DNA from: an uncultured Chloroflexia bacterium
GTDB taxonomy: Bacteria > Chloroflexota > Limnocylindria > Limnocylindrales > CSP1-4
DNA: 64,000 nt
NCBI GenBank assembly: GCA_963819655.1
Contig: CAWFXA010000002.1
Span: forward strand, 1,152,001 to 1,216,000
Direction: 5' to 3'
The notes under the pieces were generated by a model, which made no database searches, was not told the origin of the DNA, and was given only the letters and a program-made list of their open reading frames with translations. Below are positions 1 through 64,000 of the stretch, piece after piece; positions within the stretch are counted from its first letter, which is position 1; each line of letters opens with the position of its first letter. A program made the position numbers and the translations under genes.

Positions 1-1
1 C

Positions 2-451
2 GTGCTGGTCGGTCCGGCAGCCGACTGGATCGACCTGGTCGAACCCGAAGACGCCATCAACGTGACGGGCGTCGTGACCGTCGCATCGGACGGCATGGCC
101 GCGGTCGTCGTCGATGACCCCGCGACGATCACACTCGGCAGCACCCTCGATGGGTCGGGCGACAGCCCGGCGCCAGGTGCCCAAGACGCCACCGCGGGTT
201 CGGGCGAGTCCTCGGACATTCGGATCGCTGGCTTCGGCACCGACACCTCGGCTCTCCCGGGAGCTGGCGCCGGCGTGGCCGGATTGCTGGCGATCAGCCT
301 GGCGTCGCTGGGAGCGGCCATCCTTCGCCGGCGCCACGCCCGGCGGCTGCTCGCCGTCCGGGTCGCCGCTCGCCTCGCCGACATCGGCGGGCGGTCGTCG
401 ACGCGACCGGAGCCGCCAGGCGACCCGAACGGGGGTCCGAGCGTGGCCTGA
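2..451 (+). CDS. C-terminal part of a membrane/surface-anchored protein (5' truncated)
   Basis: ORF open from the window edge; Ser/Gly linker, then LPGAG, a hydrophobic helix (VAGLLAISLASLGAAIL) and a basic tail RRRHARR. Confidence 0.5.
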   Translation: MLVGPAADWIDLVEPEDAINVTGVVTVASDGMAAVVVDDPATITLGSTLDGSGDSPAPGAQDATAGSGESSDIRIAGFGTDTSALPGAGAGVAGLLAISLASLGAAILRRRHARRLLAVRVAARLADIGGRSSTRPEPPGDPNGGPSVA

Positions 452-586
452 GCGCGACGCTCCTGGCGTCGAGCGGGGCGCCGTGCGGGCGTCGTGCGTG
501 GGCCGTGCGGGCGTGTGCGGGGCCGTGCCGGGCTCGCGCAGGGGTGGCGTGGACGTCCGGCGTGCACAATTCGTGCGTGGCCACGC

Positions 587-616
587 TTGACGCTCCCAGA
601 ATCGCCGGACTATCCT
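587..616 (+). promoter_or_regulatory. sigma70-type promoter for udp
   Basis: TTGACG (587-592), 18 nt spacer, TATCCT (611-616). Confidence 0.6.
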
Positions 617-664
617 CCGCCCAGTTTCGCGCCAGCGAAGCAGGCACGTGAGCGAGGAGAGGTT

Positions 665-1531
665 TTGCCGAACGCGGATACCCGCGTCGATAGTCCCCGA
701 GATCGCAGGATCGCGGTCCCGGAAGGGGAACGGCAGTACCACATCGGACTCGGACGGGGAGACCTGGCCGAGTACATCCTCCTCCCCGGGGACCAGGACC
801 GGACGACCCGGATCGCCTCGCGCTTCGAATCGATCGAGCTCGAGCACCGACACCGGGAGTTCGCATCGGCCACCGGCACGTACAGGGGCCAGCGGGTGTC
901 GGTCGTGTCGACCGGCATCGGCACGGACAACGTCGAGATCGCCGTCGCCGAGATCCTGGCGATCACCCGGCGGCCGACCTTCATCAGGGTCGGCTCGTGC
1001 GGTGCCCTTCAACCAGAGATGAGCCTGGGCGACCTGGCCATCACCACGGGAGGAGTGCGACTCGAGACGACGACGAGCTGGTACGTCCACGATGGGTATC
1101 CCGCGGTCGCCGATTACGAGGCGGTCGTGGCGCTCATCGAGGCCGCGGAACGGCTCGGTCACCGCTACCACGTCGGCGTGACGGCGACGGCACCGGGGTT
1201 CTTCGGAGCGCAAGGGCGCCCCATCCCGCAGTTGCCCATCCGCTACCCTGACCTGGCGGAGGACATGAGGCGCCAGCGCGTCATGAACTTCGAGATGGAA
1301 GCATCGGCCCTGCTGGTGTTCGCGTCGCTTGCCGGCTGTCGTGCCGGCGTCGTCTGTGCGGTGTATGCCGACCGGACGACCGGCGAGTTCATCGGTGGAA
1401 CGATGCAGGACGCCGCCGAGGCGGCCTGCGTCGAGACAGGCCTCGAAAGCCTGCTTGTGCTGGCAGAGATGGATGCCCAGAAACGAACCGCATCGACGGA
1501 CCGCTGGCGCCCGTCGCTGTGGTCGACATAG
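665..1531 (+). CDS. udp: uridine/nucleoside phosphorylase (PNP/UDP family)
   Basis: Motifs QYHIGL, LLPGD, STGIG, IRVGSCGAL, NFEME; TTG start after GAGGAG (654-659). Confidence 0.85.
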   Translation: MPNADTRVDSPRDRRIAVPEGERQYHIGLGRGDLAEYILLPGDQDRTTRIASRFESIELEHRHREFASATGTYRGQRVSVVSTGIGTDNVEIAVAEILAITRRPTFIRVGSCGALQPEMSLGDLAITTGGVRLETTTSWYVHDGYPAVADYEAVVALIEAAERLGHRYHVGVTATAPGFFGAQGRPIPQLPIRYPDLAEDMRRQRVMNFEMEASALLVFASLAGCRAGVVCAVYADRTTGEFIGGTMQDAAEAACVETGLESLLVLAEMDAQKRTASTDRWRPSLWST

Positions 1532-1598
1532 CGCGATACCCCAGAGCGGGTACGAGACGAAGGCTCTCGTGACGCTCTACCGATGAGGAGGAAGCCCA

Positions 1599-1739
1599 AT
1601 GGCTGAGGCCTACTGCGTCAAGGACAAGCGCAAGGTCGAAGTCCAGAATCCACAGCGGATCACCATGAAGAACGGCAAGCCGGCCCTGCAGGGCACTTGC
1701 CCGATCTGTGGCAACAAGGTGTTCAGGATCGGCGGCTGA
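1599..1739 (+). CDS. 46-aa DUF5679-like zinc-ribbon protein (missing from ORF track)
   Basis: MAEAYCVKDKRKVEVQNPQRITMKNGKPALQGTCPICGNKVFRIGG; strong SD GAGGAGG; MKNG and GTCPxCGxKxFRIG motifs. Confidence 0.8.
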   Translation: MAEAYCVKDKRKVEVQNPQRITMKNGKPALQGTCPICGNKVFRIGG

Positions 1740-1762
1740 CCGCCCGGATTCATCGACTCACA

Positions 1763-1797
1763 GGGACGACCCCCGCCGCGGTGGTGGGGGTCGTTCC
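1763..1797 (+). terminator. GC-rich hairpin after the DUF5679 gene
   Basis: 15-bp stem gggacgacccccgcc/ggtgggggtcgttcc with 2 G-U pairs, 5-nt loop, no U-tract. Confidence 0.55.
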
Positions 1798-1862
1798 ATG
1801 TCCAGCGCCGGGCAGCCGCTCAGCGGCCTCTTGGGAGACGTTCGGGAGCCGCGGGGACCCTT

Positions 1863-1871
1863 TGCTAGAAT
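1863..1871 (+). promoter_or_regulatory. extended -10 promoter for gap-pgk-eno
   Basis: TGcTAGAAT about 85 nt upstream of the gap ATG. Confidence 0.55.
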
Positions 1872-1954
1872 GACGGCGTTCCCCAGACAGGTTCGCCGCG
1901 CGGGTCCCGCGCTTGCACCAGCGGTCCGACATCGACCGGCAGGAGGTCCCCACG

Positions 1955-2977
1955 ATGGCAGTCCGCGTCGGCATCAACGGCTTTGGCCGCATCGGGCGCC
2001 AGTCGCTCAAGGCCATGATCGAGCGCGCGCCCGATGTCGAGGTCGTGGCGGTCAACGATCTCGTCGACGCCGAGATGAACGCACTGCTGTTCAAGCACGA
2101 TTCGACGTATGGCGCCTATGACGGCGACGTCCGGGCGGGTGACAGCTCGATCATCATCGATGGCCGGGAGATCAAGATCCTCGCCGAGAAGGACCCGGCC
2201 GCTCTGCCGTGGGGCGACCTCGGGGTCGACATCGTGCTGGAGTCGACCGGCCTCTTCACCGACGCGGACAAGGCCACCGCACACATCACGGCCGGTGCCC
2301 AGAAAGTCGTCATCAGTGCCCCCGCCAGGAACGAGGACATCACCATCGTCCTCGGCGTCAACGAAGACCGCTACGACCCGGCGAGGCATCACGTCATCAG
2401 CAACGCCAGCTGCACGACGAACTGCCTCGCGCCGGCGGCCAAGGTCGTGCACGACCTGCTCGGTATCGAGAAGGGTCTGATGAACACGATCCACAGCTAC
2501 ACGAACGACCAGCGGATCCTCGACGTCGCGCACAAGGATCCACGCCGCGCACGCGCCGCCGGCCAGAACATCATCCCGACCACGACCGGAGCCGCGAAAG
2601 CGCTGGCCCTGGTGATCCCCGACCTGAAGGGCCGGTTCGACGGCTTTAGCCTGCGTGTCCCCACCCCGACCGTCAGCGTCGTCGATTTCACCGCCACGGT
2701 CCGGCGGAAGACCAGCGTCGAGGAGCTCAACGACGCCTTCCGTGCGGCGGCCGCTGGCCCGCTCGAGGGCATCCTCGGCGTCTCGGACGAGCCGCTCGTG
2801 TCGACCGACTTCCGCGGCGACTCGCGCTCGTCGATCATCGATGCCGAGTCGACCATGGTGCTCGGCGGCGACATGGTGAAGGTCATCGCCTGGTACGACA
2901 ACGAATGGGGCTACAGCTGCCGGGTCGCCGATCTCATCGCCTACGTCGCTGCTCGACTGCCCGTCGCCGCCGCTTGA
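1955..2977 (+). CDS. gap: type I glyceraldehyde-3-phosphate dehydrogenase
   Basis: [30 protein letters not shown]; SD AGGAGG before ATG 1955. Confidence 0.97.
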
Positions 2978-2996
2978 TCGCGACCTGAGACCCCGC

Positions 2997-6321
<3,325 letters not shown>

Positions 6322-6368
6322 CACCGGCCCCGGGCCGACGGCGACTCCCGGACACTCTGCCTGCATCA

Positions 6369-6441
6369 CTCCCTCGTGATGCACCTCGTGCATGCGGTGC
6401 TGCGCTGGCGCGTCGCATGCGTCCGGTGCATGACGAGGGAG
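6369..6441. other. 73-nt long imperfect hairpin between convergent genes
   Basis: ctccctcgtgatgcacc/ggtgcatgacgagggag (16/17 complementary) plus an inner 11-bp stem gcatgcggtgc/gcgtcgcatgc. Confidence 0.7.
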
Positions 6442-6443
6442 GG

Positions 6444-6483
6444 CCCCGGACATGCCGACACCCCGGACATGCCGACGCCCCGG
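6444..6483. repeat. 17-bp direct repeat x2 plus partial unit
   Basis: ccccggacatgccgac[a/g] at 6444 and 6461; ccccgg at 6478. Confidence 0.8.
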
Positions 6484-6502
6484 GTAAGAGCCCGGGGCAT
6501 CG
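6474..6502 (-). terminator. hairpin downstream of rpsT
   Basis: cgatgccccggg/cccggggcgtcg stem on the minus strand, about 20 nt after the rpsT stop. Confidence 0.55.
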
Positions 6503-6521
6503 TTGAGCGCCGGACGGGCGA

Positions 6522-7166
6522 CTAGGCCTTCGGTGAGGTCTTCCTTGGCGCGCTCTTGGACGTGGCCTTCGGCGCCGACGCCTTCGCGGTCGACTTCGCG
6601 GCAGGCTTCTTCGCCGCGGCCGTCTTCGTGGCGGCCCGTGCAGGCTTCGCTGGTGCTGCGGTCTCCGCGGTCTCGGCCGAGGCGGCGGCCTTCGCTGCAG
6701 CGGCTTCCGCGCGCGCGGTCTTGCTCAGCGCGGCCCGAGCTTTGCCGGCGGCCGTCTGTGCGCCCTTGGCCTTGGTCGATTTGCCGGCGGCGATGCGCGC
6801 CTTGGCGGCCTTCGCCGCGGCCGCCTTGCCAGTCTGCTTCGTGACCTTGCCTGCGGTGCCGGTGGTCGCCCCGCCGAGCGCGGCGTTGATCTTGATCGTC
6901 AGCCGGGACTTGCGGCGAGCTGCCGCGTTCCGGTGGATCGCGCCGGCCTTGGCCGCGCGGTCGAGGGCAGACAGGGCCGCGGTGAGAGCGGCGGTCGCGG
7001 TCTCGACGTCGGTCGACGCTTCGACCGTGCTGAGTGCCTTTGCGACATAGGTCTTCGCGGCGGTGCGCCGCGGGCCGAGCACCTCGTGGCGGCGATTCGC
7101 CTGTCGGACGCGCTTGAGACCCGACGGTGTACGAGCGCCCGACCAGGTGCGGGGCGTCTTGGCCAA
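6522..7166 (-). CDS. rpsT: 30S ribosomal protein S20 with ~115-aa Lys/Ala-rich extension
   Basis: KRVRQA and LDRAAKAGAIHRNAAARRKSRL S20 motifs; TTG start with GAGAGG SD; divergent from lepA. Confidence 0.9.
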   Translation of the reverse strand: MAKTPRTWSGARTPSGLKRVRQANRRHEVLGPRRTAAKTYVAKALSTVEASTDVETATAALTAALSALDRAAKAGAIHRNAAARRKSRLTIKINAALGGATTGTAGKVTKQTGKAAAAKAAKARIAAGKSTKAKGAQTAAGKARAALSKTARAEAAAAKAAASAETAETAAPAKPARAATKTAAAKKPAAKSTAKASAPKATSKSAPRKTSPKA

Positions 7167-7320
7167 GGGAAACCTCTCGGAGCGTTGATGTGGTGGGGAC
7201 GTGATCGCAGCGAGGGCGCGGTGTGAGCGCCCGACGCGGAGGCGGATGCTACCACAGGAGCCGCTCCACTCCCGCCTCGCGGTAGAGTCCGGGCCTCGAC
7301 CACGAACCGAGGAGTGACGG

Positions 7321-7677
7321 ATGCTTCGACCCGAAGACGCTTACGAGCTCTATGCGCGAGCCTGGAACGAGCCGGAGCGCGCCGTTGCCCTCCTCGAGGA
7401 GTGCTGGGCTCAGGACGGCGTCTACGCTGACGACGAGGTGCCCGATGGCGTTGTCGGGCGTGCCGCACTCGTCGACCTGATCGCGGCGACCCACGAGGCC
7501 CTACCCGGCTTCCGCGTCTGGGGGACCAGCCCCCCGAGATTGCTCGCTGGTCGTCTTGGGCTCACCTGGTCCCAGGAAGGCGGCGACCCGCGGGAGTCGT
7601 TGGCCGGGACCGATGTCATCGAGTTCGCCCCCGACGGGCGCATCGCCCGCGTGACCGGCGTGCTTGCCACCCCCTGA
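7321..7677 (+). CDS. SnoaL-like / NTF2-family protein
   Basis: YARAWNE...WAQDGVYAD...GTDVIEFAPDGRIARVTG; SD GAGGAG. Confidence 0.7.
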   Translation: MLRPEDAYELYARAWNEPERAVALLEECWAQDGVYADDEVPDGVVGRAALVDLIAATHEALPGFRVWGTSPPRLLAGRLGLTWSQEGGDPRESLAGTDVIEFAPDGRIARVTGVLATP

Positions 7678-7735
7678 GCGAGCGTGATGACGGACGTCGC
7701 CGGAGGGTGGCAGGGTTCCGATAGACTCCCGCACC

Positions 7736-9547
7736 GTGGCCATTCCTCAGGACCGCCTCCGCAACTTCTCGATCATCGCCCATATCGACCATGGGAAGTC
7801 GACGCTGGCCGATCGGCTGCTCGAACTGACGCACACGATCGACGCCCGCCAGATGACGAGCCAGGTCCTCGATTCCATGGACCTCGAGCGCGAGAAGGGC
7901 ATCACGATCAAGGCCCGCGCCGTCCGGCTCGAGTACACCGCCAAGGACGGCAAGACCTACGGGCTCAACCTGATCGACACCCCCGGTCACGTCGACTTCG
8001 CGTACGAGGTCAGCCACAGCCTGCAGGCGTGCGAAGGCGCGATCCTCGTCGTCGACGCGACCCAGGGCATCGAGGCGCAGACGCTCGCCAACGTCCACCT
8101 CGCCCTGCGCGAGAACCTCACGCTCATCCCGGTCCTTAACAAGATCGACCTGCCGTCGGCCGATCCCGACACCATCATCGACGAGCTCGAGAACGTGCTC
8201 GCCATCCCGCGTGAGGAGGTCATCCTCGCCAGCGCCAAGGACGGGACCGGCGTCATCGACATCCTCGAGGCGATCGTCGACCGGATCCCCGCGCCGGCGG
8301 GCGACCCCGCGGCCCCGGTCCAGGGCCTGATCTTCGACAGCCACTACGACGCCTACAAGGGCGTCATCGTCTACGTCCGGCTCGAGCAGGGCACGCTCAA
8401 GTCCACGGAGCCGATCCGCCTCATGGCCAGCGGCGCCGTCGCCGAACCTTTGGAGCTCGGTGTCTTCCGACCGCAGCTCGTGCCGGTCAAGCAGCTCACC
8501 GCCGGGGAGGTGGGCTACGTCGCGACCGGTCTCAAGAACGTCCGCGAGGCACAAGTCGGCGACACAGTCACGACGCAGGCACGACCGGCGACAGAGCCGC
8601 TCCCCGGCTACCAGGAAGCCAAGAGCCTCGTCTTCGCCGGGATCTACCCGGTCAGCGGCGAGGACTACCCGATGCTGCGCGAGGCACTCGACAAGCTGCA
8701 CCTCAACGATGCGAGCTTCACGTTCGAACCCGAGAGCTCGGTCGCGCTCGGGTTCGGGTTCCGCTGCGGCTTTCTCGGTTTGCTCCACATGGAGATCGTC
8801 CAGGAACGGCTCGAGCGGGAGTTCGATCTCGACCTCATCGCATCGGCGCCGTCCGTCGAATACCACGTCCAGCTGCAACACGGTCGGGGCACCGTCGTCG
8901 TCGACAACCCGGCCCTCCTGCCGAACCCCTCCGATATCGAGTCGATCGAAGAGCCCTGGGTCACCCTCAGCGTCGTGTCACCCAGCGCGTACATCGGCTC
9001 GATCATGGAGCTCTCGACCAACCGGCGCGGCACGTTCGTGAACATGGAGTACCTCGACCCGACCCGGGTCGTGCTCCATTTCGAGATGCCGCTCGCCGAG
9101 CTGATCGTCGACTACTTCGATCAGTTGAAGAGTCGAAGCCAGGGCTACGCGTCGATGGACTACGAGGAGCTCGGCTATCGACCCGCCGACCTCGTCAAGG
9201 TCGACATCCTCGTCAACGGCGAGCCGGTCGACGCCCTCAGCCTCATCGTGCACCGCGCGCGTGCCCAGTCCACGGGCCGCGCCCTGGCCGAGCGCCTGAA
9301 GGAACTGATCCCTCGGCAGATGTTCGAGATCCCCATCCAGGCGGCGATCGGCAGTAACGTCATCGCCCGGGAATCGGTCCGAGCCATGCGCAAGAACGTG
9401 TTGGCCAAGTGTTACGGTGGCGATATCACGCGCAAACGGAAGCTGCTCGAAAAGCAGAAAGAGGGCAAGCAGCGGATGAAGCGCGTCGGGTCGGTCGAGA
9501 TCCCGCAGGAGGCATTCCTGGCGATGCTCCGCATGGACGAGGGCTGA
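7736..9547 (+). CDS. lepA: translation elongation factor 4
   Basis: [48 protein letters not shown]. Confidence 0.97.
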
Positions 9548-9553
9548 GCGTTC

Positions 9554-10324
9554 GTGGAGGAGCTCTTCGACGTCTCGCGCGGGCTGATCGTCGTCGGCCT
9601 CACGATGCTCCTCGTCCTTCTCCGCCTCGACGCCGAGCGCTTCGGGACCGCCGAGTACTACGAGTCGACGAGGGACGGCGAGCGGCCACGGATCCGCAGG
9701 CGTCTCGCCTGGTACGGGCTGGGTGCCGGGATCGTCTTGGCGATGGCGTACATCCACCCGGCGCCACAGGCGGACCTGTTCCTCGGGACGGGCGACCGGC
9801 TCGGGGCCGTCATGGGTGGCCTGATCTTCGCTGGACTGGGTGTGGCCCAGGCGTTGGCGTTCGCGACGCTCCGCTACCAGCGCATCCGCTTCCCGGACAT
9901 CGGCTCCTATCCCGGGGCGCTGCTCAACTCCACCGCGACCGCGTTCATCGACGAGGCCACGTTCCGTGGCGCGATCTTCGGGACGCTGCTGACCCTCGGC
10001 CTCGAGGCGAACCTCGCCAACGTCGTGCAGGCGTTGCTCTATACGTTGACGACGCGGCTCGGCGCTCCGGGGCGGGACCGCTACCTGCTGGTCCTGACCC
10101 TTGCCATCGGCCTCATCGGCGGCTGGCTGACCGCGGTCACGGGCGGTATCGCCGCAGCATTCCTGGGTCACGCGGCGACCCGCTTCGCAGTATTCCTCGC
10201 GACAGGCCACACCGGCCAGACCCTGCCGAAAGGACGCGAGGCGGAGGAGATCGACCGCCGGCGCAGACCTCCTGAGGGCTGGCGCGTCATCGGGACTCGG
10301 GAGTCCGCTCAGCGGGATCGGTGA
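9554..10324 (+). CDS. CPBP/Abi-family intramembrane protease-like protein with degenerate motifs
   Basis: Multi-TM; DEATFRG corresponds to EExxxR; C-terminal GH present. Confidence 0.6.
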   Translation: MEELFDVSRGLIVVGLTMLLVLLRLDAERFGTAEYYESTRDGERPRIRRRLAWYGLGAGIVLAMAYIHPAPQADLFLGTGDRLGAVMGGLIFAGLGVAQALAFATLRYQRIRFPDIGSYPGALLNSTATAFIDEATFRGAIFGTLLTLGLEANLANVVQALLYTLTTRLGAPGRDRYLLVLTLAIGLIGGWLTAVTGGIAAAFLGHAATRFAVFLATGHTGQTLPKGREAEEIDRRRRPPEGWRVIGTRESAQRDR

Positions 10325-11559
10325 CGGTGACTGGGACGCCGGTTCCGCGTCCCCCGGTCGCGCTCTACATCCACGTGCCGTTCTGCGTGTCGCTCTGTCC
10401 GTACTGCGACTTCGTGGTCATCGCGGGGTCGGCGGCGCGCGGCCCGCGCCGCCGGATCGGGCAGTTCCTCGACGCGCTCCACGTCGAGATCGACCTGCGC
10501 GCCGATGCCCTCGACCGGAGGTTCGGTGAGCCCGGCACGCGCCGACGGCCGCCACTCTCGACGGTCTATCTCGGCGGCGGCACGCCGTCTCTCCTGCCGC
10601 CCGACGAGATCGAGCGGATCCTCGCCCGCGTCCGCGAACGCTTCGGGATCGCCGAGGACGCCGAGATCACGATCGAGTCGAACCCCGGGCCCGACGAGCG
10701 CGGCGACCCGGCGGCGCTGCGCCGCGCCGGCGTGACGCGCATCTCGTTCGGTGCCCAGTCCTTCGACGACGCCGAGCTGCGCAAGCTCGGGCGGCGTCAT
10801 CGGGCGCGCCACGTGGGCGATGCGGTCGCCGGCGCGCGGGAGACGGGCATCGCGTCGATCAACATCGATCTGCTGTACGACATCCCGGACACCGACCTGC
10901 GGAGGTGGATGGCCACGCTCGACGTGGCCCTGGCGCTCGAGCCCGACCACCTCTCGCTGTATGCGCTGACGCTCGACGACCCGGTCGCCGAAGGCCTGAC
11001 CGGACCGACCGGCGACCACCTCCCGACCACCAGGGGCGCACGGCGCTGGCGCGATGCCGTCAAGCCCGGGCAGGACGAGGATCGCGCGGCCGGTCAGTAT
11101 CACTACGCCGCGCTGGCCCTGGCCGACGCCGGTTATCGCGGCTACGAGATCTCCAACTGGGCGCGGCGCGGGCATGAGAGCCGGCATAACCTGGCGTACT
11201 GGCAGCGCCTTCCGAACGAGGCGGTCGGGCCCGGCGCGCACGCGTTCGATGGGGTCGCGCGGCGCTGGACGGCGGCCCGCCTCGACCTCTATGTCGCGGC
11301 CTTGGGTGGAGCGACGCCGACGCTCCCGCCGGGCGGCGTGGACGTGCTCGACGATGCGACCGCCGTGGCCGAGTCGGTCATCCTCGGGCTCCGTCTGGAC
11401 ACCGGCGTCCCGCTCGCCACGGCCCACGAGCCGCCGCTCGCCGACCCATTCGGCTGGGCGCTGGCCGCCGAGCTCCTGACCGTCACGCCGGGGGACCGGG
11501 TGGTCCTGACGACCCGTGGGCGCCTTCTGTCGAACGAGCTGTTCTCGCGCCTCGTGTAG
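10321..11559 (+). CDS. hemW: radical SAM heme chaperone HemW
   Basis: LYIHVPFCVSLCPYCDF, GGGTPS, YEISNW, HNLAYW; lepA-hemW-hrcA context. Confidence 0.88.
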   Translation: MTVTGTPVPRPPVALYIHVPFCVSLCPYCDFVVIAGSAARGPRRRIGQFLDALHVEIDLRADALDRRFGEPGTRRRPPLSTVYLGGGTPSLLPPDEIERILARVRERFGIAEDAEITIESNPGPDERGDPAALRRAGVTRISFGAQSFDDAELRKLGRRHRARHVGDAVAGARETGIASINIDLLYDIPDTDLRRWMATLDVALALEPDHLSLYALTLDDPVAEGLTGPTGDHLPTTRGARRWRDAVKPGQDEDRAAGQYHYAALALADAGYRGYEISNWARRGHESRHNLAYWQRLPNEAVGPGAHAFDGVARRWTAARLDLYVAALGGATPTLPPGGVDVLDDATAVAESVILGLRLDTGVPLATAHEPPLADPFGWALAAELLTVTPGDRVVLTTRGRLLSNELFSRLV

Positions 11560-11572
11560 GCGGGCGGGCGCG

Positions 11573-11602
11573 TTGACACTCGGCTCGGACGACTGCTACG
11601 AT
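11573..11602 (+). promoter_or_regulatory. sigma70 promoter of the hrcA-grpE-dnaK operon
   Basis: TTGACA (11573-11578), 18 nt, TGc-TACGAT (11597-11602). Confidence 0.8.
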
Positions 11603-11615
11603 GCCTCCACGCACG

Positions 11616-11642
11616 TTAGCACTCTCACCCATCGAGTGCTAA
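11616..11642. promoter_or_regulatory. CIRCE element (HrcA operator)
   Basis: Exact consensus TTAGCACTC-N9-GAGTGCTAA. Confidence 0.97.
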
Positions 11643-11662
11643 CTACCACGGGAGAACGAGTT

Positions 11663-12733
11663 TTGGCGCGTAGAGCACGCCGTCCACTCGGCCCGTTGGA
11701 CCTCCGCTCCCAGGCGATCCTCCGGGCCGTCATCGAGGAATACGTCACATCGGCACAGCCGGTCGGCAGCCAGGCGCTCGTCGAGCGCTACGGCCTCGGC
11801 GTGTCGAGCGCCACCGTGCGCAACATCCTTGCCGAGCTGGAACGTGACGGGCTGCTGACGCATCCGCACACCAGTGCCGGTCGGATGCCGACGGACGCCG
11901 GGTACCGGTTCTACGTCGAGACGATCGTGGATGCGGTGCCGCTGTCGGCGGTCGAGCAGCTCATGATCCGCCACCAGTTCGGCCAGGTGGAGTTCGCGAG
12001 CGAGCATTGGTTCCGGCTCGCCGCCACGACGCTCGCCGGGCTGACCCGGTCGGCCGGACTCGCCACTCCCGCCAAGCCCACTGCCGCACACATCCGGCGC
12101 GTCGACCTGGTGGCGGTCAACGAGCGGATGGCGAGCCTCATCCTCGTGCTCCGCGAAGGCGCGATCAAGCAGGCGACGGTCCCGCTCGACGAAGAAGACG
12201 CCATCGACCAGGCCACGCTCAACCGCGTCGCCGGTCTCCTGAACGAGCACCTCGTCGACGCGACAGCGACGGCTGCCGAAACGACGCTGTCCAAGCTCGA
12301 CGAGGACGAGCCCATCCAACGGACCGCCAGGCGGGTCGCCGAGCGCATCGTCCGGATCCTTCATGACTACGACGCGGGGGCGGTCGAGGAGGTGTTCTCG
12401 GACGGGCTCCTCAACGTCATGGAAGCGCCCGAGTTCGCGCAGAGCGACAAGCTGCGGCAGGTCTTCACGGCCCTCGAGAACCGCGCCTACCTCGGCGAGC
12501 TCGTCGGAAGCGTCGCGGGGTCGGGTCGGGTCAGGGTGCTGATCGGCGCCGAGAACCCGCGCGCCGAGATGCACCACGTCTCGCTCGTCCTGGCGCCGTA
12601 CGGCCGCCCAGGCCGCGCGCTGGGCGTCGTGGGAGTGCTCGGTCCGACGCGGATGAGCTATCGACACGCGATCGGCACGGTGCGCTTCGTGTCCGGTCTG
12701 ATGAATGAACTGGTGGATCACCTGTATGCCTGA
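11663..12733 (+). CDS. hrcA: heat-inducible transcription repressor
   Basis: QPVGS, SSATVRN, HPHTSAGRMPT, GVLGPTRMSY; TTG start after GGAG. Confidence 0.95.
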   Translation: MARRARRPLGPLDLRSQAILRAVIEEYVTSAQPVGSQALVERYGLGVSSATVRNILAELERDGLLTHPHTSAGRMPTDAGYRFYVETIVDAVPLSAVEQLMIRHQFGQVEFASEHWFRLAATTLAGLTRSAGLATPAKPTAAHIRRVDLVAVNERMASLILVLREGAIKQATVPLDEEDAIDQATLNRVAGLLNEHLVDATATAAETTLSKLDEDEPIQRTARRVAERIVRILHDYDAGAVEEVFSDGLLNVMEAPEFAQSDKLRQVFTALENRAYLGELVGSVAGSGRVRVLIGAENPRAEMHHVSLVLAPYGRPGRALGVVGVLGPTRMSYRHAIGTVRFVSGLMNELVDHLYA

Positions 12734-13325
12734 ACAGCGACCCGCACCCGGACAACGACATCGCACGCGCGCGGAGGAGCGGGCCGAGGACATCGATATC
12801 CGCCCGACCAAACTGCTCGCGGAGATCGACGGTCTCAAGGCCGAGCTGGCCACGGCATCGACGCAGGCAGACGACTACCTCGCGGCGCTCCAGCGCGAGC
12901 GTGCCGAATTCCTCAACTTCAAGCGGCGGACCGCCGAAGAGCGCGAGCGCGAGGTCGGGCTTGCCGGTGAGGACCTCATCCGCAAGGTGCTGGCACTGGC
13001 CGACGACTTCGACCGCGCGATCGATGCCCGACCGGATTCGGTCGCCACGGATCCGTGGTTCGAGGGAGTAGCCGCGATCGACCGAAAGCTCCGGATCCTG
13101 CTCGACAGCGAGGGCGTGAGCCCGATCGACGCCGAGCCCGGCACCACCTTCGACCCGCGTGAGCACGAGGCCATCGCCACCGTCGCCGGCACCGGCCGGC
13201 CGGAGGGCGTGATCGTCGAGCAGGTCCGGCGTGGCTATCGACTGCGCGACCGCGTCCTGCGGCCGGCCCTCGTGGCCGTGGCCGCAACACCCGAACCCGC
13301 ACCCACCACCGACCGACCAAACTGA
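12726..13325 (+). CDS. grpE: nucleotide exchange factor GrpE
   Basis: [34 protein letters not shown]. Confidence 0.93.
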
Positions 13326-13357
13326 CACCAGATCCGAGCGAGGAGCACACACAGACC

Positions 13358-15321
<1,964 letters not shown>

Positions 15322-15322
<1 letters not shown>

Positions 15323-15574
15323 GCCTCCGGCCGTTCCTCGCAGACCCAGATCACGGCCGCCTCGGGCTCCACAAGGGCGGGGCGGCCGTTTGGCGTTCCT
15401 CGCGGCCTCCGGCCGTTCCTCGCAGACCCAGATCGCGGCTGCCATCGGGCTCCACAAAGGGCCCGAGGCGGCTTTTGACGTTCGTCGCGCGCCCCGGCCG
15501 GCCCGGGTCCGGCAGGCAGATCTCGGCCGCTCCGGGGTCCACAAGGGCCCGGGGCGGTCGTTGCCGTTCCTCGC
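15322..15574. repeat. three degenerate ~82-86 bp tandem repeats
   Basis: Units start near 15322, 15404, 15489; shared blocks cagatc, tccacaa(a)ggg and cgttcctcgc. Confidence 0.8.
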
Positions 15575-15729
15575 GGCCCGCGGTCGGCGACTCGGCCCCA
15601 AGTTTTCCTCAGCGGCTCGTCCGAGCAGCACGTGACGGACACGTATCCGTCAGTGGTTCGTTACGGCAAGCCGATGACATGAACCCAAGCGAGGATCGAG
15701 CGTGGCTTTGCTGTGCCAACGGTGCGAAC

Positions 15730-16422
15730 CTACGTCGTACCTCGTCGCGTGCTGCTCCCACGAGCCGCTGACAAGAAGATCAGCCCGGAGAGTCTGCCGG
15801 TGGGCGCCCGCACCCAACGATTGACTTCCGCGTTCCGTGTCGGGAACGCGTTCATGAATGTGGCCGCATGTTCATCGACACGGCGTCGTGCGGTGCTCGT
15901 CTCCGGCAGCACCAGCAAGCGCGCTACTTGCGTGACGGACCACCCGCGTTCACGCGCGATCTGAGGCGCCAAGCGGACTTTGCGATCAAGGGTAGCCAGC
16001 ATCCCACCGACGTCCGGGACGACCGTCTTGACTTCGACGATCAATAGCGTTCCGGTCGCCCGGTGGAACGCAAGGATGTCGATTGCTCCGCGCTCACCGA
16101 AGAAGTTGAACGACACCTCTGTCGCAACGTCCCAACCTTGGGAAGTCAGGCGTCGCACCATCGCGTCGACCAACGCGGCGTGTCTCCGATCGCGAAGTCG
16201 ATCGAGGGCCTCGCCCTGATAGAGCATCCGGACCGACAGGTAGCCGCCAAGCGCCGCGACGATCGCCGTCAGGCGGTCGAGCTGGAGGTCGCCCGCACGG
16301 CCTGCCTCGACCACGGCAATCGCCCACCTCGAGACTTTCGCCTCGGCAGCCAGTCGTCTTTGAGTCCAGCCACGTCGGCGTCGCAGCAGCCGGACGTCGC
16401 TCCCAAAACGGACCGCATCCAT
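15730..16422 (-). CDS. XRE-HTH fused to a PD-(D/E)xK nuclease-like domain
   Basis: N-terminal HTH LRRRRGWTQRRLAAEAKVS; C-terminal EVSF...IDILAF...IVEVKT. Confidence 0.75.
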   Translation of the reverse strand: MDAVRFGSDVRLLRRRRGWTQRRLAAEAKVSRWAIAVVEAGRAGDLQLDRLTAIVAALGGYLSVRMLYQGEALDRLRDRRHAALVDAMVRRLTSQGWDVATEVSFNFFGERGAIDILAFHRATGTLLIVEVKTVVPDVGGMLATLDRKVRLAPQIARERGWSVTQVARLLVLPETSTARRRVDEHAATFMNAFPTRNAEVNRWVRAPTGRLSGLIFLSAARGSSTRRGTT

Positions 16423-16499
16423 CGGGTGGAGTCTGGCCCGACCCGATTACCTCGGACTTATTCGCCGCTTATCGGGGTGTGGCCGCAACTGCGGATGCC

Positions 16500-17903
16500 T
16501 CAGCGCAGGAACAGGTCTACGCCCGGAGCGAGCGACATGGCGGCGATCACGATGGCGTATGCGACGAGCAGCAGAACGCCGGCCGCGAGATGCAGCTGGA
16601 CGTTGACGCCCATGAACGCCATCAGTCCATACGGGTTGTCGTAGTTGGGCGCCAGCCCCGAAGACACGCGACGCGCCAGGGGGATCGTCAGCAGCATCAG
16701 CAACGCCGGGATCGGCAGGACGCCGGCGACGACGCCGACCACGACGGCCGCGTAAGCCGCCACGACCGCCATGTTGTAGCCGCTGATGACAGCCGACCGT
16801 GAGAACCGCACGGGCAGGGTCCGCTTGCCAGCATGGGCATCGCCACGCCGGTCGGGGATCTCATTGACGTAGAGGATCAGCGCGACGAGGAGCGCGATCG
16901 GGATCGACGCCACGAACGGCTCCCATGACAGGGTCCCGCCGGTCTGGACGACGTACGCGCCGAGCAGCATCAGTGGCCCGAACCCGATCGCCACTGCGAT
17001 CTCGCCGAGTCCTCGATAGACGAACTTCAGCGGCGGTGCCGTATAGCCGAGCGACACGATGAACCCGACGACACCGATGACGAGCAGCGCGACCGACCCG
17101 CGTGTCGCGAGCAGCACGAGCCCGATCAGCCCCGCCGCGACATAGAAGACGGTCGCCAGTGTCGCCATCTGGCGCAGCGTCACCAGCCCGTACTGGATCA
17201 CCCGCGAACCACCACTGAACTTGGTCGGCGTCACGTTGGCGTCATCGGCCCCCTGGACCGTGTCGAAGACGTCGTTCGCGACGTTCAGCCCGAGCTGGAC
17301 GAAGGCCGCGCCTACGACCGTCAACGCGGCCGCGGCCAAATCGAAGACGCCGTGGCTCGCGGCGATCACGATGCCGAGCAGCACCGGCACGATGGTCGCG
17401 GTCAGGAAGGGCAGCCGGGTCGTGCGCAGGACGAGGGATCGGAAGCGCAGCCTCGGCTTGACGGGAGTGCCGCGCTCAAGGGACAGCGCGTCGAAGTACC
17501 GCCGCGAACGCGGCACTGACCGCTCCGAGTACTCGAAGAACGGGACCTCCGACTCGTCCCAGCCCCACGCGGAGCGCCCGACGAGCGTGAGGACGCGGGC
17601 CATCGAATCCGGGCGCATGCCCGGCGACACGCGGCCCCAGACCGTCACGTGGCGGCGCTCGTCGTAGCCATATCCGGGCTGCGGCCGAATGTGCGATCCG
17701 GTCAGGGACACCTCGCGGTTGGTCGGCACGGCCAGGCCGGTCGGCACCGGGAATGTCGCGGCGCCGCTGCGCGGATCGATCGACGCCGTGACGGCGACCG
17801 ACACGGGGTAGCCCGTGTCGTCGACCCAGGAGGCGATGTGGAACGGATAGGTTGCGAGCTTTTCGAGCCCGGTTCGGGCGTCCAGCTCCGGTGTCGAGCG
17901 CAT
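16500..17903 (-). CDS. menA: MenA/UbiA-family prenyltransferase with an extra ~155-aa N-terminal soluble (split-barrel-like) domain
   Basis: NDVFDTVQGADD and NEIPDRRGDAHAGKRTL Asp-rich motifs, GGSR, YTAPP, YRGLGE; TGATG overlap with the upstream gene. Confidence 0.75.
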   Translation of the reverse strand: MRSTPELDARTGLEKLATYPFHIASWVDDTGYPVSVAVTASIDPRSGAATFPVPTGLAVPTNREVSLTGSHIRPQPGYGYDERRHVTVWGRVSPGMRPDSMARVLTLVGRSAWGWDESEVPFFEYSERSVPRSRRYFDALSLERGTPVKPRLRFRSLVLRTTRLPFLTATIVPVLLGIVIAASHGVFDLAAAALTVVGAAFVQLGLNVANDVFDTVQGADDANVTPTKFSGGSRVIQYGLVTLRQMATLATVFYVAAGLIGLVLLATRGSVALLVIGVVGFIVSLGYTAPPLKFVYRGLGEIAVAIGFGPLMLLGAYVVQTGGTLSWEPFVASIPIALLVALILYVNEIPDRRGDAHAGKRTLPVRFSRSAVISGYNMAVVAAYAAVVVGVVAGVLPIPALLMLLTIPLARRVSSGLAPNYDNPYGLMAFMGVNVQLHLAAGVLLLVAYAIVIAAMSLAPGVDLFLR

Positions 17904-18385
17904 CACGCCGCCTCCGTGCCGACCACCGTCACGACCGGCGCCACCGATGCGTCGCCGTCCGGCCAGTACAGGACCCGCCTGGGCGTGATCTCGATAAGAG
18001 CCCGCTCGAAGAACAACGGCAGTGCCACCCGAGCCTCGAGGAACGCGACGATGGCCGGTTCCTTGGCCGACCAGATGGGGAGCAGTCGCTCCCAACCACC
18101 ATGCGGGTCGTCGGCGATGACCCGGGCATCACCCTGGATCGTGACGCGGTCGGTCCGGCCGCCGACGCTGATCGGGTCGGTGACGGACACCGACACCTTC
18201 GCATTTCGAGCGATGTGTTCGAGCTTGCGGCTGAACAGCGTCGACGAGGTCATGTAGATGCGCTCACCATCCCAGAGCGGGATCAACGGATACGTGACGG
18301 GACGCCCCTTCGGGTCCACGACCGTGAGTTCGGCGACGAGGGCCTGCGCAATGAGTTCAGCGGCGGGGGTCGGGATCGTGGCCAT
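17903..18385 (-). CDS. pyridoxamine-5'-phosphate-oxidase-like (FMN/F420 split-barrel) protein
   Basis: LTVVDPKGRP, RKLEHIARNAKVSV, VTIQGDA, IEITPRRVLYW; SD AGGAG. Confidence 0.75.
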   Translation of the reverse strand: MATIPTPAAELIAQALVAELTVVDPKGRPVTYPLIPLWDGERIYMTSSTLFSRKLEHIARNAKVSVSVTDPISVGGRTDRVTIQGDARVIADDPHGGWERLLPIWSAKEPAIVAFLEARVALPLFFERALIEITPRRVLYWPDGDASVAPVVTVVGTEAA

Positions 18386-18528
18386 GAGATCGGCTCCTGC
18401 GGTGTGGGCGTCACTGCGTCCGTGACAACCATAGCACATATCGCTACCGCTGTGTAGCACGTTTCTTCCAGGCGCCTGCCGGCTGGACGGGCGGCCGGCG
18501 ACGACGTGCTGGAGTACCATGCCCGCCC

Positions 18529-19479
18529 ATGCCGGAAACCGCCGAGTCGGTCGACTCGACCTCGCTCATCCATGCCCGCGGACTGACCAAGCGCTTCGGA
18601 GATATCACCGCGGTCGACGCCATCGATTTCGACGTCGCTCCCGGCGAATCCTTCGGCTTCCTTGGACCGAACGGCGCGGGCAAGACGTCGACGATGCGGA
18701 TGATCGGCTGCGTGTCGCCGCTGAGCGGCGGGTCGCTGCGCATCCTCGGCCTCGACCCAGGCCGTGACGGCCCGCAGATCCGTGGGCGGCTCGGCGTCGT
18801 GCCCCAGCAGGACACGCTCGACACCGAGCTGACCGTCCGCGAGAACCTCCTGCTCTATGGTCGCTACTTCGGATTGAGCCACGCCGAGTGTTCCCGGCGT
18901 GCCGACGAGCTGCTCGAATTCGCCCAGCTTACCGAGCGCGCCGGCGATCAGGTCGAGCACATGTCGGGCGGCATGAAACGCCGGCTGACGATCGCCCGCA
19001 GCCTCATCAACGAACCCGAGCTCCTGTTGCTCGACGAGCCGACCACCGGTCTCGACCCACAGGCGCGTCACCTGCTGTGGGACCGGCTGTACCGGCTCAA
19101 GCAACGCGGCGTGACCCTGGTCCTGACCACCCACTACATGGACGAGGCCGAGCAGCTGTGCGATCGACTCGTCGTCATGGACAAGGCGAGGATCGTGGCC
19201 GAAGGCTCGCCGCGCTCCTTGATCGAGCAGTACTCGACACGTGAGGTGACCGAGCTGCGCTTCGCGCCCGGCGTCCAGGACACGCTCGACGGTCAACTCG
19301 AAGGCCTAGCCGAACGGGTCGAGCGGTTGCCGGACCGCGTGCTGCTCTATGCCGACGACGGGGAGGCCGCAGTCGCGGCGGCCCACGCGCGCGGACTCGA
19401 GCCCGAGACCGTCCTCGTCCGACGGTCGTCGCTCGAGGACGTCTTCCTGCGCCTCACCGGGCGCTCGCTGATCGACTGA
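18529..19479 (+). CDS. ABC-2 exporter ATP-binding protein (NodI/DrrA-like)
   Basis: GPNGAGKT, MSGGMKRRL, LLLDEPTTGLD, SLEDVFL. Confidence 0.92.
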   Translation: MPETAESVDSTSLIHARGLTKRFGDITAVDAIDFDVAPGESFGFLGPNGAGKTSTMRMIGCVSPLSGGSLRILGLDPGRDGPQIRGRLGVVPQQDTLDTELTVRENLLLYGRYFGLSHAECSRRADELLEFAQLTERAGDQVEHMSGGMKRRLTIARSLINEPELLLLDEPTTGLDPQARHLLWDRLYRLKQRGVTLVLTTHYMDEAEQLCDRLVVMDKARIVAEGSPRSLIEQYSTREVTELRFAPGVQDTLDGQLEGLAERVERLPDRVLLYADDGEAAVAAAHARGLEPETVLVRRSSLEDVFLRLTGRSLID

Positions 19480-20285
19480 TGGCGGCCGCCATCCGACCGT
19501 TGGCCGGGATCGGCCGTGTCTTCGAGCACCGCTTCGTCATCTACCGACGGACGTTCCGGGCGAGCCTGTTCAGCTCCTTCCTGACGCCGATCATGTTCCT
19601 CGCCGCCATGGGCCTGGGGCTGGGCGGATACGTCGATCAGTCGGGCGCTGCCGCGCTCGGCGGGGTGTCGTACCTGGCCTTCCTGGCCCCGGGGCTGCTC
19701 GTCGCCACGTGTATGCAGGCAGCCGCGTTCGAGGCGACCTTCCCGATCATGGCCGGGCTCGTGTGGAGCCGCGTGTACCACGCGATGTTTGCGACGCCGA
19801 TCACCCCGCGCGACATCGCACTCGGCAACATCGTGTGGTTCGCGGCGCGACTGCTCCTGATCGCGACCGTGTTCACGGTCGTGATCGTCCTGTTCGGAGC
19901 CGCGACGTCGCCGCTCGTCATCCTGGCGATCCCGGTCGCGGCATTGACAGGCCTGGGCTTCGCCACCCCGATCGCTGCGTTCGCCGCGACGCAGCGCACG
20001 CCCGAACGGTTCGCTGCGATCTTCCGGTTCGGGATCATGCCGTTGTTCCTGTTCTCCGGCACCTTCTACCCGATCGAGTCGTTGCCCGCGTTCGTCCAGC
20101 CGCTGGCCTGGCTGACCCCGCTGTACCACGGCGTCGTCGTGGCGCGCGGCCTGTCGCTCGGCACCATCGGCCAGGATCCGACCATCGAGATGGCGGTCGT
20201 CCACCTGGCGATCCTCGTGGCCTTCGCGGTCGTCGGCGCTGTCCTCACCGTCCGCACCGTCACCGCAAAGCTGTTGCGCGGATGA
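19479..20285 (+). CDS. ABC-2 permease (NodJ-like)
   Basis: YLAFLAPGL, PLFLFSGTFYP; about 6 TM. Confidence 0.88.
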   Translation: MAAAIRPLAGIGRVFEHRFVIYRRTFRASLFSSFLTPIMFLAAMGLGLGGYVDQSGAAALGGVSYLAFLAPGLLVATCMQAAAFEATFPIMAGLVWSRVYHAMFATPITPRDIALGNIVWFAARLLLIATVFTVVIVLFGAATSPLVILAIPVAALTGLGFATPIAAFAATQRTPERFAAIFRFGIMPLFLFSGTFYPIESLPAFVQPLAWLTPLYHGVVVARGLSLGTIGQDPTIEMAVVHLAILVAFAVVGAVLTVRTVTAKLLRG

Positions 20286-21082
20286 CCGCGCTGCCGCTCA
20301 CGTCCGCCCTGCTCATCGGCAGCCGTCGGTCGCTGCGCCTCGTCGAGCGCAATATCTTCGTGTACAGCCACACATGGATCGTGCTGCTGTCGGGCTTCTT
20401 CGAGCCGCTGTTCTACCTGCTCAGCATCGGGTTCGGGCTGGGCGCGCTGATCGGCACGATCCCGGGGCCTGACGGGCAGCCGATCCCGTACCAATTGTTC
20501 GTCGCCCCTGCGCTCCTGGCGAGCGCCGCGATGAACGGCGCGATCAACGAGAGCACGTTCAACTTCTTCTTCAAGCTCAACTACAACAAGACATTCACAG
20601 CCATCCTGGCGACCCCGCTGTCCGCCGGCGACATCGCGGTGGGCGAGCTGATCTGGGCGCTCATCCGCGGCGGCCTCTACGCGATCGGCTTCATGGTCGT
20701 CCTCGTGGTCCTCGGCCTGGTCGTGTCGCCGTGGGTCGTGCTCGCGGTTCCGGCTTCCCTGCTGGTCGGATTCGCGTTCGGGGCGGTCGGGATGGCAGCC
20801 ACGTCATTCATGAAGACGTGGCAGGACTTCGATCTCGTCCAACTCGTCGTCCTCCCGCTGTTCCTGTTCTCGGGGACGTTCTATCCGATCGAGACCTATC
20901 CCGAGCCCATCCAGGTCATCGTCCAGCTGTCGCCGCTGTACCAGGGCGTCGCCCTCATCCGTGCGCTGACGATCGGCGCGATCTCGCCGATCCTGCTCGT
21001 CCACGTCGTGTACCTGCTGGTCCTGGGGTTCGTGGGCCTGTACGTGGTCTCACGCCGGCTCGACAAGCTTCTGCTCCAGTGA
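20282..21082 (+). CDS. ABC-2 permease (second subunit)
   Basis: FFEPLFYL, FVAPALL, PLFLFSGTFYP; ATGA overlap. Confidence 0.88.
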   Translation: MTALPLTSALLIGSRRSLRLVERNIFVYSHTWIVLLSGFFEPLFYLLSIGFGLGALIGTIPGPDGQPIPYQLFVAPALLASAAMNGAINESTFNFFFKLNYNKTFTAILATPLSAGDIAVGELIWALIRGGLYAIGFMVVLVVLGLVVSPWVVLAVPASLLVGFAFGAVGMAATSFMKTWQDFDLVQLVVLPLFLFSGTFYPIETYPEPIQVIVQLSPLYQGVALIRALTIGAISPILLVHVVYLLVLGFVGLYVVSRRLDKLLLQ

Positions 21083-21765
21083 CCGACCGGGCCGCGCTCG
21101 CGGCCCTCACCGCGGAGATCGTCGTGTGCAGGCGGTGTCCGCGCCTCGTCGAGTGGCGGGAACGGGTCGCGCACGAGAAGGTCGCGCGATTCCGCGACGA
21201 GACGTACTGGGGCCGGCCGGTGCCGGGCTTCGGCGACCCTGACGCGCGGATCCTGTTGGTGGGTCTGGCACCCGCGGCCCATGGCGGAAACCGAACGGGA
21301 CGGGTCTTCACCGGGGACGCGTCCGGTGACTTCCTGTGGGCGGCGCTCCATCGATCCGGCCTCGCCGATCGGCCGTCGTCGCGGCGCGCCGACGACGGGT
21401 TGACGCTCACCGACGTCTACATCGCTGCGGCCGTGCGGTGCGCCCCGCCGGCCAACAAGCCGACGCCGGACGAGCGCGACAACTGCGCGCCGTACCTGGC
21501 CCGCGAGCTCGGCCTGTTGGAGCGCGTCCGGGGCCTGCTAGCGCTCGGTGCCTACGGCTGGGACGCCGCCCTCCGCGCGATGGCTGCCAACGGGCACACG
21601 GTCCGGGTCAAGCCACGGTTCGGTCACGGTGCTGTCGCGGAGGTCGGTTCGTATCGGCTGATCGGCTCGTACCACCCGAGTCAGCAGAACACGTTCACGG
21701 GCAAGCTGACGCCCGCGATGTTCGATGCCGTCATCGCGACGGCCAAGGAACTCGCCCTCTCGTAG
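21079..21765 (+). CDS. udgB: family 5 uracil-DNA glycosylase
   Basis: CRRCPRL, GLAPAAHGGNRTGRVFTGD, CAPPANKP, YHPSQQN. Confidence 0.88.
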   Translation: MTDRAALAALTAEIVVCRRCPRLVEWRERVAHEKVARFRDETYWGRPVPGFGDPDARILLVGLAPAAHGGNRTGRVFTGDASGDFLWAALHRSGLADRPSSRRADDGLTLTDVYIAAAVRCAPPANKPTPDERDNCAPYLARELGLLERVRGLLALGAYGWDAALRAMAANGHTVRVKPRFGHGAVAEVGSYRLIGSYHPSQQNTFTGKLTPAMFDAVIATAKELALS

Positions 21766-21777
21766 ACTTCTCGCTCG

Positions 21778-22890
21778 ATGGCCACCACGGAGCGCGATCT
21801 GTACGAGGTCCTCGGCGTGCAGCGCGGTGCGAGCGACGCCGAGATCAAGCGCGCCTTCCGCAAGCTCGCCCAACAGTGGCACCCGGACGTGAACAAGGAT
21901 CCACAGGCATCAGCTCGTTTCAAGGAGGCGAGCGAGGCCTACCAGATCCTGTCCGATCCGGATCGCCGCCAGCGGTACGACACGTTCGGCCGCGCCGGGG
22001 TGGATGGCGGGGCCGCGGGAGCCGGCTTCGAGGGGTTCGGCGGGTTCAGCGACATCTTCGACGCGTTCTTCGGCGGCGCGGCGTCCGGGTCCGCGCGACG
22101 GGGCAGGCCGCAACCCGGCTCCGATCTGCGGTACGACATGCGTGTCACGTTCGAGGAGGCCGTCAGGGGGACGGAGAAGGAGATCGATTTCCGCGCGCTC
22201 GGCCGGTGCGAGACATGCAGTGGCACGGGAGCGGCACCCGGGACCGAGGCGACGACATGTCCGCAGTGCGAAGGTCGCGGCGAGGTGCGCAGCGTCCGCC
22301 AGACGATGCTCGGGCAGATGGTCAACGTGAGCGCCTGCCCGCGCTGTCGGGGTGAGGGCAAGATCGTCGAGACCCCGTGCGAGACATGCAAGGGCGACGG
22401 GCGGACCGAGCGCAAGCGAACGCTGCGGGTGACGATCCCAGCCGGGATCGACGAGGGCCACCAGATCCGGCTGACCAACGAGGGCGAGGTCGGGCCGCGC
22501 GGCGGACCTCCCGGATCGTTGTACGTGGCTGTCCATGTCGCCCCGCACCCGAGCCTCAAGCGCGATGGGACGGAGCTCTACTACGAGGCCGGGATCTCGA
22601 TCGCCCAGGCGGCACTCGGGACGACCCTCCAGGTACCGACCATCGACGGGTCCGAAGAGGTCGAGATCAAGCCAGGGACCCAGCCGGATACCGAGATCCG
22701 CCTGCGCGGCAAGGGCGTGCCCCATCTCCGACGAGCAGGCTCGCGCGGCGACCTCCACGTGCTCGTCGATGTCGAGGTCCCGAAGAAGCTGTCGAAGAAG
22801 CAGCGCGAGCTCCTCGAGGCATACGCCCGCGAGTCGGGTGAAAAGGTCGGCGGATCGGGCGGCATCCTCGACAAGCTCGGACTGGGGTGA
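21778..22890 (+). CDS. dnaJ: chaperone DnaJ
   Basis: J domain with HPD, G/F region, four CxxCxGxG repeats. Confidence 0.97.
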
Positions 22891-23826
22891 AGTCCGAGCC
22901 ACCCGCGGCCTGGCTCGAACTCGCTGTCGAGGCGGACCTCGAGGCGGTCGAGGCGGTCAGTGAGATCCTCGGACGGGTGGCGAGCGGCGGGACGTCGGTC
23001 GAGCCCGGGTTCGAGCTCGTCGACGAGGGGCTCGACGCGCGGATCGATCCCGACGCGACCGGCGGTCGTCCGCGGATATGCCCCGGCGGTGGATCCGGCG
23101 GCCGCCGAAGCGGCCGCTGCCGAGGTCGCGGAAGCGCTCGGCCACCTGCAGGCGTTCGGCCTGCGGCCCATCGGTGAGCTCCGGACCCGCATCGTCCACG
23201 AGGCGGACTGGGCCGAGGCATGGAAGGCATTCTTTCCCGTGCTGCGCGTGGGCCGCCGGCTCGTGATCCGTCCGACGTGGCGCCGCCACCGCGCGCGCCC
23301 GGGCGACGTCGTGCTCGCGCTCGATCCCGGGATGGCCTTCGGGACCGGCCTCCACCCGACGACCCGCCTGTGTCTCGCGGCTCTCGAACCACTGGCGGAC
23401 GATGGCCGGCTCGCTGACGCCACGGTCCTCGACGTCGGATGCGGCTCGGGGATCCTGGCCATCGCCGCGCTCCGACTCGGTGCCGCGTCGGCACTGGGCG
23501 TCGACACCGACCAGATCGCGATCGAGTCGACGCACACCAATGCGCGACGGAACCGGCTCGCACGCCGGCTTCGTGCGCGCGCGGGCAGCCTTCCGACCGG
23601 GGAGGAGCCCTTCGACGTCGTCCTGGCCAATCTGATCGCCGGCGTCCTCGTCCCGCTGGCCGCGGAACTCCGCGACGAGGTCCGACCGGGCGGCACGCTC
23701 GTGGCGTCGGGCATCTTCGTCGACCGCGAGAGCGACGTCCGGGCGGCCTTCGAGCCCGCCGGCCTGCGCGTCGTCGACCGATCGGTCGAGGGCGACTGGA
23801 TCGCACTGGTCGCCCGGCGGCGCTGA
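22887..23826 (+). pseudogene. prmA: ribosomal protein L11 methyltransferase with an apparent one-base frameshift
   Basis: N-terminus WLELAVEAD in one frame; DWAEAWK, DPGMAFGTGLHPTT, LDVGCGSGIL in another; removing one C from CCC 23049-23051 joins them (IDPTRPAVVRGY). Confidence 0.8.
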
Positions 23827-23862
23827 CGGCCCGGACGACCGCCTCGATGTACGATCGGCCGG

Positions 23863-24321
23863 ATGCCCACGAGCCTGTTCCCCGTCCTGCTCGCGACGCA
23901 CGTGATCCTCGCGGTCAGCCTGTTCCTGCCGTCGATCCTGCTGCCGTTCGCGTTGCGCACCCGGCGCGCCGCGGTCGACTCGGACAGCGGGCTCGTGCGG
24001 ACGCTGTTGTGGGGCCAGTCGCACGGCACGCTGGTGATCGGCGCAGGCCTGGCGCTGACCGGTGTCGGGCTGGTCGCGACCCTGGGACTGACCCTGCTGC
24101 AGCAGCCGTGGCTGCTGCTCGCACTGCTGATCTACGCCGCGAACCTGGCGCTCGCGTTCTTCATCCAGCGGCCGAACCTGCGGAGGCTGATCGGGATCAC
24201 GGCCGCTGCCGATGACCGCGTCTGGCTCGATCGCGCGCGACGCCAGCGGTACGTGTCGTACCTGATGGCCGGGCTCGTCGGGGTCATCGGCTTCCTCATG
24301 AGCACGAAGCCGAGCCTGTGA
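23863..24321 (+). CDS. four-TM membrane protein (DUF2269-like)
   Basis: LLATHVILA, LTGVGL, PWLL, C-terminal FLMSTKP. Confidence 0.6.
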   Translation: MPTSLFPVLLATHVILAVSLFLPSILLPFALRTRRAAVDSDSGLVRTLLWGQSHGTLVIGAGLALTGVGLVATLGLTLLQQPWLLLALLIYAANLALAFFIQRPNLRRLIGITAAADDRVWLDRARRQRYVSYLMAGLVGVIGFLMSTKPSL

Positions 24322-24668
24322 TGGCGTCCGACTGCCTGTTCTGCCGCATCGTCGCGGGCGAGATCCCGGCGACGACGGTCCACGACGACGACCTCGTCCT
24401 CGCCATCCGCGACATCGCGCCGCGGGCACCGACACACATCCTGCTCATGCCCAAAGCGCACATCGCTTCTGCGCTCGAACTGACCGAGGCCGACGGCCCC
24501 CTGATCGGCCGCATCTTCGCCGTTGCCGCCGATCTCGCCCGTTCGGAGGGGATCGCGGAGGGCGGCTACCGCCTGGTGTCGAACGTCGGGCGCTGGGGCG
24601 GCCAGTCGGTCGACCACCTCCACGTGCATCTCATGGGCGGTCGGGCATTCGAATGGCCGCCCGGGTGA
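24321..24668 (+). CDS. histidine triad (HIT/Hint) nucleotide-binding protein
   Basis: CLFCRI, DIAPRAPTH, GQSVDHLHVHLMGGR. Confidence 0.92.
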   Translation: MASDCLFCRIVAGEIPATTVHDDDLVLAIRDIAPRAPTHILLMPKAHIASALELTEADGPLIGRIFAVAADLARSEGIAEGGYRLVSNVGRWGGQSVDHLHVHLMGGRAFEWPPG

Positions 24669-25228
24669 GCGTGGGGCGCAAGGTCGTTGCACGCGCCATC
24701 GTGGCCGGCGCGGCTGTCGCGGCCGCCGCGATCGTGGCCGCATGCGGGCCGAGCGACACGCCCGTCGTCACGCCGCGACCCGCTGTCGCGACCGGCGGCC
24801 CGACCCGAACCGTCGGCCCGGTCGTCGCCCAGACCCGGGCAGATCTGGTCCGGGTCCTCGGTGGTCGCAACCTCGTCCTCCAGGATTCGGCCGCGCAGTT
24901 CCGCCCGCCAGAGGACGCGCAGTTCACCACCACGCCGCGGGCGCTCTACCAGGTGATCCTGCCGCAGGCCCCCGGGGAGGGCTTCATCGTCGTCTACGAG
25001 TTCCCCGACCCGACGACGGCCGCCGAGGCGGCCACGGCGCAGGCCGCCTACCTCGCGACGGGCCCGGCCAGGGTCCAGTCGGCCCTGGGGGCGCGCCACA
25101 TCATCCGGCTCGTGGGAGCGACCGTCGTGCTCTACTCGTGGGTCCCGGAGGGCACCAGGGATCCGCTGCAGCCGGACATACAGGCCGCGCTCGAGACGCT
25201 CGGAACGGGCGTGCCCGTCCCGTCCTGA
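24665..25228 (+). CDS. putative lipoprotein
   Basis: Signal peptide ending IVAAC; GTGA overlap with the HIT gene. Confidence 0.6.
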   Translation: MSVGRKVVARAIVAGAAVAAAAIVAACGPSDTPVVTPRPAVATGGPTRTVGPVVAQTRADLVRVLGGRNLVLQDSAAQFRPPEDAQFTTTPRALYQVILPQAPGEGFIVVYEFPDPTTAAEAATAQAAYLATGPARVQSALGARHIIRLVGATVVLYSWVPEGTRDPLQPDIQAALETLGTGVPVPS

Positions 25229-25261
25229 CCGCGGCGCGCCGACCCCGCAGGCTGCCGGCCG

Positions 25262-26893
25262 TCAGGCCCGGTCGGCGACCGGCGTCGGCGTCTCGGTGAC
25301 AGCCCACTTCCGGATCGGATCGCGCTTGATCTTGAGGGTATGGGTCCGCGGGAAGTCCTCGTCAGGCCATCGCCGCCAGCCGGCGATCCGCTGGTTGGGG
25401 CCCAGCGCAGCGTTGGCGGCCTTGACCGCCACCTCGATGCGAGCTTTCGTCGCGGGCACGTCCTCGCCTTCGAGCGCGAGCACCACCGCCTCGATCCGCC
25501 CCGGCGCGGTCTCGACGACCACGGCGTCGCGCACGTCGGCGATCCGGAGCGCGTTCTCGATGTCCTCCGGGTACACGTTGAAGCCGTTGGGCAGCACGAT
25601 CATGTCCTTGATCCGGCCGCTGAGGATGAGCCTGCCTTCGGAGTCGTAGCGGCCGAGGTCGCCGGTCCGGTACCAGCCGTCGTCCGTGAACGCCTGGGCC
25701 GTCAGCTCCGGAGCGTTCCAGTACCCCTTGAACACCGACCGACCGCGGAACTGGATCTCGCCATCCGGTGCGATGCGCATCTCGATCCCCTCGGGCACGC
25801 GGCCGACGGTGCCTGGCTCATGGTCCGCGAGCGTCCCGCACGCGCCGGTGCCGGTCTCGGTCGTGCCGTAGCCCTGCAGGACCGTGACGCCGATGTCCTC
25901 CCACGCCCCCTGGAGCGCCGGCGGCAGGAACGCCCCGGACGACAGGAACAGGCGGAAGTGGCCGCCAAGCTGTTGGTGGATGCTGCGGAACAGGACTCGC
26001 CGGATCGCGAACGGCAACCGACGCGCGATACCCCGGAGCCGTTCCACCGTCGCTGTCCGGCCGCGCTTGGCGATCTCACGCTCGATGGCGCTCCAGAACA
26101 GGTCGAGAACCTGCGGCACCACGACCATGCTGGTGACCCGATGGTCGCGCAGGGCATCGAAGATGACCCGCGGGTTCCGGCTCCGGACATAGAGCACGTC
26201 AGCGCCGACATCGAGCGCGTAGTACAGCGCGACCGCCTGTTCGAGCAGGTGCGACAGGGGGAGCAGCGAGACGATCCGGTGCTCCATCGGCGGCACGATC
26301 CGGTGGAACGACTCGATCGAAGCCACGACGTTGTCGTGTGCCAGCCGGACGCCCTTGGGCGTGCCCGTCGTGCCGCTCGTGAACACGAGCTCGAAGAGAT
26401 CATCGGCCGCAGGGCGCTTCCAGGCCGCCTGGCGGGCCTCCCAGTCGACCGGGAATGCCGGGTCGTCCGCGGCCGGTTCGGCCGTCAGTACGTCAACCGT
26501 CGTGGTCGGGAAATCGGCCAGACCGGCTTCGCGCGGATCGGGGGCATCACGCCCGGTCCCGAGCACGAGGTGACGGGCACCCGACGCTCGGACGATCGTG
26601 TCGATCGCGTCGCTGGACATCCGCAGATCGAGCGGGACGATGACGAGCCGGGCGTGCATCGCGCCGAAATAGGCGGCGGGTAGCTCGGGCGTCGACGGGC
26701 TCCAGGTCAGGATCCGGTCACCCGGCTCCAGGTCGAGAGCGCGCAGCCGCCAGGCGGCGATCCGCGACCGTCGATCGAGATCCCGGTAGGTCCAGGTCGT
26801 GGTCGATCCGTCGTCATGGCGCACGCCCAGCGCCGGCCGGTCGCCGTAGCGCGCCACGGCAGTCTCGAGCAGGTCGATCAGGGTTCGCGACAA
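25262..26893 (-). CDS. long-chain acyl-CoA synthetase-like AMP-binding enzyme
   Basis: FTSGTTGTPKG, LPLSH, QGYGTTE, WYRTGDLG, GRIKD, FPRTHTLK. Confidence 0.88.
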   Translation of the reverse strand: MSRTLIDLLETAVARYGDRPALGVRHDDGSTTTWTYRDLDRRSRIAAWRLRALDLEPGDRILTWSPSTPELPAAYFGAMHARLVIVPLDLRMSSDAIDTIVRASGARHLVLGTGRDAPDPREAGLADFPTTTVDVLTAEPAADDPAFPVDWEARQAAWKRPAADDLFELVFTSGTTGTPKGVRLAHDNVVASIESFHRIVPPMEHRIVSLLPLSHLLEQAVALYYALDVGADVLYVRSRNPRVIFDALRDHRVTSMVVVPQVLDLFWSAIEREIAKRGRTATVERLRGIARRLPFAIRRVLFRSIHQQLGGHFRLFLSSGAFLPPALQGAWEDIGVTVLQGYGTTETGTGACGTLADHEPGTVGRVPEGIEMRIAPDGEIQFRGRSVFKGYWNAPELTAQAFTDDGWYRTGDLGRYDSEGRLILSGRIKDMIVLPNGFNVYPEDIENALRIADVRDAVVVETAPGRIEAVVLALEGEDVPATKARIEVAVKAANAALGPNQRIAGWRRWPDEDFPRTHTLKIKRDPIRKWAVTETPTPVADRA

Positions 26894-27026
26894 GGGCGTA
26901 CCTCGGGCGTGACGGGTCGTCGCATCCTACGACGCGCGAGTCGATCCATCGTTTGCCGATCGGTCTTGCGCTCGCGATCGCACCGGAGGCTGCCACCGGC
27001 GACGCCTACTCGCTAGGATCGGTGCG

Positions 27027-27842
27027 ATGCACCCGATCCTGGTCGAGCTCGGTCCCTGGCGCATCCTGACCCATGACGCCTTCACCGTGCTCGCCCTGGC
27101 CGTCGGCCTGGCGCTTTACTACCGCGACCTCCGTCGCCGGGGCTGGCTCGACCCGACGATCGTCGCGATCTCCGTCGCCGCGATCGCGGGCGCGTTGATC
27201 GGCGCGCGGCTGATCACGGCGTGGGAGCACCTCGAGTACTACGCGGCGATGGACGGCATGCCCCTGACGGCCGCCATCGAGCACAGCGGCAAGAGCCTCA
27301 TCGGAGCGCTCGCCGGCGGGTACGTGGCGACCGCCCTGGCCAAGCGGGCGGCCGGCTACACACGCTCGACCGGGGACGCCTACCTGCTGGCGATCCCCGT
27401 GGCGACTGCCATCGGTCGACTCGGATGCTTCCTGTCCGAGTTGCCGCTCGGCACCCCGACTGACCTCCCGTGGGGGATGACCGTGTCGGCCGAGGCGGCC
27501 GCGGCCTTCGCCCGCTGCCCGGGCTGCGACCTGCCGATGCACCCATCGATGCTGTATGAGATCGGCTTCAACGTCATGGCGGCACTGGTCATCGTGCAGT
27601 ACCGCGATCGCGTCACCGTCCCGGGCGACGGGCTTCGGTTGTATCTGCTCGCCGCCGCGATCTTCCGGTTCCTCGTCGAGTTCGTCCGCGGGAACGAACC
27701 CCAGGCGCTCGGGTTGACCGGACCGCAGTGGGTCCTGATCCCGCTCATCGGGCTGCTCATCGTCCATTTCGTGCGCCAATGGCGGCGCGGCGCCTATGCC
27801 GTCCCGCCGGCGCCCGTCCCCATCCCGCTCGGAGGGACCTAG
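27027..27842 (+). CDS. atypical prolipoprotein diacylglyceryl transferase (Lgt) family protein
   Basis: GARL, GRLGCFL, HPSMLYE, RFLVEFVR; the usual FHGG motif is replaced by LIGA. Confidence 0.8.
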   Translation: MHPILVELGPWRILTHDAFTVLALAVGLALYYRDLRRRGWLDPTIVAISVAAIAGALIGARLITAWEHLEYYAAMDGMPLTAAIEHSGKSLIGALAGGYVATALAKRAAGYTRSTGDAYLLAIPVATAIGRLGCFLSELPLGTPTDLPWGMTVSAEAAAAFARCPGCDLPMHPSMLYEIGFNVMAALVIVQYRDRVTVPGDGLRLYLLAAAIFRFLVEFVRGNEPQALGLTGPQWVLIPLIGLLIVHFVRQWRRGAYAVPPAPVPIPLGGT

Positions 27843-27845
27843 ACC

Positions 27846-28340
27846 GTGACCGAGGAACGAGGCCCGACCGTCCCAGCCGTCGACGAGGACCGGATCGGGG
27901 TCCTGGCCGCCTACGTCCAGACGAACCGCGATCGATTCACCGACGAGGCCCTGCGCGAGGCGGCGCGGACCGCCGGCTACACCGACGCCGAGATCGCGGC
28001 CGCGTGGTCCGCGGCTGCCGACCCGAGCAAGTCCATCCCGACCGAGCGTCGAACGAATATCGGTGCGGTCATCGCGATCGCAGTCGGTTTTGCGATCGCC
28101 GTCTACGGCGCGGCCGCGCTCCTCGGCTCGTTGGGGGTGGGCGACATCGCCGCGATCGTCGGGATCGGCCTCGTGCTCGCGGGGATGGTCGGCTGGGTCC
28201 TGCTGCGCGACTCGCGGCCGTCGCTGGCGGCCGGGCTCGGTTGGGGCGTTCTCCTGGCCGTCGGCCTGCCGATCATCATCGTCCTTGGCATCCTCGGGAT
28301 CTGCCTTGTCGGCGCCAGCATCCCGATCGCACCCCAGTGA
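27846..28340 (+). CDS. hypothetical membrane protein (soluble N-domain, 3 TM, C-terminal Cys)
   Basis: 3 nt after the lgt-like stop; hydrophobic segments, the last ending LGILGICL. Confidence 0.65.
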   Translation: MTEERGPTVPAVDEDRIGVLAAYVQTNRDRFTDEALREAARTAGYTDAEIAAAWSAAADPSKSIPTERRTNIGAVIAIAVGFAIAVYGAAALLGSLGVGDIAAIVGIGLVLAGMVGWVLLRDSRPSLAAGLGWGVLLAVGLPIIIVLGILGICLVGASIPIAPQ

Positions 28341-28351
28341 CGGAGGTCGCC

Positions 28352-29920
28352 ATGCTCGCTCTGCGCCCGTATCTCCCGCTGCGCATGGTGCTGACGGTCT
28401 GCGGCCACTGCTTCAGCGAGGACCCCGATCGCGACATCGACTATGAGACCGACATCCTGCAGGGCAACCTCGTCGCCATGGACGGTGCGGTCTACCTGCG
28501 ACGGACGTGCCGGCGTGGCCATGGCGAGGTCATGAGCCTGTACGAGGAGGATCACGGACGGTGGGAATACCTCCAGCAATGGCGCACCCCGACGCGCGAG
28601 ATCATCCCGGACACCATCGGCAACGCCGCGCCGATCCCGATGGGCTATGCCGACGGGCTGGGCGATCTCCAGACCCAGCACTCGTGCGTGCTCCTGCTGG
28701 ACATCACCGAGAACTGCAATCTCGAATGCCCGACGTGTTTCGCCGCCGCCGCTCCCGGCATCGGCCGTTTCGCCCGGCTGCCGCACATCCTCCGATCGCT
28801 CGATGCCTCGGTACTGCGCGAAGGCGGCCGGATCGACGTGCTGATGCTGTCGGGCGGGGAGCCGACGGTCCATCCCGAGGTGCTCGAGATCATCGAAGCC
28901 GCGACCGAGCGGAATGTCACGCGCGTGATCCTCAATACGAACGGCATCCGGATCGCGAAGGACGACCGGTTCGTGGCCGCGCTGGGACGGCTCCGCGGCC
29001 GGGTCGAGGTCTATCTCCAGTTCGACGGCTTCGAGCTGGAATCACACCTGTACCACCGGGGCGAAGACCTTCGTGACATCAAGGCGGAGGCGCTCCGGCG
29101 TCTTGCCGCGGAACGGGTCTTCACGACGCTGGCCGTCGCCGTCGCGGAGGGCGTCAACGACCGCGAGGTCGGCGCGATCGCCGACTTCGCCCTTGGCACC
29201 GACTACATCGCCGGGGTCGCCTTTCAGCCGGTCTTCGGGTCGGGCCGGATGAGTCCGATCGACCCGATGCGTCGAGTCACGACAACGGGGACCCTCAACA
29301 GGCTCGGCGAGCAGACGGCCGATCGCGTCGGGCCGGACGATTTCATCGCCTTGCCGTGCTCCCACCCCGATTGTTCGTCGATCACCTATTTCATCCAGGG
29401 CGATAGCGGCGAGTGGCGCTCCGTGCCGCGCATGCTCGGGGAAGATCGCTTGAAGGAGTATCTCGGGCTGGTGTCGAACCGGATCGCCCCGGACGACGCG
29501 ATGTGGGCGGCGCTCGTCGGGATGATGTCCGAGACCACGCTCGTGTCCCGACCCGAGCTGGTGGACCACCTCCTCCGGGTCTGCGAGGCGTGCGATCTCG
29601 GCGTGACGGGCTTCGTGAAGTCGCTCGGTCGGTGGCTGTTCGATCGAGAGGCGGCCGTCCAGGAGATCGCTCTACGGGTCAAACGCTTCTCGGTCAAGTC
29701 GTTCATGGATGCCTGGACGCTCAATGTCGAGCGGTTGCAGCAATGCTGCGTCCACGTCGGGTCGACCGACGGCGAGGCCAACCCCGTCCGCGTCCCGTTC
29801 TGCGCCCGCCAGTTGTTCGGCGGGCTGCGCCGGACGACGTCCGCCGGCATGGTGCCGGCGCGCGAGCTGGTGTCGCTCGATGACGTCCGTGCCCGCCGAT
29901 CCGCGGCGGTTCGACCATGA
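28352..29920 (+). CDS. radical SAM enzyme, Tes/GDGT-MAS (MJ0619)-like
   Basis: N-terminal CGHC...CRRGHG; CNLECPTCFA; SGGEPTVHP, NTNGIR, YLQFDG, FQP; C-terminal CSHPDC, FMD, CCVH, VPFC; SD GGAGG. Confidence 0.8.
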   Translation: MLALRPYLPLRMVLTVCGHCFSEDPDRDIDYETDILQGNLVAMDGAVYLRRTCRRGHGEVMSLYEEDHGRWEYLQQWRTPTREIIPDTIGNAAPIPMGYADGLGDLQTQHSCVLLLDITENCNLECPTCFAAAAPGIGRFARLPHILRSLDASVLREGGRIDVLMLSGGEPTVHPEVLEIIEAATERNVTRVILNTNGIRIAKDDRFVAALGRLRGRVEVYLQFDGFELESHLYHRGEDLRDIKAEALRRLAAERVFTTLAVAVAEGVNDREVGAIADFALGTDYIAGVAFQPVFGSGRMSPIDPMRRVTTTGTLNRLGEQTADRVGPDDFIALPCSHPDCSSITYFIQGDSGEWRSVPRMLGEDRLKEYLGLVSNRIAPDDAMWAALVGMMSETTLVSRPELVDHLLRVCEACDLGVTGFVKSLGRWLFDREAAVQEIALRVKRFSVKSFMDAWTLNVERLQQCCVHVGSTDGEANPVRVPFCARQLFGGLRRTTSAGMVPARELVSLDDVRARRSAAVRP

Positions 29921-30243
29921 GCGCGGCACCCGCAGGGACGGTCGGGCCTGCCACGTACGTCCGACCGCCACTGTCCCAGCCGGAGAAATACGAGCGCATG
30001 GCGTTCACGTTCTGCCGGATGGGGACGGTCGGCTTGATCGCCTGGGTCGTGACGCCGGCCGTCTTCGTCCTGGTCGTGGCGGTCGTCGCGATCGCTTTCT
30101 ACGCGAAGTCGATCACGCTGGGCGTGTCGTGGAGCAAGTGTTTCCTGCGTCGGCCGACCCTGATCATCGGAGTCTGGGCCGCGATCGCGATCGCCGACCT
30201 GGTCTGGCTGTTCGTCCTGGGACAACGCTGGCCGGTGGGGTGA
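29917..30243 (+). CDS. small membrane protein coupled to the radical SAM gene
   Basis: ATGA overlap; 2-3 TM; two Cys (FTFCRM, SKCFLRR). Confidence 0.65.
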   Translation: MSAAPAGTVGPATYVRPPLSQPEKYERMAFTFCRMGTVGLIAWVVTPAVFVLVVAVVAIAFYAKSITLGVSWSKCFLRRPTLIIGVWAAIAIADLVWLFVLGQRWPVG

Positions 30244-30274
30244 GCCCGCGGCGGCGAAGGGGAGGTCGACCGGT

Positions 30275-30739
30275 CTAGGAGTCCATCGACCGCAGGCGTG
30301 CCCGGTGCCGGTCGGTCAGATCCCGCATGGCGCGGAGCTGGTCGCGCATCGCCGCGAGCTGGGTGAGCGTGAGACCGTCCAGGATCGGCTCTCCGTCCGC
30401 GACGAGTGGCCCGTAGAGGGCGCCGACGCGTTGCAGGCCATTCTCCGTGAGCTCGACGAAGACCTGCCGGCGGTCGCGATCGTGGCGTCGTCGCCGCACG
30501 AAGTCCTTGCGCTCGAGGCGGTCGATCATCGACGTGGTGGCCGCGGCAGACAGCCCGGTCGCCTCAGCGAGCCGCGTCGCCGTCATCGGTCCCTCGGTGA
30601 GCCAGTCGAGGCAGCGCAGGTCGGTGGGGTTGAGCCCCAGGACGTGGCCGACTTCGTCATCGAACGCTTGCGTACTGCGCTGGTACGCCTGCAGCGCCCG
30701 ACCGACCTCGGTGATGAGCGGTTGACGTTTCGGGGGCAT
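30275..30739 (-). CDS. MarR-family regulator
   Basis: LGLNPTDLRCL, TTSMIDRLERK, DRDRRQVFV. Confidence 0.88.
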   Translation of the reverse strand: MPPKRQPLITEVGRALQAYQRSTQAFDDEVGHVLGLNPTDLRCLDWLTEGPMTATRLAEATGLSAAATTSMIDRLERKDFVRRRRHDRDRRQVFVELTENGLQRVGALYGPLVADGEPILDGLTLTQLAAMRDQLRAMRDLTDRHRARLRSMDS

Positions 30740-30750
30740 CCATCATATCC

Positions 30751-30763
30751 TTCGACTATCGAA
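30751..30763. promoter_or_regulatory. candidate MarR operator
   Basis: Inverted repeat TTCGA-cta-TCGAA in the AT-rich divergent intergenic region. Confidence 0.45.
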
Positions 30764-30811
30764 AGGTCAGATATACGAACCATACCAAAGTCGTAAGGAA
30801 GGATAGCATTG

Positions 30812-32032
30812 ATGGAAGCACTCATCGTCGGAGCGGGCGTGGCCGGTCCAGTCACCGCCATGGCGCTCCACAAGGCCGGCATCGGCGCACGGATCGTGGA
30901 GGCTCATGAGGCCGACGGTGGCGACGTCGGTTCGTACTTCACCGTCTCGCCGAACGGACTTGACGCAGTGGACGCGATCGATGCCCTCCCGGTCGCCATC
31001 CGCGAAAGTTTCCCGACGCGGCGCAACGTCATGCGCGGCAGCTCGGGCCGAGTGCTCGGCGAGATCCCGCTCGGGACGCCGCTCGCCGACGGCACCCCGG
31101 CACTCACGATGAAGCGGACGCGCCTTGCGCGGCGCCTCGCCGACGAGGCCACGCGGCGGGGCATCGCGATCGACTACGGGCACCGGCTCCGCGACGCGAC
31201 CCGGGTCGGCGACCGGATCGTCGCCACCTTCGACGACGGTTCGACGGTGACCGCCGACCTGCTCATCGGTGCGGACGGCGTCCACTCTGTCGTTCGGAGC
31301 CTGATCGACCCGTTCGCTCCGAGTGGCCGTTACGTCGGCCTGACGAACTTCGGCGGGATCACCCCGGCAGGCGCTGTGTCCGAGCCGGGCCTCGAGCCCG
31401 AATCGTGGCAGTTCATGTTCGGTCGTGGCGCGTTCTTCGGCGCGCACCTGGTCCCGGGCGGTGATGTCGTGTGGTTCGTCAACGCGCCGCGCGACGCGAT
31501 CGATCGCGAGGAACGCGACAGCACGACCGACGAAACGTGGAAGGCCTGGCTGGCCTCCCTGGTCGACGATGATGCCGGACCCGCCGCCGACCTTATCCGG
31601 TCGGGGCGCCTCGAGCTCGCCGGCGACAGCACCTATGACCTGGGCCACGTGCCCGTGTGGCATCGGGACCGGATGATCGTGATCGGCGACGCCGCACATG
31701 CGCCCGCCCCGAGCTCCGGGCAGGGGGCGTCGATGGCGATGGAAGACGGCGTCCTCCTCGCGATGGCGCTGCGAGACGCGCCGTCGATCGAGGCCGCATT
31801 CGCCGCCTACGAGGGGACCCGCCGGGAACGGGTGGAGCGGATCGTGGCCTACGGTGCACGCAGCAGCGATTCGAAGATCCCGGGCAAGGTCGGACGGATC
31901 GCGCGTGACGCGTTCATGCGGCTGGCATTCCGCTTCTTCGTCACCGAGCGGCAGCTGGCGTGGATGTACGGCCATCGGATCGATTGGGACGCCTCGGTCG
32001 CACCCGCGTCTGACCCGCTTCCGGCTGTTTGA
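30812..32032 (+). CDS. FAD-dependent monooxygenase
   Basis: [21 protein letters not shown]...[11 protein letters not shown]. Confidence 0.88.
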
Positions 32033-32160
32033 CCGACCCCGACCCCTCGGGTAGACTCCGGCGGCTCTGGCGGCCCAGAACGTCGAGCGCGTATCCCGGT
32101 CGGTCGGCCGCGCACCGGATACGAGAGCACGAGACCCAGGTCGGAGGAGGTGAACACCGA

Positions 32161-32346
32161 TTGGCTGAAGTCCGAGTGGGGGAGAACGAGACGTTCGAAA
32201 GCGCCCTGCGCCGCTTCAACAAGAAGATCCAGCAGAGCGGCATCCTCGCCGAGGCTCGCCGCCGCGAGCATTACGAGAAGCCCTCTGTGAAGCGCAAGCG
32301 CAAGGAAGCGAAGCGCAAGAAGAACGCCCGAACGCAGGCCGGCTGA
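32161..32346 (+). CDS. rpsU: 30S ribosomal protein S21
   Basis: [25 protein letters not shown]; TTG after GGAGGAGGTG. Confidence 0.95.
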
Positions 32347-32420
32347 GCGGAGACCATCCGCCGCCGGAATTCCTGCGGCCCCACGGGCGTCTCGCACGAC
32401 CGCCCGAGGTAGCCATCCCG

Positions 32421-32900
32421 GTGTCCCTTCGAGATCGAGTCCAGAACGACATCACCGCCGCGATGCGCGGGGGTGATTCGCTGCGCCGTGACGTCCTGCG
32501 GATGGCCGCGAATGCCGCATACAACCTCGAGAAGCGCAACCAGAAGCCGCTCACCGAGGACGAGTTCCTGGCGGTCCTGACCCGCGAGGTCAAGACGCGT
32601 CGCGAGTCGATCGACGCATATGAGAAGGGCGGTCGGGCAGACCTCGCGTCGAAGGAACAGGCGGAGGTCGACATCCTCAGCGAGTACCTGCCGCAGCCTC
32701 TCAGCGAGGCAGACATCGGCGCGCTGGTCGACGAGGCGATCGCCGCGACAGGGGCATCGAGCGCCCGGGACATGGGCAAGGTCATGGGCTGGCTCGCTCC
32801 GCGGACCCGCGGCCGCGCGGATGGCAAGGTCGTCAGTGGCCTGGTCGCGAGCGCGCTCGCCCGCGCCGACCTCGCCGTCCACGATGGCGGGACGCACTGA
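32421..32900 (+). CDS. GatB/YqeY domain protein
   Basis: KTRRESID, YLPQPLS, DMGKVMG, GRADG; follows rpsU. Confidence 0.9.
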   Translation: MSLRDRVQNDITAAMRGGDSLRRDVLRMAANAAYNLEKRNQKPLTEDEFLAVLTREVKTRRESIDAYEKGGRADLASKEQAEVDILSEYLPQPLSEADIGALVDEAIAATGASSARDMGKVMGWLAPRTRGRADGKVVSGLVASALARADLAVHDGGTH

Positions 32901-35068
32901 TGTTGACCCAGCGCGCCCCGGTCCTGGCCCGGTTCACGCGCAGCGATGCGATGCGCCTCGGGATCGCAGCGACGAGCCTCATCGTGGCCATGACGGCGAT
33001 CCTCGCCTTCGACATCCCGGCTGACCCCGTTCGCTACGAGCTCGGCGAGGTGGTCCGCGAGGACGTCACGGCACCGAAGGCGGTGTCGTTCGAGAGCCAG
33101 ACCCTCACCGAGGAGGCCCGCGCCGAAGCGCGCGCGGCCATCCCGCCCCAATACGACTTCACGGCCGATAACGCGATCGCCATCGCCAACGAAGCGGCGG
33201 CCGCCTTCACCGAGCGCGTTCGGCGCGTCGACACGGCGTTCGCGACCGACCTGACACCGGAGGAGCGCACCGCGCTGCTCGAGACGGCGATCGCCGGACT
33301 GAGCGAGACGTCGCAGGCCACCCTGCTCGCGATCGACGCGCCCCGCTGGGCGGCGGTCCGGACCGAGGCCGCGCGCGTCCTCGATGCCACGCTGCGCACG
33401 GAGCTGCGCGACACTCAGGTGGCCCCGACCCGGGCGACGATCGGGAGCCGGCTTGGTGGGGACCTCGACGAGGCCGAGCGGATGCTGGCGGCCGAGATCA
33501 TCGCGCCGCTCATCGTCCCGAACTCGTCGTTCGATCAGACCCTGACCGACCAGGCACGCGACCGCGCTGCCGAGAGCGTCCAGCCGGTCACGGTGCAGAT
33601 CGCGCAGGGCCAGGTGGTCGTGCGGAACGGGGAGCCGCTCACGGCCGCCGATCTCGAGGCCATCCAGGCGCTCGGGCTGGGCGAGGACGCGCCACTCGAC
33701 CTCGCCACGATCGCCGGCTGGTTCCTGCTGGCGGTGCTGACCGTGGCGATGCTGCTGGCCTGGATCTGGCGCTTCCGACCGACGCTCTGGCACCGCGACA
33801 ACGTGTTGCTGCTGGTCGGACTCCTCCTCGTCGGTACGACCCTCGCCCTCAAGGTGACGGCCGGTCGCGAGGTCCTCGGCTACTTCCTGCCGACGGCCGC
33901 GATCGGGATGCTGCTCGCGATCCTGCTCGACGCTTCGATCGCGACGATCGTGATCGGCATCATCGCTGTGATCGGTGGAGCGCTGGCCGGCACATCGCTC
34001 GAGTACGCGAGCTACATTTTCCTCGGCGGCCTGGCCGGGATCGTCGCGGTCCGCAAGGGCGACCGACTCCAGGTGTTCGTCCAGGCGGCGATCGCCGTCT
34101 TCGTCGTCAATGCCCTCGTCGTGTCGGTCTTCTCGTTGCTCGGGACGACCGACATCCGCGGTGTCCTGGAACTGTGGTTCGCATCGTTCGTGTCCGCGGC
34201 CGGCTCGTCCGTCGCGGCGGTCGGCACGTTCGCGGTCCTTGGCTCGGCGTTCGGGATCCTGACCGTGTTCCAGCTGCTCGAGCTAGCGAACCCGTCGCAA
34301 CCATTGCTGCGACGGCTCCTCGTCGAGACGCCCGGGACCTATCACCACTCGCTGATGGTCGGGAACCTCGCGGAACGAGCTGCCGAAGCGATCGGTGCGG
34401 ACCCGCTGGTGACCCGTGTCGCCGCCTACTACCACGACGTCGGCAAGCTCGCGAACCCACTCGCGTTCATCGAGAACCAGGCCGGCGCCGAGAACATCCA
34501 CGACCAGCTCGAGCCCGAAGTCAGCGCCCAGATCCTCAAGCAGCACGTCGCGGACGGCATCGACGCCGCGTACGCGGCGAGACTGCCCAAGGCGCTGATC
34601 GCCTACATCCCGCAGCACCACGGCACGGCGGTCATGAGCTACTTCTACGCGCGCGCCCGAGAACGCGCGGCTGAGCCGTACGGAGGACTGAACACCAAAG
34701 AGGGCGCTGCTGCGGCCGCGGCTGTCGACGAACGGAAGTTCCGACACGCCGGCCCGAAGCCGCAGACCCGCGAGGCGGCCCTGATCATGCTCGCCGACAG
34801 CGTCGAAGCCTCGGTCCGATCGCTTGCGTCGCGGGAGGAACCGGCGATCCGGGCGATGGTCGGGCGGATCATCGACGAGCGCATCGCGGACGGTCAGTTC
34901 GACGAATGCGAGATCACGCTGCGCGACCTCGAGCGGATCAAGAACGCGTTCGTCGAGCAGCTGCTCGGCATGTACCACACGCGGATCGCGTACCCGCAGA
35001 ACACGGTCGTGGAGCTGGAGTCGCGCCGCGCGGCCGCCGGCGCCGGGGGCGACCGACCCGCGTCGTGA
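32900..35068 (+). CDS. 7TM-HD phosphohydrolase (PgpH/YqfF-like)
   Basis: Extracellular domain, 7 TM, PGTYHHSL, YYHDVGK, QHHGT, MLADSVEA. Confidence 0.88.
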   Translation: MLTQRAPVLARFTRSDAMRLGIAATSLIVAMTAILAFDIPADPVRYELGEVVREDVTAPKAVSFESQTLTEEARAEARAAIPPQYDFTADNAIAIANEAAAAFTERVRRVDTAFATDLTPEERTALLETAIAGLSETSQATLLAIDAPRWAAVRTEAARVLDATLRTELRDTQVAPTRATIGSRLGGDLDEAERMLAAEIIAPLIVPNSSFDQTLTDQARDRAAESVQPVTVQIAQGQVVVRNGEPLTAADLEAIQALGLGEDAPLDLATIAGWFLLAVLTVAMLLAWIWRFRPTLWHRDNVLLLVGLLLVGTTLALKVTAGREVLGYFLPTAAIGMLLAILLDASIATIVIGIIAVIGGALAGTSLEYASYIFLGGLAGIVAVRKGDRLQVFVQAAIAVFVVNALVVSVFSLLGTTDIRGVLELWFASFVSAAGSSVAAVGTFAVLGSAFGILTVFQLLELANPSQPLLRRLLVETPGTYHHSLMVGNLAERAAEAIGADPLVTRVAAYYHDVGKLANPLAFIENQAGAENIHDQLEPEVSAQILKQHVADGIDAAYAARLPKALIAYIPQHHGTAVMSYFYARARERAAEPYGGLNTKEGAAAAAAVDERKFRHAGPKPQTREAALIMLADSVEASVRSLASREEPAIRAMVGRIIDERIADGQFDECEITLRDLERIKNAFVEQLLGMYHTRIAYPQNTVVELESRRAAAGAGGDRPAS

Positions 35069-35595
35069 CCCGGTCGATCTACCGCCCGCCGTGGCGGATC
35101 GACGTGGTCGTGCGCGACGGCGTCCGGTCGCCGGTCGCGGGTGCCACGCTCGCGCGGACCGTTGCGGCGGCGCTCGACCAGGTCGCTGCTCCATCGCCCG
35201 CGTCGATCGGGCTGATCCTGACGGACGACACCGAGCTTGCGGTGCTGAACGCTGCCCACATGGGCAAGCGAGGACCGACCGACGTCCTGTCGTTTCCGCT
35301 GCTCCCCCCATCCGCCTTCGCGCGCGGGGCGTCTGCGCCGGCCGTCCCGCGCCCGCCCGGGACTCGCATCCACCTCGGCGACGTCGTCGTGTCGGTCGAG
35401 CGGGCGATCGAGCAGGCCGAGACCGGCCGTGGCGGCCAGACCGGCGATATCCGATGGTCCCCGGCGCAAGAGTTGCGCCTGCTCGTCACCCACGGCGTGC
35501 TCCATGTCTGCGGCTGGGACCATGCCTCACCGGACGAGGAAGCCGCGATGCGGGCCGTCGAGCAGCGACTGCTCGGGTCCGGACTCAGGCGGTGA
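35065..35595 (+). CDS. ybeY: rRNA maturation RNase YbeY
   Basis: PTDVLSFP, LGDVVVS, HGVLHVCGWDH. Confidence 0.9.
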   Translation: MTRSIYRPPWRIDVVVRDGVRSPVAGATLARTVAAALDQVAAPSPASIGLILTDDTELAVLNAAHMGKRGPTDVLSFPLLPPSAFARGASAPAVPRPPGTRIHLGDVVVSVERAIEQAETGRGGQTGDIRWSPAQELRLLVTHGVLHVCGWDHASPDEEAAMRAVEQRLLGSGLRR

Positions 35596-36034
35596 TCTCG
35601 GGCAGGCCGTCTTCCATCAGGACCGGTTGCGGCAGGATGCTGGTGAGGAATGCAAGTCGCCGCAGCCCGTCATGGACCTGCAATGGGTCGTAGGGCAGTG
35701 CCATCGCTTCGAGCTCCCGATGGATCGATCGGGCGATCCGAGTGGCCTGGAGGCCCGGCAGCGTCGGGCGGAGATAGCGCGTTCGCCGATCCCGTCGCGA
35801 GGGCTCGCTCCGGATGTAGCCACGATCGACGAGTCTTGCCACCAGGCTGGTGAAGGTCGACTGCCGCATCCCAAGCTTTCGTCGGATCGCGGCGGCTGTT
35901 GCGCGTTCGTCCTCGAAGGCAGAGGCGAGGACCAGGTACTCGCTCGCAGAGAGGCCTGTCTCTACGATGTGGTCCCCGACGCGATGGGCAAGCTCATTGC
36001 GGGCTTTCGTCAGGGTGGTGAGGTAGTGCGGCAT
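35585..36034 (-). CDS. MarR-like winged-helix protein
   Basis: GLSASEYLVL, STFTSLVARLVDRGYI, DRRTRYL; SD AGGAG. Confidence 0.7.
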   Translation of the reverse strand: MPHYLTTLTKARNELAHRVGDHIVETGLSASEYLVLASAFEDERATAAAIRRKLGMRQSTFTSLVARLVDRGYIRSEPSRRDRRTRYLRPTLPGLQATRIARSIHRELEAMALPYDPLQVHDGLRRLAFLTSILPQPVLMEDGLPEITA

Positions 36035-36096
36035 CGGTCGATCTCCTGATTCTTCACCTGGCCGACAAGCGCTCCGGCGCCCTCGCCGCCAACCAT

Positions 36097-36253
36097 TGCG
36101 CCGAAATCGGCGCATCAGATGTCGAGATTGGCAGGCGACGCTCACCAGCCACTCATCGGAAGCTCACGCCGCGTTCGATCGCGCTAGCCAGGGCGCGAAC
36201 GTTGCCGATCCGGCGCGATGCAAGGTCGAGATGCGACGAAATCGGCGCATCAG
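36097..36253. repeat. two copies of a 22-bp palindromic element, 135 bp apart
   Basis: tgcgccgaaatcggcgcatcag (36097-36118) and tgcgacgaaatcggcgcatcag (36232-36253). Confidence 0.75.
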
Positions 36254-36333
36254 TCGGGAGGACGGCTCCCCGGGTGCTTGGTGGGCGGCGGAACTCGATG
36301 GGCCGTCGCCTCGTCGAAGCCGATGATGGTCGT

Positions 36334-37041
36334 TTGAGACGTCTCGCCTGGGTGATGCCCGCTGTGTTGCTCCTCGCCAGCTGCGCAACGTCGTCATCAT
36401 CCTCGCTCGAGCCGCCAGGCGAGCCGCCGCTCGCGGGGGAGATCCGCTACAGCTGCGGCGGACCGCCAGGGTTCCTGCCGTCCCTCCTCGATCAGGAGCC
36501 GAACGCCGAGCTCGAGTCGCACCCGTCTGCGGAAGCTCTCCGCCAGACGATTGCCAGGAACGAGCTCGAGACGGACATCCTGCCGAAGAGCGGCTACTGG
36601 CTGGCATCCCGTGATGCCTCGAGCGCCCAGTACATCGCCCGCGGCCCGGGCGCGGACGATCCCCAGTTCGTCGAGGCGACCTTCAACAACGAAAGGGCCA
36701 CCTGGACGCTTGCCGGCTGGGGTCCTTGCCAGCCGACGATCGTCCTCGATGGGCTCAGCCTGGCTACCTGGACCCTCGACCCGGAGCTGCCGCTGCCGAC
36801 CGAACGCACCTGTACCGGCGCCCAGCCGATGCTCGGTCGACTGCTGCCGCCATCCATCACCTACGGCGCCGGGTCGATCAGCCTCGTCTTCGCGGCCAGA
36901 CCGTTGGAAGGCGACATGTTCACGTGCCCGGGCAACCCGTCGACGCGCGTCACCGTCGAGCTGCGTGAGCCGCTCGGCGACCGCCGCCTTCTCGACGCAG
37001 GCCTCTTCCCGCCACGCGACGCGAGCCTCCCACCGACCTGA
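36334..37041 (+). CDS. putative lipoprotein
   Basis: Signal RRLAWVMPAVLLLASC; several Cys; C-terminal CPGNP...EPLGDRRLLD; start uncertain. Confidence 0.6.
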   Translation: MRRLAWVMPAVLLLASCATSSSSSLEPPGEPPLAGEIRYSCGGPPGFLPSLLDQEPNAELESHPSAEALRQTIARNELETDILPKSGYWLASRDASSAQYIARGPGADDPQFVEATFNNERATWTLAGWGPCQPTIVLDGLSLATWTLDPELPLPTERTCTGAQPMLGRLLPPSITYGAGSISLVFAARPLEGDMFTCPGNPSTRVTVELREPLGDRRLLDAGLFPPRDASLPPT

Positions 37042-37186
37042 TCCGCGCGGGGCGATGCGCCCGCGGGCGCGCCGCGCCGGGTACCATCGGCCTTCGGCCC
37101 TCCCGCCGACCTCCCGGCGACACTGCGTCGCCCCCGTCGGACGGGATTCGGGCCACATCGTGCTGTCCGTCGCTGGTGGAGGAGCG

Positions 37187-37882
37187 TTGAAAGTCGTCGT
37201 CGGTCTCGGCAATCCAGGTTCGCAATACGCCGGGACGCGCCACAACATCGGCTGGCTCGTGCTCGACCGCATCGCGGAGCGGGCCGGCTGGTCCGGGCGC
37301 GGCCGGCAACGCGATTCCTCCAACGTCGCGCACGGCCGCTACAACGGCCTGGACCTGACCCTCGTGAAGCCCCTGACCTGGATGAACGACTCGGGCATCG
37401 CTGTCCGCAAGGTCCTCGCCCGGGAGCATGCGCCAATGTCCGACGTGCTGATCGTCGCCGACGACTTCGCGCTTCCTTTCGGGAAGCTCCGGTTCCGCGA
37501 GTCGGGCAGCCACGGCGGCCACAACGGTCTGCGCTCCATCGTCGACGAGCTCGGGACCGAGAAGTTCAGCCGTCTTCGGGTCGGCATCGGCGATCCGGCA
37601 CGGAACGCCCGGGACCACGTGCTGTCGCGATTCGAGCCGGACGAGGCGCAGCGGCTCGACGAGCTGCTCGACGCGGCGGCCGACGCAGTCGAGGCGTGGG
37701 CCCGTGACGGCACCAGCAAGGCGGCCAACCGCTTCAACACGTTCCAGCTCCGCGAGGCCGACCTGACCCGCCTGGCGCCAGCCGGTGAGATCGATGGCCC
37801 ACCGGACGAGAAGGGCATCCGCCGGACGAGGACGGGTTGGCGCCGCGTCCTTCCGGGCCGCGACCGAGCGTCCGATGCCTGA
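37187..37882 (+). CDS. pth: peptidyl-tRNA hydrolase
   Basis: VVGLGNPG, TRHNIG, KPLTWMNDSG, GGHNGLRS, RLRVGIG; TTG after GGAGGAG. Confidence 0.95.
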   Translation: MKVVVGLGNPGSQYAGTRHNIGWLVLDRIAERAGWSGRGRQRDSSNVAHGRYNGLDLTLVKPLTWMNDSGIAVRKVLAREHAPMSDVLIVADDFALPFGKLRFRESGSHGGHNGLRSIVDELGTEKFSRLRVGIGDPARNARDHVLSRFEPDEAQRLDELLDAAADAVEAWARDGTSKAANRFNTFQLREADLTRLAPAGEIDGPPDEKGIRRTRTGWRRVLPGRDRASDA

Positions 37883-40800
37883 GTCGACCAGGCCGCCCCT
37901 CCGCGGTCGACGCGGACGGGACCGGCGGATCGCCGAGAAGGTCGCCGCCGACTTCGCCGCGCGCCATGCGCCCGTCCGGGACGACGAGGCAGTCGATTTC
38001 GACGTCGCCGGGGTGGACGCCGAGGTCGACGCTGCGCGTCGCGATGAGACCCGGCAGGCGGCGAGATCGAAGCCGAAATCCCGCCAAGCGGACGAGCGCC
38101 CGCGATCGGGACACCGGCTCCCGGACCTCTCGGCGCTCCCGCCCCTCCTCGCCGCGACCGGCTCGTTCGCAACGCTCCGCGAGCGGCTCGGGACGCCGGC
38201 CGATCTCGGGCGGGTCGGCCGTCACGCGAGCGTCGTCGCCGTCCCGCATGGCGCGAAGTCATACCTCGCAGCCGCGCTGGCCATCGACGAACGCATCGTC
38301 TGGATCGCGCGCGACGCAGAGATCGGCGATCGGGTCTCCGAGGAGCTGCAGGCGTGGATCGGCGATCCCTCGGTGGTCGCCGTCCTGGAGCCGCGGACGG
38401 CCCTCGCGTACGAACGGAGCGAGCTCGTGGCCGACGAAACGGCGGCGAGGGTCGCGGCCCTGGCCGCCTGGCGACACGGGCAGGCGCGTGTCCTGGTGGC
38501 GAGCGTGCAGGCGCTCCTCCAGCACACGATCGACCCTGAGGACCTGCCTGACGAGGCGCGCGAGCTCCGGGTCGGAGCGCGACTCCATCAGGACACGCTC
38601 CTGCGCGACCTCTTCGACCTCGGCTACAGCCCGGTCACCGAGGTCGCCGGCAGGGGCGAGTTCGCGCGCCGCGGCGGCATCGTCGACGTGTTCCCGCCGT
38701 CGATGGAGCTGCCGATCCGGATCGAGTTCTTCGGCGACGAGATCGACTCGCTGCGTGCCTTCGATCCGACCGACCAGCGGACGACCGGCAGGGTCGAGCG
38801 GGCTGTCCTTCTCCCCGCGTCGGAGTTCCTCCTGCCGACGACGGGTGCCTCCGCGATCCGCGACCGTCTCGGGCGCGCCGCGTCCCGTCTGCCCGAGCGG
38901 CTCGCGACCGACCTGTCGCGGTTCGAGGGCGAGACCGATGACCCATTGCGGCCCGACGCCGCGCACGCCGATGTGTCGCGAGCGCTTGCGGTCGGCGATG
39001 CGGCGGAGGTGTGGGCCGCCCACCTCGCTCCGGCGACCGGCCTCGACCACATCGACCCGGGAACGGTCCTCGTCCTCGACGAGCCGGGCGACATCGCCGA
39101 GGCGGCCGGGTTCCTGTGGCGTCAGGCGAACGAGCGCCGGGCCGAGCTGGTCGAGGCGGGGGAGCTGCCAAAGGACTGGCCGTCGACCTACCTGCAGCCG
39201 CGCGACTGGAAGGGCCGCCTGGTCGCGTCGCGGACCCTCGAGCTGACGTGGGAGTCGGAGCCGCCCGCCGACGTCGCGATGGCTTCCGGCGCTCGCAGAT
39301 CGGGCGATCTGTTCGGCTGGCGGGAGCCGACGCTGCCGCTCGGGCGCGCCGGCCGGCTGACCGATGCGGTCGAGACCTGGCGTGAGGACGGCGCGCGGAT
39401 CGTCCTCGCGTCGGATCAGGCACCACGCCTGGCCGAGATCCTCGACGAGGCCGGGCACAGCGTCGCCGTCGTCGATCGACTGAACGAGGCGCCGCCGCCC
39501 GGTGCGATCGCGCTCGTGGGCCGGAGCCTGAACGGCGGGTTCGGTGGCGGCCCGGACGGTGTCACGTTCGTCACCGACCGCGAGCTGTTCGGCACGGTCC
39601 GCGTTCGCCGGCCGAAGGCCCTGCGGCGGGTCGTACCGCGCGACATCCTCGAACGGCTGACGCCGGGCGATCTCGTCGTCCACATCGATCATGGCGTCGC
39701 GCGGTACGAGCAGATGCTGCGGCGCGGCGGGTCGGGCGAGGAGCGCGACTACCTCGAGCTGTCGTTCGCCGGCGGCGACCGGATCTTCGTGCCCGTCGAA
39801 CAGATCGGCAGGGTCACGCGGTACGCTGGCGGCGAGCGGCCGGCGCTGAGCAAGCTCGGGGGGACCGAGTGGCTGCGCGCCAAGCAGCGGGTGCGCAACG
39901 CCGTCGCCGAGCTCGCCGAGGAGCTCCTGGCTCTGTATGCGGCCCGGTCGAACGCCGATGGGTACAAGTTCTCGCCCGATACGCCCTGGCAGTCCGAGAT
40001 GGAGGCGTCGTTCCCGTACGAGGAGACGATCGACCAGCTGCGGGCGACCGCGGAGGTCAAGGCCGATATGGAACGCTCCGTGCCGATGGACCGGCTGGTG
40101 GTGGGCGATGTCGGCTACGGCAAGACGGAGGTCGCGCTGCGGGGGGCGTTCAAGGCCACCCAGGACGACAAGCAGGTCGCGGTGCTCGTGCCGACGACCG
40201 TGCTCGCGGCGCAACACCACGCGACGTTCGGCCAGCGCTTCGCGGCCTTCCCGCTCGAGGTCCGGATCCTGTCGCGATTCGTCTCGACGAAGGACCAGGC
40301 CGCGACGATCGCCGGACTGGGCGATGGGAGCGTGGACGTCGTGATCGGCACGCACCGGTTGCTATCGAAGGACGTCCGGTTCAGGGATCTCGGTCTGGTC
40401 GTGGTCGATGAGGAGCAGCGCTTCGGCGTGGCGGCGAAGGAGAAGTTGAAGCAGCTCCGCCGAGAGGTCGACGTGCTGACGCTCTCGGCGACGCCCATCC
40501 CGCGGACGCTCAACCTGGCGATGGCCGGTATCCGCGACCTGTCGGTGATCGAGACCCCGCCCGAGGACCGCCTGCCGATCCAGACGCGCGTCGCCGAAGC
40601 ATCGGCCGGCCTTGTGCGGGACGCGATCCTGCGCGAGCTCGATCGCGGCGGCCAGGTGTTCTACGTCCACAACCGTGTCGAGACGATCGAGGCACAGGCC
40701 GAGCAGCTCCGTCGCCTGCTGCCCGACGCGCGGTTCGTCGTGGGACATGGCCAGATGCCGGAGGGCGCCCTCGAGAAGGTGATGATCGCATTCGCTGCCG

Positions 40801-41678
40801 GCGAAGCCGACGTCCTCGTCTCGACGACGATCATCGAATCCGGGCTCGACATCCCGAATGCCAACACGATCATCATCGATCGCGCGGACACGCTCGGGTT
40901 GGCGCAGCTCTATCAGCTCCGCGGGCGGGTCGGTCGGTCGTCGCGACGGGCCTATGCGTACCTCCTGTATCGGCGGCGGGAGCGGCTGTCGGACGAGGCC
41001 CGCAAGCGCCTGCAGGCGATCTTCAACGCATCGGAGCTCGGCGCCGGGTTCCAGATCGCGCTGTCCGACCTCGAGATCCGGGGCGCGGGCAACATCCTGG
41101 GCGGCGAGCAGTCGGGTCACATGGCAGCGGTCGGCTTCGACCTCTACTCGCGGATGCTGGCCGAGGCGGTCGAGGCCCAGAAGGCATCGCGCGAGGGCCG
41201 GGCGCCGATCGTCGAGGCGCCGCAGGCCGTGGTCGACCTGCCAGTCGATGCGCATCTGCCCGACGACTACGTGCCCGACGTGGCGCAGAAGCTCGAGCTG
41301 TATCGGCGGTTGGCGCGCGCCCGGTCGGCCGGCGACGTGGCTGCCTTCCGCCAGGAGGTCATGGATCGGTACGGTCCGATGCCGGCATCGGTGACGCGAC
41401 TGGTCGAGGTCGCGGAGCTGCGACTGGCGGCAGAAAGGGCAGGCGTGTCGTCGATCTCGCGCGAGGAGGGTCGCCTGGTCGTGCGATTCGGGTCGGGGCT
41501 GACGCGCGCGGCAGCGATGCGGCTCCTCGGGGATGGGGGATTGCCGGGCGTCCGTCCCGCCGACGTGACGTTCGCCTCGAACCAGGTCCGCATCCGCGTG
41601 CCGACCGGTCCGGGTCGCGCGTGGCAGTTGACCCAGGCCGTGGTCGCCCGGCTGGGAGCGGAGTCTCCACGGGCGTGA
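37875..41678 (+). CDS. mfd: transcription-repair coupling factor
   Basis: RGGIVDVF, VVHIDHG, GDVGYGKTEV, DEEQRFG, QLRGRVGR, TRCF domain; start uncertain. Confidence 0.96.
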   Translation: MPESTRPPLRGRRGRDRRIAEKVAADFAARHAPVRDDEAVDFDVAGVDAEVDAARRDETRQAARSKPKSRQADERPRSGHRLPDLSALPPLLAATGSFATLRERLGTPADLGRVGRHASVVAVPHGAKSYLAAALAIDERIVWIARDAEIGDRVSEELQAWIGDPSVVAVLEPRTALAYERSELVADETAARVAALAAWRHGQARVLVASVQALLQHTIDPEDLPDEARELRVGARLHQDTLLRDLFDLGYSPVTEVAGRGEFARRGGIVDVFPPSMELPIRIEFFGDEIDSLRAFDPTDQRTTGRVERAVLLPASEFLLPTTGASAIRDRLGRAASRLPERLATDLSRFEGETDDPLRPDAAHADVSRALAVGDAAEVWAAHLAPATGLDHIDPGTVLVLDEPGDIAEAAGFLWRQANERRAELVEAGELPKDWPSTYLQPRDWKGRLVASRTLELTWESEPPADVAMASGARRSGDLFGWREPTLPLGRAGRLTDAVETWREDGARIVLASDQAPRLAEILDEAGHSVAVVDRLNEAPPPGAIALVGRSLNGGFGGGPDGVTFVTDRELFGTVRVRRPKALRRVVPRDILERLTPGDLVVHIDHGVARYEQMLRRGGSGEERDYLELSFAGGDRIFVPVEQIGRVTRYAGGERPALSKLGGTEWLRAKQRVRNAVAELAEELLALYAARSNADGYKFSPDTPWQSEMEASFPYEETIDQLRATAEVKADMERSVPMDRLVVGDVGYGKTEVALRGAFKATQDDKQVAVLVPTTVLAAQHHATFGQRFAAFPLEVRILSRFVSTKDQAATIAGLGDGSVDVVIGTHRLLSKDVRFRDLGLVVVDEEQRFGVAAKEKLKQLRREVDVLTLSATPIPRTLNLAMAGIRDLSVIETPPEDRLPIQTRVAEASAGLVRDAILRELDRGGQVFYVHNRVETIEAQAEQLRRLLPDARFVVGHGQMPEGALEKVMIAFAAGEADVLVSTTIIESGLDIPNANTIIIDRADTLGLAQLYQLRGRVGRSSRRAYAYLLYRRRERLSDEARKRLQAIFNASELGAGFQIALSDLEIRGAGNILGGEQSGHMAAVGFDLYSRMLAEAVEAQKASREGRAPIVEAPQAVVDLPVDAHLPDDYVPDVAQKLELYRRLARARSAGDVAAFRQEVMDRYGPMPASVTRLVEVAELRLAAERAGVSSISREEGRLVVRFGSGLTRAAAMRLLGDGGLPGVRPADVTFASNQVRIRVPTGPGRAWQLTQAVVARLGAESPRA

Positions 41679-41721
41679 GGGCGCGGAGGCACGCGACCGG
41701 GAACCCGGGCAAACTTGGACC

Positions 41722-43182
41722 ATGACACTCAGCCAAGCAGCTGAAGTGGCCCCCGGGCCCGCCGCACCCCAGAAACGGAGCCGCGGGGGCGGGGGACTGT
41801 GGTCGCCCGGTCGCCGTGGCCTCACCGTCGGGCTGGTCCTGACGATCACGCTGGTCGCCTTCGAGGCCCTCGCGGTCTCGACGATCATGCCGATCGTCGC
41901 GGACGAGCTGCACGGCCTCGAGCTGTACGGCTGGGTCTTCATCGCCTTCATGCTCGGCTCGCTGATCGGGATCGTCCTCGTCGGCGGGCTCATCGACCGG
42001 CGCGGTCTCGGCGGACCGTTCGCCGCCGGCATCGGGCTGTTCGCGATCGGCCTGATCATCGGAGGCCTCGCGCCGACGATGGAGATCCTGGTCGCCGCCC
42101 GATTCCTTCAGGGTCTCGGCGCGGGCACGGTCCCTCCGATCGCGTACGTCGCGATCGGCCGAAGCCTGCCCGAGCACCTGCGCCCGCAGATGTTCGCCAC
42201 CCTCTCGACCGCGTGGGTCCTGCCGGGGGTGCTCGGACCGGCCATCGCCGGCATCGTCGGCGAGGCGGTGGGCTGGAGATGGGTCTTCCTTGGCCTGCTC
42301 CCGCTCATCGTGGTGTCGTCGGCGATCGCGTTCTCCGCGGTCCGGCGGATCGGCCCGGACCCGTCCGATGCGAAGAACGCTGCGACCCTGCGCGAACGCG
42401 CCCCCCTCGCGATCGTCGTCGCGCTCGGCACCGGGCTGCTGCTCGCTGGCCTCACCAGCGGCGTCCCGATCCTGCTGGGGGTGTTCGGGCTCCTGGGCAC
42501 TGCCCTGGCCGTCTTCGCCCTGCGCCGCCTGACGCCGACAGGGACGCTGCGCGCCGCGCGTGGCCTCCCGACGGCCGTGTTGATGCGCGGCATCATCACG
42601 TTCGCGTTCTTCGCGGTCGAAGCGTATGTCGCCCTGGCCCTCGTCGACTGGCGCGGTCTGCGCCCGGCAGAGGCCGGCATCGCGCTCACCGCGGCCACGA
42701 TCAGCTGGACCGCTGGCTCGTGGACCCAGGCGCGCCTGTCCTCGCGCTACTCATCTGCGAGGTTCGTTCGCGTCGGGCTCGTCGTCCTGGTCGCGGGTCT
42801 GGCGAGCTTCATGATCGTTCTCGTGCCCGAGGTCACGCCGTGGCTGGCCATCCCGACCTTGGCCCTGTCCGGTTACGCGATGGGCCTCGCCTACTCGCCG
42901 CTCGCGCTCATCGTCCTGCGCGAAGCGCCCACGGCCGAGCAGGGCAGGGCATCCGCAGCGATCTCCCTGACGGACTCCCTCGGGACGGCGCTCGGGACCG
43001 GCGTCACCGGGGCGCTGGTCGCCGCGTCCGTGCGCGGCGGCAGTGGTCCGGCGATCGGGCTGGCGGTCGGGTTCGCCGTGGCCGTGGGAGTCGCGCTGGT
43101 CGGGGTCGCGATCGGTGGACGTCTGCACGAACGGGCCGTGCGTGAGCCGCTCACAGGCGCGCTCGTGGCGCCTGGATCGTGA
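41722..43182 (+). CDS. MFS transporter
   Basis: About 14 TM; GGLIDRRG, ARFLQGLGAG, WRWVFLG. Confidence 0.88.
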   Translation: MTLSQAAEVAPGPAAPQKRSRGGGGLWSPGRRGLTVGLVLTITLVAFEALAVSTIMPIVADELHGLELYGWVFIAFMLGSLIGIVLVGGLIDRRGLGGPFAAGIGLFAIGLIIGGLAPTMEILVAARFLQGLGAGTVPPIAYVAIGRSLPEHLRPQMFATLSTAWVLPGVLGPAIAGIVGEAVGWRWVFLGLLPLIVVSSAIAFSAVRRIGPDPSDAKNAATLRERAPLAIVVALGTGLLLAGLTSGVPILLGVFGLLGTALAVFALRRLTPTGTLRAARGLPTAVLMRGIITFAFFAVEAYVALALVDWRGLRPAEAGIALTAATISWTAGSWTQARLSSRYSSARFVRVGLVVLVAGLASFMIVLVPEVTPWLAIPTLALSGYAMGLAYSPLALIVLREAPTAEQGRASAAISLTDSLGTALGTGVTGALVAASVRGGSGPAIGLAVGFAVAVGVALVGVAIGGRLHERAVREPLTGALVAPGS

Positions 43183-43290
43183 TGCGCGGAAGCCCTGCGC
43201 GCCTGCGGTAGACTTTCCGCCGGCCCTACGACGCATCCTGACGTCCGGCCGCCAGCCTGCGTGACCCACCCGAGGGAGGACCCGATCCCG

Positions 43291-43812
43291 ATGTCCGCCG
43301 AGGCGCTTCGCGAACGGATCCGCGAGATCCCCGACTTCCCGAAACCTGGGATCCTGTTCTACGACATCACGACCCTGCTCAAGGACCCGGCCTCCTACAA
43401 GGAGTCCATCGACCTGATGCTCGAACCGTACAAGGACGAGCAGGTCGACGTCGTCGTGGGGATGGAGTCGCGCGGGTTCATCTTCAGTGCCCCGATGGCC
43501 TACCTGCTCGACGCCGGGCTCGTCCCCGTCCGCAAGCTCGGCAAGCTGCCCGCCGAGACGATCACCGTCGAATACGCGCTCGAGTACGGCTCGAACACCC
43601 TCGAGATCCACCGCGACGCGGTCCAGCCCGGCCAGAAGGTGCTGATCGTCGACGACCTGCTCGCCACGGGCGGCACGGTAAAGGGCACGATCGAGCTCAT
43701 CGAGCGGCTCAAGGGCGAGGTCATCGGCCTCGCCTTCCTCGTCGAGCTCGAATTCCTCAAGGGCCGTGAGCGCCTCGATGGACGCCGGGTCACCAGCGTC
43801 ATCAAGTACTGA
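43291..43812 (+). CDS. apt: adenine phosphoribosyltransferase
   Basis: PDFPKPGILFYDIT, ESRGF, RKLGKLP, YALEYG, VDDLLATGGT. Confidence 0.96.
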   Translation: MSAEALRERIREIPDFPKPGILFYDITTLLKDPASYKESIDLMLEPYKDEQVDVVVGMESRGFIFSAPMAYLLDAGLVPVRKLGKLPAETITVEYALEYGSNTLEIHRDAVQPGQKVLIVDDLLATGGTVKGTIELIERLKGEVIGLAFLVELEFLKGRERLDGRRVTSVIKY

Positions 43813-43839
43813 GCGGGCGTCCTCGACCCCGTCGCGCGA

Positions 43840-45253
43840 TTGACTGACACACCCGGCACCCCGCCAGACACCCCCGACGCGCCGGCGACGGACGCCGTGC
43901 CGGCAACGGACGCCATGCCGGCGATTGACGCCGTGCCGGAGACAGCTCCCGAGGGCGCCGACCTCGCCCGCCGCCGGTTCTTCCGCCAGTTCGCGGGCGA
44001 CATGTTCCAGGGAGCGGCCACGGTGGTCGGCGCCGCGCAGGCCCTGCAGCGGGTCTCGGCCGAGGCGGCCAGCGCGATCCTCGACCCCGGGTCGTACACG
44101 GCCCTCGATACCCCGGCGGTCCCAGCTCGGCCGACCGGTTTCCGCGCGGCCTTCCGTCAGAGCCCGGGCGTCCTCCACATCGTCGACCAGCGCAAGTTGC
44201 CCGACGCACTCGAGGAGTTCGACGCGAAGAACGCCGCCCAGGTCGGCTACGCCATCCGCGAGATGATCATCCGTGGTGCTCCCGCGATCGGCCAGGCTGC
44301 GGCGATCGGCCTCGCCCTGTCAGCCGAGGCCAACCGGTCGACCCGTCCGTATGCGCGCCGCGCGACGTTGCGTGCCGCAGCCAACGTTCTGCGCAACTCC
44401 CGGCCGACCGCGGTCAACCTGGCCTGGGCCGTCGATCGTGTGATGGCCGCCTACGACGCGCTCGGCGACCTGTCCGAGGACGGCGACGCGATCGCGACCG
44501 CGATGCGTGCCGAGGCGGATGCCATCGTCTTCGAGGGGACCGAGGATCATGGCCGGCTCGCCCGCTACGGCGTCGAGGAACTCGTCTTCCCCGATGAGCG
44601 AGCGCTACGCATCCTCACCCATTGCAACACGGGACCGCTCGCGTGTGGCCAGTTCGGGACGGCGCTGGGTGTCGTGCAGGTCGCCCATCACGACGGCCGC
44701 TCGATCCACGTCTGGGTCGACGAGACACGGCCCTATCTCCAGGGTGCCCGGCTGACCACGTGGGAGCTGGCGCAGGCCGGCGTTCCGCACAGCCTGATCC
44801 CCGACGTCGCCGCCGGGCATCTCATGGCACAGGGCGAAGTGGATACGGTCATCGTCGGGGCCGACCGCATCGCGGCGAACGGCGACGTGGCCAACAAGGT
44901 CGGGACGTACCCGCTGGCCGTGCTCGCGGCGCGCCATGGCGTCCCGTTCTATGTCGCCGCCCCGATCAGCTCGATCGACCTCCAGACCGTGACTGGCGCC
45001 GATATCCCGATCGAGGAACGGGCGCCGAACGAGGTCCTGCTCGTTCCGGGGCGTGCGTGTCGCCCCGCCCGACACGGACGTCCGCAACCCGGCGTTCGAC
45101 GTGACACCGGCCGAGCTGGTCACTGGCATCATCACCGACGAGGGGGTCCTGCGCGCGCCGTACGGGCAGTCGCTCCCCGAGGCTGCCGCACGTCGAGAGC
45201 AGAGACGGGCCGACACGCCCGGCTTCGCGGCGATCGCCGCGCCGGCCGGCTGA
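43840..45253 (+). pseudogene. mtnA: S-methyl-5-thioribose-1-phosphate isomerase with an apparent one-base frameshift
   Basis: IRGAPAIG, SRPTAVNL, LTHCNTG, DETRP, GADRI, NKVGT; the conserved C-terminus NPAFDVTP lies in the +1 frame after about 45040-45051. Confidence 0.8.
43882..43935 (+). repeat. 18-bp tandem repeat x3 (PATDAV-like) in the MtnA N-terminal extension
   Basis: ccggcgacggacgccgtg / ccggcaacggacgccatg / ccggcgattgacgccgtg. Confidence 0.75.
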
Positions 45254-46119
45254 TGGCGACCGTCGTCGTCGGCCGGCGATCCGCGGCCGTCGCCCGCCAG
45301 ACCACCGACCGCGATGCGCTGCGGGCGTTCCTGCGCCAGGACCGGCTGTACGCGGCGTACGCGCTGTGCGACCTCGAGGAACAGGAGTTCGCGCGGACCC
45401 GCTGGGGCGCCGCATACGAGGGCAACGACATCGTGGCGGTCGGGCTCGAGTACACCGGTCCGACGCCGCAGCCACTGTTCGTCATGGGCTCCACCGATGG
45501 CATCGGAGCGGTCCTGCGCGACGTTATCAAACCACGGGCGGCGTACATCGCTGCGCGGGTCGACATGCTGCCGGCCATCGAAAGCCAGTACAGGATCGAT
45601 CCGGGCCCGGAGATGGTGCGGATGTGGGTCGATCGCACGCACTTTCGGCCGTATCCCGCCACCGTCCAGCGCCTGCTCCCGGTGGACATCGGCGAGCTGA
45701 ACCGGCTGTACCAGCTCGGGTTCGCCTCGTGGCTCCCATCGACCGCCATCGCCGATGGTGTCTACTACGGGATGCGCGTCAACGGTCGGCTCATCGCTGC
45801 CGCCGGGACGCATGTCGTCAGTCCGACGTCGCGGCTCGCCGTCGTCGGGAACGTGCTGACCCACACGGACTACCGCGGACGCGGGTTCGCGACGGCCGTC
45901 ACAGGCGCGGTCACCGCCGATCTGCTGCGCTTCTGCGACCAGGTGGTCCTCAACGTCCGCGCCGACAACCCACCGGCTATCAACGCCTATCGCCACCTCG
46001 GCTACAGCGAACATGCGCGCTTCGAGGAGCGACTGATCCACCGCCTCAGCCCGCCCTGGGCAGATATCACGGCGCCGTTGCGCCGTCTCTTCGTCCGCAA
46101 GGAGACCGACCGCCGATGA
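45253..46119 (+). CDS. GNAT-family acetyltransferase (FR47-like)
   Basis: [28 protein letters not shown]; TGATG overlap with the corrected mtnA stop. Confidence 0.85.
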
Positions 46120-47393
46120 CCGCCCCGACCATCCTGCCGGCTCACGACGTGACCGACCTCGGCCTGGGGGCCGAGGGTGTCCGCCGCATCGAATGGGCCG
46201 AGCGCGAGATGCCCGTGCTGCGCCTGATCCGCGAACGGTTCGAGCGCGACCGGCCGCTCGAGGGCATCCGCATCGGAGCGTGCCTCCACGTCACGACCGA
46301 GACGGCCAACCTCATGCGGACGCTCAAGGCCGGCGGCGCGGAGGTGGTGCTCGCGGCCTCGAACCCGCTGTCCACGAAGGACGACGTCGCGGCCGCCCTG
46401 GTCGGCGAATACGGCATCGCCACGTTCGCCCGGCGCGGCGAGGACCGCGAGACGTATTACGCGCATCTCGAGGCGGTCGCCGACACGCATCCCCAGATCA
46501 CCATGGACGACGGCTGCGACCTCGTCTCGCTGCTGCACAGCACCCGCCCCGAACAAGTGACGGAGGTCCTCGCGGGGACGGAGGAGACGACGACCGGCGT
46601 CATCCGCCTCAAGGCGATGGCCGCCGATGGCGCGCTGCGTTTCCCGGTCGTGGCGGTCAACGAGGCCCAGACCAAGCACCTGTTCGACAACCGCTACGGG
46701 ACCGGGCAGTCCACGGTCGACGGCATCATCCGGGCGACCAACATGCTCATCGCCGGCCGCCGGGTGGTGATCGCCGGCTACGGCTGGGTGGGCAAGGGGA
46801 TCGCCGCACGGATGGCTGGGCACGGTGCCCATGTCGCGGTCGTCGAGGTCGACCCGGTCCGCGCACTCGAGGCACTGATGGACGGGTTCGCGGTGATGAC
46901 CCACAGCGACGCCGCCCGTTGGGGCGACCTGTTCGTGACCGCGACCGGCAACCTCAACGTGTTCCGCCGCGAGCACTTCGAGGTGATGCGGGACGGGGCA
47001 GTGATGGCGAACTCCGGTCATTTCGATGCCGAGCTGGATCTCGCGGCGTTGCGTGCACTGGCCGAGGGCCACGTCCGCGAGGTCCGTGACAACGTCCAGG
47101 AATTCGACCTGGGTGGCAAGAAGCTGCACCTGATCGCCGAGGGCCGCCTCGTGAACCTCGGCGCGGCCGAGGGCCACCCGGCGGCCGTGATGGACATGAG
47201 CTTCGCGAACCAGGCGCTGTGCGCGGAGTACGTCGTCAAGCATCACACCGAGCTCGAGCCGATGGTGTATGTGGTGCCCGAGGCGATCGACGCGGAGGTC
47301 GCCCGGCTCAAGCTTGCGGCGCTCGGCATCGAGCTCGAGCCGATGACGCCCGAGCAGGCCGATTACGTCTCGTCCTGGCAACACGGCACCTGA
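46116..47393 (+). CDS. ahcY: adenosylhomocysteinase
   Basis: [51 protein letters not shown]. Confidence 0.96.
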
Positions 47394-47433
47394 GCGACAG
47401 CTCCACCCGTCCGAACGGGGTAGGGTTCGAGCC

Positions 47434-49434
47434 ATGGACGGCGAGCCCGCGACCGAACCGCTCGACGCTGGCCCGATCGCCCTGCCCTACGGCAGCTGGC
47501 CATCCCCGATCCAGCTCGATGATCTGGTCGGCGGCGTGGTCCGCCTGGGCGAGCCGTGGGTCGACGGCGACGATGTCTACTGGATCGAAGGCCGCCCGGC
47601 CGAGGCCGGCCGCAATGTGCTCGTCCACCGCGCGTCCGACGGCACGACCGCCGACATCACGCCGCCGCCGTTCGACGTGCGCTCGCGCGTCCATGAATAC
47701 GGTGGCGGAGCGTATGTCGTCGCAGGCGGGACGGTCCTGTTCTCGCACGTTCAGGACGGCCGCCTCTACCGGCTCGACCCGGGTGGCGATGCGCCCCAGC
47801 CCATCACGCCGGATGGCCCGTTCCGCTACGCCGATCTTCGGTTCGACGCCGGCCGCCGGCGCTTCATCGCCATCCGAGAGGACCATTCAGGCGAGGGTGA
47901 GCCGAAGGCCGCGATCGTCGACGTGCCACTCGACGGGGAGCGTCCGCCGCGGGTCCTCCACGACGGCCCCGATTTCCTGGCGGCGCCGCGCCTGTCCCCG
48001 GACGGGACGCGGCTGGCCTGGCTTGAGTGGGACCACCCGGACATGCCCTGGGACGCCTCGCGGCTCCGTGTCGCGCCGGTCGGGGACGATGGATCGCTCG
48101 GCCCGAGTGACCTCGCTGCAGGCGGCATCGACGAGTCGATCGCGCAGCCCGAATGGTCGCCCGACGGCGTCCTCCATTTCGTGAGCGATCGCACGGGCTG
48201 GTGGAACCTGTACCGGCTGTCCGACGGCCCGCGCCTCGAGGCGCTCGCCCCGGTCGAGGCCGAGTTCGCCGACCCGGCCTGGATCTTCGACCGCTCGTCC
48301 TACGTATTCCTGCCCGACGGGTCGATCGCTGCTGCCGGCCGGGCGCGGGGGCGCGACCGGCTCTTCCATATCTCGCCGGACGACCTCATCGGCGAGGTCG
48401 ATTCGCCGTACACCGAGATCGGGACGATGCGCGTCGGGGCAGCCGGCGTCATCGCCAATGTCGGCACGCCCACGGAGCCGCCGATGATCGTGGCGCTCGA
48501 CTCCTCGACACTCGCGACCTCGGGGGTCCTCCGCCACTCCACGTCGATCGCGATCGACCCGGCCTTTATCTCCATCCCGGAGCCGATCACATTCCCGACC
48601 GCCGGGGGTCGAGTCGCGCACGGGCTTTTCTACCGGCCGGTCAACGCCGACACGGTGGCACCCGACGGGGAGCTGCCGCCGCTCGTCGTCCGGTCGCACG
48701 GCGGCCCGACGTCGAATGCCGCCAACGCGCTCGAGCTGAACTACCAGTACCTCACCTCGCGCGGTATCGCCGTGGTCGATGTCGATTACGGCGGGAGCAC
48801 CGGGTACGGCCGTGAGTACCGGCATGCCCTCGACGGTGGCTGGGGCAGTGTCGACGTCGATGACTGCATCGGCGCCGCTCGCTACCTGGTCGACCGTGGC
48901 GACGTGGACGGCGATCGGCTGGCCATCGAAGGTGGCAGCGCCGGCGGGTACACGACGCTCGCCGCGCTGGCGTTCCGCGACGTGTTCGCCGCAGGCATCA
49001 GCCTGTTCGGCATGGGCGACCTCGAGCTGCTGGCGCGTCATACCCACAAGTTCGAATCGCGCTACATGGAGCGGTTGGTCGGTCCGTATCCGGCGATGGC
49101 CGATCGATACCGCGAGCGCTCGCCGATCCACCACCTTGACGCGATCTCCTGCCCTGTCCTGATCCTGCAGGGCCTCGACGACAAGGTCGTCCCGCCCGCG
49201 CAAGCGGAGGCACTCGCCGCGGCCCTGGCCGCACGGGGCATCCCGTACGCGTACCTGGCGTTCGAAGGGGAGGGGCACGGCTTCCGCGGCGAGGTCGCTC
49301 AGCGGCGGACCCTGGAGGCGCGCCTGGCGTTCCTCGGCGCCGTGTTCGGGTTCACGCCCGCCGACCGACTCGCACCGCTCGAACTCCTCGGGATCGAGAC
49401 CTGGCGAGAGCGCCGCAGGGTCGCCGTCGGCTGA
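47434..49434 (+). CDS. S9-family serine peptidase
   Basis: PYGSWPSP, HGGPT, GGSAGG nucleophile, D (DKVVP) and H (EGHGF). Confidence 0.9.
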   Translation: MDGEPATEPLDAGPIALPYGSWPSPIQLDDLVGGVVRLGEPWVDGDDVYWIEGRPAEAGRNVLVHRASDGTTADITPPPFDVRSRVHEYGGGAYVVAGGTVLFSHVQDGRLYRLDPGGDAPQPITPDGPFRYADLRFDAGRRRFIAIREDHSGEGEPKAAIVDVPLDGERPPRVLHDGPDFLAAPRLSPDGTRLAWLEWDHPDMPWDASRLRVAPVGDDGSLGPSDLAAGGIDESIAQPEWSPDGVLHFVSDRTGWWNLYRLSDGPRLEALAPVEAEFADPAWIFDRSSYVFLPDGSIAAAGRARGRDRLFHISPDDLIGEVDSPYTEIGTMRVGAAGVIANVGTPTEPPMIVALDSSTLATSGVLRHSTSIAIDPAFISIPEPITFPTAGGRVAHGLFYRPVNADTVAPDGELPPLVVRSHGGPTSNAANALELNYQYLTSRGIAVVDVDYGGSTGYGREYRHALDGGWGSVDVDDCIGAARYLVDRGDVDGDRLAIEGGSAGGYTTLAALAFRDVFAAGISLFGMGDLELLARHTHKFESRYMERLVGPYPAMADRYRERSPIHHLDAISCPVLILQGLDDKVVPPAQAEALAAALAARGIPYAYLAFEGEGHGFRGEVAQRRTLEARLAFLGAVFGFTPADRLAPLELLGIETWRERRRVAVG

Positions 49435-49473
49435 GCCCGGTCGGCCCCGGGCGAGGTGCTACCCTTCGCCGCG

Positions 49474-50700
49474 ATGAGCATCGTCGACGCCGCGCAGTAC
49501 CTGTTCACCTCCGAGTCCGTCACGGAGGGCCACCCCGACAAGATGTGCGACCAGGTCTCCGACGCGATCCTGGACGCGATCATCCGCGACGACCCCGACG
49601 CCCGCGTCGCGTGCGAAACCGCCACGACGACGGGCCTCGTCCTGGTCCTGGGCGAGATCACCACCCATACCTACATCGACTTCCAGGCCATCGTCCGCGA
49701 CACAGTCCGCGAGATCGGATACACGCGCGCCGACTATGGCTTCGACTACCAGACGTGCGGCACGCTCGTGTCGGTCAAGGGCCAGTCGCCGGACATCGCC
49801 CAAGGCGTCGATTCCGCGCTCGAGGTCCGCGACGACGCGGCCTCGGCATTCGAGCTCGGCGCGGGCGACCAGGGCATGATGTTCGGCTTCGCCTGCCGCG
49901 AGACACCGGAGCTCATGCCGCTGCCCATCGCGCTCGCGCACCGCATGGCACGCCGGCTGTCCGAAGTCAGGCGGTCCGGCCAGCTGCCGTACCTGCGACC
50001 GGACGGCAAGACCCAGGTGACCGTGGAGTACGAGCGTGGCATCCCGGTCCGCGTCAAGACCGTCGTGGTGTCCGCGCAGCACGACCCGGACGCCCGACCC
50101 GAGCGGCTCCGCTCCGACATCGTCGAGTCCGTCATCCTCCCGTCGATCCCGCGCGAGCTGCGCGACACCGATCCGGTGATGCACGTCAATCCGACCGGGC
50201 GTTTCGTGACCGGTGGCCCGATGGGCGACGCGGGGCTGACGGGGCGCAAGATCATCGTCGACACGTATGGCGGCATGGCCCGCCACGGTGGTGGCGCGTT
50301 CTCGGGCAAGGACCCGACGAAGGTCGACCGGTCCGCCGCGTACGCCGCCCGGTGGGTCGCCAAGAACGTGGTCGCGGCGGGCCTCGCCGACCGCTTCGAG
50401 GTCGAGGTCGCCTACGGGATCGGCATCGCCCGGCCGATCAGCTTCACCGTCGACTCGTTCGGGACCGGCCGGATCGACGACGCCGCGATCCAGACGCTCA
50501 TCGAGCGCCATTTCGACCTGCGCCCCGCGTCGATCATCGCCGCGCTGGACCTCCGCCGCCCGATCTACCGCCAGACGGCCGCGTACGGCCACTTCGGCCG
50601 GCCGGACCTGGACCTGCCCTGGGAGCGCACCGACAAGGCCGCGTTGCTCGCGTCCGAGGCGGGGCTGCCTGAGCCCGAGCCGATCTCCATCAGCGCTTAG
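49474..50700 (+). CDS. metK: S-adenosylmethionine synthetase
   Basis: [35 protein letters not shown]. Confidence 0.97.
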
Positions 50701-50702
50701 GC

Positions 50703-51662
50703 CTAGGCGCCGCCGGCGTTCTCCGCGACGATGCCCGCGACGCCGCCGACCTGACCGCGACCGCCGGAGCGACGGGCGCTGCGCGACAGGAAGAACTGGC
50801 CGACCAGCAGGATGCCGATCGTGATCAGCAGCATCACGGCGGCGATCGCATTGGTCGACGGCGTGACGCCGACCCGGATCTGGCCGAACACGTACAGCGG
50901 CAGGGTCGACGTGCCCTGCCCGTTCACGAACGTCGAGATCAGGTAGTCGTCGAACGCGAACGTGAACGCGAGCAAGAAGCCGGCGACGATCGCTGGAAGC
51001 AGCTGCGGGAAGGTGATCTGCCAGAAGGTCCGCCACGGCGTGCCATAGAGGTCATAGCTCGCCTCCACGTGGGTGCGATCCATGCCGGACAAGCGGGCGC
51101 GTACGAGCAGCAGCACGAGGCTGATGTTGAAGAGCGAAAGCGCCCCGATCATCGTGTGGAAGCCGAACCCGATCTCCACCCCGGTGGCATTGGTGAGGAT
51201 CCCGTCACGCCCGATCGTGCTCGCGAAGAACACCAGCGTGGCGATCGCGATCACGAGCTCGGGCACGATGACGCTCACGTAGGTCAGCCCATCGAACGGC
51301 AGGCGGAACCACTTGGGCGTCCGCTGCAAGCCGAGCGCCGCCATCGTCCCGACGACCGTCGCGAAAACGGCGGTGCCGAAGCCCACGATCAGGCTGTTGC
51401 CGAGGTAGCGCTGCACGGCCCGGTCGTTCAGGACGAACTCGTACCAGCGCAGGCTGAAGCCGTCCCAGTCCGTCAGCCGTCGCTCGGTGGCGTTGAAGCT
51501 GAACACGACGACGATCACGATCGGGATGTAGAGGAACAGATAGACGAGGGCGGTGTGCCCGCGGAGCCACGCCTCGACCAGGCCGCCGAAGCGATCGGTG
51601 CCGGCTCGCGCCCGTCCGCCGAGGGTCCGTGCGGCGGGGATCGGGACAGAGGGCGCGGTCAC
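50703..51662 (-). CDS. potC: polyamine ABC permease (PotC-like)
   Basis: FLYIPIV, FSLRWY, EASYDLYG, FDD, TLPL. Confidence 0.8.
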   Translation of the reverse strand: MTAPSVPIPAARTLGGRARAGTDRFGGLVEAWLRGHTALVYLFLYIPIVIVVVFSFNATERRLTDWDGFSLRWYEFVLNDRAVQRYLGNSLIVGFGTAVFATVVGTMAALGLQRTPKWFRLPFDGLTYVSVIVPELVIAIATLVFFASTIGRDGILTNATGVEIGFGFHTMIGALSLFNISLVLLLVRARLSGMDRTHVEASYDLYGTPWRTFWQITFPQLLPAIVAGFLLAFTFAFDDYLISTFVNGQGTSTLPLYVFGQIRVGVTPSTNAIAAVMLLITIGILLVGQFFLSRSARRSGGRGQVGGVAGIVAENAGGA

Positions 51663-52564
51663 AGGACGCTCACGTCACGACCGTGCCGACCGCGATTCGT
51701 GAACCACAGATAGAACGTGACGCTGATGAACATCACGAGGATCAGGCCGACCGCCTGGGCCGAGCCCGCGGGCCAATTGCGGGCGTCGAAGAACCGCAGC
51801 ACCAGGGAATTGCCGATGGTGAAGACCCGGCCATACCCGAGGATCTCGGGAATGACGTACTCACCCATCATCGGGATGAAGACCAGGATGCTTCCGGTGA
51901 TGAGGCCCGGCAGCGCGATCGGCAGCGTGATCTGGCGGAAGCTCGCGAGGCGCCCGGCGCCAAGGTCTTTCGAGGCCTCGATGAGGCTTCGGTCGATCCG
52001 CTCGAGCGTGACATAAAGCGGAAACACCATGAGCGGCAGGTAGCCATAGACGAGCCCGATGAGCACGGCTGCCTCAGTGCCCAGGATGCGGAATGTTCGA
52101 TTGCCGGTGGTATCTGCGATGAACCCCGCGATCCCCTCCGGCCCGAGGATCACGATCCAGGCATAGGTGCGGATCAGGAAGCTCGTCCAGAAGGGGATGA
52201 CGAGCAGGATGATGAACAGCGCCTTGCGGCTCCCGCCGCGGGTCGCGATGTAGTAGGCAAGCGGGAGACCGACCGCGAGGGCGAGGAGCGTGCCGAGGAC
52301 CGCCAGCATCAGGCTGGTGATGAACGGATCCGGGCTCCGGATGATGCTCGTGTAGTTCTGGAGGGTGAAGCCGCCGGCATACCCGCCGGTGGGGCTGCGG
52401 TCTCCGAAGCTGAACAGGATGACGATCGCGATCGGCAGGATGAGCAGGATCAGGTACCACAGCGAGGCCGGCAGCATGAGGACGGCCGTCAAGAGACGAC
52501 CGCCCTCGCGAACGGGCGCTCGCTTGCGGGCTTGCAGCGGTGCGGTCGGCGCTGCGGTGGTCAT
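51659..52564 (-). CDS. potB: polyamine ABC permease (PotB-like)
   Basis: PFWTSFLIRTYAW, EASKDLGA, NWPAGSA. Confidence 0.85.
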   Translation of the reverse strand: MTTAAPTAPLQARKRAPVREGGRLLTAVLMLPASLWYLILLILPIAIVILFSFGDRSPTGGYAGGFTLQNYTSIIRSPDPFITSLMLAVLGTLLALAVGLPLAYYIATRGGSRKALFIILLVIPFWTSFLIRTYAWIVILGPEGIAGFIADTTGNRTFRILGTEAAVLIGLVYGYLPLMVFPLYVTLERIDRSLIEASKDLGAGRLASFRQITLPIALPGLITGSILVFIPMMGEYVIPEILGYGRVFTIGNSLVLRFFDARNWPAGSAQAVGLILVMFISVTFYLWFTNRGRHGRDVSVL

Positions 52565-52582
52565 GGCGTCAGGAGCTCCGGG

Positions 52583-53809
52583 CTAACCGCCGATGCTCGA
52601 GCTGAATTCCTCCCAGATCTCGACGCGGAGCGGGTCGGTCGAAACGTCCTGCGCGCCCTCCAGGCTGCTGACGAGCGCTTGCGGCACGAACACGGTCGGG
52701 TCGTTGAGGATCTCGGGCGCTACGAGGGCCTTCGCCTCGTCGTTGGCGGTCGCATAGCGGTTCGTCTCGGTCTCCTTGGCCTGGATCGCTGGCTCATGGA
52801 TGAAGTTCAACCAGGCGAGACCCGCTTCCGGATGCGGTGCGTCGGAGAGCTGAACCCACGTATCCAGCCAGAAGAGCGTCCCATCCTCGGGGATGATGTA
52901 CTCGATGTCGGCCGTCTCGGGCTCATCGCGGAGGCTCACGACGCCGCCGGTCCATACGAGGCCCATGACGGCCTCCTCGGTGGCGAGCTTGTCGCCGTAG
53001 TCGTTCGAGTCGAGGGCCAGGACGTGTGGGGCAAGGCCCTGCAGGAGCTTGCGCGCCTCCCCGAGCTCCGTCGGGTCGGTCGAGTTGAGCGAGAAGCCGA
53101 GCGCCTTCAGTGGCGCGGTCATGACATCGCCCGCGGACTCCACTATGACGATGCGGCCGGAGTACTTCGGGGCGATCTCGAAGAACTGCTTCCACGTCTT
53201 CACTTCTTCCGTCACGACCTTCTTGCGGACGGCGATCCCGGTCGTGCCCCAGTCCTTCGGGATGTGATAGCCGTTGTACTTCGCGTCCGGCCCATTCGGA
53301 TCGTAGAAGTTCTGGAAGTCCGGGTTGACCAACGCCGCATTGGGGAGGCGGTCGAAGGGCAGCTCGACGATGTAGCCCTTGTCCGCCATCACCTTGACGA
53401 ACTCGGCCGTCGGCGAAGCGATGTCGTACAGCCCGGTCGCTCCGCCATCGAGCTTCGTCAGCAGCGCCTCGTTCGAGTCGTAGATGTCGTAGGTCCAGTC
53501 GGCGATGTTGTAGCGCGCCTTGAACTCCTCGATGTTCTCGAGGTCGATGTACTCGGCCCAGTTGTACATAAACAGCGCGCCCTCGGTCGCGAACGAGGGC
53601 GCGGCCGCGGGCGACGTGCCAGCGGACCCCGCTGCCGACGGCGCAGCGCTCGCCGCGACCGATGCCGCGGGCGAGGGCCCGCCGCCGCCGCTGCACGCCG
53701 CGAGGAATGCGGCGCTGGCCGAAAGCGATCCAGCCTTGAGGATGCCACGCCGGCTCACACGCCCGCGGGACGCCAGCCGCATGATTCGCTCGAACTCCTG
53801 GTCTGTCAC
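52583..53809 (-). CDS. potD: polyamine-binding protein (PotD/PotF-like), Tat lipoprotein
   Basis: SRRGIL...FLAAC signal; YNWAEYI, YDSNE, WGTTGI, PEDG. Confidence 0.85.
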   Translation of the reverse strand: MTDQEFERIMRLASRGRVSRRGILKAGSLSASAAFLAACSGGGGPSPAASVAASAAPSAAGSAGTSPAAAPSFATEGALFMYNWAEYIDLENIEEFKARYNIADWTYDIYDSNEALLTKLDGGATGLYDIASPTAEFVKVMADKGYIVELPFDRLPNAALVNPDFQNFYDPNGPDAKYNGYHIPKDWGTTGIAVRKKVVTEEVKTWKQFFEIAPKYSGRIVIVESAGDVMTAPLKALGFSLNSTDPTELGEARKLLQGLAPHVLALDSNDYGDKLATEEAVMGLVWTGGVVSLRDEPETADIEYIIPEDGTLFWLDTWVQLSDAPHPEAGLAWLNFIHEPAIQAKETETNRYATANDEAKALVAPEILNDPTVFVPQALVSSLEGAQDVSTDPLRVEIWEEFSSSIGG

Positions 53810-53851
53810 GATCGATCTCCTCCTCCCGGTCGACCCGGGACCTGGCGAACC

Positions 53852-55036
53852 TCATCCCGCGAGGATGAGGTTCGCCTCCTCCTGCCACCGGACGACCACT
53901 GGGTCACCCGGACCGACCCCTGGGGCGCCCCCGGCGCCCGCGGCGTTCTGATGGCGGACGATCACCTCGCCCGCCTCCTCCGTTGCAACGCGGTATTCCG
54001 TCTGGTCGCCAAGGTACGTACCCTGCTGGACGCGACCTCGGATCTGTGCCGTGCCCGGCGCTGCGGCAGTGGCCTCCTCCTCGGGGACGACCTCGAGCCG
54101 TTCGGGACGTGTGACCACCACGACGACATCCCCGGCGGTCGGTCGAGCGTCGGGGTCCGTGACGCGCCCGCGCAGCGACAACCCACGATTGGTGCGAACG
54201 ACGACCCGCCCATCGCCGTCGCCCTCGACGACCGTCGCGTCCATGAAGTTCGAGGTCCCGATGAAGTCCGCAACGAACCGGTTGACCGGTCGTTCGTACA
54301 GGATCGTCGGGTCGCCCTTCTGCTGGACGACGCCGTCGCGCATCACGACGATCACATCGCTCATCGTCAGCGCCTCTTCCTGGTCATGGGTCACGTAGAC
54401 GAACGTGATCCCGACTTCGCGCTGCAGCGCCTTGAGCTCGAGTTGCATCTCCTTGCGGAGCTTCAGGTCCAGGGCGCCGAGCGGCTCGTCGAGCAACAGC
54501 ACGGTCGGCCGATTGACCAGTGCCCGAGCGAGGGCGACGCGCTGCTGCTGGCCGCCGGACATCTCCCAGGTGCGGCGCTTGCCGTATCCGGTGAGGCGCA
54601 CGAGGTCGAGCGCTTCGGCGACGCGCCGGCCCTCCTCCTTCTTTTCGACCTTGCGCTGCCGGAGGCCGTAGCCGACGTTCTGGTTCACGTCCATGTGCGG
54701 GAACAACGCGTAATGCTGGAAGACCGTGTTGACATTGCGCCGGTACGGGGGGACGCCCGCGATCGGCTGCCCGGCCAGGAGGATCTCGCCCTCGGTCGGC
54801 TGCTCGAACCCCGCGATCATCCTGAGCGTGGTCGTCTTGCCGCAGCCGGATGGCCCAAGCAGCGAGTAGAACTCGCCGCGTTCGATCGAGAGGTCCATGT
54901 GGTCGACGGCCGTGACCGTATCGAACCGTTTGGTGACTCCCTGGATCAGGACGTCGGGGGCGTCCGTCGCGCGTGAGGCATGCGGCTCGACGGTGGAACC
55001 GTCAGGCCGAGCGTCGATCGTCGGGGAAGCGGTCAA
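53852..55036 (-). CDS. potA: polyamine ABC ATP-binding protein (PotA-like)
   Basis: GPSGCGKTT, VNTVFQHYALFPH, SGGQQQR, DEPLGALD; start is TTG 55036 (SD GAGG) or ATG 55066. Confidence 0.88.
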   Translation of the reverse strand: MTASPTIDARPDGSTVEPHASRATDAPDVLIQGVTKRFDTVTAVDHMDLSIERGEFYSLLGPSGCGKTTTLRMIAGFEQPTEGEILLAGQPIAGVPPYRRNVNTVFQHYALFPHMDVNQNVGYGLRQRKVEKKEEGRRVAEALDLVRLTGYGKRRTWEMSGGQQQRVALARALVNRPTVLLLDEPLGALDLKLRKEMQLELKALQREVGITFVYVTHDQEEALTMSDVIVVMRDGVVQQKGDPTILYERPVNRFVADFIGTSNFMDATVVEGDGDGRVVVRTNRGLSLRGRVTDPDARPTAGDVVVVVTRPERLEVVPEEEATAAAPGTAQIRGRVQQGTYLGDQTEYRVATEEAGEVIVRHQNAAGAGGAPGVGPGDPVVVRWQEEANLILAG

Positions 55037-55079
55037 CGGCGGTCCTCGCGCGATGGTGCCGGGCATCGAGCATCGGTCG

Positions 55080-55096
55080 CTGTAGCACGGCTACAG
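55080..55096. promoter_or_regulatory. candidate operator between potA and the XRE-cupin regulator
   Basis: Perfect inverted repeat CTGTAGC-acg-GCTACAG. Confidence 0.4.
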
Positions 55097-55252
55097 GCCC
55101 CCGCATCCTAGGGGCCATGCCCGCGCTCGTCAACGCGGCCATCGTTCGAATCTCGCAGCGGCAGACCCTTGCGACGTGCTGTCATCGTGGCATCCTGAAC
55201 CTATACTTCAGGAACCCGAAGTCGAGCGCGTGCAGCAGAGGATGCCAGCGCA

Positions 55253-55807
55253 TTGGTCACGGAGCTCCAACTCGGGACCCGCATCCGGACCCTCCGGCGG
55301 GCTCGCCGGCTGACCCTGCGCGACGTTGCGGAGCGTGCCGGCGTCACGGAGAGCTTCCTCTCCCAGGTCGAGCGCGACGTCACGAGCCCGTCGATCGCCA
55401 CGGTCCAGCGCATCGCCCGCGCGCTCGATCTGTCGATCGCCCAGCTGTTCGCCTACGACGCCGACACAGGCCGCGTCGTTCGGCGCGAAGCACGCCGGAG
55501 GGTCGAATATCCTGGCCTGAAGGCCGTCGACGAGTTCCTGACGTCGAACCTCGCCGGTCGGCTCCAGGTGATCATGTCGACCATCGAGGCCGGTGGAGGC
55601 ACAGGCGCCGACCCGTATACCCATGAGTCCGATGAGGAGACCGTCATCGTCCTGACCGGTGTGCTCGACCTGTGGGTCGGCGACGAGCACTACGTCCTGC
55701 GCGAGGGCGATGCGATCACGTTCCCGTCGCGCGTGCCGCACTGGAATACCAACACCGGCACCGACCCGGCGACGGTCCTCTTCTGCATGACGCCGCCGAG
55801 CTTCTGA
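55253..55807 (+). CDS. XRE-HTH + cupin regulator (PuuR-like)
   Basis: LTLRDVAERAGVTESFLSQVER; cupin HESDEE...EGD...PH; divergent from the pot operon. Confidence 0.88.
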   Translation: MVTELQLGTRIRTLRRARRLTLRDVAERAGVTESFLSQVERDVTSPSIATVQRIARALDLSIAQLFAYDADTGRVVRREARRRVEYPGLKAVDEFLTSNLAGRLQVIMSTIEAGGGTGADPYTHESDEETVIVLTGVLDLWVGDEHYVLREGDAITFPSRVPHWNTNTGTDPATVLFCMTPPSF

Positions 55808-55839
55808 CCCGGTCCGGTGCCACGCGGCACCGGGCTGGG
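55808..55839 (+). terminator. hairpin immediately after the regulator stop
   Basis: 14-bp stem cccggtccggtgcc/ggcaccgggctggg, 4-nt loop, no U-tract. Confidence 0.5.
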
Positions 55840-55887
55840 ACCATCGGGTCGGCACGGGGGGTGGCGCCCGGGCAGTAGGCTTGTCCC

Positions 55888-56769
55888 ATGGAACGACGTC
55901 TGGCGGTGCGCGGACGCGCCCATCGCCTCGTGCTCGCCGGAACGCTCGGCGCCGCCCTTCTCGGGGCGATGCCGTGGTCCGCCGCGGCCGACGAGTCGTC
56001 CCCGCCGGAGTCCTCGGAACCGACGGCGACCACCGAACCGACGCCTAGCCCGACCGCTTCCCCGGAACCCACCCCTGCCCCTGCCGCGGCCCCGGAGCCA
56101 ACGACGGCGCCAGCCTCGGATCCGACGGAGACGCCTTCCCCGGCGACGCACACGCCGGACCCGACTGCGACACCGACGCCATCGCCGCCGTCCTATTCGC
56201 TCGCCAGCATCAACCTGTATCGGTCGACGGCGATGGTCCGCCAGTACACCAACTACTGGTGCGTGCCGGCCACCGTCCAGTCCATGGCCAACCTGATCCT
56301 GCGCACGAGCAACCGGAGCTACTCTCGGCAGGGCTACATCTACAAGCTCACGCGGCTGCACAACCGCTACCGGTACGTCACCAAGGGCAACGACCCGCAA
56401 GGCTGGGCGTGGTCCCTCCGGTACTTCACTGGTGGCCGGAACTACCAGGCGCGCGCGTACTCCGACAAGACCGCCGCGATCAACTCGATCGCAGCCTCGA
56501 TCGGCAGGACGAAGCACCCGGTCGGGGTCACCGTCTACGCGGGCACCCACGCCTGGGTGGTGCTCGGCTACAAGCAGACTTACGACCGCGACGAACCCTC
56601 GAAGAAGACGCTCCTCGGCCTGTATGTGAGCGGTCCGCTGGGGACGACGCGCGACCGCTGGCCCTACAAGTACCTCACCGTCGCCCAGTTCCGCGAGGTC
56701 TTCACGCGCTATCACGAGTGGCAGCGCAGCGTGCCCTGGGAGGGCAAGTGGGTGGTCGTCGCCCAGTGA
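55888..56769 (+). CDS. secreted protein with Pro/Thr linker and C39-like papain-fold domain
   Basis: Signal peptide; QYTNYWCVPAT (Q-x5-C) and HAWVVLGY. Confidence 0.6.
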   Translation: MERRLAVRGRAHRLVLAGTLGAALLGAMPWSAAADESSPPESSEPTATTEPTPSPTASPEPTPAPAAAPEPTTAPASDPTETPSPATHTPDPTATPTPSPPSYSLASINLYRSTAMVRQYTNYWCVPATVQSMANLILRTSNRSYSRQGYIYKLTRLHNRYRYVTKGNDPQGWAWSLRYFTGGRNYQARAYSDKTAAINSIAASIGRTKHPVGVTVYAGTHAWVVLGYKQTYDRDEPSKKTLLGLYVSGPLGTTRDRWPYKYLTVAQFREVFTRYHEWQRSVPWEGKWVVVAQ

Positions 56770-56825
56770 CCTGACCGCAGGCGTCAGGCCCGAGGGCCGG
56801 TCGGCGGCGCTACGATGACCGGCGC

Positions 56826-57893
56826 ATGTATGCCGTCATCATGGCCGGCGGCGGCGGGACCCGGCTCCACCCGCTGAGTCGCCCCGAGCGTCCCAAGCCC
56901 TTCCTGCCCCTCGTCGGCGAGGAGACCCTCCTCCAGGCGACCGACCGGCGCCTGCGTGCGCTGACCGCTGACATCACGGTCGTCACCGATCGGCGTTACG
57001 AGCGGCTCGTCCGCGACCAGGTGCCGGGCGCCGCACTGCTGCTCGAGCCGATGGGGAGGAACACCGCCGCGGCGATCACCCTGGCGACCGCGGCGATCGA
57101 TCGCCCGGCCGACGAGGTCATGCTCGTGATCCCGGCCGACGCCTACATCGAGCCTGCTCGCGAAGGCGTGTACCAGGACGTGCTCCGCTCTGCGGCCGAG
57201 CATCTTGCGACCGGCGCCTTCGGCATCGAGGATCCGCTCGTGACCCTGGGGACGCAGGTGACGCGGCCGGCGACCGAGTACGGGTACCTGTTGCCCAAGC
57301 TCGCGGAGCGAGCCGACGTCGGCGGCCTCGAGGCGTACCCGCTCAGCGCATTCGAGGAGAAGCCCAAGCCGGCTCGCGCCGAGGACCTGTTCGAGCGCGT
57401 CCCGGGCGCGGCGTGGAACGCCGGCATGTTCCTGTGGCGACGCCGCGCCATCAGGGCGGCCCTCCTGCGCTACACGGGTCTCGTCCAGTCGCTCGAGCCG
57501 ATGGCCGGAGCACCCCAGCTTCTCGAGAAGGCCTACGAGGCGATCCAGCACGCTCTATCGATCGACCACGCGGTCATGGAGGGAGCGGCACGCAACGGCC
57601 AGGTCGTCATGGCGTCGATGGACGTCGGCTGGTCGGATCTCGGGTCCTGGACGGCACTGCTGGCGGCCAACGGAGCGCGCGGCGAGGGTGCCGTCGTCCA
57701 ACCCGGAGAGACCATCTCGGTCGAGGGTGACGACCTTATCGTCCGCAGGGTCGCCGGCCGGCTTGGCGTCATCGCGCCACCAGAGCGCGGTAGCATGACA
57801 GCGGCGCAACCGATCGCCGTGCTGCGCGGGTCGGCGCCCGACGTCGACATCGTCAACGCCCTCATTGACCGCTGCGCGCAGGCTGGAGGCTGA
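56826..57893 (+). CDS. manC: mannose-1-phosphate guanylyltransferase (no cupin domain)
   Basis: MAGGGGTRLHPLS, PKPF, EPMGRNTA, FEEKP, WNAGMF, GWSDLGSW. Confidence 0.85.
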   Translation: MYAVIMAGGGGTRLHPLSRPERPKPFLPLVGEETLLQATDRRLRALTADITVVTDRRYERLVRDQVPGAALLLEPMGRNTAAAITLATAAIDRPADEVMLVIPADAYIEPAREGVYQDVLRSAAEHLATGAFGIEDPLVTLGTQVTRPATEYGYLLPKLAERADVGGLEAYPLSAFEEKPKPARAEDLFERVPGAAWNAGMFLWRRRAIRAALLRYTGLVQSLEPMAGAPQLLEKAYEAIQHALSIDHAVMEGAARNGQVVMASMDVGWSDLGSWTALLAANGARGEGAVVQPGETISVEGDDLIVRRVAGRLGVIAPPERGSMTAAQPIAVLRGSAPDVDIVNALIDRCAQAGG

Positions 57894-59375
57894 GTGTCCA
57901 CGACCGCCGGCGCGTCTGCACCGACCTCGATCGTCTTTGGGACGGACGGCTGGCGGGCCCGCATCGCCGACGAGTTCACGTTCGACAACGTCCGCCGCTG
58001 CGCCGACGGCGTGGCCCACTACGTGACCGAGCAACGGGCCACCGCCAAGGGTGTGGTCGTGGCGTTCGACCGGCGGTTCGCCTCGGAGCACTTCGCCGAA
58101 GCGGCCGCGGAGGTCCTCCTCGCCCACGACATCCCGGTCGCCCTTGCCGCTCACGCGGTCCCGACGCAGATGAGCTCGTTCGAAGTGGTCACGCGGGGCT
58201 CGGCCGCGGGAATCGTCATCACGGCCAGCCACAACCCGTGGGTCGACAACGGGTTCAAGGTCAAGGCCCCGAGCGGGGCCGCGGCCGGATCCGAGATCCT
58301 GGGGGTCATCGAGGCACGCTTGGCGGTCAATGGCGGGCAGCCCATCGATCGCCGGCCCCTCGCCGACGGGGAGAGTGCCGGGCTCGTGGAGCGGTTCGAT
58401 CCGTTCGATGGCTACGAGCAGTTCGTGCGGCGGACCGTCGATCTCGATGCGCTCCGCGGGGCGGACGTGTCGGTCCTGGTCGACCCGCTGTACGGCGCCG
58501 GGGCCGGCTGGATCAGCCGGTTGCTCGGCGGCGGTCGCATCCGGATCCGCGAGATCCACCAGGAACGCAACCCGTACTTCGGTGGCCTCAACCCGGAGCC
58601 GATCCGCCCGAACATCGACGAGGCGCTGCGTCTCACGGTCGAGGGTGGCCACGACCTGGCGCTGCTGCTCGACGGGGATGCCGACCGGGCGGGCGCGGCG
58701 GACGAGAAGGGCACCTTCATCCACCAGCTCCAGGTCACGGGCCTCCTGATGTACTACCTCGCCGAGCACCGCGGCTGGCGCGATCCGGTCGTCGTCAGCG
58801 TCAACAACACCTCGATGGCTGCCCGCCTGGGGGAGCGCCATGGGATCGCCACGTACGAGACGCCGGTCGGGTTCAAGTTCATCGGCCCGAAGATGATCGA
58901 GACAGGCGCGATGATGGGCGGCGAGGAGTCGGGCGGGTTTGGCTTCGGCATGCATCTCCCGGAGCGCGACGGGATCTACGCCGACCTGTTGCTGCTGGAT
59001 CTGTTCCTGCGCGAGAAGGCCGCTGGGCGCTGGCCGGTGTCGCGCGTGCTGGAGCATTTCCATTCGATCGCCGGCCCGTCGTTCTATCGCCGCACCGACG
59101 TCCACGTCGACCGCGCGGAGTATCCCGAGGTCAAGCGACGTCTGCTGGTCGACCTGGCTGCCCAGGGTCCCGCCCAGCTGGCGGGGCGACCGGTCGCGCG
59201 GACCGTCGCGCTCGAGACCGGGGACGGGTCCAAATTCTTCCTCGACGATGGCTCGTGGCTGCTGATCCGGGCATCCGGCACCGAGCCACTCGTGCGCGTC
59301 TACACCGAGGCGACCTCGGCCGACGCGCGCGACGCGATGCTCGCGGCCGGCGAGCGGCTGGTCCGCGGCTCGTGA
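57894..59375 (+). CDS. phosphoglucomutase/phosphomannomutase
   Basis: FGTDGWR, TASHNP, DGDADR, GGEESGG, RASGTEP. Confidence 0.92.
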   Translation: MSTTAGASAPTSIVFGTDGWRARIADEFTFDNVRRCADGVAHYVTEQRATAKGVVVAFDRRFASEHFAEAAAEVLLAHDIPVALAAHAVPTQMSSFEVVTRGSAAGIVITASHNPWVDNGFKVKAPSGAAAGSEILGVIEARLAVNGGQPIDRRPLADGESAGLVERFDPFDGYEQFVRRTVDLDALRGADVSVLVDPLYGAGAGWISRLLGGGRIRIREIHQERNPYFGGLNPEPIRPNIDEALRLTVEGGHDLALLLDGDADRAGAADEKGTFIHQLQVTGLLMYYLAEHRGWRDPVVVSVNNTSMAARLGERHGIATYETPVGFKFIGPKMIETGAMMGGEESGGFGFGMHLPERDGIYADLLLLDLFLREKAAGRWPVSRVLEHFHSIAGPSFYRRTDVHVDRAEYPEVKRRLLVDLAAQGPAQLAGRPVARTVALETGDGSKFFLDDGSWLLIRASGTEPLVRVYTEATSADARDAMLAAGERLVRGS

Positions 59376-59734
59376 CCGGTCGCCGTGTCGACAAGCCGTG
59401 GGGCCACGAGCTCATCTGGGCGCACACCGATCGCTACGTCGGGAAGATCCTCGTGATCGAGACAGGCAAGCGCCTGTCGCTCCAGCGCCATGAGATCAAG
59501 GACGAATCGATCCTCGTCCACTCGGGCCGGCTCCGCCTGTACCTGGAGGACGAGGACGGCACGCTCCAGGCCCACGACCTGGAGGCAGGCGAGTCCCGCC
59601 GCATCCCCACCGGCCGGGTCCATCGCTTCGAAGCACTCGAACGCTGCGAGCTGATCGAGGTCTCCACGCCCGAGCTCGACGACGTCATCCGGCTCGAGGA
59701 CGACTTCGGCCGGGAGGGGACGAACGCGCCCTGA
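59372..59734 (+). CDS. stand-alone cupin (type II mannose-6-phosphate isomerase-like)
   Basis: VDKPWGHE, RLSLQRH..KDE, HRF, EVSTPELDDVIRLEDDFGR. Confidence 0.8.
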   Translation: MTGRRVDKPWGHELIWAHTDRYVGKILVIETGKRLSLQRHEIKDESILVHSGRLRLYLEDEDGTLQAHDLEAGESRRIPTGRVHRFEALERCELIEVSTPELDDVIRLEDDFGREGTNAP

Positions 59735-59869
59735 CCGAGAGGACAATTCGGGGGTGACCTGGATGGGTCGGCGGTGTAGGCTTCAGGGACGCGACCGCCA
59801 TCACCGGTCGAAGGTGCAGACCGGACGGCGGCCTCGAGAGCGCCTATATGGCGACGGAGGATGCACGAG

Positions 59870-60148
59870 ATGCACAGTTCTCTGATCGGCAAGGTCGAGA
59901 AGGCGAATCGTTATGCGCGAGAGCTCGATCGAATGACCATCGATCGCCTCTCGCTCACGTTTCGCGGCGACAACGACACGCACCATGTCGCGCTCGAAGC
60001 CGGTCAGTGGCGTTGCACCTGCCACTATTTCGAGAGTTGGGGGTCGTGCGTCCACCTCCTGACCTTGCAGAAGGTCTTCGGGGTGATGCTGCCCGAGGAC
60101 GCGCAGGTCTCCATCTTCGCCGCCGGACAACCGGTCGCCTCGACCTGA
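59870..60148 (+). CDS. SWIM zinc-finger small protein
   Basis: CTC-x8-CVH; SD GGAGG (59856-59860). Confidence 0.75.
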   Translation: MHSSLIGKVEKANRYARELDRMTIDRLSLTFRGDNDTHHVALEAGQWRCTCHYFESWGSCVHLLTLQKVFGVMLPEDAQVSIFAAGQPVAST

Positions 60149-60213
60149 TCCCGCGTGTCGCCGGACGCCCCGAGCGGGCGCCCGTGACCCTCACATGACC
60201 TCATGCGTGACTC

Positions 60214-60762
60214 TCACGTGACGTCCAGCCGCCAGAAGTAGCTCGCGTCGCCGACGCCGCCGTCGAACACCACGTGGACCTCGACGGTCCACGAGCCGGC
60301 CGCGGGCGCCCCGAACGATGGACTGCCATTGCCCTCGCCCAGGACGCTCGCACCGGCGGGACCGTCCGCGGTCGACGGGACCGAGCGTGCCCGCCATGTC
60401 GCCACGGCAGCCGGCGAGGGGAACGTCACCATCAGCGGCTCGCCGGCGCCCACGGCGATCGGCGCTCCGGGCAGCCACGGACTGTCGGATCCACCGTCGC
60501 CCCAGACGTATGTCCCGAGCTGGCCGGTGACAGGATCGCCGCCCTCGGCCGCCAGCTGCGCGGCTGGCGGGCCATCGGCAGTGCCGGTCTCGGTGGGCGC
60601 CGGGGTCGGGACCGGCGCGGGGGGCGGGGACATGGATGGCGTGGATGGCACGGGAGAAGCCGTCGCGAGTGCCGGCCCGGTCGGCGAAGGCGATGGCACA
60701 CCACTTGACGAGCAACCCGCCATCACCAGGACGAGCGGAAGGAGAGCGCGGCGGCGCGACAT
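60214..60762 (-). CDS. putative lipoprotein
   Basis: MSRRRALLPLVLVMAGC signal, Pro/Thr linker; SD GGAGG. Confidence 0.65.
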   Translation of the reverse strand: MSRRRALLPLVLVMAGCSSSGVPSPSPTGPALATASPVPSTPSMSPPPAPVPTPAPTETGTADGPPAAQLAAEGGDPVTGQLGTYVWGDGGSDSPWLPGAPIAVGAGEPLMVTFPSPAAVATWRARSVPSTADGPAGASVLGEGNGSPSFGAPAAGSWTVEVHVVFDGGVGDASYFWRLDVT

Positions 60763-60785
60763 CGTGAACCTCCGTTGACGGTCCA

Positions 60786-61820
60786 TCAGGGTTGCGGGCA
60801 ACCCGCGGTGCACGGCGCGACCGTCACACGGACGATCGGGCTCGTATCGCCCCGGAGGCCCTCGTCGGTCGGCGTGGAGAACAGGGCGCGGAGATCGGCG
60901 GTGGCATACAGCCGGAGGCTGGCGACGTACGTGCCGGCGGTCGCGGAGGATGTGAGCGTCACGAGGTTCGTCCAGGTCGAGGAACCGATCGCCCGCCGCT
61001 GGAGACGGACCGTCTGCTTGCCGATCGGGTTCGCGCTCAACCGTCCGTACGCCGTGTTCGTGGTCACCTTCAGATAGGCGGTGATATCGACGAGCGCTCC
61101 GTATGGGATCGACGTGTCACTGATGCTGAGGGTCAGGACCGTCGATAGATCCAGGCAGGTCGAGTACGGCGACGACAGGGTCGGCACGTCATATCGGATC
61201 TGGAGTGTTGCGCTGTCGCAGACGCCGTAGACGTGCATGTTCCAACCGGTCTTCGGGCGGGTCCGGGAGAAGGTCTGAACGACCGCGTCGGTGTAGTCGC
61301 TCTCGTCGGCGAAGTTCACATGATGGTTGAGGATCTCGACGTGCCCGAACTCGTCGAGGGCGATCGTCTCCGCGTCGTAGCAGCCGTTCGTGGGCACCGA
61401 CTGCATCTGGCACCAGCGCAGCGTGCCCCAGTCGAACGGGCGGCCATGCTCTCGGAGCCACATCGTGAAGCCGGTCGGGGCGGTCCGTGTGAAACAGCCG
61501 ATCCCATTCACGCCACAGGTCCCTGTCCCATAGCCGATGAGGTTGGACCCCGATGAGTCGTAGACGAAGGTCGCCGCTTGTGAGGCGCGACTGGCGTTGC
61601 TGTCGTCCGCCGCAGCGCGGATCGCGGTCTTGATCGCGGCAGGTGGCTCCGAGCCCGATCGCCAGCGGAACAGCAGTCGCTGATCCTGGCCGAACAGACC
61701 GCCCGACAGGCTCGGGTCCGGTGAGTGGGCGGCTGTCGGTGCAGCGACGCTGAGCGCGACCGACGCGGTGAGGAGGATCGCTACCCGCAGGATGGACGGG
61801 CGACGGTGCAGCTCGATCAT
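60786..61820 (-). CDS. secreted matrixin/metzincin-like protein with variant zinc motif
   Basis: Signal peptide; ETIALDEFGHVEILNH; C-terminal beta-rich domain. Confidence 0.55.
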   Translation of the reverse strand: MIELHRRPSILRVAILLTASVALSVAAPTAAHSPDPSLSGGLFGQDQRLLFRWRSGSEPPAAIKTAIRAAADDSNASRASQAATFVYDSSGSNLIGYGTGTCGVNGIGCFTRTAPTGFTMWLREHGRPFDWGTLRWCQMQSVPTNGCYDAETIALDEFGHVEILNHHVNFADESDYTDAVVQTFSRTRPKTGWNMHVYGVCDSATLQIRYDVPTLSSPYSTCLDLSTVLTLSISDTSIPYGALVDITAYLKVTTNTAYGRLSANPIGKQTVRLQRRAIGSSTWTNLVTLTSSATAGTYVASLRLYATADLRALFSTPTDEGLRGDTSPIVRVTVAPCTAGCPQP

Positions 61821-62929
61821 GGAAGGACCTCGTCGAACGGGACGGTCTGGCCGTCCGGGACGTGGCGGAGGAACGCACGGCCGGCGCCATCGATGGGTAA
61901 CCGGCCATCCGGACCGAACAGCACCCAGTCCGGGGCATGCTCGCCGGCTCCGCCCGACCGGGCGGCACCGGCCACGAGCCTGTGGCCGTCGTGTTCGACA
62001 TCCATCGCCTGCGGGTCACGGCCATCGAGTCCGACCGCACGAAGGACGTGACCGTCCGGGCCGATCTCGTGGACGACGGCCGCTCGCCCCATCGGGTCCC
62101 GCGCGATCACTGCCTGCCCGGCGTCGTGGTGCAGGATCACCGCCGGATCGCCATCCGGGTCGACCGACAGGAGCGGACACGGCAGCCCGCGGCACGCGCC
62201 GTGCACCACCAACCTGTGCTCGACGAGTCCGACCAGATCACCGAGCGACGGGTCCGCGACGGTCCGCCGCTCACCGCTGGCCTCGTCCAGCAGGCGGAAG
62301 CGGCAGGCGACCTCTCCGCACGTCTGGGCGATCAGGGTCCGACCGTCCGCCGACCACGCCAGCTCGGTGCGCCATGTCTTGCCGAAGCGCGCGTCCGGAT
62401 CGATCGGCCGCAGGATGTGTGCCGCGGGCCGACCGTCGAGCGGCCGGCGCCACACGCCGAGGTCCGCTCGGCTGCGCCGATCCACCCGCGCCTCCGCGAT
62501 CGATCGCCCGTCCGGGCTGAGTGTCGCGTGGCGGATGACATCGTCCGATACCGCCAGCGCCCACCGACACGTACCGGCCAGATCGAGCAGGGACAGCGTG
62601 GATGTTCGACCGTCGTCTGCACCGACGAGGACCGTCCCGCCGACTGGTCCGCTCGCAAAGGACTCGGCGTCCAGGTCGAGCCTGAAGGGTCGGTCGAGAC
62701 CGGCTCGTCCGAGGACCAGTCGCTGGCCGGCCCATACGCTGTCGACCAGGATCGGGTCGAGCCGGTACCAGGCCCCGATCTGTTCCGAGCCAGGTCCGGG
62801 TGATCCCGCGCAGGGCGGGGGATCCCAGGGTGCCGGGGGAGCGCCGGTCGTTGTCGACGCGATGACAGCTAGCGCTCCGATCGCGGCGATGCCCGGCCCG
62901 GCTCGACGGAACCAACGTGCCTCCACCAT
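61817..62929 (-). CDS. secreted/membrane-anchored hypothetical protein, possibly a beta-propeller
   Basis: N-terminal hydrophobic segment; LSPDGR and AWSADGR blade-like motifs; SD GGAGGAGG; overlaps the next gene. Confidence 0.55.
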   Translation of the reverse strand: MVEARWFRRAGPGIAAIGALAVIASTTTGAPPAPWDPPPCAGSPGPGSEQIGAWYRLDPILVDSVWAGQRLVLGRAGLDRPFRLDLDAESFASGPVGGTVLVGADDGRTSTLSLLDLAGTCRWALAVSDDVIRHATLSPDGRSIAEARVDRRSRADLGVWRRPLDGRPAAHILRPIDPDARFGKTWRTELAWSADGRTLIAQTCGEVACRFRLLDEASGERRTVADPSLGDLVGLVEHRLVVHGACRGLPCPLLSVDPDGDPAVILHHDAGQAVIARDPMGRAAVVHEIGPDGHVLRAVGLDGRDPQAMDVEHDGHRLVAGAARSGGAGEHAPDWVLFGPDGRLPIDGAGRAFLRHVPDGQTVPFDEVLP

Positions 62930-63061
62930 CTCGTGGGCCTCCTCCAGCGGGCTGGGATGCGGGCGGGAGGGGGCGAGGTGGGCATCGTAGGGACGGGCGC
63001 TTCACTGCCAGTTATCTGGGACGCGCGACCCTGTGCTACGCTCGCGGCGACGTTCTCGTCG

Positions 63062-63185
63062 AACGCCGCGTGGTCGCGAAGCCGGTGAGATTCCGGCACA
63101 GTCCCGCTACGGTGAACCGCCCTCGGGCGGAAGTCCGGTCGCCGACCCCGCGGTGCATGCTCGAACCTTCGAGAGAAAGGTAGGC
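63062..63185 (+). ncRNA. cobalamin riboswitch
   Basis: gaagccGGTGagatTCCGGCaCaGtcCCgCtACgGTga core, aAGtCCGG B12 box, downstream ccttcgagagaaagg loop; precedes btuF; TGcTACGCT -10 at 63034-63042; boundaries approximate. Confidence 0.88.
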
Positions 63186-63208
63186 AGGACCGTGCACCGC
63201 TTCACCTG

Positions 63209-63243
63209 ACCCCTCCTTCGACCTGCTCGAAGGGAGGGGTTTC
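63209..63243 (+). terminator. riboswitch-associated terminator-like hairpin
   Basis: acccctccttcga/tcgaagggaggggt stem with one bulge and a short U run. Confidence 0.55.
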
Positions 63244-63299
63244 GCGCACTTTGGCGCGCGGCCTCTCCGGTGATCCACCCGAAACCCGGAGGCCTGTCG

Positions 63300-64000
63300 A
63301 TGCTGACCAAGGACCGACGCCGACACGTCGTCCTGACCTTGACCTTGTCCGCCATGATCGCGGCCTGCTCGTCGCCGGCGGCAACGACCACCCCGACGGA
63401 GACGGCCACCGCGGCACCGCCCCCCGCAACGATCTCAGCGTCACCGACCCCTGCGGCCGCCTTCCCGGTCACCGTGACCGATGACGAAGGCACCGCGATC
63501 GAGATCGGATCCGAGCCCGAGAGGATCGTCTCGCTGACCCCCGCGAACACCGAGATCCTGTTCGCGCTCGGTGCCGGCGATCGCGTCGTCGCCACGGACG
63601 ACGGCAGCGACCATCCGGAGGCGGCCGTCGCCCTGCCCGACGTGGCGACGTTCTCGACCGTGGATATCGAGAAGGTCGTCGCCCTGGAGCCGGACCTCGT
63701 CGTGGCAGGTGGCCTCGGTTTCACCCCGGACGACGCGATCACGCGGTTGCGTGGTCTCGACATTCCCGTGGTCGTCGTGTACGCCACGTCCGTCGAGGCC
63801 GTGTACGACGACATCGAGCTCATCGGGACGGCCACTGGCACCAGCGACACAGCGACGACCGTGACCGCCGACATGCGCGCGGAGATCGATTCGATCAGCG
63901 CCGCGGCATCGACTGCGGGCACCAGACCGCGCGTGCTCTACGAGGTCGGGTACGACGACACGACAGGGGCGATCTATGCGCCCGCGGACGAGTCCTTCGT
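63300..64000 (+). CDS. btuF: cobalamin ABC transporter substrate-binding lipoprotein (3' truncated)
   Basis: MLTKDRRRH...MIAAC lipobox; FPVTVTDDEG, PERIVSLTPANTEILFALG, EKVVALEPDLV. Confidence 0.88.
   Translation, partial: MLTKDRRRHVVLTLTLSAMIAACSSPAATTTPTETATAAPPPATISASPTPAAAFPVTVTDDEGTAIEIGSEPERIVSLTPANTEILFALGAGDRVVATDDGSDHPEAAVALPDVATFSTVDIEKVVALEPDLVVAGGLGFTPDDAITRLRGLDIPVVVVYATSVEAVYDDIELIGTATGTSDTATTVTADMRAEIDSISAAASTAGTRPRVLYEVGYDDTTGAIYAPADESF

Follow-up and report, generated by a model that had tools for sequence, protein, structure and literature searches.

The question raised by this locus is why a UbiA-type membrane prenyltransferase should begin with a split-barrel domain, and what it would do together with a second split-barrel protein encoded directly upstream of it. 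The two genes, called here the partner gene and the fused gene and together the module, lie in a window of 64,000 nucleotides, by which we mean the whole stretch of DNA that was analysed. The features at the locus are the following.

16500-17903, minus strand: fused gene, 467 aa, split-barrel N-terminal domain (N-domain) and UbiA/MenA-like prenyltransferase
16500-17423, minus strand: residues 161-467 and stop codon of the fused gene, UbiA-superfamily, MenA/UBIAD1-like prenyltransferase domain (PF01040)
17424-17543, minus strand: residues 121-160 of the 467-aa protein, two helices and a basic linker between the barrel and membrane helix 1 (secondary structure seen in both models)
17544-17903, minus strand: residues 1-120 of the 467-aa protein, divergent split beta-barrel, in no Pfam family
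17901-17915, minus strand: junction of the partner and fused genes, GGAGG at 17915-17911, then TGATG at 17905-17901 (read from the sequence)
17903-18385, minus strand: partner gene, 160-aa PNPOx/PPOX-class split-barrel protein (P0002)
18529-21082, plus strand: divergent ABC-2 transporter, one ATPase and two permeases (Pfam ABC_tran and ABC2_membrane)

The coordinates, the strand and the TGATG overlap of the two genes, as given in an earlier note on this DNA, were confirmed from the sequence. The TGA stop codon of the partner gene (17905-17903) and the ATG of the fused gene (17903-17901) overlap by one base, the A being common to both, and the GGAGG lies 7 nt ahead of this ATG. Stop/start overlaps of 1 or 4 nt were found at 78 of the 80 genome loci and at 47 of the 70 metagenome loci, the start nearest the stop having been taken each time, which biases these counts towards overlap. 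Overlaps of this frequency suggest that translation of the partner and the fused gene is coupled. Contigs from one RNA library touched the prenyltransferase gene at two short stretches and did not bridge the junction, and in the sequencing runs at most 0.15 of the sampled words were present in any one run.

The fusion itself is not a read error, because the same length recurs in hundreds of relatives, and the earlier note was right to treat it as real. In all, 416 species genomes were found to carry the N-domain. UbiA was detected in 19 of the 22 representatives of at least 374 aa among the 32 family representatives scanned, and the remaining three were visibly frameshifted translations. Short N-domain proteins of 134-177 aa that appear to stand alone may be truncated calls; one short N-domain protein, on a 1.6-kb contig, was annotated as a prenyltransferase. 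The partner gene was found directly upstream on the same strand at 79 of 80 genome loci, the lone exception having no upstream sequence, and, among 80 metagenome loci with a GC content of 28-72%, at each of the 70 that left room for an upstream gene. Both out-of-class Chloroflexota genomes examined also had the partner upstream of the fused gene. At the metagenome loci the flanks consisted of unrelated housekeeping genes and the other neighbours varied. Some of these loci were archaeal, with one cluster named Candidatus Caldarchaeales. The N-domain and the partner were conserved down to 28-40% identity. Taken together, the observations support the view that even in distant lineages the two genes form an obligate pair, in most cases with coupled translation, and the pair is conserved in both bacteria and archaea. 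The ABC-2 transporter was considered as a part of the module and rejected as lineage-specific context, since it goes with the pair in Limnocylindria-type loci alone (divergent in 73 of 80, in comparison to 4 of 80 metagenome loci, where at least 3 kb of upstream sequence was present in 26 of the 80).

The partner protein matched the Pfam family PNPOx_N (PF01243) with 42.9 bits, above the cut-off of 28.1. Its best NCBIfam match was TIGR03618 (F420-dependent PPOX class) with 43.6 bits, under the cut-off of 79.05. When a profile of the partner family was compared with the PDB, the F420 reductase MSMEG_3380 (3f7e) was found with an E-value of 6.5e-7. PF01243 was detected at E<=1e-5 in most, not all, of the diverse partners scanned across loci, and 22 columns were invariant in a set of sequences at least 41% identical to the partner encoded in the window. 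The partner probably binds F420 or a flavin.

The first ~120 residues of the fused protein were confidently predicted as a split beta-barrel (pLDDT 92), and the full-length model was confident as one body (pLDDT 89.6, pTM 0.79). The split-barrel fold that the earlier note had assigned to the N-domain was borne out by this predicted structure and by the fold matches, which included F420-bound FDOR-B proteins and also flavin-free barrels of the PilZ/YcgR type. Residues W115-D116-E117 and Y136 were conserved near the start of the segment formed by residues 121-160. At the sequence level the N-domain matched no Pfam or NCBIfam family, the PNPOx models gave no match at E<=5 to 23 N-domain members, and a PDB profile search returned only 2i02 as a weak match (E 0.16). 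The note had further seen a sequence echo between the N-domain and the partner. Both motif pairs that it named do align co-linearly, but the similarity is very weak. BLASTP detected no significant similarity between them (E 6.2), and hhalign with low-diversity profiles (near-identical partners) gave a probability of 0.5%. With diverse profiles, hhalign produced a co-linear alignment of 79 columns that spans both motif pairs (N-domain 14-93, partner 10-92; probability 28.5%, E 6.1e-4). A 190-aa metagenome protein (P0227) that combines the N-domain's first half with the partner's second half could speak for homology, but it may be an assembly chimera and was not relied on. No cofactor-binding residues were identified in the barrels.

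In the prenyltransferase part, UbiA (PF01040) was matched at residues 171-410 with 103 bits. The best NCBIfam matches of the fused protein were all MenA models and all fell under the curated whole-protein cut-offs, with NF004751 as the best (143.6 bits against 264) and TIGR00751 at 82.1 bits against 102.15; the MenA equivalogs tested were these two, NF004749, TIGR02235 and others. The residues N210-D211-x-x-D214...D220 and N347...D351...D355 were invariant in 33 sequences and correspond to the two Asp-rich motifs of the UbiA superfamily. UBIAD1 was both the best solved relative by sequence (8djk, E 1.7e-12) and the top Foldseek match (TM 0.77 on target). In the 61 genomes of the class the module prenyltransferases scored 127-171 bits, as compared to 290-324 bits for the true MenA proteins, whose genes adjoin menB and form a separate clade. 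In the tree, where canonical MenA is represented by the genes of the class, none of them experimentally characterised, the module clade (support 100/99) was placed beside the canonical MenA clade (86/85) and not inside it. The domain had been described as complete MenA-type, which holds for its fold and motifs; membership in a MenA equivalog does not hold, since all cut-offs were missed. On sequence grounds, the module prenyltransferase is not a canonical MenA.

The source genome (3 contigs, 91% complete by estimate) has complex I (NuoH), cytochrome b and heme O synthase, and therefore needs a quinone. Within it, MenB, MenD and MenG/UbiE were not found over cut-off, and MqnA/D (PF02621) and UbiD gave no match. 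The earlier statement that no other men genes are nearby is correct and holds genome-wide. The fused gene is the best MenA-like candidate of this genome, which also has F420 synthesis (CofD). Judged from its gene content, the genome is without any known DHNA source. No head-group uptake system was identified in it.

Among the 61 genomes of the class, which as relatives are not independent observations, 20 had the module, 10 had MenB and two had both. MenB was thus absent from 18 of the 20 module genomes. The two genomes with both (G017 and G042) carry the module as well as a menB-menA pair, so these are not strictly alternatives. In one family (f1), six genomes had the module only, seven MenB only, one both and four neither, and the split between module and MenB flipped within two of its genera. 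A fusion of a luciferase-like (LLM) domain with UbiA was newly noticed in 26 of the 61 genomes, two of which also had the module. The module, the LLM-UbiA fusion and the menB-menA pair rarely co-occur in the class. Eleven genomes had neither the module nor the LLM-UbiA fusion nor MenB; a missing known pathway is therefore common in the class and need not be explained by the module. CofD was found in all 20 module genomes, in 31 of the 41 without the module and thus in 51 of 61 overall, and as it is so common its presence discriminates little. All 10 CofD-free genomes carried the LLM-UbiA fusion. Like the module, this fusion has a flavin/F420-type oxidoreductase domain N-terminal to a MenA-like prenyltransferase, and its distribution is largely complementary to that of the module. 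Unlike the module, it is a single polypeptide, its LLM domain has the unrelated TIM-barrel fold and its prenyltransferase belongs to a separate clade.

We tentatively propose that a membrane-tethered pair of split barrels turns a salvaged naphthoquinone into the quinol immediately ahead of its prenylation, a reading that we regard as possible rather than probable. The two genes would act as one functional unit, in which the 160-aa PPOX-class protein pairs with the N-terminal barrel of the prenyltransferase. Split-barrel flavoproteins are obligate dimers with the cofactor at the interface. If the barrel pair mimics such a dimer, a cofactor site would be positioned on the cytoplasmic face, beside the active site. 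With F420H2 or a reduced flavin the pair would convert the naphthoquinone head group into the quinol, and the MenA-like domain would prenylate this without delay, yielding a lipid quinone of the (demethyl)menaquinol type. The head group may be DHNA, oxidised DHNA, 1,4-naphthoquinone or menadione, and would most likely be taken up from outside, because the genome is without every known ring route. What we infer here is that the barrels form a heterodimer and bind a cofactor, which way the redox step runs and what the acceptor is. As its second option the earlier note had suggested a non-standard acceptor, and such an acceptor, or a salvaged one, gains weight from the combination of a non-canonical MenA with the missing DHNA source.

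There are precedents in the published work. UBIAD1 makes no MK-4 without a reductant, as menadione must first be reduced (PMC4398444). Split-barrel FDORs reduce menaquinone with F420H2, according to an F420 review (PMC8498797). Bacteria in which just the final men genes remain depend on DHNA supplied from outside (PMC9704088).

The target of the barrel pair could also be the quinone pool or the prenylated product, either as a Ddn-like, membrane-anchored F420H2:menaquinone oxidoreductase or by keeping the new prenylquinone reduced for a later step. Menaquinone as physiological substrate of FDOR split barrels (PMC8498797), F420 synthesis in 20 of 20 module genomes and the F420-bound FDOR-B proteins among the fold matches are all consistent with this. 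We nevertheless think it unlikely, since it leaves unexplained both the fusion of the barrel to a biosynthetic enzyme in every full-length member and the rarity of the module alongside the classical pathway, and no MenG/UbiE was found over cut-off for a later methylation.

It is likewise improbable that the acceptor is something other than a naphthoquinone, with the barrels holding and presenting another planar molecule, for example a tetrapyrrole/bilin, a flavin/deazaflavin or a phenazine, and another prenylated cofactor or membrane redox carrier as the product. The module clade is the nearest neighbour of the canonical MenA of the class (86/85), UBIAD1 is the closest solved relative, and the near mutual exclusion of the module and menB-menA is in keeping with one product for both.

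A regulatory role was also considered, in which the N-domain and the partner form a cap that senses a cofactor or ligand and gates the prenyltransferase by redox or substrate state. In the closest prenyltransferase outside the module clade (G011) the barrel is replaced by an N-terminal PAS domain, which would fit such a role, as would the loss of recognisable flavin-family signatures from the N-domain and the non-enzymatic PilZ/YcgR-N split barrels among its fold matches. The partner, however, keeps the PNPOx signature and its 22 invariant columns, and the strict pairing and gene overlap suggest a stoichiometric complex, though a regulator fits this too. Overall a sensing cap seems to us rather doubtful.

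Finally, it is very improbable that the enzyme is an ordinary MenA with an inconsequential accessory domain and that men genes are missing through gaps in the assembly, even if the sources annotate relatives as DHNA polyprenyltransferase and the estimated completeness of the genome is 91%, since four independent pathway markers are missing from three contigs, 18 of 20 module genomes also are without MenB, the true MenA genes of the class are set apart by score, menB neighbourhood and clade, and the N-domain and partner are conserved to such low identity.

Reduction of a salvaged naphthoquinone just before prenylation would bear on a wider problem. Large parts of the respiring Chloroflexota appear to be without a quinone pathway, as stated in a 2025 survey (bioRxiv 10.1101/2025.09.17.676790), and the module is a concrete, testable candidate for the acquisition of a membrane quinone in such organisms. 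More speculatively, the module, and in other members of the class the LLM-UbiA fusion, might supply the respiratory lipid carrier where every known head-group pathway is absent. Oxidised naphthoquinones from the environment would then be salvaged in a reaction driven by F420 or a flavin, or else the enzyme would complete a hitherto undescribed pathway whose product is a new prenylated redox carrier. We have considerable doubts about this extension; if true, it would fill part of the reported gap. A full-text literature search returned no description of a split-barrel unit joined to a UbiA prenyltransferase, nothing on an LLM-UbiA fusion with F420 and nothing on Limnocylindria menaquinone.

In comparison to known systems, the module enzyme shares the UbiA fold and both Asp-rich motifs with MenA and UBIAD1, the latter being its best match in sequence and structure. 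It differs from both in the ~160-aa N-terminal domain and the obligate partner gene, and from MenA also in falling under all equivalog cut-offs and occurring in genomes without a DHNA pathway. A dedicated reductase for a quinol-only step of naphthoquinone biosynthesis is known from NDC1/NdbB, which reduces demethylphylloquinone before its methylation, as that step accepts only the quinol. NDC1/NdbB is a separate, unfused NAD(P)H dehydrogenase of another fold than the split barrel, and it acts after prenylation. DHNA salvagers such as Porphyromonas pasteri resemble the source genome in that they have no upper men pathway, retain the prenyltransferase and depend on an external head group (PMC9704088). 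These salvagers use a plain MenA and MenG according to the same source, whereas the module enzyme, in a genome with no MenG over cut-off, has a redox-type module of its own. With the FDORs (FDOR-A, for example Ddn; FDOR-B, for example Rv2074, Rv1155 and MSMEG_3380) the module has in common the split beta-barrel of partner and N-domain and the occurrence in F420-producing lineages, and quinone reduction is a known activity of that superfamily (PMC8498797). A word search of this F420 review gave no match to "prenyl" or "fused". The FDORs known so far stand alone as homodimers, either soluble or associated with the membrane, whereas one barrel of the module shares its polypeptide with a membrane prenyltransferase and no longer shows the sequence signature of the family. 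The pair would be the first example of a split-barrel unit of the FDOR/PNPOx type linked directly to an enzyme of the UbiA family, and a compact case of a pseudo-dimer with one free and one fused barrel, common to bacteria and Caldarchaeales archaea.

The ORF coordinates bear out an overlap that the earlier note had described between the two genes, both on the minus strand:

17903-18385, minus strand, partner gene (P0002), ORF of 160 aa, upstream member of the pair
16500-17903, minus strand, fused gene (P0001), ORF of 467 aa, downstream member of the pair

In the TGATG at 17905-17901 the TGA of the partner and the ATG of the fused gene have one base in common, and this ATG is preceded by GGAGG at 7 nt distance. 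The partner passed the Pfam PNPOx_N cut-off (42.9 bits, cut-off 28.1), and its top NCBIfam match, TIGR03618 (F420-dependent PPOX class), was under cut-off (43.6 bits against 79). A UbiA domain (Pfam) spans residues 171-410 of P0001. The leading NCBIfam matches of the fused protein were MenA models throughout, all under cut-off (top 143.6 bits against 264). Residues 1-160 (P0122, the N-domain) were without any family match in Pfam and NCBIfam.

The N-domain was modeled by AlphaFold2 (36-row alignment) with a pLDDT of 92.2, as a helix followed by about seven strands and then helices. Foldseek gave 54 PDB matches at E<=0.001; among those listed all were PNPOx-like barrels, including the F420 biliverdin reductase Rv2074, MSMEG_6526, NimA, GluTR-binding protein and NohD. 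The predicted fold is a split barrel, in agreement with the split-barrel-like character proposed earlier for this soluble N-terminal part. PNPOx models matched 0 of 23 N-domain family members at E<=5, and a PDB profile search with the N-domain found 2i02 alone (E 0.16). The sequence echo between N-domain and partner, claimed in the earlier note, stood in part. It was not seen with BLASTP of P0001 against P0002 (E 6.2) or with hhalign on shallow profiles (probability 0.5%), whereas diverse profiles gave a probability of 28.5% (E 6.1e-4) over 79 co-linear columns, within which both of the motif pairs named there fall. The echo is at the limit of what can be detected.

A word-indexed search found more than 100 clusters related to the fused protein at 80-94% identity, almost all of 467-468 aa, with 'Candidatus Limnocylindrales' among the cluster names. 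With the N-domain alone as query, exhaustive HMMER searching of 1.84 billion representatives returned 170 proteins only at E<=0.001, and 32 of these were scanned for families. UbiA was present in 19 of the 22 with at least 374 aa, the translations of the remaining three being visibly frameshifted; no Pfam family matched the 10 short proteins. The small set, with UbiA on its long members, therefore indicates a small family nearly confined to this prenyltransferase. Together with the same-length clusters, it confirms one fused gene and not a read error. One metagenome protein (P0227, 190 aa) is a hybrid, N-domain-like over its first ~105 residues and 61% identical to the partner's C-terminal half over the remainder; either genuine recombination or chimeric assembly could explain it. 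ESM Atlas language-model neighbours of the N-domain were three clusters of 143-154-aa hypothetical proteins (score 0.92-0.93), most frequent in Actinomycetota, where free-standing relatives may exist.

The pair was then followed in genome loci from the best 80 of 416 species genomes encoding the N-domain, and in 80 metagenome loci returned by a scan seeded with distant members (GC 28-72%; identity 41-78% in the prenyltransferase and 28-64% in the N-domain). The partner immediately preceded the fused gene, on the same strand, in 79/80 genome loci, the other having no upstream sequence, and in 70/70 metagenome loci with upstream room; the 10 metagenome loci without a partner match begin at most ~170 nt from a contig end. 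Stop and start overlapped by 1 or 4 nt in 78/80 genome and 47/70 metagenome loci, counts in which overlap is favoured by taking the start codon nearest to the stop. Flanking genes were wholly different from lineage to lineage, several loci having archaeal ones (archease, A/V-type ATPase, NurA), and one cluster bears the name Candidatus Caldarchaeales. A 201-genome sample of the phylum yielded two Chloroflexota genomes from outside the class, both with the pair arranged in this way. A setting of divergent ABC-2 transporter and dnaK/dnaJ was lineage-specific (73/80 genome loci vs 4/80 metagenome loci). The conserved unit is the gene pair. Its surroundings in the window include:

11516-23826, interrupted heat-shock set hrcA-grpE-dnaK ... 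dnaJ-prmA
15730-16422, minus strand, XRE-type regulator between hrcA-grpE-dnaK and dnaJ-prmA
about 21139-21765, family-4-type uracil-DNA glycosylase inside the set

The module (partner plus fused gene) and the ABC-2 transporter also interrupt this set, and most Limnocylindria-type loci repeat the interrupted order.

Four UbiA-family genes are present in the genome itself (3.49 Mb in 3 contigs, 91% complete): heme O synthase, the module gene, a second MenA-like gene and one unclassified. Two of these and a fusion from another genome of the class are located as follows:

L003:1237-2361, plus strand, second MenA-like prenyltransferase, own genome, contig C1
L001:1405-3243, minus strand, 612-aa open frame with heme O synthase, own genome, contig C1
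L195:1495-2763, minus strand, PAS_9/MenA-like fusion of 422 aa, genome G011 (about 1.2 Mb)

The second MenA-like gene (top model PRK05951, 130.7 bits, under cut-off) belongs to a separate well-supported clade widespread across the class. Next to it lie a PLP enzyme that carries a CBS domain and an ORF with no family. The 612-aa frame has heme O synthase at residues ~309-610 and the C-terminal part of the heme A synthase model at 5-143; perhaps CtaA and CtaB are fused here, or two neighbouring genes share the frame.

True MenA (290-324 bits) was found in 11 of 61 class genomes. It was on menB's contig in 10/10 genomes with both, directly adjoining in all but one; G023 has true MenA without MenB. 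Module prenyltransferases of this sample scored 127-171 bits. A tree built by maximum likelihood from 36 prenyltransferase domains grouped them in a single clade (support 100/99), which adjoins that of canonical MenA (86/85) and is separate from the two further MenA-like groups. Closest to the module clade was the PAS_9-fused prenyltransferase, with genes for a carbon-nitrogen hydrolase and a luciferase-like protein following downstream. UBIAD1 was the best solved relative. The earlier description as a complete MenA-type enzyme holds for the UbiA domain and the invariant Asp-rich motifs, but the protein is under every leading MenA cut-off and in a neighbouring clade; it is not canonical MenA.

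The reported lack of other men genes nearby extends to the whole 91% complete genome, where nothing scored over the MenB, MenD or MenG/UbiE cut-offs. MqnA/D and UbiD were also unmatched there; NuoH, cytochrome b and CofD, a marker of F420 synthesis, are present. Among the 61 class genomes, unpublished G058 included, 20 had the module, 10 MenB, two both (G017, G042) and 33 neither, and MqnA/D was over cut-off in none. The window's own family had six module-only, seven MenB-only, one with both and four with neither, and two of its genera hold both states. CofD was found in 20/20 module genomes and 31/41 others.

A third architecture has a luciferase-like (PF00296) domain N-terminal to a MenA-like UbiA prenyltransferase (658-794 aa), and was seen in 8/8 loci examined:

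L171-L178, LLM-UbiA loci, genomes G010, G034, G014, G020, G053, G004, G016 and G033
L172:1975-3954, plus strand, example of the fusion

Top NCBIfam matches of the luciferase-like domains were F420-type LLM models, all under cut-off. All 10 class genomes without CofD possess this fusion, and this speaks against strict dependence on F420 in its case. It occurred in 26/61 genomes, with the module in two only (G014, G026), so that the two are largely complementary; at least one of module, LLM-UbiA fusion and MenB was present in 50/61. The complementary distribution of architectures is suggestive only, because related genomes are not independent.

Friedel-Crafts-type prenylation, as by MenA and UBIAD1, requires an electron-rich quinol. 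UBIAD1 is described as inactive without reductant, and according to its authors menadione must first be reduced (PMC4398444). Split-barrel FDORs are reported to use F420H2 for quinone reduction, with menaquinone among the substrates (PMC8498797), and external DHNA or menadione to support bacteria retaining the last men genes only (PMC9704088). From these precedents and the anatomy of the module we propose that the free and the fused barrel may pair, as split-barrel proteins usually do, into a dimer at the cytoplasmic side of the enzyme, a sidedness suggested by the topology of UbiA enzymes and a confident single-body model (pTM 0.79). The dimer would reduce a salvaged naphthoquinone and pass the quinol to the prenyltransferase. 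Taken as a whole, salvage, reduction and prenylation in this order is a tentative reading, with somewhat less than even chances. A barrel pair reducing on the pool or product side is unlikely, and a non-quinone acceptor of the prenyltransferase is no more probable. The same low likelihood is given to a regulatory cap formed by the barrels, which is hinted at by the PAS-UbiA fusion in G011. Least likely is an ordinary MenA in an incomplete genome, since the module enzyme is outside canonical MenA and no known head-group pathway was found.

A 2025 survey describes many Chloroflexota without known quinone pathways (bioRxiv 10.1101/2025.09.17.676790). Our literature search found no paper in which a split-barrel or luciferase-like domain is linked to a UbiA-family enzyme. 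Folds and chemistries alike are already known; the architecture, the obligate partner, the N-domain sequence family and the distribution pattern are new.

Follow-up and report, generated by a model that had tools for sequence, protein, structure and literature searches.

Which function might be encoded by a bacterial locus in which a paralog of Lgt, a Tes/GDGT-MAS-like radical SAM enzyme and two small membrane proteins follow each other in tight succession? The question arose from an earlier note on the window, which is the whole stretch of 64,000 nucleotides that was analyzed here. The note had described four tightly coupled genes back to back with an acyl-adenylating gene. The ORF list and the sequence agree with its coordinates and gaps: the four plus-strand genes (27027-30243) are separated by 3 nt and 11 nt and then overlap by 4 nt (ATGA), and a spacer of 133 nt parts the lgt-like start from the acyl-adenylating gene, which runs on the minus strand. 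The features of the locus are as follows:

25262-26893, minus strand: AMP-binding (FadD-like) acyl-adenylating enzyme, 543 aa, PF00501
26894-27026, no strand: intergenic region separating the divergent AMP-binding and lgt-like genes, 133 nt, presumed promoter region
27027-27842, plus strand: Lgt-like paralog, 271 aa
27846-28340, plus strand: m164 membrane protein, 164 aa, GTG start
28352-29920, plus strand: Tes/GDGT-MAS-like radical SAM enzyme (P0001), 522 aa
29917-30243, plus strand: m108 membrane protein, 108 aa, ATGA overlap with the radical SAM gene

No sigma-70-like site was found in 26894-27026 using a simple scan. The ATG of the radical SAM gene is preceded by GGAGG with a spacing of 6 nt. 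A 730-aa ORF starting at 27728 is the radical SAM frame extended upstream in DNA of 70% G+C; the orthologs begin at the position equivalent to the ATG of 28352. The ATGA overlap predicts translational coupling between the radical SAM gene and m108.

All radical SAM motifs that had been listed for this locus were found in the protein, namely C17xxC20, C53x3H57, C122x3C126x2C129, YLQFDG (221) and FQP (291), followed in the C-terminal part by CSHPDC (336), FMD (451), CCVH (465) and VPFC (481). The residues C17, C20, C53 and H57 form the rubredoxin-like site, C122/C126/C129 belong to the radical SAM cluster and C336, C341, C465, C466 and C484 to the C-terminal cluster. In a sequence search of the PDB, the enzyme matched 7TOL with an E-value of 2.2e-35, the next match being found at 2e-4. 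For the comparison with MJ0619, which had been suggested as a check, a predicted model (pLDDT 90.8) was used in a fold search. It matched 7TOM/7TOL over 534-538 columns (TM 0.73-0.78, E 1e-36), the next match reaching a TM of 0.35 and SkfB-, SuiB- and CteB-type entries just 0.31-0.35. This is the full-length GDGT-MAS fold, and a MoaA/SPASM placement was not seen. The model thus points to the same four domains (rubredoxin, N-cluster, radical SAM core and C-cluster) over the full length, and the CX3CX2C radical SAM cluster, the C-terminal CC..PFC cysteines and the FMD motif are common to both enzymes. By sequence and predicted fold, the radical SAM enzyme is assigned to the Tes/GDGT-MAS type and not to the MoaA/SPASM type.

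Differences to GDGT-MAS were found at several metal sites. According to the accessible text of PMC9433317, the rubredoxin-like Cys3His site of GDGT-MAS is C9x2C12x20C33x2H36, whereas the window enzyme has C17x2C20...C53x3H57 with one extra residue before the His. The same text gives C73, C77 and C80 as ligands of [4Fe-4S]N, a labile Met439 at [4Fe-4S]C and Tyr459 in the active site. The window enzyme lacks cysteines corresponding to C73, C77 and C80 and contains none between C53 and C112, and in the alignment Met439 and Tyr459 are replaced by Lys449 and Val469 (the PDB chain numbering of GDGT-MAS equals the native numbering plus 20, as deduced from C33 and H36). The [4Fe-4S]C cysteines C341, C465/466 and C484 are retained, with an additional near-invariant Cys336. 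A single Cx3Cx2C motif was identified in 142 of 143 radical SAM ORFs of the surveyed loci and two such motifs in 53 of 83 representative homologs.

The score for the Tes equivalog NF045702 was 179.1 bits and thus below the cut-off of 450, under which all 10 representative homologs that were scored also fell. The top-scoring NCBIfam model was NF045646 (TrsS; 221.1 bits, E 2e-65), likewise under its cut-off (490). Many TrsS members contain selenocysteine, whereas the window gene has no in-frame TGA or other stop (28352-29917). TrsS is uncharacterised and, in the accessible part of PMC13188914, is a table entry alone. Unlike Tes, the window enzyme has a bacterial host with ester lipids and belongs to a family linked to an Lgt paralog and to cysteine-bearing small proteins; no Tes was found described in this way. 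By its score the enzyme is therefore not a member of the Tes equivalog. The proposed match to the Tes/GDGT-MAS layout holds for the sequence and the full-length fold (7TOL/7TOM), but not for the equivalog score, the N-cluster triad and Met439.

The Lgt-like protein, described before as atypical, scored 112.8 bits for PF01790 (gathering cut-off 24.9) and 55.5 bits for the Lgt equivalog TIGR00544 (cut-off 118.9). Two further copies are encoded in the same genome, a canonical Lgt with 220.7 bits and a third, weak one with 68.5 bits. Lgt is established to move a diacylglyceryl moiety onto a cysteine thiol, and Arg143, Arg239, Arg246, Ser198 and Glu202 bind the head group (accessible text of PMC8689077). 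All 36 radical-SAM-linked paralogs share R131, C134, H172, P173, Y177, R214, E218 and R221, whereby the equivalents of E. coli R143, R239, E243 and R246 are retained in each of them; the HPSxLYE motif (H172-P-S-x-L-Y-E) is kept as well. Asn146 of the Lgt signature motif is replaced by Cys134 in 36 of 36. Since 15 of the 30 top-scoring Lgts from another phylum, presumably housekeeping enzymes, likewise carry a Cys here (GRxGCFLNGCCYG), this residue is probably a variant known in the family rather than a loss. His103 of the His103-Gly-Gly motif, the proposed base, is an Ile in the window paralog and aliphatic in the linked paralogs. This histidine is not universal in Lgt, since the canonical Lgt of the host genome has a Tyr at that position. 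Compared to E. coli Lgt (PDB 5AZB/5AZC), Tyr235 is changed to Ala in the window paralog. In contrast to canonical Lgt, the paralog is an additional copy, linked or, in relatives, fused to the radical SAM enzyme, and its presumed substrates bear G-x-C after the third TM helix instead of a lipobox after a signal peptide.

For neither of the two small membrane proteins was a Pfam or NCBIfam family matched. Their topologies were derived from our own hydropathy and charge counts and one moderate-confidence model. m164 consists of an N-terminal soluble domain of about 45 aa and hydrophobic stretches consistent with three TM helices, ending in the motif I149-L-G-I-C153 (nt 28290-28304) and an 11-aa tail. 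The N-domain was identified in 131 ORFs from 98 of 159 loci, many of them incomplete, with 1 to 5 copies per locus. A Cys at the end of a hydrophobic stretch was found in 120 of these ORFs, with Gly at position −2 in 92 of 102. The tail follows the pattern C-[LVI]-[AV]-x-G-L-P with a median of 11 residues beyond the Cys; 29 of the 120 proteins carry a longer C-terminal part instead. In many loci the identity of m164 is only 27-45%, against 83-92% for the radical SAM enzyme, which, together with the copy number, indicates a fast-evolving, multi-copy family. Among 23 gaps inspected in distant loci, 11 contained similar cysteine-ended small membrane ORFs; in 10 no small ORF was convincing, and the remaining 2 gave an ambiguous picture. 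From these features m164 is a candidate lipidation substrate. The G-x-C of the family resembles a lipobox, but its −1 residue is usually Ile, Leu, Thr or Val, whereas the canonical lipobox has Gly, Ala or Ser there (accessible part of PMC12462473).

The cysteines of m108, C33 (nt 30013-30015) and C75 (nt 30139-30141), are both kept in 103 of 103 distinct relatives. The m108 model (pLDDT 72.9) places helices at 21-42, 48-67 and 80-100. An m108-like gene accompanies 74 of the 79 genome loci and 62 of the 80 metagenome loci; none was found in the loci L073 and L076 and, among the 42 distant metagenome loci whose downstream DNA is long enough, in 7.

A gene-neighbourhood survey, proposed earlier for the pairing of radical SAM enzyme and Lgt, recovered this pairing in most loci. 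The Lgt paralog and the radical SAM enzyme are neighbours in 70 of the 79 genome loci and in all 25 metagenome loci with both flanks covered (5 close, 20 distant). In a second GTDB phylum it was found at 25 of 30 radical SAM loci within flanks of only 1.5 kb. Of 41 genomes from that phylum, 11 encode the radical SAM enzyme, and precisely these 11 also possess a second PF01790 gene, which none of the other 30 has; in 9 of the 11 the two genes lie within 2 kb. The order varies (Lgt-x-rSAM-m108, rSAM-m108-Lgt, rSAM-Lgt-x-m108), and a scan of 9 long or offset homologs identified 3 natural fusions of Lgt, a zinc ribbon and the radical SAM enzyme. The fusion protein P0188 retains two Cx3Cx2C motifs. 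In the closest relatives the entire region is syntenic, including the HIT, PrmA, S21 and GatB/YqeY genes. The hosts are soil-type Chloroflexota by their record titles, and metagenome matches come from soil, rhizosphere and sediment runs. The gene set was seen in most related loci with long enough flanks, a recurrence far beyond chance: the Lgt paralog, the Tes-like radical SAM enzyme and m108 co-occur in lineages that are distantly related, and the combination is widespread in bacteria and not peculiar to the source genome. The literature search revealed no paper describing the module or its function, in line with the statement that no function had been characterised.

The acyl-adenylating gene does not belong to this core. 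Its product matches PF00501 (4.3e-68) and lies under every NCBIfam equivalog cut-off. An AMP-binding relative adjoins the module in 41 of the 114 close loci and in none of the 75 distant loci, so that the gene, which the earlier note had described as back to back with the module, is a divergent neighbour in the window and a lineage-specific accessory. The 41 cases comprise 31 divergent upstream genes, 2 convergent downstream genes and 8 genes immediately ahead of lgt in its orientation. The latter 8 are tri-domain genes with AMP-binding, PP-binding and PlsC-type acyltransferase domains, which we take to resemble those of the Aas-type acyl-ACP synthetase/lysophospholipid acyltransferase; the window gene has the AMP-binding part alone.

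Two functions had been considered for the locus: a membrane-spanning lipid, or lipid attached to and cross-linked on the small proteins. The second fits the sequence evidence better than the first, being favoured by the cysteine conservation in the m108 and m164 families. We therefore tentatively prefer a dedicated system that would S-lipidate its own small proteins and then remodel the lipid tails by radical chemistry, the four genes forming one membrane machine. The Lgt paralog, in which the arginines and acidic residues that bind phosphatidylglycerol in Lgt are retained, would transfer diacylglyceryl from phosphatidylglycerol to the G-x-C cysteine of m164-type proteins. A cytoplasmic N-domain followed by three TM helices would place this cysteine at the outer membrane face, the site of Lgt chemistry. 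The fused forms attach the radical SAM enzyme to the cytoplasmic end of Lgt, so that this enzyme would lie in the cytoplasm. It may dock on m108, in which the pair of invariant cysteines is probably oriented to the cytoplasmic side; this partner role is a guess. By analogy to GDGT-MAS, the enzyme could couple the terminal carbon of an acyl tail, after hydrogen abstraction, to another tail or to sulfur. In Limnocylindria, the FadD-like enzyme, or one combining AMP-binding, carrier and acyltransferase domains, may supply or repair acyl chains.

Several points count against this lipidation of small proteins. The characterised Tes family members all act on free lipids and not on lipoproteins, as far as the accessible texts of PMC8941075 and PMC9433317 describe them. 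G-x-C is not a canonical lipobox, and m108-like genes and N-domain proteins are missing from some loci. Furthermore, in this scheme the two steps would occur on opposite faces of the membrane, Lgt chemistry at the outer and radical SAM chemistry at the inner one, so joint action on one lipid needs explanation.

A serious rival, which we nevertheless consider rather unlikely, is a free membrane-spanning lipid. Here the radical SAM enzyme would couple phospholipid tails to diabolic-acid or brGDGT-type bolalipids, the Lgt paralog would be only a membrane-embedded subunit binding or presenting phosphatidylglycerol, and the small proteins would be structural or regulatory. This agrees with the whole GDGT-MAS fold of the model, with the acyl-activating and acyltransferase neighbours, which suggest lipid metabolism, and with the hosts being abundant soil-type Chloroflexota. 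In the accessible texts, bacterial Tes homologs are proposed as brGDGT synthases (PMC8941075, PMC11868695) and GDGT-MAS produced in E. coli binds bacterial phospholipids (PMC9433317). However, the two cysteines of m108, the terminal cysteine of the m164 family and the retention of the complete Lgt catalytic set are left unexplained, and the enzyme lies under the Tes cut-off and lacks the N-cluster cysteines. A functional analogue by description is the radical SAM enzyme Mss proposed for tail-to-tail acyl coupling in Thermotoga maritima and Thermoanaerobacter ethanolicus, for which the accessible parts of PMC13159169 and PMC13459092 mention neither Lgt nor small-protein partners. No Tes homolog is reported in these organisms in the part available of PMC13159169, which suggests a different radical SAM family.

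A RiPP-like lipopeptide is quite improbable. The m164-type proteins would be precursors with the N-domain and TM part as leader and a lipidated Cys, the radical SAM enzyme would modify the short tail, and a peptidase encoded elsewhere would release a small lipopeptide. The conserved N-domain, variable middle and short conserved tail in several copies per locus do resemble precursor-peptide logic, and the longer C-terminal parts could be freed as lipoproteins. Yet no conserved peptidase or exporter was found in the loci examined, the enzyme is of the lipid-binding Tes type and not of the known peptide-maturase types (SkfB, SuiB, CteB), and m108 is left without a role.

Chemistry directed at cysteine sulfur or a cofactor instead of lipid tails is a very improbable role for the radical SAM enzyme. 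It would, for example, form a thioether on m108 or m164, or use m108 cysteines as ligands replacing the lost N-terminal cluster, and the Lgt paralog would lipidate independently. The [4Fe-4S]N triad is absent from the 142 single-motif ORFs, most of whose loci encode an m108-like protein, and GDGT-MAS chemistry proceeds via a carbon-sulfur bond (accessible text of PMC9433317); the proposal is purely inferential, and the fusion P0188 retains both of its motifs. That the locus merely unites unrelated neighbours, a second Lgt of ordinary type and a radical SAM enzyme sharing a syntenic housekeeping region, has a negligible probability. Despite the synteny in the closest relatives, the trio persists with different flanks and with its genes reordered, recurs in a second phylum and occurs in fusions, which already contradicts this reading.

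The favoured lipidation of small proteins might be extended to a covalent bridge across the bilayer, which we regard as distinctly unlikely. One acyl tail of the diacylglyceryl added by the Lgt paralog to the cysteine of an m164-type protein at the outer face would be joined at its far end by the Tes-like enzyme to a tail of the inner leaflet, resulting in a protein-anchored membrane-spanning lipid, or to an m108 cysteine at the cytoplasmic face through a C-S bond, which would reuse the carbon-sulfur intermediate chemistry of GDGT-MAS. If true, such a bridge would represent a new class of protein lipidation and the first function for a large bacterial branch of the Tes family.

The earlier note had described a run of four genes on the plus strand at 27027-30243, and this run was found to be present, with gaps of 3 and 11 nt followed by an ATGA overlap:

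27027-27842, + strand, Lgt-like gene (271 aa), first gene of the run
27846-28340, + strand, m164, small cysteine-bearing membrane protein (164 aa), second gene
28352-29920, + strand, radical SAM enzyme P0001 (522 aa), third gene
29917-30243, + strand, m108, small cysteine-bearing membrane protein (108 aa), fourth gene

The G+C content across the window is 66-73%. A GGAGG motif is located 6 nt 5′ of the ATG of the radical SAM gene. An ORF of 730 aa starting at 27728 was rejected as a spurious upstream extension of this frame; the ortholog starts correspond to the ATG at 28352. All radical SAM motifs quoted in the note could be identified in the protein sequence, and the AMP-binding gene at 25262-26893 is divergent from the module as described, at a distance of 133 nt. 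A scan for promoters and terminators was uninformative: nothing promoter-like was detected, and the two terminator-like sites fall within genes. Two metatranscriptome runs, belonging to two studies, contain short contigs (151-494 nt) that align with parts of the lgt-like gene, m164 and the radical SAM gene at 90-99% identity; their shares are only 0.05-0.07, and DNA carry-over or other strains may be their source. Between m108 and the S21 gene (30275-32032), a MarR-family regulator on the minus strand and an FAD-dependent monooxygenase were found. At this position the pair occurs only in the window and in its two closest relatives (L005 and L028), and it seems to have been inserted recently into a region whose synteny is otherwise conserved. 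Both genes were rejected as members of the module, since they are restricted to these relatives.

The claimed pairing of the radical SAM gene with an lgt paralog was found to be conserved in genome, metagenome and second-phylum loci, and includes gene fusions. In the genome collection, 256 stretches encode relatives of the radical SAM enzyme, and the best 80 of these correspond to 79 loci (58-99% identity, almost all Chloroflexota). For these best 80 of 256, the Lgt paralog was found in 70 and an m108-like gene in 74 of the 79 loci. In seven of the nine loci without Lgt, the sequence available 5′ of the radical SAM gene is shorter than 1.7 kb, and in locus L037 the 2.4 kb of upstream DNA is mostly filled by three genes with the N-terminal domain of m164. 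Only locus L072 is a real exception among the nine, and a matching paralog is located on another contig of the same genome. The trio is retained where the housekeeping flanks (HIT, PrmA, S21, GatB/YqeY) give way to other genes. Within the window's genus, an ortholog with at least 74% identity was present in 5 of the 24 other genomes, many of which are incomplete.

The search of metagenome contigs gave 561 stretches with an encoded relative, of which the best 80 (44-91% identity) were used. The Lgt count was restricted to loci with at least 2.5 kb upstream and at least 1.8 kb downstream, and loci with less than 58% identity were regarded as distant. The Lgt paralog was found in all 5 close and all 20 distant loci with sufficient flanks. 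Where the DNA downstream of the radical SAM gene was long enough, an m108-like gene follows it in 19 of 19 close loci and in 35 of the 42 distant ones. Depending on the clade, the gene order is Lgt-x-rSAM-m108 or rSAM-m108-Lgt.

A second GTDB phylum was covered by a sample centred on a genome recorded as ‘Actinomycetes bacterium’, which does not overlap with the Chloroflexota sample; the latter includes one unpublished genome (G382), which supports none of the findings given here. A radical SAM homolog (E ≤ 1e-30) was detected in 75 of the 301 sampled genomes. Within flanks of only 1.5 kb, 25 of 30 loci contain an Lgt paralog, mostly directly downstream, and 9 contain an m108-like gene. When 41 genomes of this phylum were searched for both genes, the 11 carriers of the radical SAM gene were the same 11 that carry a second PF01790 gene, which was present in none of the 30 genomes without the radical SAM gene; these genomes are related and hence not independent, and the counts are given without a statistic. 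The two genes lie at most 2 kb apart in 9 of the 11 carriers, and the pairing extends to radical SAM enzymes that are just 35-42% identical to P0001. A spread over two GTDB phyla and untyped metagenome clades was thus confirmed.

Three of nine long or offset homologs scanned turned out to be fusions of Lgt, an HMPTM zinc ribbon and the radical SAM enzyme (P0188, 733 aa; P0217, 671 aa; and the fragment P0213). E. coli Lgt has its C-terminus in the cytoplasm, so that the radical SAM part of the fusions would lie on the intracellular side.

The first gene of the module matches the Pfam model LGT with 112.8 bits (cut-off 24.9) and remains under the NCBIfam Lgt equivalog cut-off (55.5 vs. 118.9). 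The source genome G000 (3.49 Mb, 91% complete) contains three PF01790 genes, namely the canonical lgt (220.7 bits), the module copy (112.6) and a weak third one (68.5). The latter is located outside the window (G000:C1:243642-244364, L004) and encodes a Lys at the R143-equivalent position, where the other aligned Lgts have an Arg; this copy is possibly a degenerate form of Lgt.

A set of 36 radical-SAM-linked paralogs, drawn from all clades, is invariant at the positions equivalent to E. coli R143, R239, E243 and R246, and also in an H-P-x3-Y and a T-G-D motif. In passages of a study on Lgt, the head-group network is given as Arg143, Asn146, Ser198, Glu202, Tyr235, Arg239 and Arg246, and His103 is proposed as the base (PMC8689077). 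The His103 position is aliphatic in the paralogs and occupied by Tyr in the canonical Lgt of G000, which has Asn at position 146. The Asn146 position is a Cys in 36 of 36 paralogs. We concluded that the paralog probably keeps ordinary Lgt chemistry. The Cys at the Asn146 position (Cys134) was considered as a paralog-specific catalytic change and rejected, since it is common to 15 of the 30 best-scoring Lgts of the second phylum. These 15 read GRxGCFLNGCCYG, and several of them also S-F-H-G-G. The occurrence of this motif in half of the best-scoring second-phylum Lgts (L205-L234), compared to GRLGNFINGE in E. coli, indicates a large natural subfamily with Cys in place of the ‘essential’ Asn146 of the E. 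coli enzyme.

For m108 and m164, no Pfam or NCBIfam family was found, likewise for their relatives, and in the protein Atlas both fall into just unnamed hypothetical clusters. The N-terminal soluble domain of m164 comprises about 45 residues (Y-x4-R-x2-[FY]-T-x-E-A-L...A-G-[YH]) and was detected by an iterated search in 131 ORFs of 98 of the 159 loci, with 1 to 5 copies per locus. A G-x-C motif ends a hydrophobic stretch in 120 of these 131 proteins, with a median tail of 11 residues over all 120; the tail is short in 91 proteins, and 29 have a longer C-terminal part. In the m164 of the window the motif is I149-L-G-I-C153. Proteins of this type diverge fast, with 27-45% identity in many loci whose radical SAM enzymes are 83-92% identical.

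The long-tailed group includes all 23 proteins ending in W-x-C-E. A separate ‘type 2’ class with a different cysteine context was rejected for them, as the internal G-x-C is present in 23 of 23. Proteins of about 290 aa in L035-L058 (e.g. L039:5123-5992) share the N-terminal domain of m164 and an internal G-x-C, and their hydrophobic stretches would fit three TM helices. They continue for about 140 further residues to an extreme C-terminus of S-G-T-[VI]-[ST]-W-x-C-[ED], which represents a second conserved cysteine motif.

Inspection by eye of 23 intergenic gaps in distant loci revealed small membrane ORFs in 11, ambiguous cases in 2 and none in 10. In the ORFs of these 11 gaps, the last hydrophobic stretch ends in or close to a cysteine, and some of the ORFs start with an N-terminal zinc ribbon, not with the m164 domain. 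This CxxC...CxxC ribbon was seen at the start of cysteine membrane proteins in L135, L129, L184 and L181. The pattern suggests that the zinc ribbon and the m164-type domain may be interchangeable cytoplasmic recognition modules. The hydropathy profile of m164 is consistent with three TM helices. Together with a cytoplasmic N-terminus, this would place the m164-type cysteine at the outer face of the membrane, like a lipobox cysteine.

Both Cys33 and Cys75 of m108 are conserved in 103 of 103 distinct relatives, among them those whose neighbouring radical SAM enzyme has 44-57% identity. Cys33 is found in the context A-F-T-F-C or L-R-L-C and Cys75 in S-x-C-x-L. Positive charge is strong in the loop carrying Cys75 (mean net charge +3.9) and mild in the N-terminal tail (+1.7). 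The m108 model (pLDDT 72.9) shows a break at W43-P47, which splits the first hydrophobic stretch into two helices. These features hint that the first segment might be re-entrant, with both cysteines at the cytoplasmic face.

Among NCBIfam models, TrsS scores highest for P0001 with 221 bits (cut-off 490), followed by Tes with 179 bits (cut-off 450); judged by its sequence, P0001 is not a Tes in the strict sense. Of the solved structures, only GDGT-MAS (7TOL, E 2.2e-35) is matched strongly, with the runner-up at 2e-4. An AlphaFold2 model from an 85-row alignment (mean pLDDT 90.8) superposes on 7TOM/7TOL over 534-538 columns (TM 0.73-0.78, E 1e-36). A grouping with MoaA or other SPASM families, which the note had listed as evidence against its reading, does not apply, because the superposition on GDGT-MAS is full-length, whereas the second-ranked fold match SkfB covers the radical SAM core only (TM 0.35).

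For comparison, the ligands of GDGT-MAS were taken from the figure legends of PMC9433317, with the PDB chain numbering taken as native + 20, as inferred from the aligned C33/H36. The rubredoxin-like site (C17, C20, C53, H57) and the radical SAM cluster (C122, C126, C129) are kept in P0001. In contrast, the three cysteines of [4Fe-4S]N have no counterpart, there being no Cys between positions 53 and 112, and Met439 and Tyr459 are replaced by Lys449 and Val469. Cys336, absent from GDGT-MAS, is nearly invariant among the bacterial relatives of P0001. Of the 143 radical SAM ORFs in the loci studied that are 450 aa or longer, 142 contain a single Cx3Cx2C motif. For 83 representative homologs of 400-800 aa, two such motifs were identified in 53, one in 28 and none in 2.

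An exhaustive homolog search returned 4319 representatives at E ≤ 1e-3 and 327 at E ≤ 1e-30. In a FastTree tree of 80 full-length rows, built without named Tes, TrsS and Mss reference sequences, P0001 is located inside a clade of 11 rows (local support 99). Ten representatives from across the tree all scored under both the Tes and the TrsS equivalog cut-offs. The P0001 branch is one among many unnamed branches of a large superfamily. G000 contains only one Tes-like radical SAM gene. In a congener without a close ortholog (G018), locus L089 encodes a Tes-superfamily paralog of 35% identity (E 3e-69), so that more than one branch of the superfamily occurs within the window's genus. Second-phylum homologs with 37-39% identity (in G155, G110, G253 and G105) contain one in-frame TGA each, which fits the selenoprotein habit of the TrsS family.

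A relative of the acyl-adenylating gene adjoins the module in 41 of 114 close and in 0 of 75 distant loci. In 31 cases it is divergent upstream, as in the window, in 2 convergent downstream, and in 8 on the same strand directly upstream of lgt. The 8 same-strand genes encode AMP-binding, PP-binding and PlsC-type acyltransferase domains. That three different arrangements occur speaks for a genuine, though lineage-specific, connection with the supply of acyl chains.

At the sequence level, it is evident that the genes are linked and sometimes fused, that the cysteines are conserved and that the catalytic residues are retained. According to the proposed mechanism, the G-x-C cysteine would receive a diacylglyceryl-type lipid, and the Tes-like radical SAM enzyme would dock on m108 and carry out radical chemistry on lipid tails, with each cysteine on its predicted side of the membrane.

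In a literature search covering the main full text of papers, no paper linking an Lgt homolog to a Tes-like enzyme was found. Bacterial Tes homologs appear only as bioinformatic matches and brGDGT candidates in passages of PMC8941075, PMC11868695 and a 2026 review (PMC13459092). Passages of the first two count them in hundreds, describe none as functionally tested, and use them as genomic markers for the producers of brGDGTs, lipids which serve as palaeoclimate proxies (PMC8941075; PMC11868695).

A large branch of the bacterial Tes homologs was found here to be tied to an Lgt paralog and dedicated cysteine proteins, and the marker may be misread there. Should the function of this branch differ from free tetraether synthesis, gene-based source assignments would need revision. 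Alternatively, bacterial membrane-spanning lipids could be made via an unexpected protein-assisted route. The second-phylum contigs that carry the module reach megabase size, and any of these genomes that come from cultured strains should be accessible to knock-outs and mass spectrometry. If the proposed mechanism is true, Lgt chemistry would extend past the classical signal-peptide lipoproteins.
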